Below are positions 1 to 64,000 of a stretch of DNA of 64,000 nt, piece by piece; position 1 is the stretch's first letter; every line of letters starts with the position of its first letter. This DNA comes from a bacterium. GTDB taxonomy: Bacteria; UBP6; UBA1177; JAKLFG01. A program made the translations under genes and the position numbers. The stretch is taken from assembly GCA_022711315.1 (NCBI GenBank), contig JAKLFG010000003.1:23890-87889 (forward strand), given 5' to 3'. Below the pieces are notes generated by a model. The model searched no databases. It saw nothing but the letters and a program-made list of their open reading frames with translations, and was not told the DNA's origin.

Positions 1-21
1 CAGCGCGATGATCCGGCAGGC

Positions 22-462
22 ATGAGCGCCCTGACCATCCTTGCGATAGGCAAACTCAAGAAAAGCGGCGGCTTCGCCGACATGGATCGTTTCTACCGCG
101 ATCGCATCGAACCGTTCGCGAAACTCGACATCATCGAACTGAAGGAGAGCGCGAGCATCGCCGATGATACGGCCCAACTCCTCCGGCGCATCCCCGCCGG
201 GGCTTATGTCGTCGCGCTACGCGAAGAGGGTAAACGGCTTGACAGCAAAGCCTTCGCCGCGCTACTCGGCCAACAACGCGACGCGGGACGGAGCATCGCC
301 TTCGTCGTCGGCGGCGCCTACGGGTTCGGGAATGTCGGCGAATCGATAGCCCTTTCCCTCGCCCCGTGGACGCTCAACCATATGCTGGCGCGCATCGTCC
401 TGCTCGAACAGATATACCGCGGATACTCCATCCTATCGGGAGGCAAATACCACCATGGGTGA
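22..462 (+). CDS. rlmH: 23S rRNA (pseudouridine1915-N3)-methyltransferase RlmH (SPOUT family)
   Basis: Protein is 146 aa. The C-terminal region LSLAPWTLNHMLARIVLLEQIYRGYSILSGGKYH is a typical RlmH signature. Length fits. Confidence 0.85.
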   Translation: MSALTILAIGKLKKSGGFADMDRFYRDRIEPFAKLDIIELKESASIADDTAQLLRRIPAGAYVVALREEGKRLDSKAFAALLGQQRDAGRSIAFVVGGAYGFGNVGESIALSLAPWTLNHMLARIVLLEQIYRGYSILSGGKYHHG

Positions 463-2941
463 CCTCGTCTTCCTGAAGGAACACCCCAAACCGGCGATAG
501 AGGCCAAAGGGCTCACCCTCTCCTACCGGCGGCTCCTCAGCGAGACCGAACGCTACGCCGCGATCATGGCGGTCGCGCCGGGCGACCGGGTCGCCATCTA
601 TGCCGAGAACTCCGCCCAGTGGGCCTGCGCCCTGTACAGCGCGTGGCGCATCGGCGCGGTGCCGGTGCCGATAGACGCGCTGTCGGTCGCCGACGAGGTG
701 GCCTACATCCTTTCCGACTGCCGACCGACGGTCCTGTTCTGTTCGCATAAGACCGCCGCCCGGGCCGCCGAGGCGGTCGCGCTGTCGGGGCATGCCCTCA
801 AGATCCTCGATCTCGACGACCTCGGCCTCACCGAACGCGAGTCGCGTGAACCGGCGCCCTTCCCGGCGACCGACCCCGAGGCGCTCGCCCTCATCCTCTA
901 CACCTCCGGCACCACCGGCAGTCCCAAGGGGGTGATGCTCACCTTCGGGAACCTGCTCGCCAATGTCCGCGCCGTTTCGGTCGATGCGCCCTATTACACC
1001 GCCGACGAACGGGTGCTGGTGCTCCTGCCGCTCCACCACATATTCCCGATCATGGGGACGCTGGTCGCACCGCTGTATGTCGGGGCGGCGCTCGTCTACT
1101 GCCCGTCGCTCGCGCCGACCGATATCATGGACACCCTATCGGTCGGACGCATCACCATCATACTCGGCGTGCCCCGTTTCTATGCGATGATACTCAAAGG
1201 GATACAGGACCGGCTCCGCGCCTCGACGCCGGTATGGTTGCTCTATAAACTCTGCCGCGCGCTGAACTGGCGGCCGCTCTCCCAACGCGTCTTCAAAAAG
1301 GTACAGGAGCGGTTCGGCGGCACGGTCAGGCACCTCATATCGGGCGGCGCGGCGCTCGGCCGCGAAACGGCGCGCGACCTCACGGCGCTCGGCTTCGATG
1401 TCTGCGAAGGCTACGGCATGACCGAGACGGCCCCCATCATCACCTTCCCGCGGCTCTGGGAGGCGCGCATCGGCGCGGCGGGCCAACCGCTGTTCCCCGA
1501 CAGCGTGCGCATCGAGGATGGCGAGGTGCTGGTGCGCGGCCCCCATGTCATGCGCGGCTACTGGGGTCGTCCCGAGGAGACCGCCGCGATCATCCGCGAC
1601 GGCTGGCTCCACACCGGCGACGCGGGGTATCTGGACCGCGACGGGTATCTTTTCATCACCGGCCGCGTCAAGGAGATCATCGTCCTTTCCAACGGCAAGA
1701 ATGTGAACCCCGAGGAGGTGGAGGAGAAACTGCGCCGCGATTTCCCGGCGGTGGCCGAAGCGGGCGTCTACCTGAAGGAGGGCGCGCTCGCCGCCATCAT
1801 CCTCCCCGATCCGGCGAAGGTACCACCCGCCGCGAAACGCGACCTGCGCGAATATTTCCGGTACGAGGTCATACAGCGTTACAACGAGAAGGCGACCCCC
1901 TATAAACGCCTGCTCCATTTCGCCCTTTCGAGCGATCCGCTGCCGCGCACCCGGCTGGGCAAACTGCGCCGGTTCCAACTGCCGGAACTCGGGGCCGAGG
2001 CGCGCCGCCCGCGCGGCAAGGTTGACGAACCCGATACGCCGGAATATCAGGCGATAAAGCGATTCATCATCGACGAGGCGGGCAAAGAACCGTATCCCGA
2101 CGACCATATCGAGATAGACCTCGGGCTCGACTCGCTCTCGCGGCTCAAACTGCAGGAATTCATCCGCGCTTCGTGCGGCGTCGCGCTCCCCGACGGCGAA
2201 CTGTCGGTGACGGTGCGGACGCTCGCCGAAAAGGTGGCGGCGGGACGCGGGACGGTGACCGATCAGGCGGTGGGCTGGAAGGAACTGCTGATGCGCGATC
2301 TTTCGATAGATCTGCCGCGCAGCGCGTGGTTCCATACCCTGCTGAAGAATATGTTCCGCCTGTGGCTACGCACCTATTTCCGCTTCCGCGTCGAAGGGCG
2401 CGAGAATCTTCCCGATCCGCCCTTCATCCTCGCGGCGAACCACCAGTCGTTCATCGACGGGCTGTTCGTCATCACGCCGCTTGCGAACACTCTGCTGCGC
2501 CAGACCTTCTTCTTCGCGAAGGGGAAGCACTTCAAGGCGTGGTGGCGGCGCTATCTGGCGCGGCGCGACAACATCATCATCATGGAGGATGGTAGCGATC
2601 TGCGCGATTCGCTGGCGCGGATGGCGGCGGTGCTCAAGAAGAAAAGATCGATCATCATCTTCCCCGAAGGGACGCGGACCCGCGACGGAAATCTCGGTAA
2701 CTTCAGGGAAACATTCGCGATACTCGCAAGCGAACTCAAGGTCCCGGTGGTGCCGGTGGCGATCCGCGGCGCTTTTGAGGCATTCCCGCGCGGCACCATC
2801 ATTCCGCGTCCCTGCCGCCGCATTTCGGTGAAATATCTGCCGCCGGTGAGCCCCGACGGCCGTTCCTACACCGACCTTGCCGCCGCCGTTCGCACGGCGA
2901 TAGCCGCCGAACTCGGCGAGACCGCGTCCGAACGGACCTGA
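455..2941 (+). CDS. Tri-domain fusion: AMP-dependent fatty-acid ligase, acyl carrier (phosphopantetheine) domain and lysophospholipid acyltransferase (PlsC/LPLAT); Aas-like
   Basis: Has the AMP-binding motif YTSGTTGSPKGV and a central DLGLDSLSRLKLQEF carrier-protein motif. C-terminal acyltransferase motifs are NHQSFIDG (HxxxxD) and FPEGTRT. Overlaps the rlmH stop by 8 nt. Confidence 0.8.
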   Translation: MGDLVFLKEHPKPAIEAKGLTLSYRRLLSETERYAAIMAVAPGDRVAIYAENSAQWACALYSAWRIGAVPVPIDALSVADEVAYILSDCRPTVLFCSHKTAARAAEAVALSGHALKILDLDDLGLTERESREPAPFPATDPEALALILYTSGTTGSPKGVMLTFGNLLANVRAVSVDAPYYTADERVLVLLPLHHIFPIMGTLVAPLYVGAALVYCPSLAPTDIMDTLSVGRITIILGVPRFYAMILKGIQDRLRASTPVWLLYKLCRALNWRPLSQRVFKKVQERFGGTVRHLISGGAALGRETARDLTALGFDVCEGYGMTETAPIITFPRLWEARIGAAGQPLFPDSVRIEDGEVLVRGPHVMRGYWGRPEETAAIIRDGWLHTGDAGYLDRDGYLFITGRVKEIIVLSNGKNVNPEEVEEKLRRDFPAVAEAGVYLKEGALAAIILPDPAKVPPAAKRDLREYFRYEVIQRYNEKATPYKRLLHFALSSDPLPRTRLGKLRRFQLPELGAEARRPRGKVDEPDTPEYQAIKRFIIDEAGKEPYPDDHIEIDLGLDSLSRLKLQEFIRASCGVALPDGELSVTVRTLAEKVAAGRGTVTDQAVGWKELLMRDLSIDLPRSAWFHTLLKNMFRLWLRTYFRFRVEGRENLPDPPFILAANHQSFIDGLFVITPLANTLLRQTFFFAKGKHFKAWWRRYLARRDNIIIMEDGSDLRDSLARMAAVLKKKRSIIIFPEGTRTRDGNLGNFRETFAILASELKVPVVPVAIRGAFEAFPRGTIIPRPCRRISVKYLPPVSPDGRSYTDLAAAVRTAIAAELGETASERT

Positions 2942-2959
2942 AAAGGGGCATCGGATCGC

Positions 2960-2988
2960 TTGACAACCTGCCAGAAAGACGGTAAAGT
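2960..2988 (+). promoter_or_regulatory. sigma70-like promoter TTGACA-N17-TAAAGT upstream of the small ORF/NTase pair
   Basis: Reading by eye: ttgaca at 2960-2965, taaagt at 2983-2988, and an ATG at 2995. Confidence 0.4.
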
Positions 2989-2994
2989 TCCTTC

Positions 2995-3183
2995 ATGATC
3001 GAGAAAACGGTCCATAAACACAAACTCGGCGCGGTCGATGAGCAGAAGGCCGATCTGCTTTACTGGCTTGCCAAGACACCCGAGGAGCGGGTGGCCGCCG
3101 TCGATCTTCTGAGGGCACAGTATGCCGACACCTCAAAAGGAATTCAAAGAACTGTTCGCATCGTTAAACGCGCGGGGCGTTGA
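2995..3183 (+). CDS. Small hypothetical protein (62 aa) overlapping the downstream nucleotidyltransferase gene by 62 nt in another frame
   Basis: ORF with a promoter-like element immediately upstream. No recognisable motif. Could be an antitoxin-like partner or an N-terminal piece separated by a frameshift. Confidence 0.3.
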   Translation: MIEKTVHKHKLGAVDEQKADLLYWLAKTPEERVAAVDLLRAQYADTSKGIQRTVRIVKRAGR

Positions 3184-3595
3184 TTACCTCGTCGTCGGGG
3201 CCTATGCGATGGCCTTTCACGGCGTACCGCGCTTTACCGGCGATGTCGATGTGCTTGTCCGGCCGACGAAGGAGAACGCGAAGCGGCTTCTTGCGGCGCT
3301 CGATGATTTCGGTTTCAGTTCGCTCGGCCTGAAAGCGGCTGACTTCTGCGAACCAGATCAGGTGGTGCAACTCGGCGTTGCGCCGCTTCGGGTGGACATT
3401 CTCACTTCCATCACCGGCGTTTCGTGGGAGGAGGCCGACCGTAACAAGAGCAAGACGACCTATGGCGGCGTACCGGTCCCCTTCATCGGGATCAATGAGA
3501 TCATCGCGAATAAGCGTGCCGTCGGCCGCACCAAAGACCTCGCCGATATCGAACTGCTCGAATCGACCGTTAAAAAGAAATCCAAAAAACGATAG
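3122..3595 (+). CDS. Minimal nucleotidyltransferase (Pol-beta superfamily) domain protein, 157 aa
   Basis: GAYAMAFHGVPRFTGDVDVLV fits the G[SA]x(9-13)DxD minimal NTase motif. Small size resembles MntA/KNTase-type proteins. Confidence 0.5.
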   Translation: MPTPQKEFKELFASLNARGVDYLVVGAYAMAFHGVPRFTGDVDVLVRPTKENAKRLLAALDDFGFSSLGLKAADFCEPDQVVQLGVAPLRVDILTSITGVSWEEADRNKSKTTYGGVPVPFIGINEIIANKRAVGRTKDLADIELLESTVKKKSKKR

Positions 3596-3675
3596 CCATT
3601 GCCACCGAACTCGGCAAGACGACGACCGGTAAAAGAATTCTCGTCCACTATCTTTTTGTACTTCCGGGAACCGAG

Positions 3676-4854
3676 TTATTCTTCAAGATCTACAATATAA
3701 AATTCCTTTGAGAAAACCGGCAACCCCTCGACCTTTTTTGAGGTGTTCTCCAGCAACACGGCCCCCCGATTGAGCTCGATCTTCGCCTTGTCGTTCCTCA
3801 TCAAGCCGAAATGCGCCTTGACGATGAGGAATATCTCCTGCCCTTCACTGTAGTGTAATTTATTCGCCAAGCCCTCGCTTTCGAAGGTGACATCGAACTC
3901 GTCGTCGAACTCTTCGATCTTTTCAATGGGTACCCGCTCCTCCTCGATCATGGGGTCGAGAATGCCGTCGCCCCCCAGATCGAGGTAGATCGATACCGAC
4001 CGTATCCCACTACCGAAGGTGACATAGTCGTCGGAGGGGATGCCGATCCTGATGCGGCGGATACGGTTGGCGGCATCGAGCGCCTTGGTACGCAGTTGCA
4101 GGACGGGAATATCCTTATTCACCTCCGTGGCAACGGGACTTTCCGGCGGCACGGGATCATTGTCTCCCCGGGTAACGATGAAATAATTCTCGGTCGGTTC
4201 CACGAGAAAGTCGGCGAAGTTGATCGCCGTCCCGTCCGGTTTGGCCGCGCCGGCATCTGAAAAGGAGAACGAATCCTCGCTTTCGATAATAAATCTGAAC
4301 GAAGCGCCGCCCGGCACCCTGTCGACCGCGAAATCGACATCGGCGCGGATGACGAAATAATGTTCCTCGCTACCGGCAAAGGATGACTTCTGCGGGTCAA
4401 GTATCAGAAAAACGCCGGTAGCGTCGGCGACCTCTTTGTAGGCGATCACCGGCTCGTCGGTGTCGACCGCGCCGTTCCTGTTCTTGTCGTACACGATCTC
4501 GATATTCTTCAGAACGATATTGAGATCGTCCCGCTGTATTTTCAACTGCAGGGAAACGAAGTAAAAGAAGTCGTTTTTCGCGCAGTTTTCCGCCACGAAA
4601 TTGAACTGACCGACGACCCGCCCCTTCGTTCCTTTCGGGATGATGATCGTACTCCCCATGCTGTCAGGCGAGTTGATCCCTTTTTCGTAGGAAACCGTTG
4701 CATCGACACATGCCGCCCCACTGCCGTACTCATCCGGTGACGGAACAACATCTTCGTCGCGGGAGGGATCGCCCCCGGAAGATCGCCCGTCACATCCGGA
4801 GTAAAACATCGCGAACAATCCCAGCATCATGGTCATAAAAAGACGAATGGACAT
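3676..4854 (-). CDS. Hypothetical lipoprotein (signal peptide ...FAMFYSGC, lipobox Cys)
   Basis: N-terminal signal with lipobox. No recognisable domain. Lower-GC stretches present. Confidence 0.55.
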   Translation of the reverse strand: MSIRLFMTMMLGLFAMFYSGCDGRSSGGDPSRDEDVVPSPDEYGSGAACVDATVSYEKGINSPDSMGSTIIIPKGTKGRVVGQFNFVAENCAKNDFFYFVSLQLKIQRDDLNIVLKNIEIVYDKNRNGAVDTDEPVIAYKEVADATGVFLILDPQKSSFAGSEEHYFVIRADVDFAVDRVPGGASFRFIIESEDSFSFSDAGAAKPDGTAINFADFLVEPTENYFIVTRGDNDPVPPESPVATEVNKDIPVLQLRTKALDAANRIRRIRIGIPSDDYVTFGSGIRSVSIYLDLGGDGILDPMIEEERVPIEKIEEFDDEFDVTFESEGLANKLHYSEGQEIFLIVKAHFGLMRNDKAKIELNRGAVLLENTSKKVEGLPVFSKEFYIVDLEE

Positions 4855-5017
4855 AGGCTCTTCCCCTAAGAAGTACCGCCGCTATTCTAAACCCCTAGTG
4901 AAATAAATGCAATAGCACCCTCCGGAAGATTTTCCCCAATGATTCCGTTCCGGCCCCTTTACTTGCCCGGCGCGTTCTATACAATGGCCCCCGTCCGACA
5001 ACCGACCGGGGAGTCCC

Positions 5018-8000
5018 ATGCCTTTTGTCCATCTCCATGTGCATACCGTCTATAGTTTCCTCGACGGCCTCACGAGACCTTCCGCGCTCATGAAAGAGGC
5101 GGCGCGCCTCGGCATGCCCGCCATCGCCATCACCGACCACGGCAACATGCACGGCGTGATAGACTTCTATCTCTCGGCGTTCCGCGAGGTCGAGGACCCG
5201 GCGACCAAGAAAAAGAAGAAGGAGCGCTTCATACGCCCCCTCATCGGCATGGAGGCCTACATCGCCGGCGGCTCGCGCAAGGAACGGGTCTCCCAGCAGG
5301 ACGCGTTCCACATGGTCCTGCTCGCCCGCGACCGCGAGGGATACCGCAACCTCATGTACCTCTCGTCGCAATCGTACCTCGACGGGTTCTACTACAAACC
5401 GCGCATAGACCGCGAACTGCTGAAAGAGCACGCCGGCGGGCTCATCGCCACATCGGCCTGTCTCGCCGGAGAGATACCGCGAGCGCTCAAGGACGGCAAC
5501 AAGAAACGGGCGCTTCAGATAGCGGCCGAATACCGTGAACTGTTCGGCGCCGACAACTTCTTCCTCGAACTGCAGGTGAACGGCATCAAGGAGCAGGACG
5601 AGGTCAACCCGCTCATCATGGATATCGGCCGGGAACTCGACATACCCTTCGTCGCGACCAACGATGTGCACTATCTCCGCCCGGAACACGCCGAGGCGCA
5701 GGATATCCTGTTCTGCATCAACGAAAAGAAGAAGGTCGAGGACACCGACCGGATGCACCACGAATCGCGCGAGTTCTACCTGAAGAGCGAGGAGGAGATG
5801 CGGCGGCTGTTCGCCCCGCTCTGCGCCGAGGCGATCGACAACACCGGCTTTGTCGCCGGGCGTTGCCAACTGGAACTGGAACTCAACAAGAGTTATCTCC
5901 CCCACTACGACACCGGCGGCGTCCCGCTGACCGATTACCTGCTGGACGGTGCGCGGCGCGGGCTCGACCGGCATATCGCCGAGGGACGCATCCCGTCAGC
6001 GAAACGGGAACGGTACGAGGAACGGCTCGCCCACGAGAGCGGCATCATATCGGCCAAGGGCTATCAGGGCTACTTCCTCATCGTCGCCGACTTCATCCGC
6101 TGGGCGAAGGAGAACGGGGTCCCAGTCGGGCCGGGGCGCGGGTCGGGGGCCGGATCGCTCATCGCCTACTGCCTCGGCATCACCGAGATAGACCCGTTGC
6201 GCTACGGGCTCTTCTTCGAGCGGTTCCTCAACCCGGAACGCCCCTCGATGCCCGACTTCGATGTCGATTTCTGCCAGCAGAAGCGGGAACGGGTCATCGA
6301 ATATGTCACGCAGAAGTACGGCGCCGAGAATGTCGCGCAGATAGCGACCTTCAGCAAGATGAAGGCGAAGGCGGCCATCCGCGATGTCGCGCGCGTCCTT
6401 GCCATCGACCTGCCGACCGCCGACCGGCTCGCCAAGATGGTGCCCGACAATCTCGACATACTCCTGCGCCCCCAGTTCTATCACGACCCCCAGCAGGGCA
6501 AGAACAACCGCGCGCTATTCGATGACCTCCGCTCGCGACACCCCATCCCCGACGATATCGCCGGCGACGCGGACCGGCTGAAAGAGTCGCTGGCCCGTCT
6601 CAAGGCGACCGGCCCCGACCAGCAGGCGGTCAAGACGCTCCTCGATGACATCGCCTCCTACGAAAAGGAGCGTGCCGTCATCGCCGCGAACGACACCTAC
6701 CGCCGCATCATAGAGGTCGCCGACCAGATCGAGGGGCTGTTCCGCCAGACGGGCAAGCACGCCGGTGGCATCGTCATATCCGACAAGGCGATCTGGGAGT
6801 ATTCCCCCATCTTCACCGACAAGGACGGCGCGCGGGTCACCCAGTACGACAAGGACATGGTCGAGAAGGCGGGGCTCGTTAAGTTCGACTTCCTCGGGCT
6901 CAAGACGCTCACGATGATACAGCACGCCACGGACCTCATCCGGCGCAAACAGCCGGGGTTCGACATCGCCCGCATCCCGCTCGACGACCCCGCGACCTAC
7001 AAGACGCTCTGGACGAAGACCACCAAAGGGGTGTTCCAGATGGAATCGGTCGGGTTCGGCAAGATGATAAAGCAGATGCGCCCCGACCGCATCGAGGACC
7101 TCATCGCCGCCGTTGCGCTGTTCCGCCCCGGCCCGATGGCGATCATCCCCAACTATGTCCGCCGCAAGCACGGCCGCGAGGAGGTCGTGTACGACCACCC
7201 GCTCGTGGAGGAGATACTCAAGGAGACCTACGGGCTCATCGTCTACCAGGAACAGGTCATGCAGATATCGGTCGCGATGGCCGGGTTCTCGATGGGGCAG
7301 GCCGACACGCTCCGCAAGGCGATGGGCAAGAAGCAGGCCGACGCGATGAAAAAGGCCGAATTCGATTTCTTCGAGGGCTCGCGCAAGAAAGGCATCGACC
7401 TCGCCGTCGCCCGGGGGGTCTTCGACCTCATGAAGAAGTTCGCCGAGTACGGCTTCAACAAATCGCACGCCGCCGTCTACGCCTTCCTCGCCTACCGCAC
7501 CGCGTACCTCAAGACCCACTTCCCGAGCGAGTTCTTCGCGGCGCTGATATCCTCCGAAGCGGGCAATTCCGCTAAGATATTCGAGTACATCGCCGACGCC
7601 CGCGCCATGGACATCGCCATCCTGCCGCCCGACATCAACCGGTCGGAACTCAGTTTCTCCATCGAGCAGGGGACTATCCGGTTCGGGCTCGGCGCCGTCA
7701 AGAATGTCGGTGAGGGGGCGGTCGAGGAGATACTGAAGGAGCGCGAGAAGAACGGCCCCTTCGCCTCGCTGTGCGACTTCACCGCGCGCATCAACCAGAC
7801 CCGGGTCAACAGCCGCGCCATCGAGTTCCTCATCAAGGCGGGCGCCTTCGATCTCACCGGCGTGAAGCGCGGCGATCTGTTCTCCATACTCCCCTTCGCC
7901 CTCCGCGAGGGCGAAAAGCGCTATCAGGACAAGGTCTGCGGCCAGACCTCGCTCTTCTCGCTCATGTCGCCCGACACCGCCGGGGGGTCGGCGCCCGAAG

Positions 8001-8776
8001 GGAACGACGACGCGTCGCTGCTCCGGTCGGCCGACCGCGCGACCCCCGCGTGGGACATCTTCCACACCCTCGCGCTTGAACGGGAGGTGCTCGGCACCTA
8101 TGTCTCTAACCATCCCGCCGCCTACTTCGCCCGCGAATCGCGCAATCTCGGGTTCGAGGATCTCGAGGAATACCTCTCGGCGATCGAGGAATCGGGCCGG
8201 GCGCCGCGCGAGAAGGTCTGGATACTGGGGACCGTGACCACCGAGATAAAACCGCAGAAAGGCCGCGACGGCGACTACTACCTGCGCGGCGTTATCGAGG
8301 GGGTCGGCGCCGCCGTCGAGTTCGTCATAAACAGGATACCCGACGCCTCGTCCCCGCTCGTCGACAAACTCAGGCACCCGCTCCCGCTCGCCTTCCGCAT
8401 ATCCCCGCGCATCGTCCGGAACATGGAGGAGGAACGGATCGACCGCATCGAGGCGGTCATAGAGGACATCGCCAAGGATGTGCTCACCGTGACCGAATAC
8501 CTGACGACGGGATCGGAAGGCCGCGTCCGCGCCGTGCTGGAGGCGCCGCGCGAGGTCATCGACGCCTCGCTCGATCTCATCAAACGGCTCCGCGAGCGGA
8601 GCGCCGTCGAGGAATCGGAGATGCCGCTCGCGGTGAAGATACTGTTCCCCGAGATCAAGTGGGCCGCCTATCTGGAGGGGATGGTATGGCTTTCGGAGGA
8701 CCGCGTCCGGATGCTCAAGGACCGCTTCGGCCCCGACCGGTTCTATTTCCTCCGCCGACAGGCGCCGGGGCAGTGA
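5018..8776 (+). CDS. dnaE: DNA polymerase III alpha subunit
   Basis: PHP-domain start MPFVHLHVHTVYSFLDG. Protein is 1252 aa with conserved polymerase core motifs. Confidence 0.95.
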   Translation: MPFVHLHVHTVYSFLDGLTRPSALMKEAARLGMPAIAITDHGNMHGVIDFYLSAFREVEDPATKKKKKERFIRPLIGMEAYIAGGSRKERVSQQDAFHMVLLARDREGYRNLMYLSSQSYLDGFYYKPRIDRELLKEHAGGLIATSACLAGEIPRALKDGNKKRALQIAAEYRELFGADNFFLELQVNGIKEQDEVNPLIMDIGRELDIPFVATNDVHYLRPEHAEAQDILFCINEKKKVEDTDRMHHESREFYLKSEEEMRRLFAPLCAEAIDNTGFVAGRCQLELELNKSYLPHYDTGGVPLTDYLLDGARRGLDRHIAEGRIPSAKRERYEERLAHESGIISAKGYQGYFLIVADFIRWAKENGVPVGPGRGSGAGSLIAYCLGITEIDPLRYGLFFERFLNPERPSMPDFDVDFCQQKRERVIEYVTQKYGAENVAQIATFSKMKAKAAIRDVARVLAIDLPTADRLAKMVPDNLDILLRPQFYHDPQQGKNNRALFDDLRSRHPIPDDIAGDADRLKESLARLKATGPDQQAVKTLLDDIASYEKERAVIAANDTYRRIIEVADQIEGLFRQTGKHAGGIVISDKAIWEYSPIFTDKDGARVTQYDKDMVEKAGLVKFDFLGLKTLTMIQHATDLIRRKQPGFDIARIPLDDPATYKTLWTKTTKGVFQMESVGFGKMIKQMRPDRIEDLIAAVALFRPGPMAIIPNYVRRKHGREEVVYDHPLVEEILKETYGLIVYQEQVMQISVAMAGFSMGQADTLRKAMGKKQADAMKKAEFDFFEGSRKKGIDLAVARGVFDLMKKFAEYGFNKSHAAVYAFLAYRTAYLKTHFPSEFFAALISSEAGNSAKIFEYIADARAMDIAILPPDINRSELSFSIEQGTIRFGLGAVKNVGEGAVEEILKEREKNGPFASLCDFTARINQTRVNSRAIEFLIKAGAFDLTGVKRGDLFSILPFALREGEKRYQDKVCGQTSLFSLMSPDTAGGSAPEGNDDASLLRSADRATPAWDIFHTLALEREVLGTYVSNHPAAYFARESRNLGFEDLEEYLSAIEESGRAPREKVWILGTVTTEIKPQKGRDGDYYLRGVIEGVGAAVEFVINRIPDASSPLVDKLRHPLPLAFRISPRIVRNMEEERIDRIEAVIEDIAKDVLTVTEYLTTGSEGRVRAVLEAPREVIDASLDLIKRLRERSAVEESEMPLAVKILFPEIKWAAYLEGMVWLSEDRVRMLKDRFGPDRFYFLRRQAPGQ

Positions 8777-8785
8777 CCGCAGGGT

Positions 8786-9727
8786 TCAGTCGGCGTCCCC
8801 TTTCTTCCTGCCGATCTCGCCGTTGAGCGCCCGGATGAATTCCATTGAGAGCAACAAGAGCAGAATGCTGTAATAGACCCACAGTATCGCGGCGGCGAAC
8901 CAGGTCGCCGAGCCGTACACGATGCTGTAGGAGGAGAGTTTCGTGATGTACACATTGAAAAGGTATTTCGCACCGTTCCAAAGCCCCGAGAACAGGAGCG
9001 CGCCGCCGATGACGGCCACGAAGTGTATCCGGGCCGCCATCGTGAAGGCGTAAATGAGGATGCTGAAGAACAGCAGGATGAAGAGGGTGATGAGCGGGAT
9101 GCTCCACAAAAGACCGTTGCCGGTCAGGAAATCGATGACCGGCTGGACCGCCGGGAACTGGTCGCGCAGGAGCGTGACCACCGACAGCACCATCGCCGAG
9201 AAATAGTGAAGGAAGAACAGGAGCAGGGTAAGGGCCACAATGATGAGGAACCCCACGAGCCGCGTGAAGACGAAATGGATCGGCTTGGTGCCGAATATCC
9301 GGTTGAGCGTGTCGGAAAGTGTCGAGAACAGGAGCGACGCCGAGACGGCGAGCGACAGGAAGCCGATGGTCGAGAGCGACGCGGTATGACGCGACAGCGA
9401 CAGGAACCCGGTCACCTGCTCGTCCTGAAGGTAGGGTATGATGATCTTGAGATAGCCCCGTACCGTCGCGATGAGTTGTTGCGGGGTCGTGTCGGGCGTT
9501 GAAAGGTGGTCGATGAAAAGCCCCAGCATCGCGCCGACGATGATGAGGAACGGGATGAACGAGAGAAGCGCATAGAACGACACGGCGGCGGCGCGGTCGA
9601 GGCACTCATCGTCCACGAAGCCCTTGAGGGTGTTCCAGATGACCCGGAGCGGGCGACGCGCATCGACATACGAAAGAAATCTGCCCGCGAGGGAAACGAG
9701 GCGCTCGACGATCTTTCTTATGCTCAT
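8786..9727 (-). CDS. YihY/BrkB family inner-membrane protein
   Basis: N-terminal region ...LDRAAAVSFYALLSFIPFLIIVGAM followed by multiple TM helices, typical of YihY. Overlaps the der stop by 4 nt. Confidence 0.75.
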   Translation of the reverse strand: MSIRKIVERLVSLAGRFLSYVDARRPLRVIWNTLKGFVDDECLDRAAAVSFYALLSFIPFLIIVGAMLGLFIDHLSTPDTTPQQLIATVRGYLKIIIPYLQDEQVTGFLSLSRHTASLSTIGFLSLAVSASLLFSTLSDTLNRIFGTKPIHFVFTRLVGFLIIVALTLLLFFLHYFSAMVLSVVTLLRDQFPAVQPVIDFLTGNGLLWSIPLITLFILLFFSILIYAFTMAARIHFVAVIGGALLFSGLWNGAKYLFNVYITKLSSYSIVYGSATWFAAAILWVYYSILLLLLSMEFIRALNGEIGRKKGDAD

Positions 9728-11079
9728 CTCGACGACCGCCGGAACAGGAATCTCACCGCGACGCCCGTGTAATCGAACGATGCGTAAAAACGGTTGGTCA
9801 GGTAGCGTTCGTAGGAAAAATGGACGCTGTCCGGCTTATTGACCGATATCGTGACGGTCGGCGGGCGCACCGACGACATCTCGGCCTTGCGGAAGACGAT
9901 CGGCTTATGGAATTTCGCGAGCGGCGGCGGGGTGTGCTGGACCGTCCGCATGAGCCAGTCGGTGAGCGTCGCCGTATCGATGGAACGGGTATATCGCCCG
10001 TACACTTCGTTCACCAGATCGAGCACCTTCCCGACCCGTTGGCGTTCGAGCGCCGACAGCGAGAGTATCGGGGCGTACGGGGCGAACTTTATCCGTTCGC
10101 GCAGGTCCTTCACGAGTTTGTCGTAGGTCTTCTCGTCCTTCACGACGAGATCCCACTTATTCAGGGCGAGGATGATGCCGCGGTTCTTTTCATGGGCAAG
10201 CCCGATGACGCGGAGGTCCTGATCGGTCGCCGGCTCGGTCGCATCCATCAGGAACAGCGCGATGTCGGCGCGGTCTATCGACTTGAAGGCGCGGACGACC
10301 GCCGCGCTCTCCATTTTCAGCGAGATGTTCTTCTTGCGCCGAATGCCGGCGGTGTCGATGATGCGGTAGGTGCGACCGTCACGGGTGAACACCGAATCTA
10401 TCGGATCCATCGTGGTGCCCGGTATGGGCGAGACAAGCATCCGTTCCTCGCCCAGAAGCGCGTTCACCAGCGTCGATTTCCCCACATTGGGCCGCCCGAT
10501 GACCGCGATGCGCACCTCATCGGCCGGCGGCGGCAGTTTCTCCGCGATCTCCCGCGCGGTCCAGAACTCTTTCGTCATCTCGTCGAGCAGATCGCGTACG
10601 CCGTAGCCGGTGGTGCCGGAGACCGGGAACACCTGATCGGTCCCCGTCTCGTAGAACTCGGCGGCGTGCGGCTCGCGGTGTTCGTCGTCCACCTTGGAGA
10701 CGACGAGCCAGTGGCGGATGCCGGTCCGGCGGACGATGTCGAGTATATCGCGGTCGGCCGGGTGAAGCCCCGCCAGTCCGTCCCCCACGACGAGCACGCC
10801 ATCGACCGACGCGAACACCTCCTCGATCTGGCGGCGGATGCCCAGCGTTATGGCGTCCCCCGCCTCATCTATGTGAAAGCCCCCCGTGTCGATGACCGTG
10901 AACGGTTTGTCGTCGTACAGTATATCTTCATAGTGAAGGTCGCGCGTCACGCCCGGCAGGTCGTCCACGATGGCGGCGTTCTTGCCGAGTATCTGGTTGA
11001 ACAGCGTCGATTTCCCGACATTGGGCCGCCCGACGATCGCGATGAGCGGCTTGATGTTGTTGACCGGGCGCGGTGTCAT
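9724..11079 (-). CDS. der: Ribosome-biogenesis GTPase Der (EngA), double GTPase
   Basis: Two G1 motifs, IAIVGRPNVGKSTLFN and IAVIGRPNVGKSTLVN, plus a KH-like C-terminus. Start set at the internal Met (MTPRPV); the longer ORF to 11241 is probably an extension artefact. Confidence 0.9.
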   Translation of the reverse strand: MTPRPVNNIKPLIAIVGRPNVGKSTLFNQILGKNAAIVDDLPGVTRDLHYEDILYDDKPFTVIDTGGFHIDEAGDAITLGIRRQIEEVFASVDGVLVVGDGLAGLHPADRDILDIVRRTGIRHWLVVSKVDDEHREPHAAEFYETGTDQVFPVSGTTGYGVRDLLDEMTKEFWTAREIAEKLPPPADEVRIAVIGRPNVGKSTLVNALLGEERMLVSPIPGTTMDPIDSVFTRDGRTYRIIDTAGIRRKKNISLKMESAAVVRAFKSIDRADIALFLMDATEPATDQDLRVIGLAHEKNRGIILALNKWDLVVKDEKTYDKLVKDLRERIKFAPYAPILSLSALERQRVGKVLDLVNEVYGRYTRSIDTATLTDWLMRTVQHTPPPLAKFHKPIVFRKAEMSSVRPPTVTISVNKPDSVHFSYERYLTNRFYASFDYTGVAVRFLFRRSSR

Positions 11080-11690
11080 GGCCGTTCTTCCGTCAGCACG
11101 GGGTATTTCTTCTTTATCGCGTCGAGCCGCTTGCGCATCTCCGGCGCATCGCGCAGGGTCGCCGTCAGCAGTTCCTTGATGACGAGCGCCTGCGGCTTCT
11201 TCCCCGCCTCGCCGTTCATCGCCACCATGTTGCGATTCCACCAGCCGACCGCATCGTGCACCTCCATGAGCCCCAGTTTGAAAAGATTGATATGGAACGA
11301 ACGGGTGTCGGTCGGCATCTTCTCCTTCTTGAAGCGCGGAAAGTCCTTTTTCGCTATGTCGGCCGCCCGGTCGTCGTCGAGTATCGCGAAGGCGTCGCAG
11401 ACCCCCTTGGCGAGCGTAAAGGCCTCCATGACGAGTTCGCCGCCGGCCCGCGTGACGGCGCGGTCGTCGGGATGGGCGCTCTTTTTGTCGATGGATGCGT
11501 ACAGTTCTATGTTCGCCTTAACGGTCTGCGCGAGCGTCCGGCAGACCGCGAGCCCCTCGTCGCGCGTGGCGATGATCGACTCGTAGAAGCGTATCTCCTC
11601 CTCGCTCGGCCTCTTCTGCTCCTGACCGAAGAGCGGCAGAACGGCGAGTATCAGAAGGAACAGCGCCGGGTTCTTCATCTCACTTCTCAC
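11076..11690 (-). CDS. Secreted hypothetical protein (204 aa) between era and der
   Basis: Has a signal peptide, LFLLILAVLPLFGQ. ATGA overlap with der and 4-nt spacing from era imply cotranscription. Confidence 0.5.
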   Translation of the reverse strand: MRSEMKNPALFLLILAVLPLFGQEQKRPSEEEIRFYESIIATRDEGLAVCRTLAQTVKANIELYASIDKKSAHPDDRAVTRAGGELVMEAFTLAKGVCDAFAILDDDRAADIAKKDFPRFKKEKMPTDTRSFHINLFKLGLMEVHDAVGWWNRNMVAMNGEAGKKPQALVIKELLTATLRDAPEMRKRLDAIKKKYPVLTEERP

Positions 11691-11693
11691 GGC

Positions 11694-12626
11694 TCACTCC
11701 TCACTTTTCTCAAAACCCATCTTTTTGAGCGTCCGTTCGCTCGAGAACCAGTTCTCCTCGACCCGCACATGGAGGAGGAGATGTATCTTTCTGCCGAACA
11801 GCGTCTCGAGTTCCGCCCTCGCCTGCGTCCCGATCTGTTTGAGCATACGCCCCTTCTCGCCGATGACGATCGCCTTCTGGCTCTTGCGCGCCACATTGAT
11901 GGTGGCGTTGATGACGAGCATGCCGGCGATGGTCTCGTGGTCGTATATCCGCTCCACTATGACGGCGGAATGGTAGGGCAGTTCCCGTTGCAGGAGGTGG
12001 AACATCTTCTCTCGTACGATCTCGGCGATAAGGAACTCGTCCGTCTGGTCGGACGGCTCTTCCGCCTCGAAATACTGGGGCCCGGCGGGCAGTATCGCGG
12101 TGACCGCCGCGAGCAGTTCGGGGACCCCGGCGCCCGAAAGAGCGCTTATGCGGTGGGCTCCGGCGAAGGGATACTGTTTCCCAAGCACGGCGACGGTGTC
12201 GTCTACCCGCATCTTCTTGACCGCGTCCACTTTGTTGGCGACGAGCAGGACCGGACACTGCACCTTCAATTTGCAGAGGATGTCTATCTCCTCTTTTCCC
12301 GGTCCCTGTTCAGGGTGCTGGGTCGTCACATCGACGAACAGGAGCACCGCGTCGGCCTCGCGCGCCTTTGAGAAAGCGGTCCTGTTCATCCAGTCGTTGA
12401 GCATCTTTCCGAGGTCGTCAGGGGTGATGCCGGGGGTGTCCGTGAATATCACCTGCGCGTCGTCGGTCGTATAGATGCCGCGTATCGCGTTGCGGGTCGT
12501 CTGCACCTTGGGCGACACGATGCTGACCTTCTTGCCGATCACAGTGTTGATAAAGGTCGATTTGCCGGTGTTCGGCGCTCCGATGACGGCGACGAACCCG
12601 CTGTGGGCGAGTTGTTCCTTCAGCAC
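11694..12626 (-). CDS. era: GTPase Era
   Basis: FVAVIGAPNTGKSTFIN G1 motif and a KH domain C-terminus. Start chosen at GTG (VLKEQL...) just after the ansA stop; the ORF-track N-extension to 12836 is unlikely. Confidence 0.85.
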   Translation of the reverse strand: MLKEQLAHSGFVAVIGAPNTGKSTFINTVIGKKVSIVSPKVQTTRNAIRGIYTTDDAQVIFTDTPGITPDDLGKMLNDWMNRTAFSKAREADAVLLFVDVTTQHPEQGPGKEEIDILCKLKVQCPVLLVANKVDAVKKMRVDDTVAVLGKQYPFAGAHRISALSGAGVPELLAAVTAILPAGPQYFEAEEPSDQTDEFLIAEIVREKMFHLLQRELPYHSAVIVERIYDHETIAGMLVINATINVARKSQKAIVIGEKGRMLKQIGTQARAELETLFGRKIHLLLHVRVEENWFSSERTLKKMGFEKSEE

Positions 12627-13633
12627 GGCTCGGTCACCTTTTCGCCCGCGATGGAGCGCATCATGAACTTCTTTATCTTCTTGAGATCGCTCCCGAACCG
12701 GCCGAGCGCCACCATGAGTTTGACGAGCGTCGCCTCGCGGGTCATGTCGGCGGCCGATATGAGCCCGTAGAACTCCGCCTTGGTCGCCGCCTCGTACAGG
12801 TGCAAATTCACCTTGCCGGCGGGCGACTGACTGCACACGACGATGGGGAACGCGTTCGCCGAGGCCTCCTTGAATATCTCCTCAAGCCCCGGATTGTCGG
12901 AAGGTATGTTGCCCGAACCGTAGGCCTCGAGCACGATGCCCTTCACCTTTTCATCGCGGACGATGGGCAGGAGCATCGAGAAATCGAAGCCGGGAAAGAA
13001 CGGCACGAGCATCACCCGCTCCTCGAGCGCGGTGTTGACCGAGAAGATACCGCTCGGCCGCGGGAGGAACAGCCGGTCGAGCCGTTCGAGCCCGATGCCG
13101 AGTTTTATCAGTTTCGGGTGGTTCGGGCTGTAGAACGCGTCGAAATCCCACGCGTCGCGCTTTTTGACGCGGTTGCCGCGGAAGGCGGCGGTATGGAAGA
13201 CCACCACCACCTCGTTCAGGTTACCGCGCAGGGCCACCTCGATGGCGGCGACGAGATTCTGGAGCGCGTCTGAGCGTTTATCTTTGAGCGGTATCTGCGA
13301 GCCGGTCAGCACCACCGGCTTGTCGAGATTCTCGAAGAAGAACGACAGGGCGGCGGCGGCGTAGGCCATCGTGTCGGTGCCATGGACGATGACGAACCCG
13401 TCATAGTTCTCGTACATCGCGGCGATCTTCTCGGCGATGAGTTTCCAGTGGGCGGGGCGGAACTGCGACGAATCGATGTTGCAGAGTTGGAACTGCTCGA
13501 TATGGTCCTCGAAGAGCGGATAGACCGACCGCTCGATGTAGTCGAAGGCGTAGGTGCCGGGGCGCAATTTCCCCTGCTCATTCGACTCCATGGCGAAGGT
13601 GCCGCCGGTGTGGAGTATCGCTATCTTGGCCAT
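12620..13633 (-). CDS. ansA: L-asparaginase, type I
   Basis: HTGGTFAM and VIVHGTDTMAY motifs. Protein is 337 aa. Confidence 0.85.
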   Translation of the reverse strand: MAKIAILHTGGTFAMESNEQGKLRPGTYAFDYIERSVYPLFEDHIEQFQLCNIDSSQFRPAHWKLIAEKIAAMYENYDGFVIVHGTDTMAYAAAALSFFFENLDKPVVLTGSQIPLKDKRSDALQNLVAAIEVALRGNLNEVVVVFHTAAFRGNRVKKRDAWDFDAFYSPNHPKLIKLGIGLERLDRLFLPRPSGIFSVNTALEERVMLVPFFPGFDFSMLLPIVRDEKVKGIVLEAYGSGNIPSDNPGLEEIFKEASANAFPIVVCSQSPAGKVNLHLYEAATKAEFYGLISAADMTREATLVKLMVALGRFGSDLKKIKKFMMRSIAGEKVTEPC

Positions 13634-13792
13634 CGGACGCTCCGTAACGCTGTCGGTCGGGTCGTTTTCTAACCCTAACCTCTCGAAAAGGCAAGTTTAT
13701 GCTCGCAGAGGCGGGGTGAAAAAAGTTGCGGCGGGGTTTCTTTTCGGATATACTCGACAACGTTAAGAGAACAACCGTTCGGGAGGCATCCC

Positions 13793-15337
13793 ATGAAACG
13801 AAGTGCACTCTGCCTTTTTTGTCTGTGTCTTACCGGCCTGATCGCGGCCTGCGATTCTTCGACCGCCCACAAGGACGCCGACACCGTCGGCGCATCGGAC
13901 ACCGACACCGTCGCGACCGACGAACTCACCGGCGACACCACCATCACCGACGGGCCGGTAACGGACACTGATGCCCCCCTTCCCGACCTATCGACCGACG
14001 ACGATACCCCGGCGACCGACGAACTCGTGACCGATACCGATGCCCCCGGGAGCGACGAACTGCTGACCGACACCGACGGGTATATCAACCCCGCCTGCTC
14101 TTCCGTCGGCGAGACCTGCGTCACCGGCATCGACTGCTGTTCCGGCGCCTGCGAGAAGAACCCGATCGGCGACTTCGTCTGCATCGATGCGGAACTTTGC
14201 GAGCCGGTGGGCGGCGACTGCACGGTGGCGGCCGACTGCTGTTCGCTCGGCTGCGACGGCACGACATGCATCGATTCTCTCTGCCTGGTCACCAACGACC
14301 CGTGCATCGACGACGCCGAATGCTGTTCCAACCGCTGTGAGGTCAATTTCTGCGCGAGCGGCGGCGCCTGCCTTCCCGTCGGCGAGGATTGTTCGACGGG
14401 CGGCTCGACAAGTTGCTGTTCGATGAACTGCGCCGAGGCATCGGACGGCAAGATGCGCTGTATGGGAATCGGGGTCTGCCGTTCCGAGGGCGAGGTCTGC
14501 AGCGAGGACAGCGACTGTTGCAATTACCAGTGCACCGCCGAAGGGTTCTGTCTGGTGCAGCAGGAATGCGATGTCGCCGGCGAGGCATGCAACGACCCGA
14601 AGGCCTGCTGCAGCGGCGTATGCGCCGATGACGGCAGCGGCTATAAATTCTGCCAGTCGCTCGGTGGGTGCAAGGTGTTCGGCGAATTGTGCCACACCGA
14701 TGCCGAGTGCTGTAACAACCCGGCCAACGGCGGTCCCGGCGTCTGCGCCGAGGTCGCGGAAGGGATAGGCCGTTGCGAGAACCCGACCGGCTGCGCACCG
14801 GCGGGCGAACTGTGCGGCGAGGGCTACCACGACTGCTGTCCCTGCGCGACGCCACAGGATTCGCCGGGGTGCCCGAACGACAACGGCGACCTGTTCTGTC
14901 AGGAGACGATATTCGGCATATCGCGCTGTTTCTCGGCCAACTGCGTCATCGAGGGTGGTCCCTGCGATTCGAACGACGATTGCTGCGGCGGCAACTGCAA
15001 CGAGGAGAACACCTGCGGCCCCGGGATCGAGTGCCTTCCCAACCTCTCCCCCTGCGCCATGCCCGACCAGTGCTGCTGCAACATCTGCGCGCCGGACGGG
15101 AACGGCGATCTGGTCTGCTGCCCCGGCGACATCGAATGCATCCCCGAGGGCGAACACTGCACGACCGACCTCGACTGCTGTTCGGGCAACTGCAGCGTCA
15201 ACGGCATCTGCGGACCCGACATATCCGACTGCATCCCGGTCGGCGGCGAATGCGAGAAGGATGAGGATTGCTGTTCCGGCTCCTGCTATGAGGTGACCGG
15301 CACCTGCAATAGCCCGTTCTTCTTTTTCGTCTATTGA
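13793..15337 (+). CDS. Secreted lipoprotein: acidic D/T linker plus about 13 tandem six-cysteine (C-C-CC-C-C) knottin/Dickkopf-like modules
   Basis: Signal CLCLTGLIAAC, a DTDTV-rich linker, then repeated C-x4-6-C-x5-6-CC-x3-C-x4-10-C units (e.g. CEPVGGDCTVAADCCSLGCDGTTC). Confidence 0.7.
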   Translation: MKRSALCLFCLCLTGLIAACDSSTAHKDADTVGASDTDTVATDELTGDTTITDGPVTDTDAPLPDLSTDDDTPATDELVTDTDAPGSDELLTDTDGYINPACSSVGETCVTGIDCCSGACEKNPIGDFVCIDAELCEPVGGDCTVAADCCSLGCDGTTCIDSLCLVTNDPCIDDAECCSNRCEVNFCASGGACLPVGEDCSTGGSTSCCSMNCAEASDGKMRCMGIGVCRSEGEVCSEDSDCCNYQCTAEGFCLVQQECDVAGEACNDPKACCSGVCADDGSGYKFCQSLGGCKVFGELCHTDAECCNNPANGGPGVCAEVAEGIGRCENPTGCAPAGELCGEGYHDCCPCATPQDSPGCPNDNGDLFCQETIFGISRCFSANCVIEGGPCDSNDDCCGGNCNEENTCGPGIECLPNLSPCAMPDQCCCNICAPDGNGDLVCCPGDIECIPEGEHCTTDLDCCSGNCSVNGICGPDISDCIPVGGECEKDEDCCSGSCYEVTGTCNSPFFFFVY

Positions 15338-15368
15338 CACGAGAACGAACTGATACCCGGGGTCTCAC

Positions 15369-16691
15369 ATGAAAAGGATCGTATTACTGTGGACAGGTGC
15401 CTGCCTGATGTTCCTTGTTGCGGCCTGCGACACGGAAAATGACGCTGCGGCCGACCATGAGGCGGCCGATGCCGACAGCGCCGTCACCGACGAACTGGTG
15501 ACCGACGCCGACACCGTCTCCTCCCCTATCGTCGAGCAGACCTTCGGTGCTTTTGCGCCATGGTCCTCCCCCATCGAGGATTTTCGTTCGTTCGGTGTTG
15601 ACAACATGATAGAGGGCTTCACGCAGGAGGTGACCGACCTCGCCGTTCTCGACGGCCGGCTCTGGTTCGGCTACGGCGACGCGAACCTCAATTTCGGCAC
15701 GAAGATGATAAAGTACGCCGGCGGCGGCATCCAGTTCCGCTACTTCGACAGCCCCGACGACGCGCAGGCGAAGGGCGATCTCTGGAGCGGCGACGAGATG
15801 ATCGAGCATTTCCGTGTCTTTGACGGCGACCTCTGGTATGCCGGGGTCGATTCGACCGATCAGGACGAACTCACCTCGCGGCCGCTCATCGGCGGCAACT
15901 TCTACCGCCACGATGACGACGGCTGGAAGAAGTTCCGCTCCGTCCCCGGCGGGGAGCATGTCCACGACGCCGCCTTCTTCGACGGCCGCATCTTCACCGT
16001 CGGTTCGGGGGCGACCGACCGCACCGAATGGGAGGCGGGCAACATCTTCCGCTATCTCTGGGAGTCGTCCGACCGCGGCGAGACCTTCACCGTGACCCAC
16101 CGCATCGGCCATCCGACGCAGGGCGGCGCGGGCGATTCGCGCTTCGTCCATCTCCTGCCGGTGGGCGACACGATGTATGTCTTCGGCTACTGGAGCGACT
16201 TCGCGGCGAATCAGGCCTATGTCGCCAACGCTTATTACGACGGCGAGACGGTGACCGAATTTACCGCCGAGGATACGAGCATCATCAAGGGGATCTGGCC
16301 GACCGCGACCCTGCCGCTGCCCAACGACACGGGGCTGGTGTGGGGCGTCAATGTCGACACGGCGACGCTCAAGTATCAGATCTGGCAGGTGGCGGCCGAC
16401 GGGACGGCCACGGCGCTCGACGCCTTCGCCGGGAAGCAGGTGTTCGATGTGGGCTACTATCCCGATACCGAAGAACTGCTTTACCTCGTCTACGACAGCG
16501 ACGCCTACGCGGAACTCGTCGATCCGGTCGCGGTGACCGTCTATGCCGCGCCGCTCGCCGACCCGAACGATATCAAAGAGATAGCTACCTTCACCGACCC
16601 GACAGTGCACCTCGTCTCGCTCGCCTACTGGCAGGGATATCTCTTTGCCGGTACCAACGATTGCCGCATATTCCGGGCGAACGCCGAATAA
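15369..16691 (+). CDS. Secreted lipoprotein, acidic linker plus putative beta-propeller
   Basis: Signal ...FLVAAC, D/A/T linker, and repeated blade-like DGRLWFGYG / DGDLWYAGV / DGRIFTVGSG motifs. Confidence 0.6.
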   Translation: MKRIVLLWTGACLMFLVAACDTENDAAADHEAADADSAVTDELVTDADTVSSPIVEQTFGAFAPWSSPIEDFRSFGVDNMIEGFTQEVTDLAVLDGRLWFGYGDANLNFGTKMIKYAGGGIQFRYFDSPDDAQAKGDLWSGDEMIEHFRVFDGDLWYAGVDSTDQDELTSRPLIGGNFYRHDDDGWKKFRSVPGGEHVHDAAFFDGRIFTVGSGATDRTEWEAGNIFRYLWESSDRGETFTVTHRIGHPTQGGAGDSRFVHLLPVGDTMYVFGYWSDFAANQAYVANAYYDGETVTEFTAEDTSIIKGIWPTATLPLPNDTGLVWGVNVDTATLKYQIWQVAADGTATALDAFAGKQVFDVGYYPDTEELLYLVYDSDAYAELVDPVAVTVYAAPLADPNDIKEIATFTDPTVHLVSLAYWQGYLFAGTNDCRIFRANAE

Positions 16692-16703
16692 TCTTTTTAG
16701 TTC

Positions 16704-18251
16704 TTACCGAGTATAGATCGGTGTGATGTCGATGGGGATGTCCTTTAGTTTCTCGAGGGCGTCAAGGATATCTTTGCCGGGATGGGCCCACTTCTTGACG
16801 AACGCCGCCGCCTCATCGGGCGTCGCCGCCGCCTCGATGCGGCACAACTCCTCCAGCAGGTCGTCGGCCGCCTTCGCGAAGTTGGCGTCGTGCGTCTCGA
16901 ACGAACCGTCGGGCTTCACCTCGATGACGCCGCGCTCCTTCATCCAGTTGTATTCGATGACATTCGCGCCGCCGTGCGCCTCGTGGACGCCGAACCGCAT
17001 CGAGCGGAAAAGCCCCGCGAAGAACGAATCGAGCAGCGGCCTTTTGCCGAACGCCGGGACGCCGTACTTGCCGCCCATCTTGAGGAGGAGCACCAACCCG
17101 CCCGTGTCGGCCTTCGCCTCTTCGACGGTGGTATAGGCCGATCCGATCGCGGAGGCGACCTTCGTGCCGTCGGCGCGGTAGGCGGGGCCGAGTCCGTGGC
17201 TCACTTCGTGCATGAGGACGAAGAAGAAGTAGGGGTCGAAGTCGGCGGTGATGCGCCCCTCCGATATCCGTTTGGCGATGACCGAGGTGCAGGTCTTGAA
17301 CTTCGCCTGCATGATGTTGTAGATCATCACCTGTTTCCAGCCGACATTCCCGCGCACCCACGGGTCGTTCGGCAGGTTGAAGGCGCTGGTCATGATGCCG
17401 TGGTAGGCCTCGCCCGACGCGTAGAGTTCGTGCGCCACCACCATCGGCGCCATCCCACCGACCGCCGGTTTCGCCCCGGCCGGCATCGGGAAGGCGGCGT
17501 TGAGTTTGTCGAGGTTATTCTCGATCTCTTTGAGCCGCGCCCCCTTTTCATGGTCGACCGCCAACAGGAAGCCTTCGTAGGTCGATTTGAGGCCGAGCAC
17601 GCCGTCGGCGTAGACCTCGAAGGGGCCGAAGACCAGTTCCAGCGGCGCGTCGGTGAGTTTCACCCATTCGGCCTCGGTCTCGGGATACTTGCCGGTGAGA
17701 AGCCCCTCGGCGCGGTTGAGGATGTATTTCTTGAGCCCCGCGTGCTTGACCAGCGCCGCCGCCTTTTTGAGATGTCCGGCGAGCCGCTCGAGGTCGGCGC
17801 GGTGATATTCATGGTAAGGAATGGCGATGAGTTTGCCACCCTCTTTGCGAACGACGGTGTAGGTATCGCGCAGTTTCTCCTGCTCGGCGGCGGAGAGTTT
17901 CGCGAAGGCCGCTTCGAGCGCCGCGGCATCCATCCCGTCGGGGTAGAAGGCACAGCCCTTAGCGCGATCGGGGAGATCGTCGGGGTAGACGGTGGCGTAG
18001 TCGCTGAGTTGGTCCCACGGCCCTTTGAAGCGGTTGTAGAACCGTTTCTTCTCTTCGTCGGCCCCGGCCATGACCTTCTTCCAGAGGCCGGGGAGCCGTT
18101 CGTCCTGCTGGCGCAGGTAGATGTCGGTCACCACATCGAGCGCCGCGATGAGGTGCGGCAGGGCGTCGCGGATGTCGTCGGTGAGTTTGGTCAGGTCGTA
18201 GCCGACCTCGATGGTCTTGAACTTCGCAAGGGCCTCGGCGGCGCGGGTCAT
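16704..18251 (-). CDS. Zinc metallopeptidase (HExxH...EExxAD), DPP III/M49-like
   Basis: HEVSHGLG and downstream EEAKAD motifs. Cytoplasmic, with no signal peptide. Confidence 0.55.
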   Translation of the reverse strand: MTRAAEALAKFKTIEVGYDLTKLTDDIRDALPHLIAALDVVTDIYLRQQDERLPGLWKKVMAGADEEKKRFYNRFKGPWDQLSDYATVYPDDLPDRAKGCAFYPDGMDAAALEAAFAKLSAAEQEKLRDTYTVVRKEGGKLIAIPYHEYHRADLERLAGHLKKAAALVKHAGLKKYILNRAEGLLTGKYPETEAEWVKLTDAPLELVFGPFEVYADGVLGLKSTYEGFLLAVDHEKGARLKEIENNLDKLNAAFPMPAGAKPAVGGMAPMVVAHELYASGEAYHGIMTSAFNLPNDPWVRGNVGWKQVMIYNIMQAKFKTCTSVIAKRISEGRITADFDPYFFFVLMHEVSHGLGPAYRADGTKVASAIGSAYTTVEEAKADTGGLVLLLKMGGKYGVPAFGKRPLLDSFFAGLFRSMRFGVHEAHGGANVIEYNWMKERGVIEVKPDGSFETHDANFAKAADDLLEELCRIEAAATPDEAAAFVKKWAHPGKDILDALEKLKDIPIDITPIYTR

Positions 18252-18416
18252 GGGAACCTCCCTGAAATGGTTTTCGGTCGGCGAAGGATAGCGCGCGGCG
18301 GCGGTGAAGTCAAAAGAAAAACAAACCGGAGCACCCCTTTACCCCCATTCTCCTTGCGTTTTTATACCGATATGATATCCTTCGCCGTCTGTTATCTTTA
18401 AAAGAGGGAGGGGTTC

Positions 18417-20765
18417 ATGAAGATCGTTCGCCTGTTCATCGTTCCCGTTTTTATCGTTTCTCTTCTTTTTGCCTGTAGCGAGAAGAAAAGCGACACCTTC
18501 ACGCCGAGAACGGCGAAAAAGACCGTCACGGCGGCCACGGGCGGCACCGTTTCGACGGCCGATGGCTCCGCATCGGTCGAGATACCGGCGGGCGCTCTTG
18601 CGCAGGACACCGAGATAACGATAACCGAGAAGAAGAAGGATGACTATCCCGAGGAGGAGAAACTGGCCAGTTCGGTCTGGCATTTCGGCCCCGACGGGCT
18701 GGTATTCGAAAAACCTATCACGATGAAGATCGATCTCGACCGCAACAAGGTGGAAGACGAGGTCGGCGTCATCGCGGTCCACCGCGAAGGGGCGTGGCAT
18801 TCTAAAGGCTATTCGGGGGGCGAGTACGCGGCGGGCGACCCCATCATGGCCGGTGACCCCATCATGGCCGGCGACCCCATCATGGCCGGCGACCCCATCA
18901 TGGCCGGCGACCCCATTATGTCGCAGGTGGGGCACTTCTCCGATTTCGCGATCTATGTGAGGGACAAGAACGATATCGGCCTGACCTGTGAGGAGATATA
19001 CGATTGCGCAGTACCGTGCGGTAACGACTTCGAGTGCATGAATGCCTGCAAGGCAGAGGGAAGCGTCAACGCGCAACCATTGTTCCAGGCACTGGTCGAT
19101 TGCTGGATGGAGAATTGCGACGCCGCCTGCGGCGACGGCGATCCGATCGCGTGCGACGCCTGCGCCTCCGAGAACTGCGCCTCTGAACTCGCCGCGTGCG
19201 GTGTCACACTCGGCGCCGACAGCGACACGACCGGTCGTGACGATATCGCGACCGACGATATCGCGACCGACGACATCCTGCCCGACGCCGATACGGTCAA
19301 GAACCCCGACGACCTGCTGGGCGAATGGGAGTTCACGACCGATAACGCCCATGTATCGGTTATGAAGGGCGAGACCGACGATTATATGCTCGACATCAGT
19401 TTCAACAGCACCGAGGAGTTCTACTACTCGCACGCCGGCACTTTCGACGGCTACACCTACACCGGCGATTATACCTACTGGGACGGCTCGACCGAGAAAA
19501 CGGCGGCGATGACGGTCGTCTTCACCCTGACCGGACCCAACACCGTGAATGTCGAGATAACGGCCGAGGCGCCGATGGGTAACCGGACGCTCACCGGCGG
19601 GGTACGCGCGGTCTACGATGAGGACAGCATCCTGCCCGATAGCGATACGGTCGGCCCGGTCTGCGGCAACACGGTGGTGGAGAGCGGCGAGACCTGCGAC
19701 AGCACCACGACCGCCTGCGCCGATTCGCTCTCGGGATCGACCGGCACCATCTACTGCTGCGCCGAGACCTGCAGTTGGAACATGGACCGCTGTGTGACCG
19801 ACAGTGTTTGCTATGGCGGCTCCTTCTACCAGTATGTTTCGACCTTCGACCTGTGCGTCAGGATCGGCACCGGCGTACCGCCGACCGAACAGATGGGGTG
19901 CTACGATGCGACGGGACCCATCTCCTGTCCGTTGGCAGCCGAAGCCTTCGCGGGGCAGGATGCGCAGTATTTCGGCGGCAAGACCAAAATGCTCGCGTCC
20001 TATTCAGAATCGGTCTACGATCAGCAGACCGGTCTTTCGTGGCAGAGAACCTTCGCGAGCGACTACTCGCTGGACGGCTATTGCGCCTCCGTGGACGGCT
20101 GCACCTGGGCCGAGGCGCAGTCCTTCTGCGCAGCACAGAACTGGGAGGGAGTGAGCGACTGGCGTCTGCCGACCGACCGCGAGATCGACACCATACTGCA
20201 CTTCGGCATGGAACCGATGTTCGATCCCGATTTTTTCCAGAACATCCCGGCGAACTACGGCCTCTGGACCACGATCGAGGTCCCCGATATGACCGGATAC
20301 GCCTATCAGGTCTATACCCATTCGGGCGCTTTCGAACCCTATGACCAGACGGCGGTCGCCAAAGTGCTCTGCGTAAGCGGCACCTACTATCAGCCGCTGA
20401 TGCAGGCGCTTTCCCTACTGCACGATAACGACCCGGTATGGTATGACGAGACGACCGGCCTGATGTGGGCTCCGGTGTCCAACACCATGGCGACATGGGA
20501 AAATGCGCTCGCCGAGTGCCTTATCTCGACCTATGCCGGCTACGACGACTGGCGTCTGCCAACCGCCAACGAACTGCGGACCATCTACGATCTGTCGGTG
20601 GGCGAATTCAGCGGGACCGAATTTCCCGGAGACTGGCAGGTGGAGCAGTGGACCTCCACGACCGCCGGGTATTCCCCCGAGGCGGCCTATGTAGTGAACG
20701 GGATGGTCGGTGCGCGCTATCCGATGTACAAACTAAATCCCGGCGGCGTCCGCTGCGTGCGGTAA
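18417..20765 (+). CDS. Secreted lipoprotein with (AGDPIM)5 tandem repeat, Cys-rich region and two DUF1566 (Lcl C-terminal-like) domains
   Basis: Signal ...SLLFAC. The two DUF1566 domains are TGLSWQ...WAEAQSFC...DWRLPTDREIDTIL and TGLMWAP...WENALAEC...DWRLPTANELRTIYD. Confidence 0.7.
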   Translation: MKIVRLFIVPVFIVSLLFACSEKKSDTFTPRTAKKTVTAATGGTVSTADGSASVEIPAGALAQDTEITITEKKKDDYPEEEKLASSVWHFGPDGLVFEKPITMKIDLDRNKVEDEVGVIAVHREGAWHSKGYSGGEYAAGDPIMAGDPIMAGDPIMAGDPIMAGDPIMSQVGHFSDFAIYVRDKNDIGLTCEEIYDCAVPCGNDFECMNACKAEGSVNAQPLFQALVDCWMENCDAACGDGDPIACDACASENCASELAACGVTLGADSDTTGRDDIATDDIATDDILPDADTVKNPDDLLGEWEFTTDNAHVSVMKGETDDYMLDISFNSTEEFYYSHAGTFDGYTYTGDYTYWDGSTEKTAAMTVVFTLTGPNTVNVEITAEAPMGNRTLTGGVRAVYDEDSILPDSDTVGPVCGNTVVESGETCDSTTTACADSLSGSTGTIYCCAETCSWNMDRCVTDSVCYGGSFYQYVSTFDLCVRIGTGVPPTEQMGCYDATGPISCPLAAEAFAGQDAQYFGGKTKMLASYSESVYDQQTGLSWQRTFASDYSLDGYCASVDGCTWAEAQSFCAAQNWEGVSDWRLPTDREIDTILHFGMEPMFDPDFFQNIPANYGLWTTIEVPDMTGYAYQVYTHSGAFEPYDQTAVAKVLCVSGTYYQPLMQALSLLHDNDPVWYDETTGLMWAPVSNTMATWENALAECLISTYAGYDDWRLPTANELRTIYDLSVGEFSGTEFPGDWQVEQWTSTTAGYSPEAAYVVNGMVGARYPMYKLNPGGVRCVR
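18831..18920 (+). repeat. Perfect in-frame tandem repeat, 5 x 18 bp (gc[cg]gg[ct]gaccccat[ct]atg) encoding AGDPIM
   Basis: Read directly from the sequence, five consecutive units. Confidence 0.9.
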
Positions 20766-20828
20766 GAGATAAAAGTCGTTGCTTTTTATCTCTTTCGCGT
20801 TACTATCCTTCGTTCCTTTTAGCGGAGT

Positions 20829-22304
20829 ATGCCCATGAAGATGTCCCGTGGACGCCTCGCCTTCTTTTTATCCGGACTTTCTCTTTTTGCCTTTACCGCC
20901 TGTACGCCGCCCGAGGAAGAGACCTACTGCGAAACCTCGTATGATTGCCCCGACGGGTGGGAATGCGGCCCCGAGTATGTGTGTATCGAGCCCGGCACCG
21001 ACAATAACACCGGAGGGAACGACAACGCACTTCCCGACACGATCGGACCAGACACCGCCGTGGAGGAAGACCTGCCGACCGATGACGGCGAGGCCCCGGT
21101 GACCGATACGGAAGAAGACACTTTTATCGACACGGATGAGCCGCTCATAGATGCGGATGAGCCGACGACCGGCGACATAGAACCTTCCGACACGAACGAT
21201 ATAACGCCCGATAGCGATAACAGCGTCAACGAATGCGATCAGAACAACGGAGGGTGCGCGCAGAATTGCGCCGACACCGCGGACGGGTATACCTGTTCGT
21301 GCGACGACGGCTATACACTGAACGCCGACAAGCATGCCTGCGACGACAACGACGAATGCACGGAGAACACCAATCCCTGCGACAACAATGGCGACACGCC
21401 GGCGACCTGCGCCAATACACCGGGCAGTTACACCTGCACCTGCACCGCGCTCCGGTTCGAGTTCACGAACGGATCCTGCTTCGACATCGACGAATGTACC
21501 GCCGGCACCGACAACTGCGCGGAGACGGGAAGTTCCTGCACCAACAGCGTCGGCCTCTTTTCCTGCGCCTGCGACGACTACTACGATGGCGACGGAACGA
21601 CCTGCGCTCTCTGCGACACCGATGGCAAGTGCGGTGCGGATTGTCTCTCCTGCGAAGGGGCAACGCCTCACTGCAAGGACAACGGGAACGGCACGACCCA
21701 ATGCGTCCAATGTACGGACAACGCCCACTGCAACACCGGCGCGGGAGAGGTCTGCAATGCTCAGAACATCTGCACCGCGTGCCCCCTACCGCTGACGATC
21801 GCCACCTGGGCCAGCGACGATGAGGGATGGACGAGGACCGGCAACTGGGTACGGGAAACAACGAGTGACGGGTGGATGCGTTACGACGATGACTCGCATA
21901 AGACCAACTACGATCACTCCCTCACCTATGCTACCGACATCAATATTGCGGGTTGCTCCGCCGCCACTTTGAGTTTCTCGATCACTTTCATGGATTATGT
22001 GTACACCACCGACGCCGACAAATCGGAGAAAATGTATGTGGAATGTTCGGGTGACGGGGGTGGCAGTTGGAACACCCTTGTCCCCACCCCCTATCCCGCC
22101 AATCAGTCTTCTTCTCGTTGTTCGAACTGCTATTGCGACGGAGACAGTTCGAGTTTCAGCGAAAAATCTTTCGGATGGACCGCGCAGAACATAACTCTTC
22201 CCGTCGCCTGCAAGACATCCGCCGTCCGTATCCGTTTCAGGGCAAAAGGCACCGACTCCTGGGCCATCAATTACTGGGGCATCGACACGGTGATATTGAA
22301 CTAA
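20829..22304 (+). CDS. Secreted lipoprotein with calcium-binding EGF-like domains and a C-terminal MAM-like beta-sandwich
   Basis: Lipobox ...FAFTAC, N-terminal CETSYDCPDGWEC module, and an acidic linker. cbEGF signatures are DIDECTAGTDNCAETGSSCTNSVGLFSCAC and NECDQNNGGCAQNC..GYTCSC. Confidence 0.7.
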   Translation: MPMKMSRGRLAFFLSGLSLFAFTACTPPEEETYCETSYDCPDGWECGPEYVCIEPGTDNNTGGNDNALPDTIGPDTAVEEDLPTDDGEAPVTDTEEDTFIDTDEPLIDADEPTTGDIEPSDTNDITPDSDNSVNECDQNNGGCAQNCADTADGYTCSCDDGYTLNADKHACDDNDECTENTNPCDNNGDTPATCANTPGSYTCTCTALRFEFTNGSCFDIDECTAGTDNCAETGSSCTNSVGLFSCACDDYYDGDGTTCALCDTDGKCGADCLSCEGATPHCKDNGNGTTQCVQCTDNAHCNTGAGEVCNAQNICTACPLPLTIATWASDDEGWTRTGNWVRETTSDGWMRYDDDSHKTNYDHSLTYATDINIAGCSAATLSFSITFMDYVYTTDADKSEKMYVECSGDGGGSWNTLVPTPYPANQSSSRCSNCYCDGDSSSFSEKSFGWTAQNITLPVACKTSAVRIRFRAKGTDSWAINYWGIDTVILN

Positions 22305-22324
22305 CGATACGGGGAGTCGGTATC

Positions 22325-24121
22325 ATGTCATATCGTTTTTTCGTGAGACTTTTTTTCTTGTCGCTTATTTTTCTCCTGACCGTTTCCTGTTCATCAAAAA
22401 GCGGGCCGGTCAGTTGCGTCACCTCGTTCGATTGTCCCGGCGATCAGGTCTGTGGTGAAGAGGGCTGGTGCGTTGATCCCTCCGAGACAGATACCGACAC
22501 GGTCGACCGTGACACGATCGATCACGACCTGGTCGATACCCCCGTGACCGATACCGACGCCCCTGACGGCGACCATACCGATCAAGTAGGCGATACCGAC
22601 CAGGCCGACCCCCTCTCCACCGACGAGGACACCATCCTCCCCGACGAAGACACATCGGAACCCGATGATGACGCTCTCCTCATCGATGATGACCTCCTCC
22701 CCTCCCCCTGCGGCAACGGCCTGCCCGACGAAGGCGAGGAATGCGATGACGGGAACAAGAATAATGAGGACAACTGCCGGAATGACTGCTCCTACAATGT
22801 CTGCGGTGACGGCACCCCTCTGAAGACGGACGGAGCGACGCTCCTGCTCCCGCTCAACGAAGGAAGCGGTACAACGGTCACCGACCTTTCGGGTAAGGGC
22901 AACCACGGAACGATCAACGGAGCGGCGTGGGGCGAGGGCCGCTTCGGCACCGGCCTTGGTTTTGCCGGTATCAATTCAGTATTCGTGCCCGAAGCGCTCT
23001 CGCTGAAATTGGGTACCGCCATGACCGTCTCGGCGTGGGTGAAGATCGCGACGATGCCCGCCAACTATGTCGCCATCATCCAGAAGGACGGTGATTCGTT
23101 GCGTAATTACGGCCTTTTCATCACCGGGTCCGATCAACCCGCTTCACAGGGGACGGTCCTCTTCTCCCTGACCAGCGGCACGCCCGGCGACTGGCGAAGC
23201 GCCGTTTCGGCGACCAGCATCGTCGACGGTGCTTGGCATCATGTCATGGGGACCTACGACGGCCAGCATATGCGGATATATATCGATGGTTTCGAACAGG
23301 GGGCCGTCGCTGTGGATGTCGTTCCCGCCGATACCGACGGCGGGGTCTTCATAGGGAACGGTGTGAACGGCGCCATTGACGATATCAGGGTCTATGACCG
23401 AGTACTCGACACCGTCGAAATGGCTGAGATGTCGAACAAACGCATACACATACATCTTGACGAATTATCGGGCGCCGCGGTACTCGACAGTTCAGGCAAC
23501 GGGCTTGACGGCACCATCATGGGAGTCGATCGCGTCGCGGGAAGGTACCGCAACGGACTCTCCTTCAACGGGGTATCGGGGCAAATGACGGTCCCCCACA
23601 GCGATCTCCTGAGCATCGGCGCATCGATGACGCTCTCGCTCTGGGTAAGGACCGCCGTCATCCCGACGAAATGGGTGCGCATCCTCGGCAAGAGCGACTC
23701 CTCCTGCGCCAACCGCAACTACGGCATCTGGATAGAACCGAGTACCGGCAACATCCTTTTCCAGATCGAAGCGACGAACTGGCTCCACCTCCTTTCCGAC
23801 ATCGCGGTGACCGACGAGGGGTGGCATCAGGTCGTCGCGACCTATGACGGCATCGCCGCCCGGATATTCATCGATGGCCAACTACACGCCGAACAGGCCT
23901 ATGCCGAAGCGCCGATCCTGTCTGCCGGACCGTTGACCATCGGCGGCGGTTGCGGCGAACCACCCATGAACGGCGGTATCGACGAAGTGCGCATCTATAA
24001 TCGGGCGCTCTCGATCGATGAGATAGCGGTGCTCCCGCTCTACACGACGCAACTCTGCGACGACGAAAACACCGTCGACGGCGACGGGTGCTCGGCGACC
24101 TGCTCACCCGAACCGCTCTGA
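22325..24121 (+). CDS. Secreted lipoprotein: 2 x LamG-like (Laminin_G_3) domains plus Myxococcus-type cysteine-rich repeats
   Basis: Start at internal Met (MSYRFFVRLFFLSL...) with lipobox ...TVSC. Contains CGNGLPDEGEECDDGN...CGDG and C-terminal LCDDENTVDGDGC. LamG signatures are WHHVMGTYDG..IDDIRVYDRVL and WHQVVATYDG..IDEVRIYNRAL. Confidence 0.7.
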   Translation: MSYRFFVRLFFLSLIFLLTVSCSSKSGPVSCVTSFDCPGDQVCGEEGWCVDPSETDTDTVDRDTIDHDLVDTPVTDTDAPDGDHTDQVGDTDQADPLSTDEDTILPDEDTSEPDDDALLIDDDLLPSPCGNGLPDEGEECDDGNKNNEDNCRNDCSYNVCGDGTPLKTDGATLLLPLNEGSGTTVTDLSGKGNHGTINGAAWGEGRFGTGLGFAGINSVFVPEALSLKLGTAMTVSAWVKIATMPANYVAIIQKDGDSLRNYGLFITGSDQPASQGTVLFSLTSGTPGDWRSAVSATSIVDGAWHHVMGTYDGQHMRIYIDGFEQGAVAVDVVPADTDGGVFIGNGVNGAIDDIRVYDRVLDTVEMAEMSNKRIHIHLDELSGAAVLDSSGNGLDGTIMGVDRVAGRYRNGLSFNGVSGQMTVPHSDLLSIGASMTLSLWVRTAVIPTKWVRILGKSDSSCANRNYGIWIEPSTGNILFQIEATNWLHLLSDIAVTDEGWHQVVATYDGIAARIFIDGQLHAEQAYAEAPILSAGPLTIGGGCGEPPMNGGIDEVRIYNRALSIDEIAVLPLYTTQLCDDENTVDGDGCSATCSPEPL

Positions 24122-24212
24122 CAAATACCTCCACAGAGCGCTTGCTTTTTGCCCCCCGGTACTCTAAAATGCTCCCTGTTGGTGATTTACTTTCTCTGGA
24201 AGAGGACGATTC

Positions 24213-25202
24213 ATGAGAATACTTTTTTACCTCGTTTTCTCTATTTCACTATCGATCATTCTTCCCCTTGCCTGCGCCACGCCCGAGGATGACCCCTACT
24301 ACTGCGAGACGACGCTCGACTGCGCCGACGGCTGGGAATGCATCGATCATTCCTGCGTCATTTCGGTCAACACGGACGATACCGACGGCGGAACGGACGA
24401 CAAAACACTCCCGGAAGTTGAGACACCGCTCCCCGACGCCGATCTTTCCCCGGTCGAAGACGATGCTATTACTGACGGTCTGACGCCGGACGATGCGGTC
24501 GACGAGAACACGGTCGACGAAATCGATGTTGACGAAGACGCGATCCCCGTCGATGAGAACACCGATGATGAGACGGCTGACCTCACCGATACCACAGACG
24601 GTGCGTTCGACCTCGACACGACCGACGATGCCGTGACCGACGAGGCGGTCGATATCGACACGGTCGATGAAGCGATCGATATCGACACCGTTGACGAACA
24701 GCCCGACGAGGATGCCACGGTCACCTGCGAGAGCGTGACGATGGGTTTTGACGGCACCTGGACCGACCCGCGAGGCAACAATTGGACGCTGAATTGCACA
24801 GGCACCGGCTGCATCAACTGGATATATTCCCACGCCATTTACGACAACCGCGCCGCGCACGAGCCACCGACCAACGCCGAGACGAGCACCGCCTATCTGG
24901 TCAGCCCGGAATATCACCGGAAAAACGGTTGTCCCCTCACGGTCACCTACGACTACCGGTTCCAAGAGAACTCGACGACCGCCGATTCCCTGAAACTGGA
25001 GGTCTGTCAGGGCTCCTGTTCCTCATGGACGACCGTGAAGACCTGGAACTCCTTCACCTCATCTATCTACGGTGAATCGACCGACCTTTCGGCTCAGGTC
25101 ACCCCCGGATCGACCTTCAAGGTCCGCTGGGCGCACTACTCGCCGAAGGTGACGACGCACTACACGGCCTGGGTCGATAATTTCAAGATAGACGGCATCT
25201 AA
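24213..25202 (+). CDS. Secreted lipoprotein: CETTLDCADGWEC module, acidic linker, MAM-like C-terminal domain
   Basis: Lipobox ...PLAC. The N-module is shared with the 20829 gene. The C-terminal beta-sandwich resembles the C-terminus of the 20829 gene product. Confidence 0.6.
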   Translation: MRILFYLVFSISLSIILPLACATPEDDPYYCETTLDCADGWECIDHSCVISVNTDDTDGGTDDKTLPEVETPLPDADLSPVEDDAITDGLTPDDAVDENTVDEIDVDEDAIPVDENTDDETADLTDTTDGAFDLDTTDDAVTDEAVDIDTVDEAIDIDTVDEQPDEDATVTCESVTMGFDGTWTDPRGNNWTLNCTGTGCINWIYSHAIYDNRAAHEPPTNAETSTAYLVSPEYHRKNGCPLTVTYDYRFQENSTTADSLKLEVCQGSCSSWTTVKTWNSFTSSIYGESTDLSAQVTPGSTFKVRWAHYSPKVTTHYTAWVDNFKIDGI

Positions 25203-25658
25203 GAGATAAGCGCCGCGACCTTCTCCAGCCCCTTCGCATCATCGGCATCGAACGAATTCAACTCATCAGAATCGACATCGAGCACCGCCCAGATGCGACC
25301 GGCACGGTCGCGCAGCGGCACGACCACCTCCGACCGGGAGCGGCCGTCACAGGCGATGTGACCGGGGAATTTCTCGACATCGGGGACAAGCACCGTTTCG
25401 CCACGGTCGACGGCGGCCCAGCAGACGCCGGTATGTTTTTTGAGCACCTGACAGGCAAGCGCCCCCTGATAGGGCCCGACAGTCAGTTCACCGTCAACGA
25501 GCCGGTAGAAACCGACCCAGAAGAAATACTTGAACTTCCCTTTGAGTAGTGCGGAAGCCGTCGCCATCCGTGCTACCGGGTCGGGCGTCTTGAGATAGAG
25601 TTCTTCGAGTTGGGCCACGATGCGATCGTACTTCGCGGTCTTGTTCTCGCGGGTCATG
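25199..25658 (-). CDS. GAF-domain protein (free methionine-R-sulfoxide reductase-like)
   Basis: About 153 aa from the internal Met MTRENK. Has a GAF-like core ...FFWVGFYRL...GVCWAAV.. Confidence 0.65.
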
Positions 25659-25740
25659 GTGCGCTCCCTTGTCGTCGATGAACAAGGAACTATAAATACA
25701 TCGGGAGAAGTTGTCGAGTTTTGCGGGTAAAAAGACTCGG

Positions 25741-27774
25741 TTACTTCTTCAGTTTCCAGTCGAGTGCGCCGACGGGGCATTCCTCGATGCATTTGCCGCA
25801 GTCGCGACAGAGTTGCGACGGGAGCGGCTGGGAGAACGCCGTGTCGACATGGGTGCCGAAACCGCGGAACTTGAAGCCGAGGATGTTCTGGTTGACCACC
25901 TCGTTGCAGACCTTGACGCAGACGCCGCATTTGATGCACTTGCCGCGGTCGAGGATGATCTCGGGGTGCCGCACATCATAGCCGAAGTTCGGCTTCTCGC
26001 CGACCATCGCGTCGGGCTTGGCGGTGTAGGTCTCGCTGTGCTTCTTGAGCGAGCAGTCGCCCTTGGCGGTGCAGGAACATTCGATGCACCGTTCGCCTTC
26101 CTTGGTGATCTCGGCCTGCGTGTAGGTGAGCGACACCTCTTTGAAGGTCGCGGTCCGGTCGTGTTCCGGGATGAGCCGCTGCGGGGTCCGTTTGCGTTCG
26201 ATCGGCTCCTTGAGATAGACCAGATCGGCCGGTTTCAGGCTCTGCCACTTGCCGCGCGAGACATTGAGCAGATAGGGCTCCTTGAATTCCTTGCTCTCTA
26301 TCTGCGCGAGGATGGCCAGCGCCGTCCGGCGCGCCCCGGCGACCGCCTCGACGACGGTGGCGGGACCGCTGACGCAGTCGCCCGCCGCGTAGATACTGCC
26401 TTCCATGCGGCAGTTCTCTTTGCTCACCTCGACATCGCCCCACTTGGTGGCCTTGACACCCTTCGGCGCTATCGTTTTCTGGCCGATGGCACCGATGACG
26501 GTGTCGGCGACGGTGTCGAAGTCGCTGTTGGGTACCGGGACCGGCTTGCGACGGCCCGATGCGTCAGGTTCACCGAGCGTCATCCGCTGGCTGGTGAGGA
26601 CGAGCCGCCCGTTCTCCTTGCGCAGTTTCACCGGCGCGACGAGGAATTCGAACTTGACCCCCTCCTCCTTCGCCTCGTGTATCTCTATCTTCTCGGCCGG
26701 CATCTCGGCCTCGGTCCGGCGGTAGAAGCAGGTCACCTCCTTGGAACCGAGCCGCACAGAGGTGCGCAGACAGTCCATCGCGGTGTTGCCGCCACCGATG
26801 ACTATCGTTTTGCCCGGGTTCGCCCCTTTCCAGCCGGCGAGCGCTATCTTTTCAAGGTACTGGATCCCGCCGACAGCGAGTTCTTCCCCTTCGACACCCG
26901 CCGCGCTCGACTTCCACGAACCGACCGTCACCGCGACGGCGTCGTATTTCTTCTGCAGGTCCTCCAGCGCGATGTCCTTGCCCAGTTCCTTGTTGCAGTG
27001 GATGGCGATGCCGCCCATCTTGGCGAAGTGGGCGATCTCGCGGTCGAGTATCGCCTTGGGGAGGCGGTATTCGGGGATGCCGTAGCGCAACATGCCGCCC
27101 GGCTGGGGCTGTTTGTCGTAGAGGTCGGAGGCGACGCCGTTCAGTCGCAGGTAGTAGGCGACCGAAAGACCGGCGGGACCGGCGCCCACGATGGCGACCT
27201 TTTTGCCGGTGAGCGGCTTCATCTCCTCCATATAAGAATCATAATGCATATCGGCGGCGAGCCGTTTGAAGTCGTTGATGGCGACCGGTTCCTTGTCGAC
27301 GACATTGCGGCGGCACTCCTTTTCGCAGAACCGCGGGCAGACGCGGCCGATCGACATCGGTAGCGGGATCCGCTCCTTGATGAGCTTCAATGCTTCAAGC
27401 AGGTTCCCCTTCTTCCCTTCGCGGACATATTCCTCGACCTGCGCATGGGCCGGGCAGGCGATGGTGCAGGGCGCTTCGCAGTCGCCGCTGTGCTCCGAGA
27501 GCATCAGGTTGAGCGCCGTCTTGCGCATATCCCACACTTCCGGGGTATCTGACTCGAGTTGCATCCCGTCGGCGACCTCCATCGCGCAGGAGGGGACGAA
27601 TCGCCCCGTCTTCGCGTCCTTTACGAGACAGACGAAGCAGGAGGTGGTCTTGGTTATCTTCTGGTTGAAGCAGAGCGTCGGGATCGAGATGCCGTTGCGT
27701 TCGGCGACCTGCAGGATCGTTTCACCCTTCTCGGCCGCGAATGGTTTTTTGTCTATCGTGATGGTTATGCTCAT
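25741..27774 (-). CDS. Fusion of an N-terminal 2Fe-2S/4Fe-4S (NuoG/HydA-N-like) domain with a GltD/NfnB-like FAD/NAD(P) oxidoreductase (StnC-like)
   Basis: N-terminus ...ILQVAERNGISIPTLCF (2Fe-2S ferredoxin). Dinucleotide site KKVAIVGAGPAGLSVAYYL. C-terminal CIKCGVCVKVC and CRDCGKCIEECP 4Fe-4S motifs. Confidence 0.75.
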   Translation of the reverse strand: MSITITIDKKPFAAEKGETILQVAERNGISIPTLCFNQKITKTTSCFVCLVKDAKTGRFVPSCAMEVADGMQLESDTPEVWDMRKTALNLMLSEHSGDCEAPCTIACPAHAQVEEYVREGKKGNLLEALKLIKERIPLPMSIGRVCPRFCEKECRRNVVDKEPVAINDFKRLAADMHYDSYMEEMKPLTGKKVAIVGAGPAGLSVAYYLRLNGVASDLYDKQPQPGGMLRYGIPEYRLPKAILDREIAHFAKMGGIAIHCNKELGKDIALEDLQKKYDAVAVTVGSWKSSAAGVEGEELAVGGIQYLEKIALAGWKGANPGKTIVIGGGNTAMDCLRTSVRLGSKEVTCFYRRTEAEMPAEKIEIHEAKEEGVKFEFLVAPVKLRKENGRLVLTSQRMTLGEPDASGRRKPVPVPNSDFDTVADTVIGAIGQKTIAPKGVKATKWGDVEVSKENCRMEGSIYAAGDCVSGPATVVEAVAGARRTALAILAQIESKEFKEPYLLNVSRGKWQSLKPADLVYLKEPIERKRTPQRLIPEHDRTATFKEVSLTYTQAEITKEGERCIECSCTAKGDCSLKKHSETYTAKPDAMVGEKPNFGYDVRHPEIILDRGKCIKCGVCVKVCNEVVNQNILGFKFRGFGTHVDTAFSQPLPSQLCRDCGKCIEECPVGALDWKLKK

Positions 27775-29507
27775 TAGTTACCTCCGCTCTTGCCGTAGTG
27801 GCCGGTCCCCTTCTCGACGCGGCTGATGGTCTTTTTCGGACATACCTCTATGCAGGAATTGCAACGCGTGCACACGGCGTTGTCGACGACGAACTCCTTG
27901 CTGATCGCGTGGACCGGACAGGTCTTGATGCACAGCCCGCACTTGATGCACTTGTCGAGATGTATCTTGACATCCGACAACTGGTTGCACTGGAGCGCCG
28001 GACATTTGTGGTCACGGGTATGCGCATCGTATTCGTGACGGAAATAGCGCAGGGTCGAGATGACCGGGTTGGGCGCCGTCTGACCGAGACCGCACAACGA
28101 CCCCTTGATGATCTTCGGGCCGAGGTCGGCGAGGAACGCGACATCCTCCTCGGTCCCCTTGCCGCCCGTGATCTTCTCGAGTTTTTCGAGCATCCGTTTG
28201 GTGCCGATGCGGCAGAAGGTGCATTTGCCGCACGACTCGCGCGCCGTGAACTCAAGGAAGTAACGGGCCGTCTCGACCATGCATCGATCGTTCCCGATGA
28301 CGATGAGCCCGCCGGATCCCATGATCGCGCCGAGACTTTTCAGCGAATCGTAATCGACCACCGCATCGAACTTATCGGCGGGGATACAACCGCCCGACGG
28401 ACCGCCGATCTGGACCGCCTTGACCGATCCCTTCTCGGCGCCGCCGACCTCATACACGATGTCGCCGATGGTGACGCCCATCGGGACCTCGGCGAGCCCC
28501 GGATACTTCACATCGCCGGCCAGCGCGAAGAGCTTGGTCCCCTTCGAACCCTGCGTGCCGACCGAGGCGAAGGCTTTGCCGCCCTCACGCAGGATGAGCG
28601 GCACATTGCCGAAGGTCTCAACATTGTTTATCGCCGTCGGATAGCCGTGGTAGCCGCTGTCGGTCGGGTACGGCGGACGGAAGCGCGGCGTGCCGCGTTT
28701 CCCTTCCAGCGAATTGATCATCGCCGTCTCCTCGCCGCAGACGAAGGCACCGGCCCCCTCTTTCAAGCGGAACTCGACCGTGCGCGTTCCCAGTTTATTA
28801 AGGCCGTGCTCGTATATCTGATCGATCGCGATCTTGAGGTTCCGTATCGCCAGCGGATATTCGGCGCGGCAGTAGATGAAGAGTTTAGTGGCACCGGTGG
28901 CCAGCGCCGCGATGAGCATGCCTTCCAGCACCTGATGCGGGACCGATTCCATCAGCGAACGGTCCATGAACGCCCCCGGATCGCCCTCGTCGGCGTTGCA
29001 GATAAGTATCTTCTCCTTCGCCTCCTTGGCGGCGAGGAACGACCACTTCATGCCGGTCGGGAAACCGCCGCCGCCCCGACCGCGCAGACCCGATATCTTC
29101 ACCTCTTCGACGATGTCGGCCGGCTTCATCGCGAGCGCTTTTTTAAGCCCTTCATAGCCGCCGTTCGCGAGATACTCGTCGATGGATGTCATGTCGATGC
29201 GACCGGCAAGCGCGAGCACCTTGATCTTCTCGCGCTCCGACCTCTGCGGCCGTATCACCAGCCGCCCCTCGTCCTTGAGTCCGAGGATGCGGTCGAGATG
29301 CTCCTTCTTGGGCAGGACCTTCCCATAGAACACCGATCCCTTGTCGGTCTCGACCTCGATAAGCGGCTCGGCGTAGCAATGACCGATGCATCCCACCTCG
29401 ACGATCGGGATATCCTTGACCTCTTTCCTGAAAAGGTCCACCACCTCGGTCGCCCCCGCCGCGATGCCGCAGGAACCGGCGCCGATCTTTATACGCGTTA
29501 TCTTCAT
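27774..29507 (-). CDS. NuoF-like NADH-binding FMN/4Fe-4S subunit with C-terminal 2x[4Fe-4S] ferredoxin
   Basis: 51-kDa subunit motif ...NADEGDPGAFMDRS.. C-terminal CIKCGLCIKTCP and CTRCNSCIEVCP. Confidence 0.85.
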   Translation of the reverse strand: MKITRIKIGAGSCGIAAGATEVVDLFRKEVKDIPIVEVGCIGHCYAEPLIEVETDKGSVFYGKVLPKKEHLDRILGLKDEGRLVIRPQRSEREKIKVLALAGRIDMTSIDEYLANGGYEGLKKALAMKPADIVEEVKISGLRGRGGGGFPTGMKWSFLAAKEAKEKILICNADEGDPGAFMDRSLMESVPHQVLEGMLIAALATGATKLFIYCRAEYPLAIRNLKIAIDQIYEHGLNKLGTRTVEFRLKEGAGAFVCGEETAMINSLEGKRGTPRFRPPYPTDSGYHGYPTAINNVETFGNVPLILREGGKAFASVGTQGSKGTKLFALAGDVKYPGLAEVPMGVTIGDIVYEVGGAEKGSVKAVQIGGPSGGCIPADKFDAVVDYDSLKSLGAIMGSGGLIVIGNDRCMVETARYFLEFTARESCGKCTFCRIGTKRMLEKLEKITGGKGTEEDVAFLADLGPKIIKGSLCGLGQTAPNPVISTLRYFRHEYDAHTRDHKCPALQCNQLSDVKIHLDKCIKCGLCIKTCPVHAISKEFVVDNAVCTRCNSCIEVCPKKTISRVEKGTGHYGKSGGN

Positions 29508-29965
29508 GCCGCGCCTCCCTTACGGTGGTCCTTGAGTATCTTGAGGAGACCTTTCCGGTCGAGGTTGCCGTACACCTTGCCGTTGATGCTGATGACCGGC
29601 GCAAGGCTGCAACATCCGAGGCACGCGACGATCTCGAGCGAGAAAAGTCCCTCGTTGTCGGTCTCGCCGCCCTTGATGCCGAGTTCGTCCGATATCCAGC
29701 CGATGACGAGCGATGCGCCCTTGATGTGGCAGGCGGTCCCGTCACAGACCGATATCTTGAACTTGCCGGGTTTGACCCGTTTGAACTGGGCATAGAAACT
29801 GACGACACCCTCGACCTCGACGACCGAGACGGTGAAATGCCGGGCGACCTCGGCAATCGCCTCGTTGGAGATGTAGCCTTCTTCTTCCTGGACCGCCTGC
29901 AACGCCTTTATCAGGTTGCTTCGGTCTGGTTCGATCTTCTTGAGCGACGCCGCTACGGTACTCAT
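29504..29965 (-). CDS. NuoE-like 2Fe-2S thioredoxin-fold ferredoxin subunit
   Basis: ISVCDGTACHIKG and CLGCCSLAPV cysteine pattern. Confidence 0.8.
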   Translation of the reverse strand: MSTVAASLKKIEPDRSNLIKALQAVQEEEGYISNEAIAEVARHFTVSVVEVEGVVSFYAQFKRVKPGKFKISVCDGTACHIKGASLVIGWISDELGIKGGETDNEGLFSLEIVACLGCCSLAPVISINGKVYGNLDRKGLLKILKDHRKGGAA

Positions 29966-30125
29966 GGGTCCTCCTTTGCTGTCAGGGTTTGCGCTGACAC
30001 TTCGCTCATCATTCAGACAATTCTAAACGAAAGTCAAGCGCAACGACATCAAAGCGACGGAATCTAACAAAACCCTAAAGGGGGCCGCCGCCCCGAAAAA
30101 AGCCCGCCCTATTTTCGGGCAATTT

Positions 30126-30153
30126 TTGACTTTTCTCCTTCCCCTAATATAAT
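30126..30153 (+). promoter_or_regulatory. sigma70-like promoter TTGACT-N16-TATAAT for dnaG-rpoD
   Basis: ttgact at 30126-30131 and tataat at 30148-30153. SD-like agagggg lies before the TTG start at 30187. Confidence 0.5.
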
Positions 30154-30186
30154 GCCACCGAATTTTTTTGCCCAGAGGGGTCCCTC

Positions 30187-32028
30187 TTGTCGTTCATTGA
30201 AGTGAATCGCATCATTGAGGACCGTGTAAGCATCGTTGAGGTGGTCAAGCGTTATGTCAAACTGCAGTCGTCGGGTCGCCGCCTCGTCGGGCTTTGCCCG
30301 TTCCACAAGGAGAAGACCCCTTCGTTCAGCGTCAATGAGGAGAAACAGTTCTATCACTGTTTCGGCTGCGGCGCCCACGGCAATGCCCTTACCTTCGTCA
30401 TGAACATCGAGCACCTTTCTTTTCCCGAGGCGGTCCGTAAACTCGGCAACGAGTTCGGCATCCGTGAACTGTTGCAGGAACGGAACGACCCCTCGAACGA
30501 TCAGGCGGAGCAGGACCACCGCCAGATAACCGCGGCCAACCGCGCCGCCGCGCTATTCTTCCACCACAAACTGAACGAGACGCCCGCCGCCCTCGCCTAC
30601 CTGCATGAACGAGGCATCTCGCTGGAGACCATCCGGCGGTTCGGCATCGGCTGGATCGGCAACGGCGATGAACTCCTCACTCACCTGCGAGCCGCCGCCG
30701 TGTCGCCGAAGATACTTGAAAAAAGCGGATTGGCCCGGCTCGACGGCTCCGGCCGACTTCGCTCGTTCTTCCACGACCGCATCATGATACCGGTGATCAA
30801 CCTGCGGCGACAGGTCATCGGCTTCGGCGGTCGCATCATCGGCCCCGGCGAACCGAAATACCTCAACACCGCCGAAACGCCGGTGTTCCTCAAACGGGCG
30901 AGTCTCTTCGGCGCGAACCTCATCCGCGACGGGCTCCGCGACCATCGCTACATCATCCTCACGGAAGGATACTTCGATGTCATGGCGCTTCATGCCCACG
31001 GCTTCACCACCGCGGTCGCGGCGCTCGGCACCGCCATCGGCACGGAGCACCTGAAACTGCTCGAACGGTTCGGCGTCCCGGTCGTCATGCTGCTCGACGG
31101 TGACGCCGCGGGACGCAAGGCGATGCGGCGGGTGCTCGAACTGGAACTGCCCGAGAAACTCGACCTGCGCGCCGCCTTCATTGAAAGCCCGGACGGCAAG
31201 GAGGACCCTGACTCCCTCGTCCGCGGTCCGAACGGACCTTCCCGCATCGAACAACTCGTCAGCCGTGCCGAAGGCATCACCCAGCATTACCTCAGCGACC
31301 TCGCCGAACAGGCGCTCCGCGACCCGAACCTCCCCCAGCGGGACCTCGCGAAAGAGGAGATGGCGCGGCTCGTGCTCCGCTACCCGGCCTATCGCCGCGG
31401 CGATCACCTGAACTATATCGAGGAACTTCCCCGGCGCATCCGCACTGTCAGCCCCGACGATGCGAAGAAACTGCGCAAGGAGACAGAGGCGCAGATGCGC
31501 GAACTCCTGAAACGGGAAAAAGGACGGCCCGGCGCCACACGACAGTCCTCCCCTGAAATGTCGACGGACCGCTCGGCAGCCCGTCTGAAGCCGATATCCG
31601 CTCACGCCGTCTTTCAGGACCTTCTCCTGCTCGCCGCGACCCACCCGACGCTGATACCGGCGCTCGACGATCCGGTACTCGACCGGTACGACCGCGCCGA
31701 TATTCGCCGCGCCCTCCTCGATGCCTATGACGCGGGCGAAGGGGACGCGGTCTACCACCGCATCATCGGAAAGGTCACCGAAGACGAACGCGCACCGGGC
31801 GCTCCGGCGCCGCTCGAGGCGGACGCCGCCGAGATGAGGTTCCGGTCCCTGCTGTCACAGATACATATCGCCGCCATAGACGAGACGCTCCGCGATCTTG
31901 CGGGCACATCCCATCCCACCCCCGAGGAGATAGCGGAGATACAGCGCCTCCGCACCGAAAAGAAACAGTGGTCCGATGCTCTCATAGGGGTCAGATCAAG
32001 CACCGATGTGAGGAGAACGCATGCCTAA
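30187..32028 (+). CDS. dnaG: DNA primase
   Basis: CHC2 zinc finger [25 protein letters not shown] and a TOPRIM region. TTG start. Confidence 0.9.
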
Positions 32029-34066
32029 AAGAAGAGAACTCTCATTCCTGAAGAAAAGAAAGCAGATGCGGGATCGCTTGCGTGCGCTTTCGTCGACCCC
32101 TCAGGCCATCGCGATCAGCGAGTATCGCCAGCGGATCATTCAGGCCATCAGGATGGCCGGCGGCACCGAGGCGAGTAGCGACCATCTCATCAGCATTCTC
32201 GACGATATCCTGCGTAGCAAGAGCGAGATCACCGTCGAAGAGATAGATGCCTTGTTCCCCGAGAACGCCGATTTCTCGGTGGACGACATGGAACTCCTCT
32301 TCAATGTGCTCGACGAGTTCAAGATACCGGTCATCTCGGAGAAGATAGACGAAGAATCGTTCCCCACCGACCTGCCGATAATCCGAAAACCCCACATTCC
32401 GCAGGATCGCGGCCGCAAGGACCCCCTCCGGATGTACATGCTCACCATCGGTTCGGTGCCCCTGCTGACCAAGGAAGGCGAGGTCGCCATCGCGCAACGC
32501 ATAGAGGAGGGCGAAAAGGATATCATACGGACCCTGCTTTCCGTATTCATCTCGTTCAAGGAGATCATCTCCATACCCGACCGGATACTCAACGAGCAAC
32601 TCTCCCTCAAGGAGGTCGTCCGCGAGGCGGACGAGGAACTGGCCGACGAGGAGGATGAGCGGGAGGAGGTCGTTGAGCCCGCCGAGGATGACGAGGACGA
32701 GGAACTGAAGGAACTGAGTGAAGGGAAGATCGGGGAGATACCCGACGAGGACGACGAGGAGGACGACGAGGACGAGGAGACGGAGGAAAAGCCGGCCCCC
32801 GCCGCGACGGCCCCCGCGAAAGAGCCCGAGCCGGAAAAAGACCCCGCGCTCGAGCGTCAGCGCCAGATCATCGAGACCCTCTCCCGTCACATCGACCGGC
32901 TCAAACAACTCAACCGTGAACGCGAACGGATGCTCAAGCAGACGCTGTCGGCCCGTACGCGGAAGATGAAGGACCGGCTCGCCGACGACCGGCTTGACCA
33001 GATGGTCGCCGTCGTCCTCGACATGCGACTCAATAAGAACTATCTCAAAACGCTCGGCGACCGCATCCGCATGTATCGCGACAAGGTCGATCAACTCGAC
33101 CGGAGCATCGCCCAGATCGAGCGCTCGCTCAACATGGGGTTCGCCCAGATGAACGAGATCATCTCGCGACCTCAGCGGTTCTCCGTCATGGACAAACGGA
33201 ACCTGCAGCAGATACGCGAGAAATACACGCTCATCGTCCAGACCAAGCGCAGCATAAAGAAACTCGAGGCCGAAACGGGGCTGTCGGCAAAGGACCTCAA
33301 GGCCTGCGCCGACCAACTCTACCACGCAGAAGAATCGGTCCGACTCGCGAAGAACGAACTGATACAGGCCAACCTGCGGCTCGTCGTTTCCATCGCGAAG
33401 AAGTACAACAACCGCGGGCTCGACTTCAAGGACATCATCGCCGAGGGCAACATCGGGCTCATCAAGGCGGTCGACAAGTTCGAATACAGCCGCGGCTATA
33501 AATTCTCGACCTACGCGACCTGGTGGATACGCCAGTCGATAACGCGCGCCATCGCCGATCAAGGCCGGACCATCCGCATACCGGTCCACATGATCGAGAT
33601 GATGAACAAGATAAACAAGACCATCAAGGAACTGACCAACAAGAACGGCTATGAGCCGGGCATCGCCGATGTCGCCAAGGCGATGAACATACCGGAGGAG
33701 AAGATCCGCAAGGTGTGGCGCTCGGCGCGCGAGACGATATCGCTCGAAACGCCCATCGGCGAAGACGAGGACAGCCAACTGCAGGATTTCGTCGAGGACC
33801 CGAAGACCATGGGGCCCGAGGAATACGCCGCGAAGCAGAACATGGCCGAGATCATCCGCGACCTCTTCGACGGACTCACCCCGCGCGAGGAGAAGGTCAT
33901 CCGCATGCGTTTCGGCGTCGGCGAGACCGAGACCTACACGCTCGAGGAGATCGGCAAGGACATGGGCGTCACCCGCGAACGCATCCGCCAGATCGAGGCG
34001 AAGGCGGTCATGAAACTCCGCAAGATGCTCAAGCAGAAACGGACCAGTTGGGAAGATTTCTCGTAA
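32021..34066 (+). CDS. rpoD: RNA polymerase sigma-70 factor RpoD
   Basis: [24 protein letters not shown] (region 2) and [20 protein letters not shown] (region 4). Acidic insert in region 1. Overlaps dnaG by 8 nt. Confidence 0.95.
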
Positions 34067-34076
34067 GAGGGACCGA

Positions 34077-34799
34077 GTGATGGAAAAGAAACTGGTCACG
34101 ATAGTCATTCCGGTCTACAACGAAGAACAGATACTCGAACAGGCGGTCACCGGGCTCTACGCCGAACTGGAAAAGTACCGCGCCGACTTCGACTTCGAAC
34201 TGATACTGGCCGAGAACGGCTCGAAGGACAACACCATCGCCAAAGGTCAGGAGATCGCCAAGCGGTTCCCCGGCATGTCGATATTCCACCACCCTGAACC
34301 CGACTACGGCAACGCCCTCAAGGCGGGCATCCGCCGCGCCAAGGGGGAGATCATCGTCTGCGACGAGATAGACCTCTGCCTTCCCGAATTTTACGAGAAG
34401 GCGCTCGCCGTCTTCAAGGCCAACGGCGCGCAGATGATCGTCGGCTCCAAGGCGATGAAGGGGGCCAAGGACGAACGCCCCTTCAAGCGCAAACTCGCCA
34501 CCTTCGTGCTGAACCTCCTCCTCAAGATCATCCTCGGCTTCAAGGGGACCGACACCCACGGCGTCAAGGCGTTTCTCAAAGCACCGCTCATGCCGGTGCT
34601 CGACACATGCCTCGTCGGCAAGGACATCTTCGCCAGCGAATTCGTGATACGCGCCGAGCGGGCCGGCATCGACATCCGCGAGATACCGATATCGCTCGAC
34701 GAAAAACGGGCTCCTTCCATACGGCTCCTCAAACGGGTCCCCCGCGTCATCTCCAACCTCGCCTACCTCTTCTGGGCCATCCGGATAAAGAAAATATAA
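34077..34799 (+). CDS. GT2 glycosyltransferase (polyprenol-phosphate sugar transferase, DPM1/ArnC-like)
   Basis: IVIPVYNEE..., DxD-type catalytic region. Confidence 0.7.
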   Translation: MMEKKLVTIVIPVYNEEQILEQAVTGLYAELEKYRADFDFELILAENGSKDNTIAKGQEIAKRFPGMSIFHHPEPDYGNALKAGIRRAKGEIIVCDEIDLCLPEFYEKALAVFKANGAQMIVGSKAMKGAKDERPFKRKLATFVLNLLLKIILGFKGTDTHGVKAFLKAPLMPVLDTCLVGKDIFASEFVIRAERAGIDIREIPISLDEKRAPSIRLLKRVPRVISNLAYLFWAIRIKKI

Positions 34800-34803
34800 C
34801 GCG

Positions 34804-35700
34804 ATGAACAATACCGTCTGCTTCACGGTCGATCTCGACCCCACCCCCGCCTACTATGCCATCCATGGCCTCTCATGGAACGGCGGCACCGACCCGATAC
34901 TGAAAAGCGGCCTCCGGCGGCTCATCGATCTGTTGAAGGAGGAAGGTGTCCCGGCGACGCTCTTCGTCACCGGCGGCACGCTCGGTCCCGATGAATGGGC
35001 CCTCCTGCGCGAGGCGGTCGAAGCGGGCTGTGAACTGGCCGACCATAGTTTCTCGCACGATTACCGTCTGTCGCTCCGGCCGCAGGAGGATATCGTGACC
35101 GATCTTAAACGGAACGCGTTCGCCCTCCGCGAGAATACCGGCACGACCCCGCGCGGCTTCCGCGCCCCCGGCTACAACACCTCGCCGGCGATGCTCGCCG
35201 CGTTGCGCGAGATGGGCTACCGCTACGATGCGTCGCGGCTCCCCTCCCCTTTCTACCACACCGCCAAGCAGCTCCTCATCTGGCTTAAACGGCTCGCGGG
35301 GAAACGCTCGGCATCTTTCGTCGGGTCTTTCGGCGGAGGATGCGGCCCGCAGGAACCGTTCATGCTCGAAGGCGGCCTCGTCGAGCTGCCGATAACCACC
35401 CTGTTCCCGCCGGTCGGCCTGCCGCTCATCGGCACGGCGCTCATCGCCTTCCCGGCGCCGATCGCCCATCTCATGGTCTCCCGCGCCCTGAAACGGGATA
35501 TCGCTCACATCGAGATGCACGCGATAGACTTCGCCGAGACCGCCGATGGTCCGGCGCTCGAGCCCCTGCGCGGCAGACAGCCCGATCTCGCCTACGGCAT
35601 CGAACGGAAGATCAAACGGACACGGGCCGCCATCCGGCGCTTCAAGGAACGCGGCTTCACCTTTGAGACCCTCGGCTCCGTCGCCGACCGTACCGCATGA
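34804..35700 (+). CDS. NodB-fold polysaccharide deacetylase/deformylase (ArnD-like)
   Basis: TLFVTGG...DHSFSHD motifs. Protein is 298 aa. Confidence 0.65.
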   Translation: MNNTVCFTVDLDPTPAYYAIHGLSWNGGTDPILKSGLRRLIDLLKEEGVPATLFVTGGTLGPDEWALLREAVEAGCELADHSFSHDYRLSLRPQEDIVTDLKRNAFALRENTGTTPRGFRAPGYNTSPAMLAALREMGYRYDASRLPSPFYHTAKQLLIWLKRLAGKRSASFVGSFGGGCGPQEPFMLEGGLVELPITTLFPPVGLPLIGTALIAFPAPIAHLMVSRALKRDIAHIEMHAIDFAETADGPALEPLRGRQPDLAYGIERKIKRTRAAIRRFKERGFTFETLGSVADRTA

Positions 35701-36941
35701 ACATCTCGTTCCTCGAGGATCTCTACAAGCGGCGCGGCGGCATCAAACTGGGGCTCGGCCGCGTCGCCGATGCGTTCCCCGTCGTCAAACGGCGCGAGAT
35801 ACCGGTCTACCATGTCGCCGGGACCAACGGCAAAGGGACCGCCGTCCACGCCATCGATCATCTCCTCCGCGGCGCGGGCCTGCGGACCGGGTGTTTCGTG
35901 TCGCCCCACATCACCGATTTCAACGAACGGATACTGGTCGACGGACAGCGGATACCCGACGCGGTGGTCGAGCGGATATTCCACGAACTCGAACGGGAGA
36001 TCCCGATATTCCCCGAACTTTCCTTCTTCGAGGTGACCTTTCTCCTCGCATGGCGCTGGTGGGAGGAAGAACGCGTCGAACGGGCGGTGGTCGAGGTCGG
36101 GCTCGGCGGACGACTCGACGCGACGAGCATCATCGACTGGCCCAAGACCGACATCATCACCTCGATAGGGCTCGATCATACCCAGATACTCGGACGGACC
36201 GCCGAAGAGATAGCGACCGAAAAACTCGGTATCGTCCACGAGGGGGACCTGCTCCTGCTCGGACCGACCATCCCCGACGATCTCGCCGGTCGGATGGAGC
36301 GCGACGCACTTGCCGCGGGCGCCAGATTGGTCGAACGGGTACCCTTCACGCCACCCGACCGGTTCATACCGCCGTCGCGAGCATCACTCTCGGCTGAACA
36401 GAGGGCCAATCTCTGCCTCGCCCATCGCGCGGTCACGCTGGCCGAGGGACTCGAGATCGCTCCTGATCTCTCGGACCTTGCCATACCGGGCCGGTTCCAG
36501 CGGCTCCACGACCGCATCATCCTCGATGTGGCCCACAACCCCCCCGCCATCGAGGCGCTCGTACGACACCTTGCCGCCCAACATCTTCGTCCCCACCTGC
36601 TGTTCGGCGCCATGAAGGACAAGGACATCGGTGCAATGCTCGATCTCCTCGCCCCGGCGGTGCGCGACATCCGCATCGTGGGACTCGACGAGGGCAATGA
36701 ACGCGGCGCATCGGCGGCAGAGATAGCGGACCGCGTCACCCCCGCCCTCCGGGAACGACTGCTTCTCGGATCCGACGCCCATGCGGCCATGAACGCGGCG
36801 CTCGAAGGCCTTCGCGCGAGCGGCTCGACACTGCTCGTCACCGGCAGTTTCTTCCTGCTGGAACGCTTCCTCCGGTTCCTCGCCACACCTCCCGCGCGCG
36901 CTATCCTTAAAGATTTGCAATCGCCCGCCGCCGGTGTATAG
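35697..36941 (+). CDS. folC: Folylpolyglutamate synthase/dihydrofolate synthase
   Basis: Mur-ligase P-loop VYHVAGTNGKGT. Protein is 414 aa. Confidence 0.8.
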   Translation: MNISFLEDLYKRRGGIKLGLGRVADAFPVVKRREIPVYHVAGTNGKGTAVHAIDHLLRGAGLRTGCFVSPHITDFNERILVDGQRIPDAVVERIFHELEREIPIFPELSFFEVTFLLAWRWWEEERVERAVVEVGLGGRLDATSIIDWPKTDIITSIGLDHTQILGRTAEEIATEKLGIVHEGDLLLLGPTIPDDLAGRMERDALAAGARLVERVPFTPPDRFIPPSRASLSAEQRANLCLAHRAVTLAEGLEIAPDLSDLAIPGRFQRLHDRIILDVAHNPPAIEALVRHLAAQHLRPHLLFGAMKDKDIGAMLDLLAPAVRDIRIVGLDEGNERGASAAEIADRVTPALRERLLLGSDAHAAMNAALEGLRASGSTLLVTGSFFLLERFLRFLATPPARAILKDLQSPAAGV

Positions 36942-36974
36942 AATGGGCCATTCCCCGGTCCACAGGAGCGCGCG

Positions 36975-38612
36975 GTGAAGATACGGTCCATCCTCTTACG
37001 GAATTTTCTTATCATACAGAAGGCCGACCTTTCCCTCGACGACGGACTGACCGCCGTCACCGGCGAGACCGGGAGCGGCAAAAGTCTTTTCGTCGAGGCC
37101 GTGAAACTCCTGCTCGGCGGCAAGGCCCACAAGGGGCTCACCGGCCCGTGGGGCAAGACCGGGGAGGTCGCGGCGATCATCGAGGTGGAGCCGTGCGATC
37201 GTTGCTTGCGTGAAGACCTCGACACGCTCGGCATCGAACCGGAAGAGGATCGGGCCATTACCATGCGCCGCGTCATCGGCGAGAAAAGCCTTCTCTATCT
37301 GAACGGCAGCCCCGTGGCGGCGCAGGACCTCCAACGACTCTTTGCCGACCGGATGGAGATATCTTCACAGTTCGAGAACCGCGAACTGTTCAAGCCGGAG
37401 TACCAGTTATCGGTCCTCGACGCGGTCGCACTGACGGAAGAACTGGAAGAGGCCTATGCCGTCCGGTGGAGGGAACTGCGCTCGATAACCGACGAAATGG
37501 AAGGCCTGCGCAGGCAGGACGATCCGGCCCGCCGCGATTACCTCGAGTTCCAGATACGGGAGATAGAAGAGTTCCGTCCGCAGGCAGGAGAAGAGGAACG
37601 GCTGAAACAGCGGCTGTCGCTGCTCGATAACCGCAAGAAGATAGAGGAACTCATCGCCAAGAGCGACGAGGGTCTTCATGCCGCGGTGTCGGCGCTCAAC
37701 CCGACCGAACGGGCGCTCGCCGATCTTTCGCGGATCGCCGACCTCGGCGACCTGCCGGCGCGTGCCTCGTCGGCGCTCATCGAGTGCCGCGACCTGCAGC
37801 GCACCCTTGCGGCCTTTTCGGGACGCATGGACCCTGACGAGAGCAACGATGACGACCTCCGGGAACGGTATGATCGTCTGAACCGTCTGCTCATGAAGCA
37901 CGGCGTGAAGGATGCGATCGCCCTCATCGAGCGGCACGACGAGATGAAAAAAGAACTGACGGAACTCTCCCGCGCCCCGGAGCGCATCGACGAACTGGAC
38001 CGGCGGCGGCGCAAGGTCCGCGACGAGGCGGAAAAGACGGCGCTGAAGATGCGCAAAGAGCGTCAAAAGGCGATAGCGCCGCTCGAAAAGAGATTGACCG
38101 ACCACCTGCTCCGTTTCGGCATGGATCGTGTCGTCTTCAAACTGGATCTCGCGCCCAGCGACGATCTCTGCCCCGCCGGGCTCGACACGCTCCGGTTCCT
38201 CATCAACACCATCGGTTCGGGCGACCTGTACGGCATCAAGAACCTTTCGGGCGGCGAACTTTCACGCCTTCTGCTCGCCCTCAAACTGGTCGACAACGAC
38301 TCGGGACGGTTCATCCTCTTCGACGAGATAGACGCGAACATCGGCGGCGAGGTCGCCGCGAGGGCTGCCGAAGAACTCAAAAAGAATTCCCTGAGCAACC
38401 AGATACTCGTGGTCACCCATTTCCCACAGACCGCGGCGCGGGCCGGCGCCCATCTGGTCGTCGAGAAATCGACCTTCGGCGCGGCGATGGAATCATCGAT
38501 ACGCCCCGTCGCGGGCGACGAGCGGGTCCGTGAACTCGCCCGGATGATGGGCGATTCATCGTCCAAGGAGAACCTGACGGCGGCCCGGAAACTGCTCCGC
38601 GCCACGCACTGA
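36975..38612 (+). CDS. recN: DNA repair protein RecN
   Basis: N-terminal Walker A region ...LTAVTGETGSGKSLFVEAVKLLLG. C-terminal motif ILFDEIDANIGG. Confidence 0.9.
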   Translation: MKIRSILLRNFLIIQKADLSLDDGLTAVTGETGSGKSLFVEAVKLLLGGKAHKGLTGPWGKTGEVAAIIEVEPCDRCLREDLDTLGIEPEEDRAITMRRVIGEKSLLYLNGSPVAAQDLQRLFADRMEISSQFENRELFKPEYQLSVLDAVALTEELEEAYAVRWRELRSITDEMEGLRRQDDPARRDYLEFQIREIEEFRPQAGEEERLKQRLSLLDNRKKIEELIAKSDEGLHAAVSALNPTERALADLSRIADLGDLPARASSALIECRDLQRTLAAFSGRMDPDESNDDDLRERYDRLNRLLMKHGVKDAIALIERHDEMKKELTELSRAPERIDELDRRRRKVRDEAEKTALKMRKERQKAIAPLEKRLTDHLLRFGMDRVVFKLDLAPSDDLCPAGLDTLRFLINTIGSGDLYGIKNLSGGELSRLLLALKLVDNDSGRFILFDEIDANIGGEVAARAAEELKKNSLSNQILVVTHFPQTAARAGAHLVVEKSTFGAAMESSIRPVAGDERVRELARMMGDSSSKENLTAARKLLRATH

Positions 38613-38692
38613 TATAATGTTGAAAAAAGGGGCGGGGCGTGCTAGCATAGTGCCCTGACCGCGAGAGTCCCCTTAGGCCGCAAGGAGGCGAC

Positions 38693-40225
38693 ATGCATCG
38701 GATACTCGTTCTCGATTTCGGTTCGCAGTACAACCAACTCATAGCCCGCCGCATCCGCGAGATGCATGTCTACTGCGAACTCCACCCCTACTCGGTCGGC
38801 ATCGACTTCATCCGCAAGTTCGCGCCGCAGGGCATCATCTTCTCGGGCGGCCCCAGTTCGGTCACCGATCCGGGCGCTCCCGATGTTCCCCAAGAACTGT
38901 TCGACCTCGGCATACCGATACTCGGTATCTGCTACGGCATGCAGTTGACCGCGCACAAACTTGGAGGGAAACTGGGCAGCGGCCATGCCCGAGAATACGG
39001 CCGGGCAACGATCGAGGTGACCGCCCCCGATTCGCCGCTCCTGCGCGGCGTGTCGGCAAAGACGCAGGTCTGGATGAGCCACGGCGACCATGTGGCGACC
39101 CTGCCTGCCGGCTTCCACCCCATCGCAAGGACCGATTCGATCCCGTTCGGGGCCGCCGGTAACGACGAGCGCCGGATATACCTCGTGCAGTTCCACCCGG
39201 AGGTGAAACACACGCTCGAAGGGACCCGGATACTCTCAAACTTCCTGTTCGATATCTGCAAGGTCACGGCCGACTGGCGGATGGAGAACTTCATCGAGAC
39301 GAGCGTCGAGAAGATCCGCGCGGCGGTCGGGAACAAAAAGGTCATCCTCGGGCTGTCGGGCGGCGTCGACTCGTCGGTCGCGGCGGCCCTGCTGGGTAAA
39401 GCCATCGGTCACCAACTGACCGCGATATTCGTCGATAACGGCCTCCTCCGCCGCCATGAACGGGACGAGGTCGAGAAGAACTTCAAGGATGTCGTCAACC
39501 TCGCCGTGGTCGATGCGGCCGACACCTTCCTCTCGCGGCTCAAGGGGGTCGAAGAGCCGGAGAAGAAACGCAAGATCATCGGCAACACCTTCATAGAGGT
39601 CTTCGACGCCGAGGCGGCGAAGATAGCGGGGGCCGACTTCCTTGCGCAGGGGACGATATACCCCGATGTCATCGAGTCCTCCTCAAAGATGAACGGCCCC
39701 TCGACCACGATAAAGACGCACCACAATGTCGGCGGACTCCCCGACCGGATGAAATTGAAACTGATAGAGCCGCTCCGCGACCTGTTCAAGGACGAGGTCC
39801 GCGAACTGGGGCTGAAACTCGGTCTTCCGCCCGAAAATGTCTTCCGTCACCCCTTCCCCGGCCCGGGGCTCGCGGTGCGGGTCCTCGGCGAGGTGACCAA
39901 GGAGCGATGCGACATCCTGCGCCAGGCCGACCACATCTATATTCAGGAGATACGCGCCGCCGGGCTCTACGGCGACATCGCACAGGCCTTCGCCGTGCTT
40001 CTGCCGGTGAAGACCGTCGGCGTCATGGGCGACTGCCGCACCTACGAACATGTGCTGGCTCTCCGCGCCGTCAAGACCGATGATTTCATGACGGCCGATT
40101 GGTACGATTTCCCTCACGACTTCCTCAAAAAGGTCTCGTCGCGCATCATCAACGAAGTGAAGCGGGTGAACCGGGTGGTCTACGACATCAGTTCGAAACC
40201 GCCCGCCACGATAGAGTGGGAGTAA
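38693..40225 (+). CDS. guaA: GMP synthase (glutamine-hydrolysing)
   Basis: N-terminal GATase domain [26 protein letters not shown]-PPase motif SGGVDSSV. C-terminus ...IEWE. Confidence 0.95.
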
Positions 40226-40239
40226 GGGAGTAAGGCATC

Positions 40240-43200
40240 ATGGGCAAGATCATCATCGAAGGCGACAACTCGCTCGAGAACATGGAGATACGGCTCGACC
40301 ATCTCCTGTTCGGTGAGAAGGAGATGGAGCAGGAGAAGAACGATTTCCTCTCGTTCGAGGACCTGCTCGACGAGCGGTACCGCGATTTCCCCGCCTACCT
40401 CATCTCCATCGGGCAACTCGCCAAAGCATCTTCCCTCATCAAGGGGCAGGACGAGGTCGAGATCTTCTTTCTCATGATACTCGCCGGCGACGAGAAGACG
40501 CTCGTGCTCCGGACGCTCGAAAAGAACCGTGAGGCGCTCGGCGAGGTGTTCTATCAGGAGATGCTCTGTCTCGCCTTCCTGTCGGCCGACACCGAGGAAC
40601 GCAAAGGCATCATGGCAAGCATCCTGCAGGTGCCCCAGATACTCCGTACCCCGCTCGCCACGCTCATCGTCGCCCGTTTCTCCGATGAACCGCAGAGCAT
40701 CGCCCCCGGCGGCCCCCTCGAGCAGGAGGCGGCACTGTTCCTCGAAGCGCTCAAGTCGGAACAGGCCGACAACATCGAAAAGGCCTTTTCCGACCTGCTC
40801 GCGCTCTTCATCCGGGCCAATCATCCCCGTTTCCTGTTCGAATACCTCCGCTCCATGGTCCTGCGCTACGACACGATAGCGCCCGGCTCGGTGCGACAGT
40901 TCGTCGAAACGGTGCTCCGGAGCCCGCTCGCCGTCTCGTTCGCCTCGATGAAATTGCTCGAATTCCTGTACTACTGGCGCAACAACCTTCTCGACGAGAG
41001 CGAGGAGACGGTGACGCAACTGGCCGAGGCGACCGACTCGCTGTTCGTCCTCAACGCGATCGCTCCGCTCCTCTATAAACACGGCAAATGGCATCTGCTC
41101 GGCAAGTTCTACAAACTGGTCTCACGCAAGACCACCGGCAAGACGCGCATCAGGTATCTCGAACTGCTCGCCGACATCTACGAGCACAAACTCAAAATGC
41201 CCGAGTTCGCCACCGAGATACACAAGAACATCGTCGAGGAGGACCCGGCCTCCTGTTCCATCAGTCTCTCGCTCGTGCTCTCCATCTACGAGGAAAATCG
41301 CCAGTGGGACGACCTCGTCAACCTGTACCGGTACCTCGCCGAGCGCGAGAAGGAGCCGCGGCTCGCCGCCTATTACCTGTTCCGCGGCGGAGAGATACTG
41401 TTCCGTGAACTCAACCGGCCGCTCGACGCCCGCCCCCATCTCGAACACAGTCTCGCGCTCAACAGATCCTTCGAGATCATCCGGCTCCTGTCCGAACTTT
41501 ACCTGCGCCTGCAGGACTATGACGCCTACATCGCGAACCTCGAACGGGAACTCGACTATGTCGGCAGCGATGCGGAACGGATAGCGCTCCATGAACGGAT
41601 CGCCGACGCCCTCATCACCTTCAAGCGGGCATACACCGCCGCCGAGAGCCATCTCGACGCGATACTGGTGCTCCGACCCGACCGCATCGACACCGTCAAA
41701 AAACTCGGCAAGATATACTACACGACCCGCAACTGGGAGAAACTCGTCGAGATAAACGAACGCGAGGTGTCGCTGTCCGAGAACACGACCGATATCGTGA
41801 ATCTCCTCTACAAGAATGCGACCATCTACTGCAACGAACTGCACGACGATGAGAAAGCGGAGCGCTCCTTCTTCCAGATACTTGCCATCGTGGAACATCA
41901 TATCCCCAGCCTGCTGTATCTGGAGAAGATCTATCTGCGCCGGAACGACCCCAGCGAGATAACATCCATATACCATCGGCTCCTGCAGTCGGCCACCACC
42001 GACTCCGACACCAAGGAATTCTACCTGACGCGGCTCGCCATCATCTACCGGGAACAGGGCGATCTCCGGCAGGCGATCGATACATTCCGGCTCGTGGAGC
42101 ACCTATACCCTGACAGCACGGTGGCGCGGGAGAATCTCCGGCTCCTCTCCGAAGAGGTCGAGTTCCGTGAATTCACGCTCGACGAGTTCGACAATGGCGA
42201 ACTCGCCACGCTGCTCGCCATCGTGAACGACCACGGCAAAAGAGGCAAGACCCCGCCACGCTGGGAATCGTCGACCCCCGACCTCTACCGCTACCTCTGG
42301 GAACAGGCAACGCATGCGACCGTCGAGTTCACCGACGAACAGATGGCGCCGCCCGAGCGTTTCCTTCGGCAGATACTTGAAGGCCGCCCCACGATAGACC
42401 TGCTCACGAAATACGCCGACCGACCGGCGCTCCTCACCCTGCTCGCCCAGCGATATCTCGAAAAAGGCTATCGGCAGGGCATCTACACCATCCTCGCCTA
42501 CTATCTCAAACTCAATCCGGAACTCAAGCGGACCTTCTGGGGCATCTTCTTCATGGGGCGCGACCATCCGGAACTCAAGACCAAACTGGAGGCGGTGCTG
42601 GTGACCGAGAAGGACACCGCTTCCTTCGAGATCGCCCTCAATCTCATCGAGAAGATATATCTGATCGAAAAGCAGTATAAGACGATACTGTTCCTGCGCA
42701 CGCTCTTCATCAAGAAACTCAAGGACCCGGCCCACCAGTGTCGCGTCATAGACGAAACGATAACGCTCCTATCGGGGCTCATCGAACCGGCGGAACTGCT
42801 CGATCTCTACCGCCTGCGCTACCGGCTCTCGGAGGGCACCGATCGCGACGGGTTCCTCATATCCTACCGCGATCTGCTCCTTTCGCTGAATATGCGCGAC
42901 ACCCTTGCTCAACTGTACGAGGAGAAGTGGCAGAAGGATCATGCGCTCACCGACGGCGGTTATCTGTTCGATCTCTACGCCGTCAAGCGTGACGCGGAGC
43001 GGGCGGTCTCTTTGGCCCACGAGATATTCGACCGGTACCCCGATGCCGTCCACCTGCTCGACCGGCTCATAGACCTGTACGAGATACTGCACCGGCCGCA
43101 GGAGGCGAACGAGGCGCTCAACCGTTATTTCTCCGACCCTTCGCGGCCCGCGCTCGGACGCACCGCCGCTCTGCGACTCATACAATCGCACCTCCGCACC

Positions 43201-44568
43201 AACAACATCGCCGAGGCGGTCAGCCTCTTCCCGGCCATCCCCTTCCCGAATGAACAGGAGCGGATCGCCGCCGGCATGGATCTCGCCGAAAACCTCCTGC
43301 AAAAGGGCCAACGATCGTTCGCGGCCCAGATGCTCCGCCCCCTGAACCCGACCTCGGAGACCGAGGCGCTCCGCAAGGTCTCGATCCTCTTCTCCTGCGG
43401 CGAACCGCCGACCAGCGAAGATCTCACGCACATCCCCCGCTATGAACAGGTCCAACAGCTTGCCGAGAGTTACCGCAACAATCCCGCCGGCGCCCTGTTC
43501 ATCCTGCGGCACTATGCCCGCAAAAAAGACCTCACGGCGGTCGAGACCCTGCTCCATCTCCTGATAGACGAGCAACGGACCGACGAGGCCGAAACGCTTT
43601 CCGCCGAGATACGCGGCGGCAACGCCGGGGCGTCGGACATCGTACAGTCGCTTATCCTGCGCGTCGAAAAACGGAACGCCGAGGAAAAGGACCTCCTGCG
43701 CCGCATCCTGCTCCCCGAGATATCCCGCGGCAACCCCTATCCCGCGTTGCGTCTCATGGAGACGGCCGGCGCCGACAATCACCGCGCCCGCCTGTTCCTC
43801 CAGAATCTGCTCGCCGCGCTCAGCGTGCCGGGGTATCGCCCCGCCGAACAGGAATGGCAGCGACTGTCGGCCTTGCGCGAAGAACTCATCCTCGCCCAGG
43901 CGAATTTCCGGCCGATCGACGGCAAACTTCGTTCGATCGCGCAACTGCTCGCACAGGCGCGGGTCGCCGAGCGGAAGGAAGAACGGCGATTCGAGCCGCT
44001 CACCTCCTCGTCGCACCGCGACATCCTCGCCCTGCTCGAAAAGCTCTCTCTCGCGCTGAGGATCGACCCCGCATCAGCATTCTTCGACCCGTCGCTCATC
44101 GGACCGCTCACCATCGGGCTCGCCAACCTGCCGGTGCTCGTATTCGGTAAAGGTGCGACCGTCGTCGACCGCAAGCGGTTGGCGTTCCTTATCGCAACGA
44201 ATCTTTTCCTGATAGGGAGCGGCGTCTTCGACGGCCATCAGGAAAAGGGAGTGACCGCGCTCACCGCGCGACTCGGCGAGATACTGGCCATGCCCGACAA
44301 GGCCCGCGCCGCCTTTGTCCGCACACTGAAAAAGAAACAGCAACCCGACATAACCGCCGCGCTCGCCGAGCTGGAGGGGACCTCAGAACAGGATATCGCT
44401 ACCTTCGGCGAACGCCTCCACCTCGCCTCATTGCTCTACGCCTTCTCGGTGATACCGGACATCGGCGTGGTGTTCGCCCTGAACGGCGAGTCAAAGGGCA
44501 ATCTTGACGCATCCTCTTCGCGATCCGCACAGATGTTCGATTTCGCCCTCAACGCTTTTCTCGGATAA
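40240..44568 (+). CDS. Giant (1442 aa) cytoplasmic TPR-like repeat protein of unknown function
   Basis: No signal peptide. Many helical repeat segments with TPR-like periodicity (YLRLQDYDAYIANLERE, KLGKIYYTTRNWEKLVEINE). Confidence 0.6.
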   Translation: MGKIIIEGDNSLENMEIRLDHLLFGEKEMEQEKNDFLSFEDLLDERYRDFPAYLISIGQLAKASSLIKGQDEVEIFFLMILAGDEKTLVLRTLEKNREALGEVFYQEMLCLAFLSADTEERKGIMASILQVPQILRTPLATLIVARFSDEPQSIAPGGPLEQEAALFLEALKSEQADNIEKAFSDLLALFIRANHPRFLFEYLRSMVLRYDTIAPGSVRQFVETVLRSPLAVSFASMKLLEFLYYWRNNLLDESEETVTQLAEATDSLFVLNAIAPLLYKHGKWHLLGKFYKLVSRKTTGKTRIRYLELLADIYEHKLKMPEFATEIHKNIVEEDPASCSISLSLVLSIYEENRQWDDLVNLYRYLAEREKEPRLAAYYLFRGGEILFRELNRPLDARPHLEHSLALNRSFEIIRLLSELYLRLQDYDAYIANLERELDYVGSDAERIALHERIADALITFKRAYTAAESHLDAILVLRPDRIDTVKKLGKIYYTTRNWEKLVEINEREVSLSENTTDIVNLLYKNATIYCNELHDDEKAERSFFQILAIVEHHIPSLLYLEKIYLRRNDPSEITSIYHRLLQSATTDSDTKEFYLTRLAIIYREQGDLRQAIDTFRLVEHLYPDSTVARENLRLLSEEVEFREFTLDEFDNGELATLLAIVNDHGKRGKTPPRWESSTPDLYRYLWEQATHATVEFTDEQMAPPERFLRQILEGRPTIDLLTKYADRPALLTLLAQRYLEKGYRQGIYTILAYYLKLNPELKRTFWGIFFMGRDHPELKTKLEAVLVTEKDTASFEIALNLIEKIYLIEKQYKTILFLRTLFIKKLKDPAHQCRVIDETITLLSGLIEPAELLDLYRLRYRLSEGTDRDGFLISYRDLLLSLNMRDTLAQLYEEKWQKDHALTDGGYLFDLYAVKRDAERAVSLAHEIFDRYPDAVHLLDRLIDLYEILHRPQEANEALNRYFSDPSRPALGRTAALRLIQSHLRTNNIAEAVSLFPAIPFPNEQERIAAGMDLAENLLQKGQRSFAAQMLRPLNPTSETEALRKVSILFSCGEPPTSEDLTHIPRYEQVQQLAESYRNNPAGALFILRHYARKKDLTAVETLLHLLIDEQRTDEAETLSAEIRGGNAGASDIVQSLILRVEKRNAEEKDLLRRILLPEISRGNPYPALRLMETAGADNHRARLFLQNLLAALSVPGYRPAEQEWQRLSALREELILAQANFRPIDGKLRSIAQLLAQARVAERKEERRFEPLTSSSHRDILALLEKLSLALRIDPASAFFDPSLIGPLTIGLANLPVLVFGKGATVVDRKRLAFLIATNLFLIGSGVFDGHQEKGVTALTARLGEILAMPDKARAAFVRTLKKKQQPDITAALAELEGTSEQDIATFGERLHLASLLYAFSVIPDIGVVFALNGESKGNLDASSSRSAQMFDFALNAFLG

Positions 44569-44572
44569 CGCC

Positions 44573-45190
44573 ATGCAACGCATCCCCGTCCATCCCCACA
44601 CCCCGCACAAACGCGCCGTGGAGACCGTCGCCGCCGCGCTCGACGCGGACGGCGTCGCGCTCATCCCCGGCGACACATCCTATCTGCTCGCCGTGCGGAT
44701 CGGGAAAAAGGCCGCCATAGAGAAACTCGACCGCATCAAGGAGCGCAAGAAGAAATTCTACTCGGTGATGTTCCGCGACTTTTCGGAACTCGCCCGCTAC
44801 GCCGAGGTGACCGACCGACAGTTCGCCATGGTCAAACGCTTCCTCCCCGGCCCCTACACCTTCATCCTCAAGGCGAGCCGCGAGGTCCCCAAGATCATGC
44901 TTGAGAAACGCAAGGAGATCGGCATACGCATCCCCGACCTTCCCTTCATACGGGAACTCATCGCCGCGTGCGGAGAGCCGCTCATCGTCTCGACCGCCAA
45001 GGGCGCGAACGAAGAAGATGAGGGATTTTTCACCGACCCGGACAGCGACGCCCCGTCGTGGCTCCATCTGGTGGACATCATCGCCGACGCCGGGTATCAG
45101 CCGGCCGAGCTGACCAGCATCATCCGGCTGGAGAACGATCGCTACGAGATCATCCGCGCCGGCAAGGGATCGGTCGAGGAATTCTCATGA
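44573..45190 (+). CDS. YrdC/YciO/Sua5-family threonylcarbamoyl-AMP synthase-like protein
   Basis: Start at internal Met (MQRIPV...) right after the TPR gene stop. ALIPGDTSYLLAV motif. Confidence 0.7.
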   Translation: MQRIPVHPHTPHKRAVETVAAALDADGVALIPGDTSYLLAVRIGKKAAIEKLDRIKERKKKFYSVMFRDFSELARYAEVTDRQFAMVKRFLPGPYTFILKASREVPKIMLEKRKEIGIRIPDLPFIRELIAACGEPLIVSTAKGANEEDEGFFTDPDSDAPSWLHLVDIIADAGYQPAELTSIIRLENDRYEIIRAGKGSVEEFS

Positions 45191-45209
45191 TGCGTCCCGG
45201 AAGCGACCG

Positions 45210-46586
45210 ATGAAAAAGACCGTGTTCGACATCGGCCTGCTCGTCTACGGCGCCGCCGCCTATTTCGGCTATCTCGTCGTCGTCGTTTTCGTGCTCAAGG
45301 ACCGTTACGACATCGGACTCTATCTTTTTTCCGTCCCGTTCCTCTACGCCATATTCCGCGTACTCAGCGCCCGGATAAAGCGGGCGTCGCTCCTCACCGC
45401 GATCTATCTCGCGCTCCCCTTTTTCCTTTCGGTCTACCTGTCGCTGACGGGGCGACCGGCCGTCTGGGAGGTCACCGGGATACTGCCGGTCACCGCTCTT
45501 CTATCGTTCGCCTTGAGGTCAGAAAAGAGTTCGTCACCGCTTTTCACGAAACTGCTCTCCCCGGTGTGGACGCTCTTCTTCCTGCTCATACTGTCCCTGC
45601 CGGCCGTCAACTATCTCAACAACCGCGACCTGCCCCGTGCGCTCCAACTCCTCCTCTCCATCTACACCCCCGCCATCACCCTCTCCACGCTCGCGGTGTT
45701 CCTCCGTTTCGTCATAGAGACCGCGAGCCTCAATATGGCGCTCAACAATTTCCGACTGTTCATCCACGGCGCCCGCATCGACCGGGTGGTGTTCGATCCG
45801 GCCGACTTCCTTTCGCTCTCGCAGACGAGTCTTTCGGGCATCGTGACCGGCCCGACGATGTCGCGCGAACAGTTCCTGAAAAAGGTGGAACTGCTCAATC
45901 GCGAGTTCGTATCCGCCGAAGACGGCGTGGACGCCATGAAACGGGACGCGAAATTCAGCCGGACGCTCCCCGACGGCACCGAACTCACGCTCGCGCCGAT
46001 CGCCCTGCTTGTCCGCGAAGGTTTTCTCACCGACGGCCTGCCGCCGGCCCCCGAAGACCCGAAAAGGTCTTATGTGGCGCTGGCGGAAGGACGCCGCGTC
46101 ATCGGCTACTATGTGGTCGATCGCTTCGATCCCACCGCCAACCGGACGATGATAGATGTCCTGCGGGAGAAATATGCGGTGCCGGTGGTCATCGTGGGCG
46201 GCGAAGAACTGAAAAAGCGGTTCCCCGGCGCGCTCGTCGTCTCGCGACAAGAGGACATCACGCTCGACAACCGCGATCTGCTCGTCACGCAGGACCCGCC
46301 CGAGAAGAGCCCCGCCATCGTCATGGCGTGGGGCAAAAAGAATGTGGACGCCGGCGACATATTCCTCGCCGACCCCTCGCTCCTCAACATCATGCGGCTC
46401 GTGCTCGTGCTCGGCGGCGTCAGGGGACGCCTCTACCGCAGCATGGCCGTATCGTCGCTCCCCTTCCTGTTGCCCCTGTTCCTTTCGATATACCGGCTAC
46501 ATATCCCGCAGATCAACGCGGTCGCGGTCCTCATCATGATACTGCTCATCATGACGCAGACCTTCCGGAGCATGAAGGCGGAATAA
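45210..46586 (+). CDS. Integral membrane protein, unknown function (N-terminal TM helices plus soluble domain plus C-terminal TM)
   Basis: Hydrophobic segments. No recognisable motif. Confidence 0.5.
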   Translation: MKKTVFDIGLLVYGAAAYFGYLVVVVFVLKDRYDIGLYLFSVPFLYAIFRVLSARIKRASLLTAIYLALPFFLSVYLSLTGRPAVWEVTGILPVTALLSFALRSEKSSSPLFTKLLSPVWTLFFLLILSLPAVNYLNNRDLPRALQLLLSIYTPAITLSTLAVFLRFVIETASLNMALNNFRLFIHGARIDRVVFDPADFLSLSQTSLSGIVTGPTMSREQFLKKVELLNREFVSAEDGVDAMKRDAKFSRTLPDGTELTLAPIALLVREGFLTDGLPPAPEDPKRSYVALAEGRRVIGYYVVDRFDPTANRTMIDVLREKYAVPVVIVGGEELKKRFPGALVVSRQEDITLDNRDLLVTQDPPEKSPAIVMAWGKKNVDAGDIFLADPSLLNIMRLVLVLGGVRGRLYRSMAVSSLPFLLPLFLSIYRLHIPQINAVAVLIMILLIMTQTFRSMKAE

Positions 46587-46595
46587 TCTTATCCG

Positions 46596-46745
46596 CCGCC
46601 ATCCCGCCCTGTCACTGTAGGCCGTCCCGGACGAGACTGTGGTACAGTGTCGACAGGCCGGAAGCCGCAGCATTCATGCGAGGTAAGGGTTGGGTGGGTT
46701 TTATTAAAAACGGGAGATCACTTCGCGCACCGGAAGCCGAAGTAG
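46596..46745 (-). repeat. Copy 1 of a conserved ~150-bp 3'-end/3'-flank element (last codons FGFRCAK plus ~120 nt structured downstream region)
   Basis: About 90% identical by eye to 47889-48035. Contains an interrupted 12-bp inverted repeat (cctgtc-gac-actgta ... tacagtgacagg). Confidence 0.8.
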
Positions 46746-47653
46746 TCGGCGATGCTACCCTCGCCAACGTCGACGCGAGAGGACGCGCGCAAGTAGATCA
46801 AGTAGATGACAAGGTCGTGGCGCCACGACCCACCGCGCATCACGCGACCATCACCGGTTTCTGGCCCCGTGGGGTTGTTTGTAGGCGACGAAGTGTAGTA
46901 ATCCTCATCATACCGGTCGTTCACCCACTCCCAAACATTCCCTATCATGTCGTGGGCGCCGTAGGGCGATACGCCGTTCGGCTTGCTTCCTACCGGCATC
47001 GTGCCGTCGGTGCCACAACCCTCGCCGCCAGCATCGTCATCGTCCATGACGGCATAATCGCACGATACGGCCGGGGTATCACCCCACGGATATTTCCTGC
47101 CGTCGGTCCCTCTGGCCGCTTTTTCCCATTCCGCCTCGGTCGGTAGGCGACCGCCTATCCACTCGCAGTAGGCCTTCGCCCCGTACCAAGACAGGCAATT
47201 CATGGGATGATTGTCCCTATCGGGTGCCCCGAGGTTGCAATAGGGGATGTCGGTGTTTGTGTAATAGTGCGGTTCATTCTCGTTGCTATTATTGCAGGTG
47301 CCGTTGGTCACGCACTGCTGGTATTCACCGACGGTCACTTCGTATTTGCCGATCTTGTAGGCCGAGAGCGTCACTGCATGGTACGGGGATTCATCACCCT
47401 CGCATTGATCATCCACCGCCTCGTTACACCCCATCCAGAATTCACCGGCGGGGACTTCCACCATCTCCCCCGGCGTACCAGTGTTTCCCCCCGTGTCGGC
47501 ATCGGGCTGTTCCGTGTCGGGGATCGTTGAATCGTTGGTCACCGTATCGTTGATCACCGTGTCGGTGTCGGGCGTTTCGGTCCCGTCATCGCCACAGGAA
47601 ACGATGAAAAGAACCGCCATCATCACAAGAAGGCCGCTCAATATGCCTTTCAT
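46718..47653 (-). CDS. FGE-sulfatase (SUMF1/EgtB/PvdO-fold) domain lipoprotein, copy 1
   Basis: Lipobox ...LFIVSC. GNVWEWVND and RVMRGGSW motifs of PF03781-type domains. Confidence 0.75.
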   Translation of the reverse strand: MKGILSGLLVMMAVLFIVSCGDDGTETPDTDTVINDTVTNDSTIPDTEQPDADTGGNTGTPGEMVEVPAGEFWMGCNEAVDDQCEGDESPYHAVTLSAYKIGKYEVTVGEYQQCVTNGTCNNSNENEPHYYTNTDIPYCNLGAPDRDNHPMNCLSWYGAKAYCEWIGGRLPTEAEWEKAARGTDGRKYPWGDTPAVSCDYAVMDDDDAGGEGCGTDGTMPVGSKPNGVSPYGAHDMIGNVWEWVNDRYDEDYYTSSPTNNPTGPETGDGRVMRGGSWRHDLVIYLIYLRASSRVDVGEGSIADYFGFRCAK

Positions 47654-47888
47654 GCTTCTCCTCCTTCCGTCGGTTGATGAAAAACGCTATGAATCGATCG
47701 TTTGTTTTGAAGAAATATTTTTACAGACAGACAGCAATCGGTGTACCGTAATAACCCGTCAGAACAGGAAAAAATCATCGTTCGCCTCATAGAAGACAGC
47801 GGAATTATAACAAGCGGAGATGAAAAGACAAGAAAAGGTAGGATCGCACAAACCCCCTCATTCCCCCTTGACAGAGAGAGGGGGACGA

Positions 47889-48035
47889 CCGCCATCCCGC
47901 CCTGTCACTGCAGGCCGTCCCGGACGAGACTGTGGTACAGTGTCGACAGGCCGGAAGCCGCAGCATTCATGCAAGGTAAGGGCAGGGAGGATTTTACAAA
48001 CGGGAGATCACTTCGCGCACCGGAAGCCGTAGTGG
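47889..48035 (-). repeat. Copy 2 of the conserved 3'-end/3'-flank element
   Basis: See copy 1. Confidence 0.8.
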
Positions 48036-48994
48036 GGACCGTAACTGTCCGGGCTAGCATAACTGCGGTAGGACGATCGCATATCGAAGCCGTCGCTATA
48101 GGCATACCACGATCCGCCGCGCAACACGCGGACAACACCCGTTTCTGGCCCTGCGGGGTTGTCTGTAGGCGATGAGGCATAGTAATTCCACGCATACCAG
48201 TCGTTCACCATCTCCCATACATTGCCCGCCATGTCATAGGCACCGTAGGGGCTTTTGCCTGCCTCCTTGCTTCCTATCGGCATGGTTCCGTCTCTACTGC
48301 ATCCATCCTCAGTTATGACCGCGTAATCGCAGGTCACGTCTTCGTTGCCCCACGGGTACTTTCTACCGTCGGTGCCCCGCGCCGCCTTTTCCCATTCCGC
48401 CTCGGTCGGCAATCTGCCGCCTATCCATTCGCAGTAGGCCTTCGCGCCGTACCATGTCACGCATTGCATCGGGTGATTCCCTTTTTCTTCCGCACCGAGG
48501 TTGCAATCGGATTCGTCGGTGTTTGTATAGTGGTGCGGTTCGTTCTCGTTACTGTTGTTGCACGCACCATTAGTCACGCACTGCTGGTACTCACTGACGG
48601 TCACCTCGTACTTGCCGATCTGGTAGGCCGAGAGCGTTACCGCGTGATAGGGAGATTCATCATCTTCATCATCTTCGCCGCATTGATTATCCACCGCCTC
48701 GTTGCATCCCATCTGGAATTCTCCGGCGGGGACTTCCACCATCTCCGGCGGGGTGCCGGTCCCGTAGTCAACATCGGGCTGTTCGGTGTCGGTCACGGCT
48801 GTGTCCTTGTCGGGCGTCTCGGTCGGATCAACGCACACATTCGACAGACACACGAGGTCGCCGTCGCAGGTGCCGTTCCCGTAACAGTCGCCCCCTTTCG
48901 ACCCCATCGCCGGTTCTTTCGTCCCGTCCTCGCCGCAGGCAACGACGAAAAGAACCGCCATCATCACAAGAAGGCCTCTCAAGATGCCTTTCAT
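48008..48994 (-). CDS. FGE-sulfatase domain lipoprotein, copy 2 (paralogue with extra Cys-rich N-segment)
   Basis: Lipobox ...LFVVAC. Same GNVWEMVND and RVLRGGSW motifs. N-terminal signal region nearly identical to the 46718 and 50189 genes. Confidence 0.75.
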   Translation of the reverse strand: MKGILRGLLVMMAVLFVVACGEDGTKEPAMGSKGGDCYGNGTCDGDLVCLSNVCVDPTETPDKDTAVTDTEQPDVDYGTGTPPEMVEVPAGEFQMGCNEAVDNQCGEDDEDDESPYHAVTLSAYQIGKYEVTVSEYQQCVTNGACNNSNENEPHHYTNTDESDCNLGAEEKGNHPMQCVTWYGAKAYCEWIGGRLPTEAEWEKAARGTDGRKYPWGNEDVTCDYAVITEDGCSRDGTMPIGSKEAGKSPYGAYDMAGNVWEMVNDWYAWNYYASSPTDNPAGPETGVVRVLRGGSWYAYSDGFDMRSSYRSYASPDSYGPHYGFRCAK

Positions 48995-49070
48995 ACTTCT
49001 CCTCCTTCCATCGGTTAAGATCTTACAGGGAACAGGGTATTGTAGCGGAGCAAAGGGGACAAAGGGACGC

Positions 49071-49433
49071 TCACAAACAATAAGGGTTGTTCATATAACA
49101 AAGTTCCATGTCGGATTCCTCGTCAAGATCGCAACCCAACGATCTCACACAATTAACAAACCCTTTTGCTTTTCCGGCATTAAAACTCCCCTCACCGAAG
49201 CACGGATACCCTTCTTCGCTGGTATTGGTTTCCCAACAATCCTGTTTGCATTCCTCCATGCCGGAAGGATACTCCGAGTCAAACTCATCGGTTCGACAGG
49301 TTTGCGCCCACGGACAGATCGTAGCGCAATAATCTGTTACAAAACTCTCCCCTGAGTAGTCGTCCTTGTCGCAGGAAACAAATGCGAACGAGAGGAAAAG
49401 AAGCAGAACGAGGGCATATCTCTGTGGCTTCAT
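49071..49433 (-). CDS. Small Cys-rich secreted lipoprotein (about 120 aa)
   Basis: Start at internal Met MKPQRYALVLLLFLSFAFVSC (lipobox). 10 Cys in the mature part. Confidence 0.5.
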   Translation of the reverse strand: MKPQRYALVLLLFLSFAFVSCDKDDYSGESFVTDYCATICPWAQTCRTDEFDSEYPSGMEECKQDCWETNTSEEGYPCFGEGSFNAGKAKGFVNCVRSLGCDLDEESDMELCYMNNPYCL

Positions 49434-49462
49434 GTCAGCACTCCCGATCCTAAGAAAAGTTA

Positions 49463-50083
49463 TCAAAACTTGTACGCGATGCCGAACAACGCATTAAAAT
49501 TACCGTTGGTGAAGTTATCCGCATAAGGAACATCCTTCGCCACTCCCAAAAAGCCAAAACCAAAACGAAGATCCCCGGTGACAAAAAGATTGTCGACCAC
49601 CTCGTAAAAGACCTCAGCACCAAAGATAATCCCTAGATCGAAAATGTCGAGGGAGTCGGTGATGTCGACCTCAACCCCGGAGCCACTCGCAGTCGCTTTC
49701 ATGAGAATGGAAAGGTCAAGCCCGCCGTAGGGCTGTATCAATATCGGAGAAACATCGAAGACCCCCTTCAGCAGTAGCGGCACAGAGAAGTAATGCAGAA
49801 TGCCACGAGCATCCATATCCTTGACGCCATACCCCTTCATTTCATAACCGAGTTCGGCCTGGAAAGCCAGATAGTCCATAAAGCGGTACATCGCCGAAAG
49901 GCTCAGCCCCATACCGACGGCGGCCTCTGTACCTCTAGCCCCCTCTCCTAGAACAAAAGCGGCTCCGGGACCGATCTTTGCCCCGGCAAAAAAGCCTTTG
50001 GGATCCTTTTCTTCTTCGGCAAGCAGAGCGTTCGAACAAAGCAAGGCGCACAGAACAAACGCTGAAACAAAGAATTCTCTCAT
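49463..50083 (-). CDS. Outer-membrane beta-barrel protein (OmpW/OmpA-like small porin family)
   Basis: Signal peptide, alternating amphipathic strands, C-terminal ...GIAYKF (terminal Phe). Confidence 0.6.
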   Translation of the reverse strand: MREFFVSAFVLCALLCSNALLAEEEKDPKGFFAGAKIGPGAAFVLGEGARGTEAAVGMGLSLSAMYRFMDYLAFQAELGYEMKGYGVKDMDARGILHYFSVPLLLKGVFDVSPILIQPYGGLDLSILMKATASGSGVEVDITDSLDIFDLGIIFGAEVFYEVVDNLFVTGDLRFGFGFLGVAKDVPYADNFTNGNFNALFGIAYKF

Positions 50084-50188
50084 GATGTTCCTCCTCTGGC
50101 GAAATGGATTAGTGATCGCAACCTGTTCTATCCCTCATTCTTTCGTTGAAGTTCTAATCGGTGCGCACATCAATATACTCTCCAACAT

Positions 50189-50686
50189 TTATGTTCCGGC
50201 ATCCCGGACACAACGGGCATTGATTTCATCGTCACGATTCGCGTGGTAAACGCCTCCATTCTGAAAGAAAATCTCCCATGCCATGTCGGGGAGTTCTGAC
50301 ACCAACGAAGAAGACCAGAATTCACTGGAATCGTCCAATCTGGAATGGGTAACATCTTCCTCTTCCTCGGGGCAACCGTCACAATCGAAACTCCAGCAAG
50401 AAGACGACAAACAACCATCACTGGCCCTGCATGAGCCACCGAGGGCCGTCTTCGAACAGTCTTTTATCAACGACCGCAACTCTGAAATAGTGGGTAAGCG
50501 CCAATCATCATGCCCCTCTTCAACAAGATCTTCACAATAGACAATAGCATCGTATTGAGTTATGCCGGACTTTTCTTGTGACCACTGCTTATTCGTCATT
50601 TCCGTTTCTTTCGTCTCGTCCTCGCCACAGGCAACGACGAAAAGAACCGCCATCATCGCAAGAATGCCGCTCAAGAGTCCTTTCAT
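50189..50686 (-). CDS. DUF1566 (Lcl C-terminal-like) domain lipoprotein sharing the 5' module with the FGE lipoproteins
   Basis: Lipobox ...LFVVAC. DDWRLPTISELRSLI motif. Confidence 0.65.
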   Translation of the reverse strand: MKGLLSGILAMMAVLFVVACGEDETKETEMTNKQWSQEKSGITQYDAIVYCEDLVEEGHDDWRLPTISELRSLIKDCSKTALGGSCRASDGCLSSSCWSFDCDGCPEEEEDVTHSRLDDSSEFWSSSLVSELPDMAWEIFFQNGGVYHANRDDEINARCVRDAGT

Positions 50687-50752
50687 ACTTCTCCTCCTTC
50701 CATCGGTTGATGAAAAACGCTATGAATCGATCGATAGTTTTGAGAGGTTACG

Positions 50753-50780
50753 AGACAGACAGACAGACAGACAGACAGAC
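50753..50780. repeat. (GACA)7 tetranucleotide microsatellite in the 5' leader of the 50189-50686 gene
   Basis: Read directly. The homologous position upstream of the 46718-47653 gene (47720-47732) carries only 2-3 units. Confidence 0.9.
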
Positions 50781-50897
50781 AGCAATTAATATACCGTAAC
50801 ATATCGTCAAAACAGGGGAAAATCATCGTCCGTCTCCCAAGCAACAGAGGCATGATAACAAAAATAAAAGTCTATGGCAAAAAAAATCGAAGGAATG

Positions 50898-51818
50898 TTA
50901 TTTGTGACCCGACAGGTACCGTTCCGCGGCGGTCGCCGCCGCCGCGCCGTCGCCGACGGCCGTCGCCACCTGATAGACTATCTTTTCGACCACATCGCCC
51001 GCCGCGAAAAGTCCTGGGGTGCCGGTCGTGCCGTCGGGATTCAATGCAATTCGTCCGGTCGGTGACAGCGTCACGAGGTGCTTGACCGGCTCTGTCTGCG
51101 GCGTGTAGCCGACGAAGACGAACACGCCGTCGAATGGATGATCGCTCATCTCGCCGCTTTTGACATTCTTCACGGTGACCGACTCGACGAAATCCTTGCC
51201 CGTTATCTTTTCGACGACACTCTCGAGCATCAGTTTGATCTTGGGGTGCTTCCGAACTTCGTCCTGTATTATCTTTTCGGCGCGGAACTCGTTGCGCCGA
51301 TGGATGATGACCACCTCCGAGGCGAAACGCGTGAGGTAGATCGCCTCCTTGAGCGACGAATCGCCGCCGCCGACCACCGCCACCCGCAGGTTGCGGTAGA
51401 AGGCACCGTCGCACACCGCGCAGTAGGAAACGCCGCGCCCGACGAACTCCATCTCGCCCGGGACATCGATCCTGCGCGGCGACGAACCGGCGGCCCAGAT
51501 GACGCTCCGCGCCGACACCTCGCCACCATCGGAAGTGAGGCGAAAGCCCTCCGCCGTCCTCTCGACCTTCGTCACCGTTCCCATCATCATCTGCGCCCCG
51601 AAACGGAGCGCCTGCTTGAACATCAGTTCCGACAGGTCGCCCCCGCTCACCGTCTCATGACCGGGATAGTTCTCCAACTTGTCAGTGAGCGCCATGAGCC
51701 CGCCGATGGCCCCTTTCTCGAAGATGACGGTCGAAAGCATCGCGCGGCCCAGATAGATAGCGGCGGTGAGCCCGGCCGGCCCGCCTCCGACGATAGCGAC
51801 ATCATACCTCTGCGACAT
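50898..51818 (-). CDS. trxB: Thioredoxin-disulfide reductase
   Basis: YDVAIVGGGPAGLTAAIY and the CAVC active site. Start at the internal Met MSQRYD. Confidence 0.9.
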   Translation of the reverse strand: MSQRYDVAIVGGGPAGLTAAIYLGRAMLSTVIFEKGAIGGLMALTDKLENYPGHETVSGGDLSELMFKQALRFGAQMMMGTVTKVERTAEGFRLTSDGGEVSARSVIWAAGSSPRRIDVPGEMEFVGRGVSYCAVCDGAFYRNLRVAVVGGGDSSLKEAIYLTRFASEVVIIHRRNEFRAEKIIQDEVRKHPKIKLMLESVVEKITGKDFVESVTVKNVKSGEMSDHPFDGVFVFVGYTPQTEPVKHLVTLSPTGRIALNPDGTTGTPGLFAAGDVVEKIVYQVATAVGDGAAAATAAERYLSGHK

Positions 51819-51846
51819 AGTGAACTCCTGTATATTGTTCCCGGAC

Positions 51847-53409
51847 CTAGAATCTCCCTCCGAATGACACACCACCGACGCCGGTCACTTGCGGCGTCCG
51901 CACGATACTGATGCCGACGGGACTCGGGTCGCCATCGTAGGCAGTGCCCCCTTCGACCCGCGCATAGAGTTCCCAGAACAGGTTCCGCACCGGGAAGGAG
52001 AGCGTCGTTTCGCCGTAGTACCGCGTCGCCCCGCCCTTCACGGTGAACATCGGCGCCAGCGCGAACTCTTTTTTATGATCCGCTTCACTGTGGGCCGGGA
52101 ACTGGTAGAGCCCGATCCGGTATTCGAGCGTCAGCCACGGCGCGGCCGACCAGCGATGTTTGAAGAATATGCTCTGGAAATTGCGGCCGAAGGGATACCC
52201 GAGCGAGAAGCCGCGATAGGAATAGCCCTCCTCCTGATACAGGTGATGGCGATAGAAACTGAGCGCTGTTTTGGCGTACTCGATGCGGAAGAAGTGATCG
52301 TCAAGCGACATCGTGAGCCCCATGAGATAGGCCCGCTCGAAGAAATGAAAGAATACCCACGGGATGGTGAATATCCGGTCCTCCGGCTGCCACGGCGCCG
52401 CGATGTCGGTCCCCGCCTCTTGAAAATAGAATCGGAGCGACCGCACCGCGCCATCGGTCCAGCGGTCCATGGGGAGCGATATCGTGAAGTCGAGCGCCGC
52501 GTAGCCGTCGTTGTCGAACCGGCCGCGCGTCACATTGTCCTTGCCGCCGAATATCACCTCGGGCATCTCGTGTATCTTGTAGGAGGGGCGCCCCGCGCCG
52601 CCGTACAGTTCAGTGCGGGTGACGCCGAGTTCCAACCATCCGACCGGCTGATAGACCATCCGCGCCGCGAACAGAAGCGGGTCCGAATGGTCGCGCCGCT
52701 GGTCGAGGAGCCAACCGTTGAGCACCATGAACGACCATTTCCCGAAGAACTCGATCGTTTCCTCGTTCTGGAACTTGACCATCCAGTACGGTTCCGCGTT
52801 CGCCGACAGGAGCAGCCCCCACTCACCCGGCCCGAAATTGACGCTGTCACGCCCCCCTTCAATGGAGAACTTGCCCAATTTCACCTTGGCATAGGCGCGG
52901 TGTATCTGATGTTCCTGTCCATCATCGCGCCAGATATGACGGAAACTCCAGTAGGCGCTGAACCGCTCACGGATGGTCATGTTCCCGTCCTCGGTGAGGA
53001 TGCCGTTCAGCCCCTCGTGCAGAGAAAGCCCCGAACGGCCGGGAAGGAAGGTGTCGCTGTTCGCATAGAGCGTCATGCTCCGGAATCCCTGCAGGGGCTG
53101 GACATAGGTCCCGCGATCGACCCCCTTGGTGAAAAGAACGACCCGGTCATACCGGTCGAGGGCGGAGAGTGTCTCGCGCAGGGCAGAGGGCGTCGCGGCC
53201 ATCGGCTCGCGCCGGTAGGACGAGTCGCCGTCAACCATCTCCCAAACGACGGTGTCCTCCGGCAGGATGTTGATGAGCGGGTCGGTGTCTCCCCGCACCG
53301 GTTCATGGAATAGGCGCGGCAGAAGAAAGGTGTTACCGGTCGGCCCCGCGGCGAAAAGCGGCGACGCGCCGCATATAAGAAGAAAGATAGAGAGCCACCG
53401 CGCCATCAT
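51847..53409 (-). CDS. Secreted outer-membrane-type protein (possible beta-barrel), unknown function
   Basis: Signal MMARWLSIFLLICGASPLFAAG. Aromatic-rich alternating strands. C-terminal ...SFGGRF. Confidence 0.45.
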   Translation of the reverse strand: MMARWLSIFLLICGASPLFAAGPTGNTFLLPRLFHEPVRGDTDPLINILPEDTVVWEMVDGDSSYRREPMAATPSALRETLSALDRYDRVVLFTKGVDRGTYVQPLQGFRSMTLYANSDTFLPGRSGLSLHEGLNGILTEDGNMTIRERFSAYWSFRHIWRDDGQEHQIHRAYAKVKLGKFSIEGGRDSVNFGPGEWGLLLSANAEPYWMVKFQNEETIEFFGKWSFMVLNGWLLDQRRDHSDPLLFAARMVYQPVGWLELGVTRTELYGGAGRPSYKIHEMPEVIFGGKDNVTRGRFDNDGYAALDFTISLPMDRWTDGAVRSLRFYFQEAGTDIAAPWQPEDRIFTIPWVFFHFFERAYLMGLTMSLDDHFFRIEYAKTALSFYRHHLYQEEGYSYRGFSLGYPFGRNFQSIFFKHRWSAAPWLTLEYRIGLYQFPAHSEADHKKEFALAPMFTVKGGATRYYGETTLSFPVRNLFWELYARVEGGTAYDGDPSPVGISIVRTPQVTGVGGVSFGGRF

Positions 53410-53521
53410 GCCGCCGAGTATACAAAGAAACTGGAAGCAATCCAAATTTTTGGAAAAATTGAATCTGAGAACTCATCGGGTATCATGAACGGGTGTTATG
53501 CAGCTCACTAATGGGGTCTCT

Positions 53522-54196
53522 ATGAAACGGATACTACTCTTCACCGCTCTCCTGGTCATTTCGGCCACTCTCTTCGCCGCGGGAGAAGAGAAAAAAAAGG
53601 AGACGGAAAAAGACCGCTCCTTTCTCCTTTCCCTCTCGGTACCCTTCCTCGACTACACTTACATAAAGCAACAGGATAACCCCGAAGGTCGGGGTGACGA
53701 TCTCCTCTCGCTCGGTCTGGAACTGACCTCTCTCGACACCGCCTTCGGCTTCCGGCTGGCCGACATGTTCTATTTGATGGGACGCTTCGGTTTCGGCGTC
53801 AAATGGGCGAGCGCCGCCGGTGACCGGATAGATCCGCAGAATGCATTTCTGATCCTCGGGGTCGGGCCGCGGCTGGCCTTCGAAGCGCGCAAACTACTGG
53901 CCAATCTGGGAGCATATCTGAGCTATCGGTACGACAACGGTCAACAGATCCGGATGGGGCCGGTTGAGACCGGAGCCAATTATGACGATGACTGGGGGCA
54001 CACCCTCGCGCTCGAAGGTTACCTCGGCGTCGAATATCTGGTGCTCGACAACTTCGCCGTGGGAGCGAAACTATCTTTGGGCTATTTGCACATATGGAGA
54101 GAGCAACTTGTTCAAGACGATCTCGACTTTGTACGCAAGACCGAATTCAACGGCGTTGATCTCGGGATACATGTCAGCACCAGTGTGTTTTTTTAG
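53522..54196 (+). CDS. Small outer-membrane beta-barrel protein
   Basis: Signal MKRILLFTALLVISATLFAAG. C-terminal ...VSTSVFF. Confidence 0.5.
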   Translation: MKRILLFTALLVISATLFAAGEEKKKETEKDRSFLLSLSVPFLDYTYIKQQDNPEGRGDDLLSLGLELTSLDTAFGFRLADMFYLMGRFGFGVKWASAAGDRIDPQNAFLILGVGPRLAFEARKLLANLGAYLSYRYDNGQQIRMGPVETGANYDDDWGHTLALEGYLGVEYLVLDNFAVGAKLSLGYLHIWREQLVQDDLDFVRKTEFNGVDLGIHVSTSVFF

Positions 54197-54208
54197 AGGG
54201 AGGATCGC

Positions 54209-54544
54209 ATGAAAAGACTTATTCTCGTCCTTGTCGCCTTTATGGCACTCACCGTCCTTGCGCAGGAGAAACAACCGGTCGAGCCGGCGAAACAGGCGCC
54301 CGCGACCGCCGAAAAGATGTTCACCCTCGAAGAACTCGCCAAATTCGACGGCAAGGATGGCCGCCCCGCCTATGTGGCCATCAACGGCATCGTCTATGAT
54401 GTCACCGGCGTCAAGGCGTGGGCCAAGGGTGAACACGGTAACGGTAAACCCGGCACCGACATCACCCCGCTCATCACCACAAAGTCACCCCACGGCGACA
54501 AGGTGACGAAAAATCTAAAGGCGGTCGGCAAACTGAAGAAGTGA
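54209..54544 (+). CDS. Secreted cytochrome b5-like heme/steroid-binding domain protein
   Basis: Signal peptide, then FTLEELAKFDGKDGRPAYVAINGIVYDVTG, typical of Cyt-b5-like (PF00173) domains. Confidence 0.6.
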   Translation: MKRLILVLVAFMALTVLAQEKQPVEPAKQAPATAEKMFTLEELAKFDGKDGRPAYVAINGIVYDVTGVKAWAKGEHGNGKPGTDITPLITTKSPHGDKVTKNLKAVGKLKK

Positions 54545-54553
54545 GAGGATACG

Positions 54554-54901
54554 ATGTACGAATTCGGTAAAATGCTCGGCTGGGTGAACATCGCCCTGCT
54601 CCTCGCGGCGGTCGCCATCTTCCCGGCGCGGAAGTTCCTGAAACCGCCCAGCGGCCTGCTCTCGATCCTGCGCCGCGTCCACCCGTGGGCGGCAGCGCTG
54701 CTCGTCGTTTCGGCACTGGCCCATTCGTTCATCGTCTGGGGCGTACCGCAGTTCAACACCGGTCAGCCGCTCCTCGGCGCGATCATCATCTCGATGCTTC
54801 TCGCGTGGGTCGGCCCGAAACTCAAAGTGCCGCTCTGGTTCAAACTGCACCTCGTGATGCCGGTCGTCGTGATCGCCTTACTGATCTGGCATTTGTGGTG
54901 A
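54554..54901 (+). CDS. Small 4-TM membrane protein with conserved TM histidines
   Basis: Hydrophobic helices with His residues (RRVHPW, ALAHSF, KLHLV, IWHLW). 10-nt gap from the b5-like gene. Confidence 0.45.
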   Translation: MYEFGKMLGWVNIALLLAAVAIFPARKFLKPPSGLLSILRRVHPWAAALLVVSALAHSFIVWGVPQFNTGQPLLGAIIISMLLAWVGPKLKVPLWFKLHLVMPVVVIALLIWHLW

Positions 54902-54902
54902 A

Positions 54903-56018
54903 CTAGATCAGCACTTCGTCGATGAACTTGCCGTCCTTGTAGAAGAGTTTCCCGTCGGCCGTTATCGTGCCGCCCTGTCGCATATCGCAGAGCATGTCCC
55001 AGTGTATCGCCGAGTGGTTCTTCCCGCCCGCCTCGGCCATCGAATTGCCGAGCGCCATGTGGACGGTGCCGCCGATCTTCTCGTCGAAGAGCATGTTGCG
55101 CGTGAAACGCTGGATGCCGTAGTTGGTCCCGACCGCCACCTCGCCGAAGCGCGACGCCCCCTCGTCGGTCTTGAGAAGCGCCTGCAGGAGATCCTCCCCC
55201 TTGCGCGCCGTCGCTTTGACGACCAGCCCATCTTTAACCTCGAGCCGTATCCCCTCGATCTCTTTCCCCGCGTAGATGCCGGGGAAACTGAAGGTGATGT
55301 GGCCATTGATGTTGGTGTCCTCGGGGCTCGTGAAGACCTCGCCGTCGGGGAAATTGACCCGTCCGTCGCAGTTTATCCATTTCTTCCCGGCGACGCCGAC
55401 GGTGATGTCGGTCCCTTCCGAAACGATGTGGAGCGACTTTTTCGTGTCGAGCCACTTCACCCAGCGTTCCTGCGACTCGCTGACCTTCTTCCATGCGGCC
55501 GCCGGATCGTCCTTGTCGAGCAGACCCGCGCCGTAGACGAAGTTCTCGTAGTCCTCGAGGCTCATGTTGGCCTCCTGCGCGTCGGCATAGGTCGGGAACT
55601 GGGTGCCGCACCAGCGCAGTTTGCCGGAAGCCATCCGGTCGGAATATATCTTGCGCCAGCCCCCCTGTCCCTGCGCATCGATCTTCAGTCGGTCGGCCGG
55701 TATCGCCGCGTTGACCTTCACATTGCGCGCCGCCCATGCCGTCAGCCACACATCGGCCCGCTCGAGCATCTTTTCCAGCATGTAGTTGCCGTTCTTCAAT
55801 TCCTCGTCGGTGGCGTACTTGAGCCGCGCCTCGGTCGCCTCCTGCGAGGAGAGCATCACCTCGACATGGGCGCCCGCCCGGGTCGCTTCGCGGGTCACCG
55901 CGACCACCCAAGGCGCCGCGACCTCGTCGGCGCGAACAAAAACGAACTCTCCCTTCTTTACGCGGGTCGAATAGTGGACCAGCACCTTCGCCAGTTTGTC
56001 GAGTCTCGGATCGTTCAT
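54903..56018 (-). CDS. Aminopeptidase, M29 (AmpS/PepS) family
   Basis: N-terminus MNDPRLDKLAKVLVHYS... and overall M29 similarity. Protein is 371 aa. Confidence 0.75.
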   Translation of the reverse strand: MNDPRLDKLAKVLVHYSTRVKKGEFVFVRADEVAAPWVVAVTREATRAGAHVEVMLSSQEATEARLKYATDEELKNGNYMLEKMLERADVWLTAWAARNVKVNAAIPADRLKIDAQGQGGWRKIYSDRMASGKLRWCGTQFPTYADAQEANMSLEDYENFVYGAGLLDKDDPAAAWKKVSESQERWVKWLDTKKSLHIVSEGTDITVGVAGKKWINCDGRVNFPDGEVFTSPEDTNINGHITFSFPGIYAGKEIEGIRLEVKDGLVVKATARKGEDLLQALLKTDEGASRFGEVAVGTNYGIQRFTRNMLFDEKIGGTVHMALGNSMAEAGGKNHSAIHWDMLCDMRQGGTITADGKLFYKDGKFIDEVLI

Positions 56019-56051
56019 GACCTGCTCCTATGCTAGATGTTCTCGGTATGA

Positions 56052-56140
56052 TGGTGCCGGAGACCGGGGTCGAACCGGTGCAGGGCTTGCGCCCCGAGGG
56101 ATTTTAAGTCCCTTGCGTCTGCCAATTCCGCCACTCCGGC
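56052..56140 (-). tRNA. tRNA-Leu (anticodon UAA), long variable arm, encoded CCA
   Basis: Manually folded: acceptor GCCGGAG/CUCCGGC, anticodon loop CUUAAAA, T-arm GGUUCGACCCC. Confidence 0.75.
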
Positions 56141-56161
56141 ACAATAAGTATCTGGTAAGGA

Positions 56162-56236
56162 TGGAGGCGCCTTCCGGATTCGAACCGGAGATGGAGATTT
56201 TGCAGACCTCTGCCTTACCACTTGGCCAAGGCGCCC
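56162..56236 (-). tRNA. tRNA-Cys (anticodon GCA)
   Basis: Manually folded: acceptor GGGCGCC/GGCGCCU, anticodon loop CUGCAAA, T-arm GGUUCGAAUCC, encoded CCA. Confidence 0.75.
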
Positions 56237-56255
56237 CGGATAAGAGGAAAAAAAA

Positions 56256-56331
56256 TGGAGCGGGAAAAGGGATTTGAACCCTCGACCTCAACCTTGGCAA
56301 GGTTGCACTCTAGCCACTGAGTTATTCCCGC
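56256..56331 (-). tRNA. tRNA-Gly (anticodon GCC)
   Basis: Manually folded: acceptor GCGGGAA/UUCCCGC, anticodon loop UUGCCAA, T-arm GGUUCAAAUCC, encoded CCA. Confidence 0.75.
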
Positions 56332-56348
56332 TCAGCACAAGCGCTTTT

Positions 56349-56376
56349 TTTATACGGACTTTTCGACCGCTGTCAA
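56349..56376 (-). promoter_or_regulatory. sigma70-like promoter TTGACA-N16-TATAAA for the tRNA Gly-Cys-Leu cluster
   Basis: Reverse complement shows ttgaca(16)tataaa about 12 nt upstream of the tRNA-Gly 5' end. Confidence 0.45.
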
Positions 56377-56390
56377 CAAATTTTATCTCC

Positions 56391-56418
56391 TTGCAAACGC
56401 CAAACCTTTAAGTACAAT
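56391..56418 (+). promoter_or_regulatory. sigma70-like promoter TTGCAA-N16-TACAAT for the 56451 lipoprotein gene (divergent from the tRNA promoter)
   Basis: ttgcaa at 56391-56396 and tacaat at 56413-56418. SD aaggagag before the ATG at 56451. Confidence 0.45.
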
Positions 56419-56450
56419 CAGGATGCCCGTACAAAAATAAGGAGAGCGCC

Positions 56451-58253
56451 ATGCGTGGTGTCGTGTTCTTATTCACCTTTTTGTCGCTTTTACTGATTTC
56501 CTGCGATAATCAGGTGGCGCAGCGCCCCGAGGCGCACAGCGACCAGGACACCGTAGGCCCTGACGACATCGGTGACTTCCCTCTGCTTGCCGACGAGTGG
56601 CAGAACGACTTCCCTCCGACCGAGAGCGAGGCTCCCCTCGCCGATCAGGACCCCTTCATGCCGCCGGACGACACCACCGACAACGCGTCGGATGACACCA
56701 CCGACAACGCGTCGGACGACACCACCGACACCGTACCCGATGATATCCCCGACGAGACGACCGACGAAACGACCGACCATGGACCGGACGAGACCACCGA
56801 CGAGACCACCGACGAGGTTCCCGACGAGATGAACGACGAGGCCAGCGACAGCATGCCGGAGGAGGATCCCGACCTTGATGAGGCGGTCATCGACGATGCT
56901 CCCGTCGAAGATGACCCGCTTCCCGACGACACGGTCATCCCGCCCGACCCCGATATCATACCGGAGACCGATATCTTGCCCGAGCCCGATCAATCCCTCC
57001 CCGATCTCGACATCCCGTTCCCCGAAAGCGACATACTTCCCGAAACCGATGTCCTGCCCGAATACGACCTTCTACCGGAACCGGATGGCACCTTCCCCGA
57101 GCAAGATGTCCTGCCGGAGTCCGACATCGTGATGCCGGAGCCCGATCAGCCACTTCCCGACCCCGACATGTTACCCGATCCCGATCCCGATACCGATACC
57201 GTCACACCCGACATCGACATTGTGTCCGACGCCTGCACCGTTGACGGCGACTGCACCTTCGGATACCGCTGCGATACCACCACATCGCCTCGCGCCTGCC
57301 TCTTTGCGAGCACCTGCGACAACGATTTCGACTGTCAGAACTACCAGACCTGTCAGGTGGTCGGCAACTGGAAGGAATGTCGCTTCGACCTGAGCGACAG
57401 TTGCGAGACCGATGCCGACTGCGCGCCGGGCGAGGTCTGCGAGACGGTCATCCTCGGCTACAAGGTCTGCCGTTCCATGAACAAATGCCTCACGAGCGAA
57501 GAATGCGCCGCGAATGAGGTCTGTGACTGGACCGGCTCCTACTACGACTGCGTCGCGGTCTGCACGGTCGACACCGACTGCGCATTCGGCTACCAATGCA
57601 TCGCCGGAACCCCCTACAACCAGTGCGAGTACGCCAACGAGTGTCAGAATGACGCCGATTGCCCCGCCTTCCGGACCTGCGAACCGTCAGGCAACTGGAT
57701 GCAGTGCATCCTCTCACTCGGCGGTGGCCTCTGCCTGAATGACACGAACTGCGACCCGAGCGAATACTGCGATCTTTCACTCGGCTTTTTCGGGACCTGC
57801 AAATCGCGGGACCAGTGCGCCATGGACGCCGACTGCGGCGACAATATGATCTGCGAATTCAACGGCACCTACAACGAATGCGTTCCGACGAATCCGAAGC
57901 AGTGCCTGTTCGACTTCCAGTGTCCGGACGGCTGGATATGCGCCGATAATGTCTGCACTCCTCAGTACGCCGGCGCCTGCGCCGAGATCGAGGGGATGTG
58001 GCAGGTGCTCATCAGCACCTCGTTCCTCTTCACGCAGGGAAATTCCTACGAGTTCATACCCAAGGACGGTTGCGCCGGATCGGTAAGACCGGAAGGTCAA
58101 TCGGTCGCGACCGGCAGTTTCTCACAGACGGCGGCGAAACAGTATGATATCACCATGCTCCTGTTCTTCGACTGCGAGGCGTCGATAACGCTGAACGCCG
58201 TCATGCAGGTGACCTGCCCGAGCGGCAGCGCGACGCTTATACGGAGCAACTGA
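56451..58253 (+). CDS. Secreted lipoprotein: very long acidic P/D/E/T linker with tandem nucleotide repeats, then ~9 tandem 4-Cys 'DC..G..C' modules
   Basis: Lipobox ...LLLISC. DDTTDNASDDTTDNAS repeats. Modules such as CETDADCAPGEVC...C and CLFDFQCPDGWIC. Confidence 0.7.
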   Translation: MRGVVFLFTFLSLLLISCDNQVAQRPEAHSDQDTVGPDDIGDFPLLADEWQNDFPPTESEAPLADQDPFMPPDDTTDNASDDTTDNASDDTTDTVPDDIPDETTDETTDHGPDETTDETTDEVPDEMNDEASDSMPEEDPDLDEAVIDDAPVEDDPLPDDTVIPPDPDIIPETDILPEPDQSLPDLDIPFPESDILPETDVLPEYDLLPEPDGTFPEQDVLPESDIVMPEPDQPLPDPDMLPDPDPDTDTVTPDIDIVSDACTVDGDCTFGYRCDTTTSPRACLFASTCDNDFDCQNYQTCQVVGNWKECRFDLSDSCETDADCAPGEVCETVILGYKVCRSMNKCLTSEECAANEVCDWTGSYYDCVAVCTVDTDCAFGYQCIAGTPYNQCEYANECQNDADCPAFRTCEPSGNWMQCILSLGGGLCLNDTNCDPSEYCDLSLGFFGTCKSRDQCAMDADCGDNMICEFNGTYNECVPTNPKQCLFDFQCPDGWICADNVCTPQYAGACAEIEGMWQVLISTSFLFTQGNSYEFIPKDGCAGSVRPEGQSVATGSFSQTAAKQYDITMLLFFDCEASITLNAVMQVTCPSGSATLIRSN

Positions 58254-58271
58254 CCCGGGGATCCGGGCCGA

Positions 58272-59492
58272 TCAGTTATCGGGAAGTATCGCGTCCTCGT
58301 CGGTCTCTTCCGGCATCGTGTCCCACGCCGCCGAAACGACCTGCAGACAGGCACCGCCCGCCACCGGGGTCGACTCATAGGTCTCGCCGTTGATGACGAC
58401 CTCCACCAGCCGCACGCCGTCAAGATGGCCGCGCGATGCGCCGGTCATCCAATCCTCCTCGTCAACGACCAGATCGTCGATGATAAGATCGCCGGAATGC
58501 TGGAAGAAGACCTTCTGGAGCGCCGTGTCGCCGAGATCCTGCACGACAAGGACGCACTGCGGGCAATCGACATAGTTGGTGCCGGCCAGATCGTAGGTCC
58601 CCGCCGCCTGCGCACCCCAGAATTCGAGATAGAACGAATCGGCGACGGAGGTTCCGATGTTGTCGACCAGACCGCCGACATAGAGGTTGGCCATCTCGGG
58701 ATCGCCGACTATGTCCTTCGCGCTTACCGGCGTGCAGTCGATGCAACCGGTGCCTTCCGCGTTGCACTGTTCGCCCTCTTCGCAGCCGTCGCCGCACACA
58801 CCGCCGCACCCGTCGGAACCGCAGACCTTGTCGCCGCAGTCGGGAACGCAGATGGTGTCCCAGGTACCCTCTATCTCGTAGCAGTTACCACCGACGACCG
58901 GGGTCGATATGAAGGTGCCGCTCTCGATGGTCACCTCTATGAGACGCGCCGAGATGCTTCCCTTCGACTCCATGGTACCGGTCTTCACCTCGCTGATCTC
59001 AAGAGCGCCGTCATACTGGAAGTAGCGTTTCGTGATGGTGTTCTGTTCGGCGTCGATATCCTCGTAGGCAAGGGTGCATTCCGTGCAGGAGGAGAAGTTG
59101 GCGTTCGCGCCCGCGCCGAGGTCATAGGACCCCACGGTCAGTGCCGTCTTGACGGTGGTGGCGTCGACATAGAACTGGATCGAGAAGAGATCGGGCAGAG
59201 CGGCATCGCCGAGGTCCATCGAAAAGGCGCCTTCATAGAAACCTTCCACGATGGCGATATCCTGCACCGTCACCTTGGTACAGTCGCCGATGACGAAGGT
59301 ATCATCGTCCGGCGTCTCTTCGGTGTCGGTCAGCAGATCGTCGGTGACGACATCGTCGGTAACGGTCCCGTCGGTCACCACATCGGTGTCGGCGACGGTG
59401 TCGATGTCGGCGTCTTCCTTGTCATTGTCGTCGCAAGCGACGAACAGCAGCGCGAACAACAGCGCCGCGCACAGGGTGAACCACTTGGTCAT
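58272..59492 (-). CDS. Secreted lipoprotein, acidic linker plus Cys-rich central segment
   Basis: Start at the internal Met MTKWFTLCAALLFALLFVAC. D/T-rich linker. CGDKVCGSDGCGGVCGDGCEEGEQC segment. Confidence 0.6.
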   Translation of the reverse strand: MTKWFTLCAALLFALLFVACDDNDKEDADIDTVADTDVVTDGTVTDDVVTDDLLTDTEETPDDDTFVIGDCTKVTVQDIAIVEGFYEGAFSMDLGDAALPDLFSIQFYVDATTVKTALTVGSYDLGAGANANFSSCTECTLAYEDIDAEQNTITKRYFQYDGALEISEVKTGTMESKGSISARLIEVTIESGTFISTPVVGGNCYEIEGTWDTICVPDCGDKVCGSDGCGGVCGDGCEEGEQCNAEGTGCIDCTPVSAKDIVGDPEMANLYVGGLVDNIGTSVADSFYLEFWGAQAAGTYDLAGTNYVDCPQCVLVVQDLGDTALQKVFFQHSGDLIIDDLVVDEEDWMTGASRGHLDGVRLVEVVINGETYESTPVAGGACLQVVSAAWDTMPEETDEDAILPDN

Positions 59493-59521
59493 GTATGCCT
59501 CCTTGCTAAGGGTTGGGGGAC

Positions 59522-59617
59522 CTATTTCTTCCGGAACATCCGGTAGTACGAAAAGATGAGCAGGGTAACGATGCTGCCCCACGACAGCGCCATGAAGATG
59601 ATCGCTTCGGTGTTCAT
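59522..59617 (-). CDS. Possible small single-TM peptide (31 aa) overlapping the stop of the NSS transporter gene
   Basis: MNTEAIIFMALSWGSIVTLLIFSYYRMFRKK. ATGA-type overlap with the upstream gene. Confidence 0.3.
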   Translation of the reverse strand: MNTEAIIFMALSWGSIVTLLIFSYYRMFRKK

Positions 59618-61182
59618 GCCGCACCTCCCGCCGACCTGTCGTTCTTCATCCATCTGGCCGCGTACATAGTGAGCGCGATGATCGCCGCCAGTCCGCCGAA
59701 GACCAGCAGGCGCGCGCCCCAGATGTAGGGCTTGTCGGCCTCCGCCACCCCCTCCATGAGTATCGTCGGGATGAACTGCTGGTAACTCCACGCGCCGAGT
59801 ATCGCGAAGAGATAGAGCGGCGTCACATATTTGATGATGAATTTGTAGGCGGACGGTATACGGATGTCGGCCCCCTGATGCATCTCCTCCCACGCCTTTT
59901 CGATGCCGATCACCCAGCCGAAGATGATCGTCTCTACCGTGGCGAACAGCACGAGGAACACCGTACCACCCCAGAAATCGAGTTCGTCGACAAAACCATG
60001 ACCGAGGAAGAATATCGCCGGCTGGCAGGCAAGGAAGGCGATGAGGCCGAGTATGCCGGTCGCCTTTTTACGGCTCACTTTGAGTTCGTCCTGCATGAAC
60101 GACATGGCGGGCTGCACCATCGAGACCGACGAGGTGATGCCCGCGATGAAGAGCAGCAGGAACCACACCCCCGCGAACAGCGCCCCGAGCGGTATCTTAC
60201 CGAATATAAGCGGCATCGTCACGAAGCCGATATTGAAGAGTCCGCTCTTGGCGACCTCCATCGTACCCGCCGCGCCGAGAAAGACGAAGGCGGCCGGGAT
60301 GACCACCGAACCGCCGAGAACGACCTCGCAGAATTCGTTGGTGGACGCAGCCGAAAGCCCCGAGAGGACCACATCGTCATCCTTTTTGAGATAACTGGCG
60401 TAGGCGATGATGACCCCCATGCCGATGGAGAGGGTGAAGAATATCTGTCCCGCCGCCTCCAGCCAGACCTTGGCGTTCCCGAGACTCGCGAGGTCGGGGG
60501 TATAGATGAAGTTGAGCGCGTTGGTGATGGAGAGTTCGGGCTGGGCCGGGTCGGGAGTGCCGAGCGATAGGGTGCGGATGACCAGCAATACCGCGAGTAT
60601 CAGCAGTATCGGCATCCCGATGCGAGAGAGTTTCTCGATACCACCCTGTATGCCGCGGTAGATGAAGTAGAAATTGAGCAGGAAGGTGATGGTGAAGAAG
60701 ATATAGGCGGTCCAGATGCCTGAAAAGTGCTCGTTCGCGACAAGCCCCTGATAGCCCGACAGGAACGCCTTCATCCCCTCTTGATCGCCCATCGTCGTCA
60801 ATTTCCCGGTGAAGGCGAAGTATGCGTAGGCGAGCGTCCACGATTCGATGAAGGTGTAGTAGACCAGAATGATGAAAGGACCCATTATCCCGATGGCGCC
60901 GAGGATGCGGGCGACCATGCTGTTGCGCGTCACCGAGGCGAATATCGAGGTGGCGGTACCGAAGCCACGCTGACCGCCCATCCGGCCGAGTGTCCATTCC
61001 ATCCACATGAGCGGGATACCGAGCAGGAGGAACGCGATAAGATACGGTATCATGAAGGCGCCGCCGCCGTTCAGGGCCATCTTCGCCGGATAGCGCAGGA
61101 AATTGCCCAGACCCACCGCGCTCCCCGCGACCGCGAGGATGACGCCAAGTTTCGAACCCCAGTGTTCTCTCTGTCCAGCCAT
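59614..61182 (-). CDS. Sodium-dependent transporter, NSS (SNF) family
   Basis: N-terminal WGSKLGVILAVAGSAVGLGNFLRYP signature and about 12 TM helices. Confidence 0.85.
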   Translation of the reverse strand: MAGQREHWGSKLGVILAVAGSAVGLGNFLRYPAKMALNGGGAFMIPYLIAFLLLGIPLMWMEWTLGRMGGQRGFGTATSIFASVTRNSMVARILGAIGIMGPFIILVYYTFIESWTLAYAYFAFTGKLTTMGDQEGMKAFLSGYQGLVANEHFSGIWTAYIFFTITFLLNFYFIYRGIQGGIEKLSRIGMPILLILAVLLVIRTLSLGTPDPAQPELSITNALNFIYTPDLASLGNAKVWLEAAGQIFFTLSIGMGVIIAYASYLKKDDDVVLSGLSAASTNEFCEVVLGGSVVIPAAFVFLGAAGTMEVAKSGLFNIGFVTMPLIFGKIPLGALFAGVWFLLLFIAGITSSVSMVQPAMSFMQDELKVSRKKATGILGLIAFLACQPAIFFLGHGFVDELDFWGGTVFLVLFATVETIIFGWVIGIEKAWEEMHQGADIRIPSAYKFIIKYVTPLYLFAILGAWSYQQFIPTILMEGVAEADKPYIWGARLLVFGGLAAIIALTMYAARWMKNDRSAGGAA

Positions 61183-61249
61183 GAAAAGCCCCCGATGAAT
61201 GGCGTAACCGGTCCCACCCTAGCAGAAAAGGGGCGGAATGACAACAATT

Positions 61250-61945
61250 TCAATCGAAGTGCAGCGACTTCCGCGCGAAGGTCAGGACGAAGACCTTGTC
61301 GGCGCCGTTATTCTTGAGGAGCGTCGCTATCTCGTTGGCGGTGGTGAGGGTCGTCGCGACATCGTCGATGAGGAGGAACCGCTTGCCGGTCACCGGCCGG
61401 GTGAGGGCGAAGGCGCCTGACAGGTTCCGTTTCCGTTCTTCCAACGAAAGTTCGGCCTGCTGTTTGGTCCGCTTCACCTTTTTGATGGTGTGGGGATCGA
61501 GGAACATACCGGCCCGCCGTGCCACTTCGTCGGCAAGCACCGCCGCCTGATTGAAGCCGCGCAGGAAAAGCGCCATGCGGCTCATCGGCGGGAACACCAC
61601 GCGATCAGCTATCCGCATGGCGTCGGGCACCCGGTCGCCGAGCCACCGCCCCATCGCGACCGCCGTGCGATAGATCGGACCGTACTTCATCGTCGTGACC
61701 GCCTTGGCGACCGCGCCGGCGTAGATGAAGGGACTCTCCGTCGCATCGAAGGAGAATTTCCGGCCGCGGCAGAAGCGGCACCCGCCGTCATCTTCGTTCG
61801 ACCGCGGGATGAAACCGCCGCACCGGGGACAGGGGCGCGCCAGAGCAAGGGCGTACGGGGCACAGTCGGCACAGAATATCTCGTCGCATGGTATCATGAC
61901 GCCGCAGGAAAGACATGAGGCCGACACGATGGGAGAGACCTTCAC
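61250..61945 (-). CDS. comF: ComF/GntX-family phosphoribosyltransferase-domain protein
   Basis: N-terminal Cys4 zinc-ribbon (CLSCG...CADC...CPRCG) and PRTase motif FLLIDDVATTLTT. Confidence 0.7.
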   Translation of the reverse strand: MKVSPIVSASCLSCGVMIPCDEIFCADCAPYALALARPCPRCGGFIPRSNEDDGGCRFCRGRKFSFDATESPFIYAGAVAKAVTTMKYGPIYRTAVAMGRWLGDRVPDAMRIADRVVFPPMSRMALFLRGFNQAAVLADEVARRAGMFLDPHTIKKVKRTKQQAELSLEERKRNLSGAFALTRPVTGKRFLLIDDVATTLTTANEIATLLKNNGADKVFVLTFARKSLHFD

Positions 61946-63744
61946 CAGCCGCCTCCCGTTCCTTCGGTCTCGCTGCGGAATATGAGCGGTGCGGTGTAGC
62001 AGGCGATGTAGAGATCGCCAGAGACATGGCCCGACTCGAACAGCAGATCGAGCAGGCGCTGGATGCGCCCTTGCCGCGCTTCGGATACGGATCCGTTACG
62101 ATATTCGTGGTAGAAGCGCTTCGGATTGGGAACGATGGAGGCGAGCCACGCCGCTTCGTGCGGCAAAAGTTCTTCGGGCAGTTTGCCGAAGTAGTGCTGA
62201 GCCGCCTGACCGATGCCGAAGATGCCCGGCCCCCACTCGATGACATTGAGGTATATCTCGAGTATCCGCTCCTTGGAAAGGGTAGCGTCCAATTCCACGG
62301 AGAGCAGAAGTTCGCGGAATTTCCGCAGGATCGTTTTGTTGCGGGTCAGGAAGAGGTTCTTGACGAGTTGCTGGGTTATGGTCGAACCGCCGCGCAGTTC
62401 GTGGCGCGTAAGATTATCCTTGAAGGCGGCGTCCATCTCGGCGAAATCGATCCCGTGGTGCAGGAAGAAGCCGGCATCCTCCGACAGCACCACCGCGCGC
62501 GGCACATAGGGGGGAAGCAAGGCGAGCGGCGCGTAGGTGAACTTATTGTTCTTCACCTCGACCCGGAACGCGGCGCCGGTGTCGTCGGTGAAGAAATAGT
62601 CGAATCCGCTCCGGTACCGTTCGAACCGATCGGACAACTGTTTCACCCCATCCAACGAGCCGGTGATGGCTATCGCTTCGAGCGCGATGTCGCCGGGCAG
62701 GAGCTCACCCGCCGCCGCGAGCGACACGCCGATCGTCCCCTCCATCAGGAACCCGTCGAACAGGCGATTCTTCACGAGCGTCGCGAGCAGGTTGAGCGGA
62801 AGATCCTTCATGTCCACCGAAAGGTCGAACCGGCGCTCCGCCAGCGTACCGTGCGCATGGACCTCCATCCCGCCGGGCGAGAAGACCAGATCGTTGAAGA
62901 ACGCCTTCCGCTTGGCCACATCGATCGATACGATCCCGTAGACCCGCAGGAGCGGCAACGAGAACGGCTCGACATCGAGGAAGGGATGGGATATCGCGAT
63001 CTCCGAGAACGAAAGATCGATCGAAAGTTCCGCCTGCCCGCCTTCCGCGGAGAGATCGGCGGTCCCGTCGAGCAATGCCCGCGCATAGGTCCGTTCGTCG
63101 GGGAGCCACGGCCGGAGATACGGTTCGGCGGGGAACCGGTTGAACACGGCGCTCAGGCGACGGTTATCGCGGGAACCGGAAAGGAGCACGAAGGAGTCCC
63201 CCTCACCGCCCTTCGGTCTCACCGATGCGTTCAGTGCCTCGCCGCGCAGGTCGGCCGACAGATCGACCTCAAGTCGCCGATCGTCCACGAGGACCGACAA
63301 CGATCCGACCTCCAGCGAGAGCGAGGGCGGCTTTTTAACGATGTCCGGTCGGGATCTTTCCGTTCCGGTCTCTTCCTTCACCGCGACGAGGATTTCGACA
63401 GCCTGCCGCGGGTCGACCGTACCCCGTTCGCATATGGCCTCCAACGCTTTCTCTTTGCCCTGCAACAGACTTCTCAGCCCCGAAACGGAACAGTCGCCGA
63501 GTGAGAGCAGGGCGCCCTCCCCGCGCGGCCCCGCGACGCTCACCGTGTTGAAATATATCGCGGGCGGCAGGACGGACACCGATGAGATGTCGTACGACAC
63601 CTTCACCGGGAGCGACGAGAGACGGGCGTCGATCATCGCCCCGATACGGGCGGGGAGATAGACGGTCTTCACAAAAAGTATGGCGGCGACCACGGCGAAC
63701 AGCACCGTACCGGCGAGCGCCAAAAGAAGTATCCGTCGTCTCAT
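61942..63744 (-). CDS. Membrane-anchored protein with large N-terminal domain fused to a C-terminal GT51 peptidoglycan transglycosylase domain
   Basis: GT51 motifs EDAGFFLHHGID, RGGSTITQQLVKN, and ...IYLNVIEWGPGIFGIGQAAQHYFGK. N-terminal TM anchor. Confidence 0.7.
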   Translation of the reverse strand: MRRRILLLALAGTVLFAVVAAILFVKTVYLPARIGAMIDARLSSLPVKVSYDISSVSVLPPAIYFNTVSVAGPRGEGALLSLGDCSVSGLRSLLQGKEKALEAICERGTVDPRQAVEILVAVKEETGTERSRPDIVKKPPSLSLEVGSLSVLVDDRRLEVDLSADLRGEALNASVRPKGGEGDSFVLLSGSRDNRRLSAVFNRFPAEPYLRPWLPDERTYARALLDGTADLSAEGGQAELSIDLSFSEIAISHPFLDVEPFSLPLLRVYGIVSIDVAKRKAFFNDLVFSPGGMEVHAHGTLAERRFDLSVDMKDLPLNLLATLVKNRLFDGFLMEGTIGVSLAAAGELLPGDIALEAIAITGSLDGVKQLSDRFERYRSGFDYFFTDDTGAAFRVEVKNNKFTYAPLALLPPYVPRAVVLSEDAGFFLHHGIDFAEMDAAFKDNLTRHELRGGSTITQQLVKNLFLTRNKTILRKFRELLLSVELDATLSKERILEIYLNVIEWGPGIFGIGQAAQHYFGKLPEELLPHEAAWLASIVPNPKRFYHEYRNGSVSEARQGRIQRLLDLLFESGHVSGDLYIACYTAPLIFRSETEGTGGGW

Positions 63745-63898
63745 GCACCCTCATCGGTGAAATGGCGCCTCATTATGAAAGAGCCGACGCAAAAAGCAAG
63801 AAATAGGCCCGCTACCGCACAGCGCAAAAAACTTTATTTCCCGTTCGCACCACGCTATAGTACCTCCACTGTTCATTTATCTATCGGGAGGCGCCGCC

Positions 63899-64000
63899 AT
63901 GTTCATCTACGACCGCGTGATACAGGAGCCGGGAAAGTACTCGTTCGCCATTGATGATCTCGGACCCTGCACCGTCCAGACACCGCTCAAGGGCGGCCTG
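63899..64000 (+). CDS. 5' end of an unidentified gene (partial)
   Basis: Open frame MFIYDRVIQEPGKYSFAIDDLGPCTVQTPLKGGL running off the window. Confidence 0.25.
   Translation, partial: MFIYDRVIQEPGKYSFAIDDLGPCTVQTPLKGGL

Follow-up and report, generated by a model that had tools for sequence, protein, structure and literature searches.

The window considered here, by which we mean the whole stretch of 64,000 nucleotides (64 kb) of bacterial DNA that was analysed, carries a group of genes on the minus strand, several of them coding for lipoproteins, and, ahead of one of these genes, a perfect tetranucleotide tract. The gene layout, as obtained from the ORF list, the Pfam matches and the genes called on public contigs, is the following:

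50898-51818/51875, minus strand: TrxB-like oxidoreductase gene, upstream of the tract-bearing intergenic region
Between the TrxB-like and Lcl_C genes: intergenic region of 211 nt, which holds the tract
50189-50686, minus strand: Lcl_C (DUF1566) lipoprotein gene, 165 aa (Pfam E = 3e-16), with signal peptide MKGLLSGILAMMAVLFVVAC before G and lipobox VVAC before G
49463-50083, minus strand: OMP_b-brl (OMP beta-barrel) gene (ORF list, Pfam)
49071-49433, minus strand: 120-aa ORF (ORF list)
48008-48994, minus strand: FGE-sulfatase lipoprotein gene 1 (ORF list, Pfam)
46718-47653, minus strand: FGE-sulfatase lipoprotein gene 2, behind a second intergenic leader

The Lcl_C gene is likely the first of an operon that also comprises the OMP_b-brl gene, the 120-aa ORF and FGE-sulfatase lipoprotein gene 1. 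No homolog of the Lcl_C protein above 48% identity was found, and the exact protein is alone in its cluster. The nearest genomes, as judged by TrxB (75-80% identity), are unclassified MAGs, some of them labelled 'uncultured Spirochaetales bacterium'. An orthologous leader was not found in these genomes, where the whole block between 46.6 and 50.9 kb is missing; in two of the contigs (L011 and L014), the TrxB gene is directly followed by the ortholog of window positions 45210-46586 (58% identity). Since it is missing from the nearest related genomes, the five-gene block at 46590-50900 (Lcl_C, OMP, the 120-aa ORF and the two FGE-sulfatase genes) constitutes an insertion specific to the lineage, made up of genes for predicted lipoproteins and outer-membrane proteins.

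Two observations made outside the window concern the same protein domains. A 599-aa protein found on three Logan contigs (P0152) is a fusion of Lcl_C (PF07603) and FGE-sulfatase (PF03781), the two domains that, in the window, are encoded by separate genes behind shared leaders. In two JGI metagenomes (L041/L042, positions 1-1001), a Transposase_mut (PF00872) gene lies directly upstream of the FGE-sulfatase lipoprotein homolog P0024, which hints that such lipoprotein genes are located in mobile or rearranging regions.

The tract ahead of the Lcl_C gene has a shorter counterpart ahead of FGE-sulfatase lipoprotein gene 2:

50753-50782, minus strand: perfect tetranucleotide tract, (CTGT)7.5 on the gene strand, equivalent to (AGAC)7.5 or (GACA)7 on the plus strand
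47723-47734, minus strand: short homologous tract, (CTGT)3, equivalent to (ACAG)3 on the plus strand; on the gene strand ATTGC-(TGTC)2-TGT, with 2.75 TGTC units

Tandem Repeats Finder reports the longer tract with period 4, 7.5 copies, 100% matches and a score of 60, and finds no other period-4 array in the 64-kb window. On the gene strand the tract reads ATTGC-(TGTC)7-TCGTAACC, and it is flanked by unique sequence on both sides (TATATTAATTGC and TCGTAACCTCTC). An SSR census of the window retrieved two other tetranucleotide tracts, with three units each, one of which is the homologous tract of the second leader. A TTCG x3 tract is located at 15583-15594. In shuffled windows (n=200), the longest tetranucleotide tract reached 16 nt twice and was of 8-12 nt in the other 198 cases, as compared to 28-30 nt in the real window. 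The tract is, in consequence, perfect and far beyond chance expectation, and the (GACA)7 repeat that the earlier note described at this place is real, apart from a shift of one position (GACA x7 occupies 50754-50781, and not 50753-50780). The distance from the end of the tract to the ATG of the Lcl_C/DUF1566 lipoprotein gene (50686) is 66 nt, in agreement with the approximately 65 nt given before. An assembly artefact is excluded, because nine contigs from nine samples, with different assembler-type names (MEGAHIT-style, SPAdes-style and JGI), agree on the same sequence.

The leader in which the tract is embedded is shared with the FGE-sulfatase gene starting at 47653, which, according to Pfam, codes for an FGE-sulfatase-domain lipoprotein and not for a DUF1566 protein. 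Aligned over their full length (alignment A1), the two leaders are 82% identical overall, with 76% identity upstream of the tract and 86-90% in the downstream block through the signal peptide (around 90% for the RBS and signal peptide). A block of 31 nt is 100% identical in both (50703-50733 and 47670-47700), and an exact 30-mer occurs twice in the window. The conservation of the leader between the two genes, which had been claimed for the gene at 46718, is confirmed by this alignment, as is the presence of a shorter tract in the paralogous leader (two to three units against seven), given that the three units at 47723-47734 fall in the same alignment columns as the long tract. The net length difference between the two leaders is 15 nt. 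The gene at 48994 has only the RBS and signal-peptide part of the leader in common with them. When an exact 24-mer of the conserved block was searched for, no match was obtained in genome contigs and a single one in metagenome contigs, corresponding to the paralogous copy of the same clone.

Sequence sharing among these genes also extends beyond the tract-bearing leaders. The module formed by the RBS and the lipoprotein signal peptide is approximately 90-92% identical, at the DNA level, in three genes (47575-47710, 48910-49016 and 50602-50743), while the mature parts behind it either bear no relationship to each other, as in the case of Lcl_C and FGE-sulfatase, or have no more than 77-80% identity; a copy with 80-82% identity precedes a homolog in another metagenome (L028, positions 1487-1574). 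As this pattern suggests, the 5' modules may have been shuffled as cassettes or subjected to gene conversion. At the other end of the FGE-sulfatase genes, the last 40 nt plus 108 nt of 3' flank (46596-46743 and 47889-48033) are 94-95% identical, against 77-80% in the gene interiors, and the 3' flank contains a GC-rich imperfect hairpin whose fold is modestly better than that of shuffled sequences (z = -1.1 and -1.3). These near-identical 3' ends could reflect gene conversion or a 3' element.

In order to place the tract relative to the transcription signals, the region 46400-51100 was scanned for promoters. The predicted features are:

50852-50880, minus strand: predicted sigma-70-type promoter, with -35 TTGCCA (50880-50875), a 17-nt spacer and a TG-extended -10 TATCAT (50857-50852)
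47804-47831, minus strand: paralogous predicted promoter, with TTGTCT, a 16-nt spacer and a TG-extended TATAAT
50687-50845, minus strand: predicted 5' UTR of about 159 nt, with an implied transcription start at about 50845
47654-47797, minus strand: paralogous predicted 5' UTR, preceding FGE-sulfatase lipoprotein gene 2

Both promoters have 10/12 matches plus the TG, rank joint top in the scan and occupy homologous positions (A1). The predicted promoter at 50880-50852 is the sole strong promoter-like site in the leader and lies 70 nt upstream of the tract; the scan returned no promoter-like site overlapping the tract or located between it and the RBS, so that, by this prediction, the tract does not serve as a -35 element or as a promoter spacer. 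Since the predicted promoter lies upstream of the tract, the latter would be located in the 5' UTR and outside the -35/-10 spacer, and it is predicted to be transcribed, with the start site derived from the promoter prediction. The possibility, contemplated before, that the repeat lies between -35 and -10 and changes the promoter spacing is, hence, not borne out. Along the predicted UTR, the order would be a conserved 5' block, the tract (at about +64 to +93), a variable stretch, the 31-nt block and the Shine-Dalgarno sequence AGGAGG (50693-50698).

Some additional observations refer to this promoter region. Three public contigs from different samples (L006, L008 and L010) start at 50828, 50832 and 50848, respectively, near the predicted transcription start; since only an 11-mer is common with the paralog at 50828-50848, a repeat-induced assembly break is unlikely for them, and these starts may reflect transcript-derived assemblies or coincidence. 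A T8 run on the gene strand (50879-50886) abuts and overlaps the predicted -35 (TTTTTTTTGCCA) and does not occur in the paralogous promoter; a change in its length would leave the distance between -35 and -10 unaffected.

The -10 sequence TGTTATAAT is also kept in contigs L035 (included in alignment A2) and L036, and L032 carries the related TGCTACAAT. In several metagenomes, a near-identical promoter region, TTCTTGCCTTC...CCTGTTATAAT (with TGCTACAAT in L032), precedes FGE-sulfatase lipoprotein genes, at positions of approximately 1400-1500 in L032, 640-680 in L035 and 800-835 in L036, and is followed by a leader that is either long or very short. Given that the same promoter region occurs with leaders of both kinds, the promoter belongs to the shared cassette, in which the long leader is optional.

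The stability of the tract in nature was evaluated with public contigs from many samples, collected via exact-protein look-ups. All of them are 100% identical to the window, with 0 SNPs over up to 6.5 kb, and all the public contigs of the locus hence represent one clone. Tract-spanning contigs were available for nine samples (ERZ27257480, ERZ27257481, ERZ27257498, ERZ27257499, ERZ795054, and JGI 3300025902, 3300028626, 3300028757 and 3300029627), and in 9/9 the tract has exactly 7 TGTC units, bearing in mind that these are consensus assemblies of one clone, in which minor alleles are invisible. The paralogous tract has 2.75 units in all of the four samples that cover it. The earlier note had proposed counting the units across metagenome samples; this count shows no difference in unit number between populations of the clone, either in the nine samples for the tract or in the four for its paralog, and the consensus allele of the tract in the clone is stable. 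A search of the literature with the sample accessions returned nothing, and the habitat and independence of the samples are undocumented.

Three contig ends in this data set deserve mention. The beginning of L007 coincides with the 5' edge of the 31-nt block and that of L004 falls inside the RBS/signal-peptide region common to three genes, and both breaks look repeat-induced rather than due to heterogeneity of the tract. In L023 (ERZ795054 NODE_128806), positions 1-90 contain an apparent Illumina adapter joined to an FGE-sulfatase gene, in what seems to be a chimeric contig end.

The main new result of this work comes from the comparison with other organisms, in which the sequences point to a family of leaders bearing a tract at the same position. 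Homologous leaders (alignment A2) precede the genes of three FGE-sulfatase lipoprotein homologs whose signal peptides are related (MKRFLTVILAF..VLF.VSCG):

L035 (JGI 3300044712): complete promoter and leader, with (TGTC)2-TC followed by TCGTAACG; 2.5 units
L034 (Logan SRR21537121): contig starting with 30 nt of perfect CTGT repeat, followed by TCGTAACG; at least 8 units
L033 (Logan SRR31359984): contig starting with 30 nt of perfect repeat, followed by two CCGT-interrupted units and 5.5 further units; at least 15 units, with flank TGTAAAAAC, which is of the type found in the window's second leader

We take the Logan contigs to be assemblies with k = 31 and, if so, the fact that L033 and L034 start with exactly k-1 = 30 periodic bases implies tracts longer than 30 nt. 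The family is known from five copies only, and the unit numbers found at this one leader position are 2.5, 2.75, 7.5, at least 8 and at least 15. The tract is followed by one of two flank types (TCGTAAC or TGTAAAAA), each of which occurs with short and long alleles. L034 and L035 are 85% identical over the 126 nt after the tract, with no indel, and yet they have at least 8 and 2.5 units, respectively; similarly, the two window copies are 86% identical after the tract and have 7.5 and 2.75 units. As each close pair of leaders combines a short and a long allele, the tract site has expanded or contracted repeatedly, and no other point of the leader comes close to it in its tendency to indels. Tracts with similar properties were not found in other FGE-sulfatase lipoprotein homologs (P0030, P0023, P0034, P0029, P0028 and P0024), whose leaders are short or different, and a second homolog search, seeded with P0031, yielded no new close relatives. 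Length instability, previously claimed on the basis of the two window leaders, holds as a change over evolutionary time that recurs in the family; it does not hold as evidence of high-frequency switching, given that the leaders compared are only 76-90% identical.

How such a tract should be regarded depends largely on its length. According to the cut-off used by PhasomeIt for candidate phase-variable loci (PMC5953494), a tetranucleotide must have at least 5 units within 200 bp of the ATG, and the tract, with 7.5 units at 66 nt, passes it, while the family as a whole straddles this cut-off, with members above and below 5 units. In a classification by repeat length (PMC4235727, Table 1), tetranucleotides of around 3-9 or 3-12 units are considered 'mutable' (1e-7 to 1e-5 per division) and those above 9-10 units 'hypermutable'. 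On this scale the tract is mutable, the paralog and L035 are proto-mutable and L033 is hypermutable by its total length, its perfect runs being interrupted.

These figures bear directly on the suggestion that the tract is a classic contingency locus, this is, a hypermutable site owing to which variants with the lipoprotein operon ON or OFF, or at high or low expression, are always present in the population. The length of the tract exceeds what the composition would predict, its distance to the start of a surface lipoprotein gene is below 200 bp (as in the PhasomeIt criteria, PMC5953494), long alleles recur at one site of a gene-family leader, and the genes belong to the five-gene lipoprotein/outer-membrane block that is missing from the nearest relatives. 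On the other hand, a single consensus allele was found in the 9 samples, 7.5 units is below the hypermutable range of tetranucleotides (PMC4235727), and a location outside both the promoter spacer and the main ORF offers no obvious binary mechanism. We consider a classic contingency locus rather unlikely on balance, so that, of the proposal made in the earlier note, what stands is a non-random tract above the length cut-off in a shared lipoprotein leader, and what does not is its assignment to the rapidly switching class.

At the opposite extreme, the tract may be a neutral microsatellite, in which a proto-repeat of 2.5-3 units, placed in the least constrained part of the UTR, grows by slippage bias without selection or use. 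Several results agree with this: the tract is located where the two window leaders diverge most (with an indel and replaced sequence), the alleles with 2.5 and 2.75 units show that the gene works without a long tract, the point interruptions in the L033 tract are like those of decaying microsatellites, no RNA structure or motif depends on the tract (see below), and there is a precedent for a variable upstream tetranucleotide with minimal effect on the mRNA (PMC7302503). What this reading does not easily accommodate is that three of the five leaders have 7 units or more, with nothing else above 3 units in approximately 183 kb. In this sequence (64 kb from the window and 119 kb from other loci), tetranucleotide tracts with at least 4 units were found in the leader family only, and bacterial genomes seldom keep such tracts without selection (PMC4235727). 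Neutrality is, in our opinion, a possible explanation that deserves to be taken seriously, even if tentatively.

Several well-characterized repeats located upstream of surface-protein genes help to delimit what the tract could do. The (AGAT)n repeat of Moraxella catarrhalis uspA2, as described in the passage of PMC7302503 that cites Attia and Hansen 2006, is located 132 bp upstream of the ORF, has 13-18 units and is associated with graded expression. Like the tract studied here, it is a tetranucleotide upstream of a surface protein ORF and outside the coding frame. Unlike it, uspA2 differs between strains and has had its effects on mRNA and serum resistance measured, whereas our tract, known from sequence alone, has 7.5 units, shows no variation between samples and belongs to an uncultured bacterium without known host association. 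In Neisseria meningitidis nadA, the (TAAA)n repeat lies upstream of the promoter, where it spaces the NadR/IHF operators and leads to graded expression (PMC2791445, PMC4235727); nadA codes for a surface adhesin and its tetranucleotide, like ours, does not form part of the core promoter, although our tract is downstream of the predicted promoter. A hypothetical permease gene of M. catarrhalis has a GTTC(n) repeat 68 bp upstream, a distance to the ATG nearly equal to the 66 nt observed here, with 6-27 units in five strains and an mRNA change of 1.2-1.4-fold (PMC7302503). This repeat varies and yet the mRNA barely moves, which means that variability need not imply function.

The shared 5' module itself has a parallel among the mycoplasmas, different in the nature of the repeat. 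The tract analysed here is a tetranucleotide in a predicted UTR, and the mature domains that follow the leaders are enzyme-like or adhesin-like (FGE-sulfatase, Lcl_C), unlike those of the vlp system of Mycoplasma hyorhinis. The latter is a family of lipoproteins with a shared module of promoter, 5' region and signal peptide and a simple repeat of variable length. In vlp, the -35 and -10 elements are separated by a poly(A) repeat, which causes ON/OFF switching.

A parallel in terms of location is provided by the (ATCTTTC)n repeats of Haemophilus influenzae hmw1A/hmw2A, which are transcribed in the 5' UTR of adhesin genes, where the repeat number acts after transcription initiation; the repeat pairs with a G-rich arm to give a long hairpin, which is cleaved by RNase III (PMC12721329). 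The tract is likewise predicted to be in a 5' UTR. Nevertheless, its unit has 4 nt instead of 7, the leader does not fold better than shuffled sequences, and no conserved complementary arm was found. In fact, when compared with shuffles, the leader RNAs show no decrease in minimum free energy (z = +0.53 for the tract leader and +1.26 for the paralog), and the inverted repeats present in the leaders are short and not common to both copies. The tract can pair partially with the upstream GAGACGGACGA, a partner that is not kept in the paralog. The fold z-scores and the non-conserved partner do not support a stable hairpin with a complementary arm, of the hmw type. Rfam searches, performed on the whole window at the gathering score and on 47600-50950 at E <= 1, gave no match to the leaders, and three tRNAs elsewhere. 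Taking the above systems as reference, we regard the tract as a plausible candidate for a contingency or rheostat repeat in a 5' UTR, which would add a member to the known group of upstream and 5'-UTR SSRs of surface-protein genes.

Another way in which the number of units could act is through translation. A candidate upstream ORF (uORF) crosses the tract:

50683-50826, minus strand: candidate upstream ORF of 47 codons, hypothetical, with ATG at 50826 after GGGAG and the tract read as CLSVCLSVCL

Its TGA stop overlaps the ATG of the lipoprotein gene (ATGA), an arrangement also found in the paralog. When a series of unit numbers was modelled, the stop of the uORF moved with period 3 among the positions +2, -35 and -63 relative to the ATG: with 1, 4, 7 or 10 units the ATGA overlap is formed, one more unit leads to a TAG 35 nt upstream and two more units to a TAA 63 nt upstream. 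The CTGT tract could then be conceived as a family-wide switch setting the frame of a translated uORF, in which one-unit slippage would cycle the translation of the lipoprotein operon through three states of translational coupling. Besides the three stop positions, this idea draws on uORFs that cross the tract in L035 and in the two window copies, starting in all three cases after an SD-like purine run and from similar positions of the leader, and on the 15-nt net difference between the window copies, which keeps the frame. However, an ATG ORF spanning the UTR occurs in 15% and 9% of the shuffles, which is chance level, and the substitutions between the paralogous uORFs amount to about 3 synonymous and 9 nonsynonymous (as read from the two translations). 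The uORF of L035 codes for an unrelated peptide, is in a different frame when homologous bases are compared and has its stop 36 nt upstream of the ATG, so that neither frame nor peptide is conserved. In addition, the flank of the L034/L035 type closes all three frames before the SD (as read from the sequence), and the uORF was not called by the gene callers on any contig. We know of no SSR phase-variation mechanism operating through the frame of a uORF, and the idea was set aside as very unlikely. Two antisense ORFs across the tract (50562-50789 and 50578-50799, plus strand) were considered to be spurious frames over the signal-peptide region.

Finally, the tract could constitute an array of sites for a DNA- or RNA-binding regulator (CTGTC or UGUC, respectively), with the number of units setting the occupancy. 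In favour of this are the periodic motif and its conserved position, and CTGTC may be likened to one half of certain response-regulator boxes. Nonetheless, the tract has neither a palindrome nor a 10-11-bp periodicity, hardly any site would be left in leaders with 2.5 units, and no regulator gene adjoins the locus. These features make a regulator array highly improbable.

The reading that we favour, with moderate confidence, is that of a slipped-strand hotspot in a transcribed leader, which changes at a low rate and whose effect, if any, is graded and exerted after initiation. In this proposal, an uncultured lineage would place a cassette formed by promoter, leader and signal peptide before its surface lipoprotein genes. 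The tract occupies one conserved position of the leader family, with a conserved block on its 5' side and another, close to the RBS, after it, and in close pairs the flanks of this site have few or no indels. Replication slippage would add or remove CTGT units and, with transcription from the promoter with the TG-extended -10 starting at about 50845, such changes would modify the leader of the mRNA while leaving the promoter spacing intact. For a tract of 7.5 units, a low rate would be expected, of approximately 1e-7 to 1e-5 per division, which fits the presence of one allele in all the nine sampled populations. If the length of the tract does matter, a graded post-initiation change in the expression of the Lcl_C-OMP-FGE operon, similar to that of uspA2, would be the most likely outcome, with a sharp ON/OFF response being less likely.

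As far as we are aware, repeat-driven phase variation is documented almost wholly in host-adapted pathogens (Haemophilus, Neisseria, Moraxella, Campylobacter, Helicobacter and Mycoplasma). If the tract varies expression, this strategy would extend to an unstudied uncultured lineage and to a poorly understood position, the 5' UTR. If there is no variation or effect, the site would still be a clear recurrent slippage hotspot, which should not be over-read as a switch. Given that the flanks are unique and that the tract is short enough to be contained in Illumina reads, the question can be answered cheaply from existing reads.

Repeats of a different kind are present elsewhere in the window, where in-frame tandem arrays rich in Asp, Thr and Pro codons were seen at 56638-57240, 18830-18920 and 13890-14080. 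The repeats at 56.6-57.2 kb have periods of 12, 24, 36 and 48 nt, and at 18830-18920 there are five copies of 18 nt; these arrays probably encode low-complexity linkers of secreted proteins or lipoproteins.
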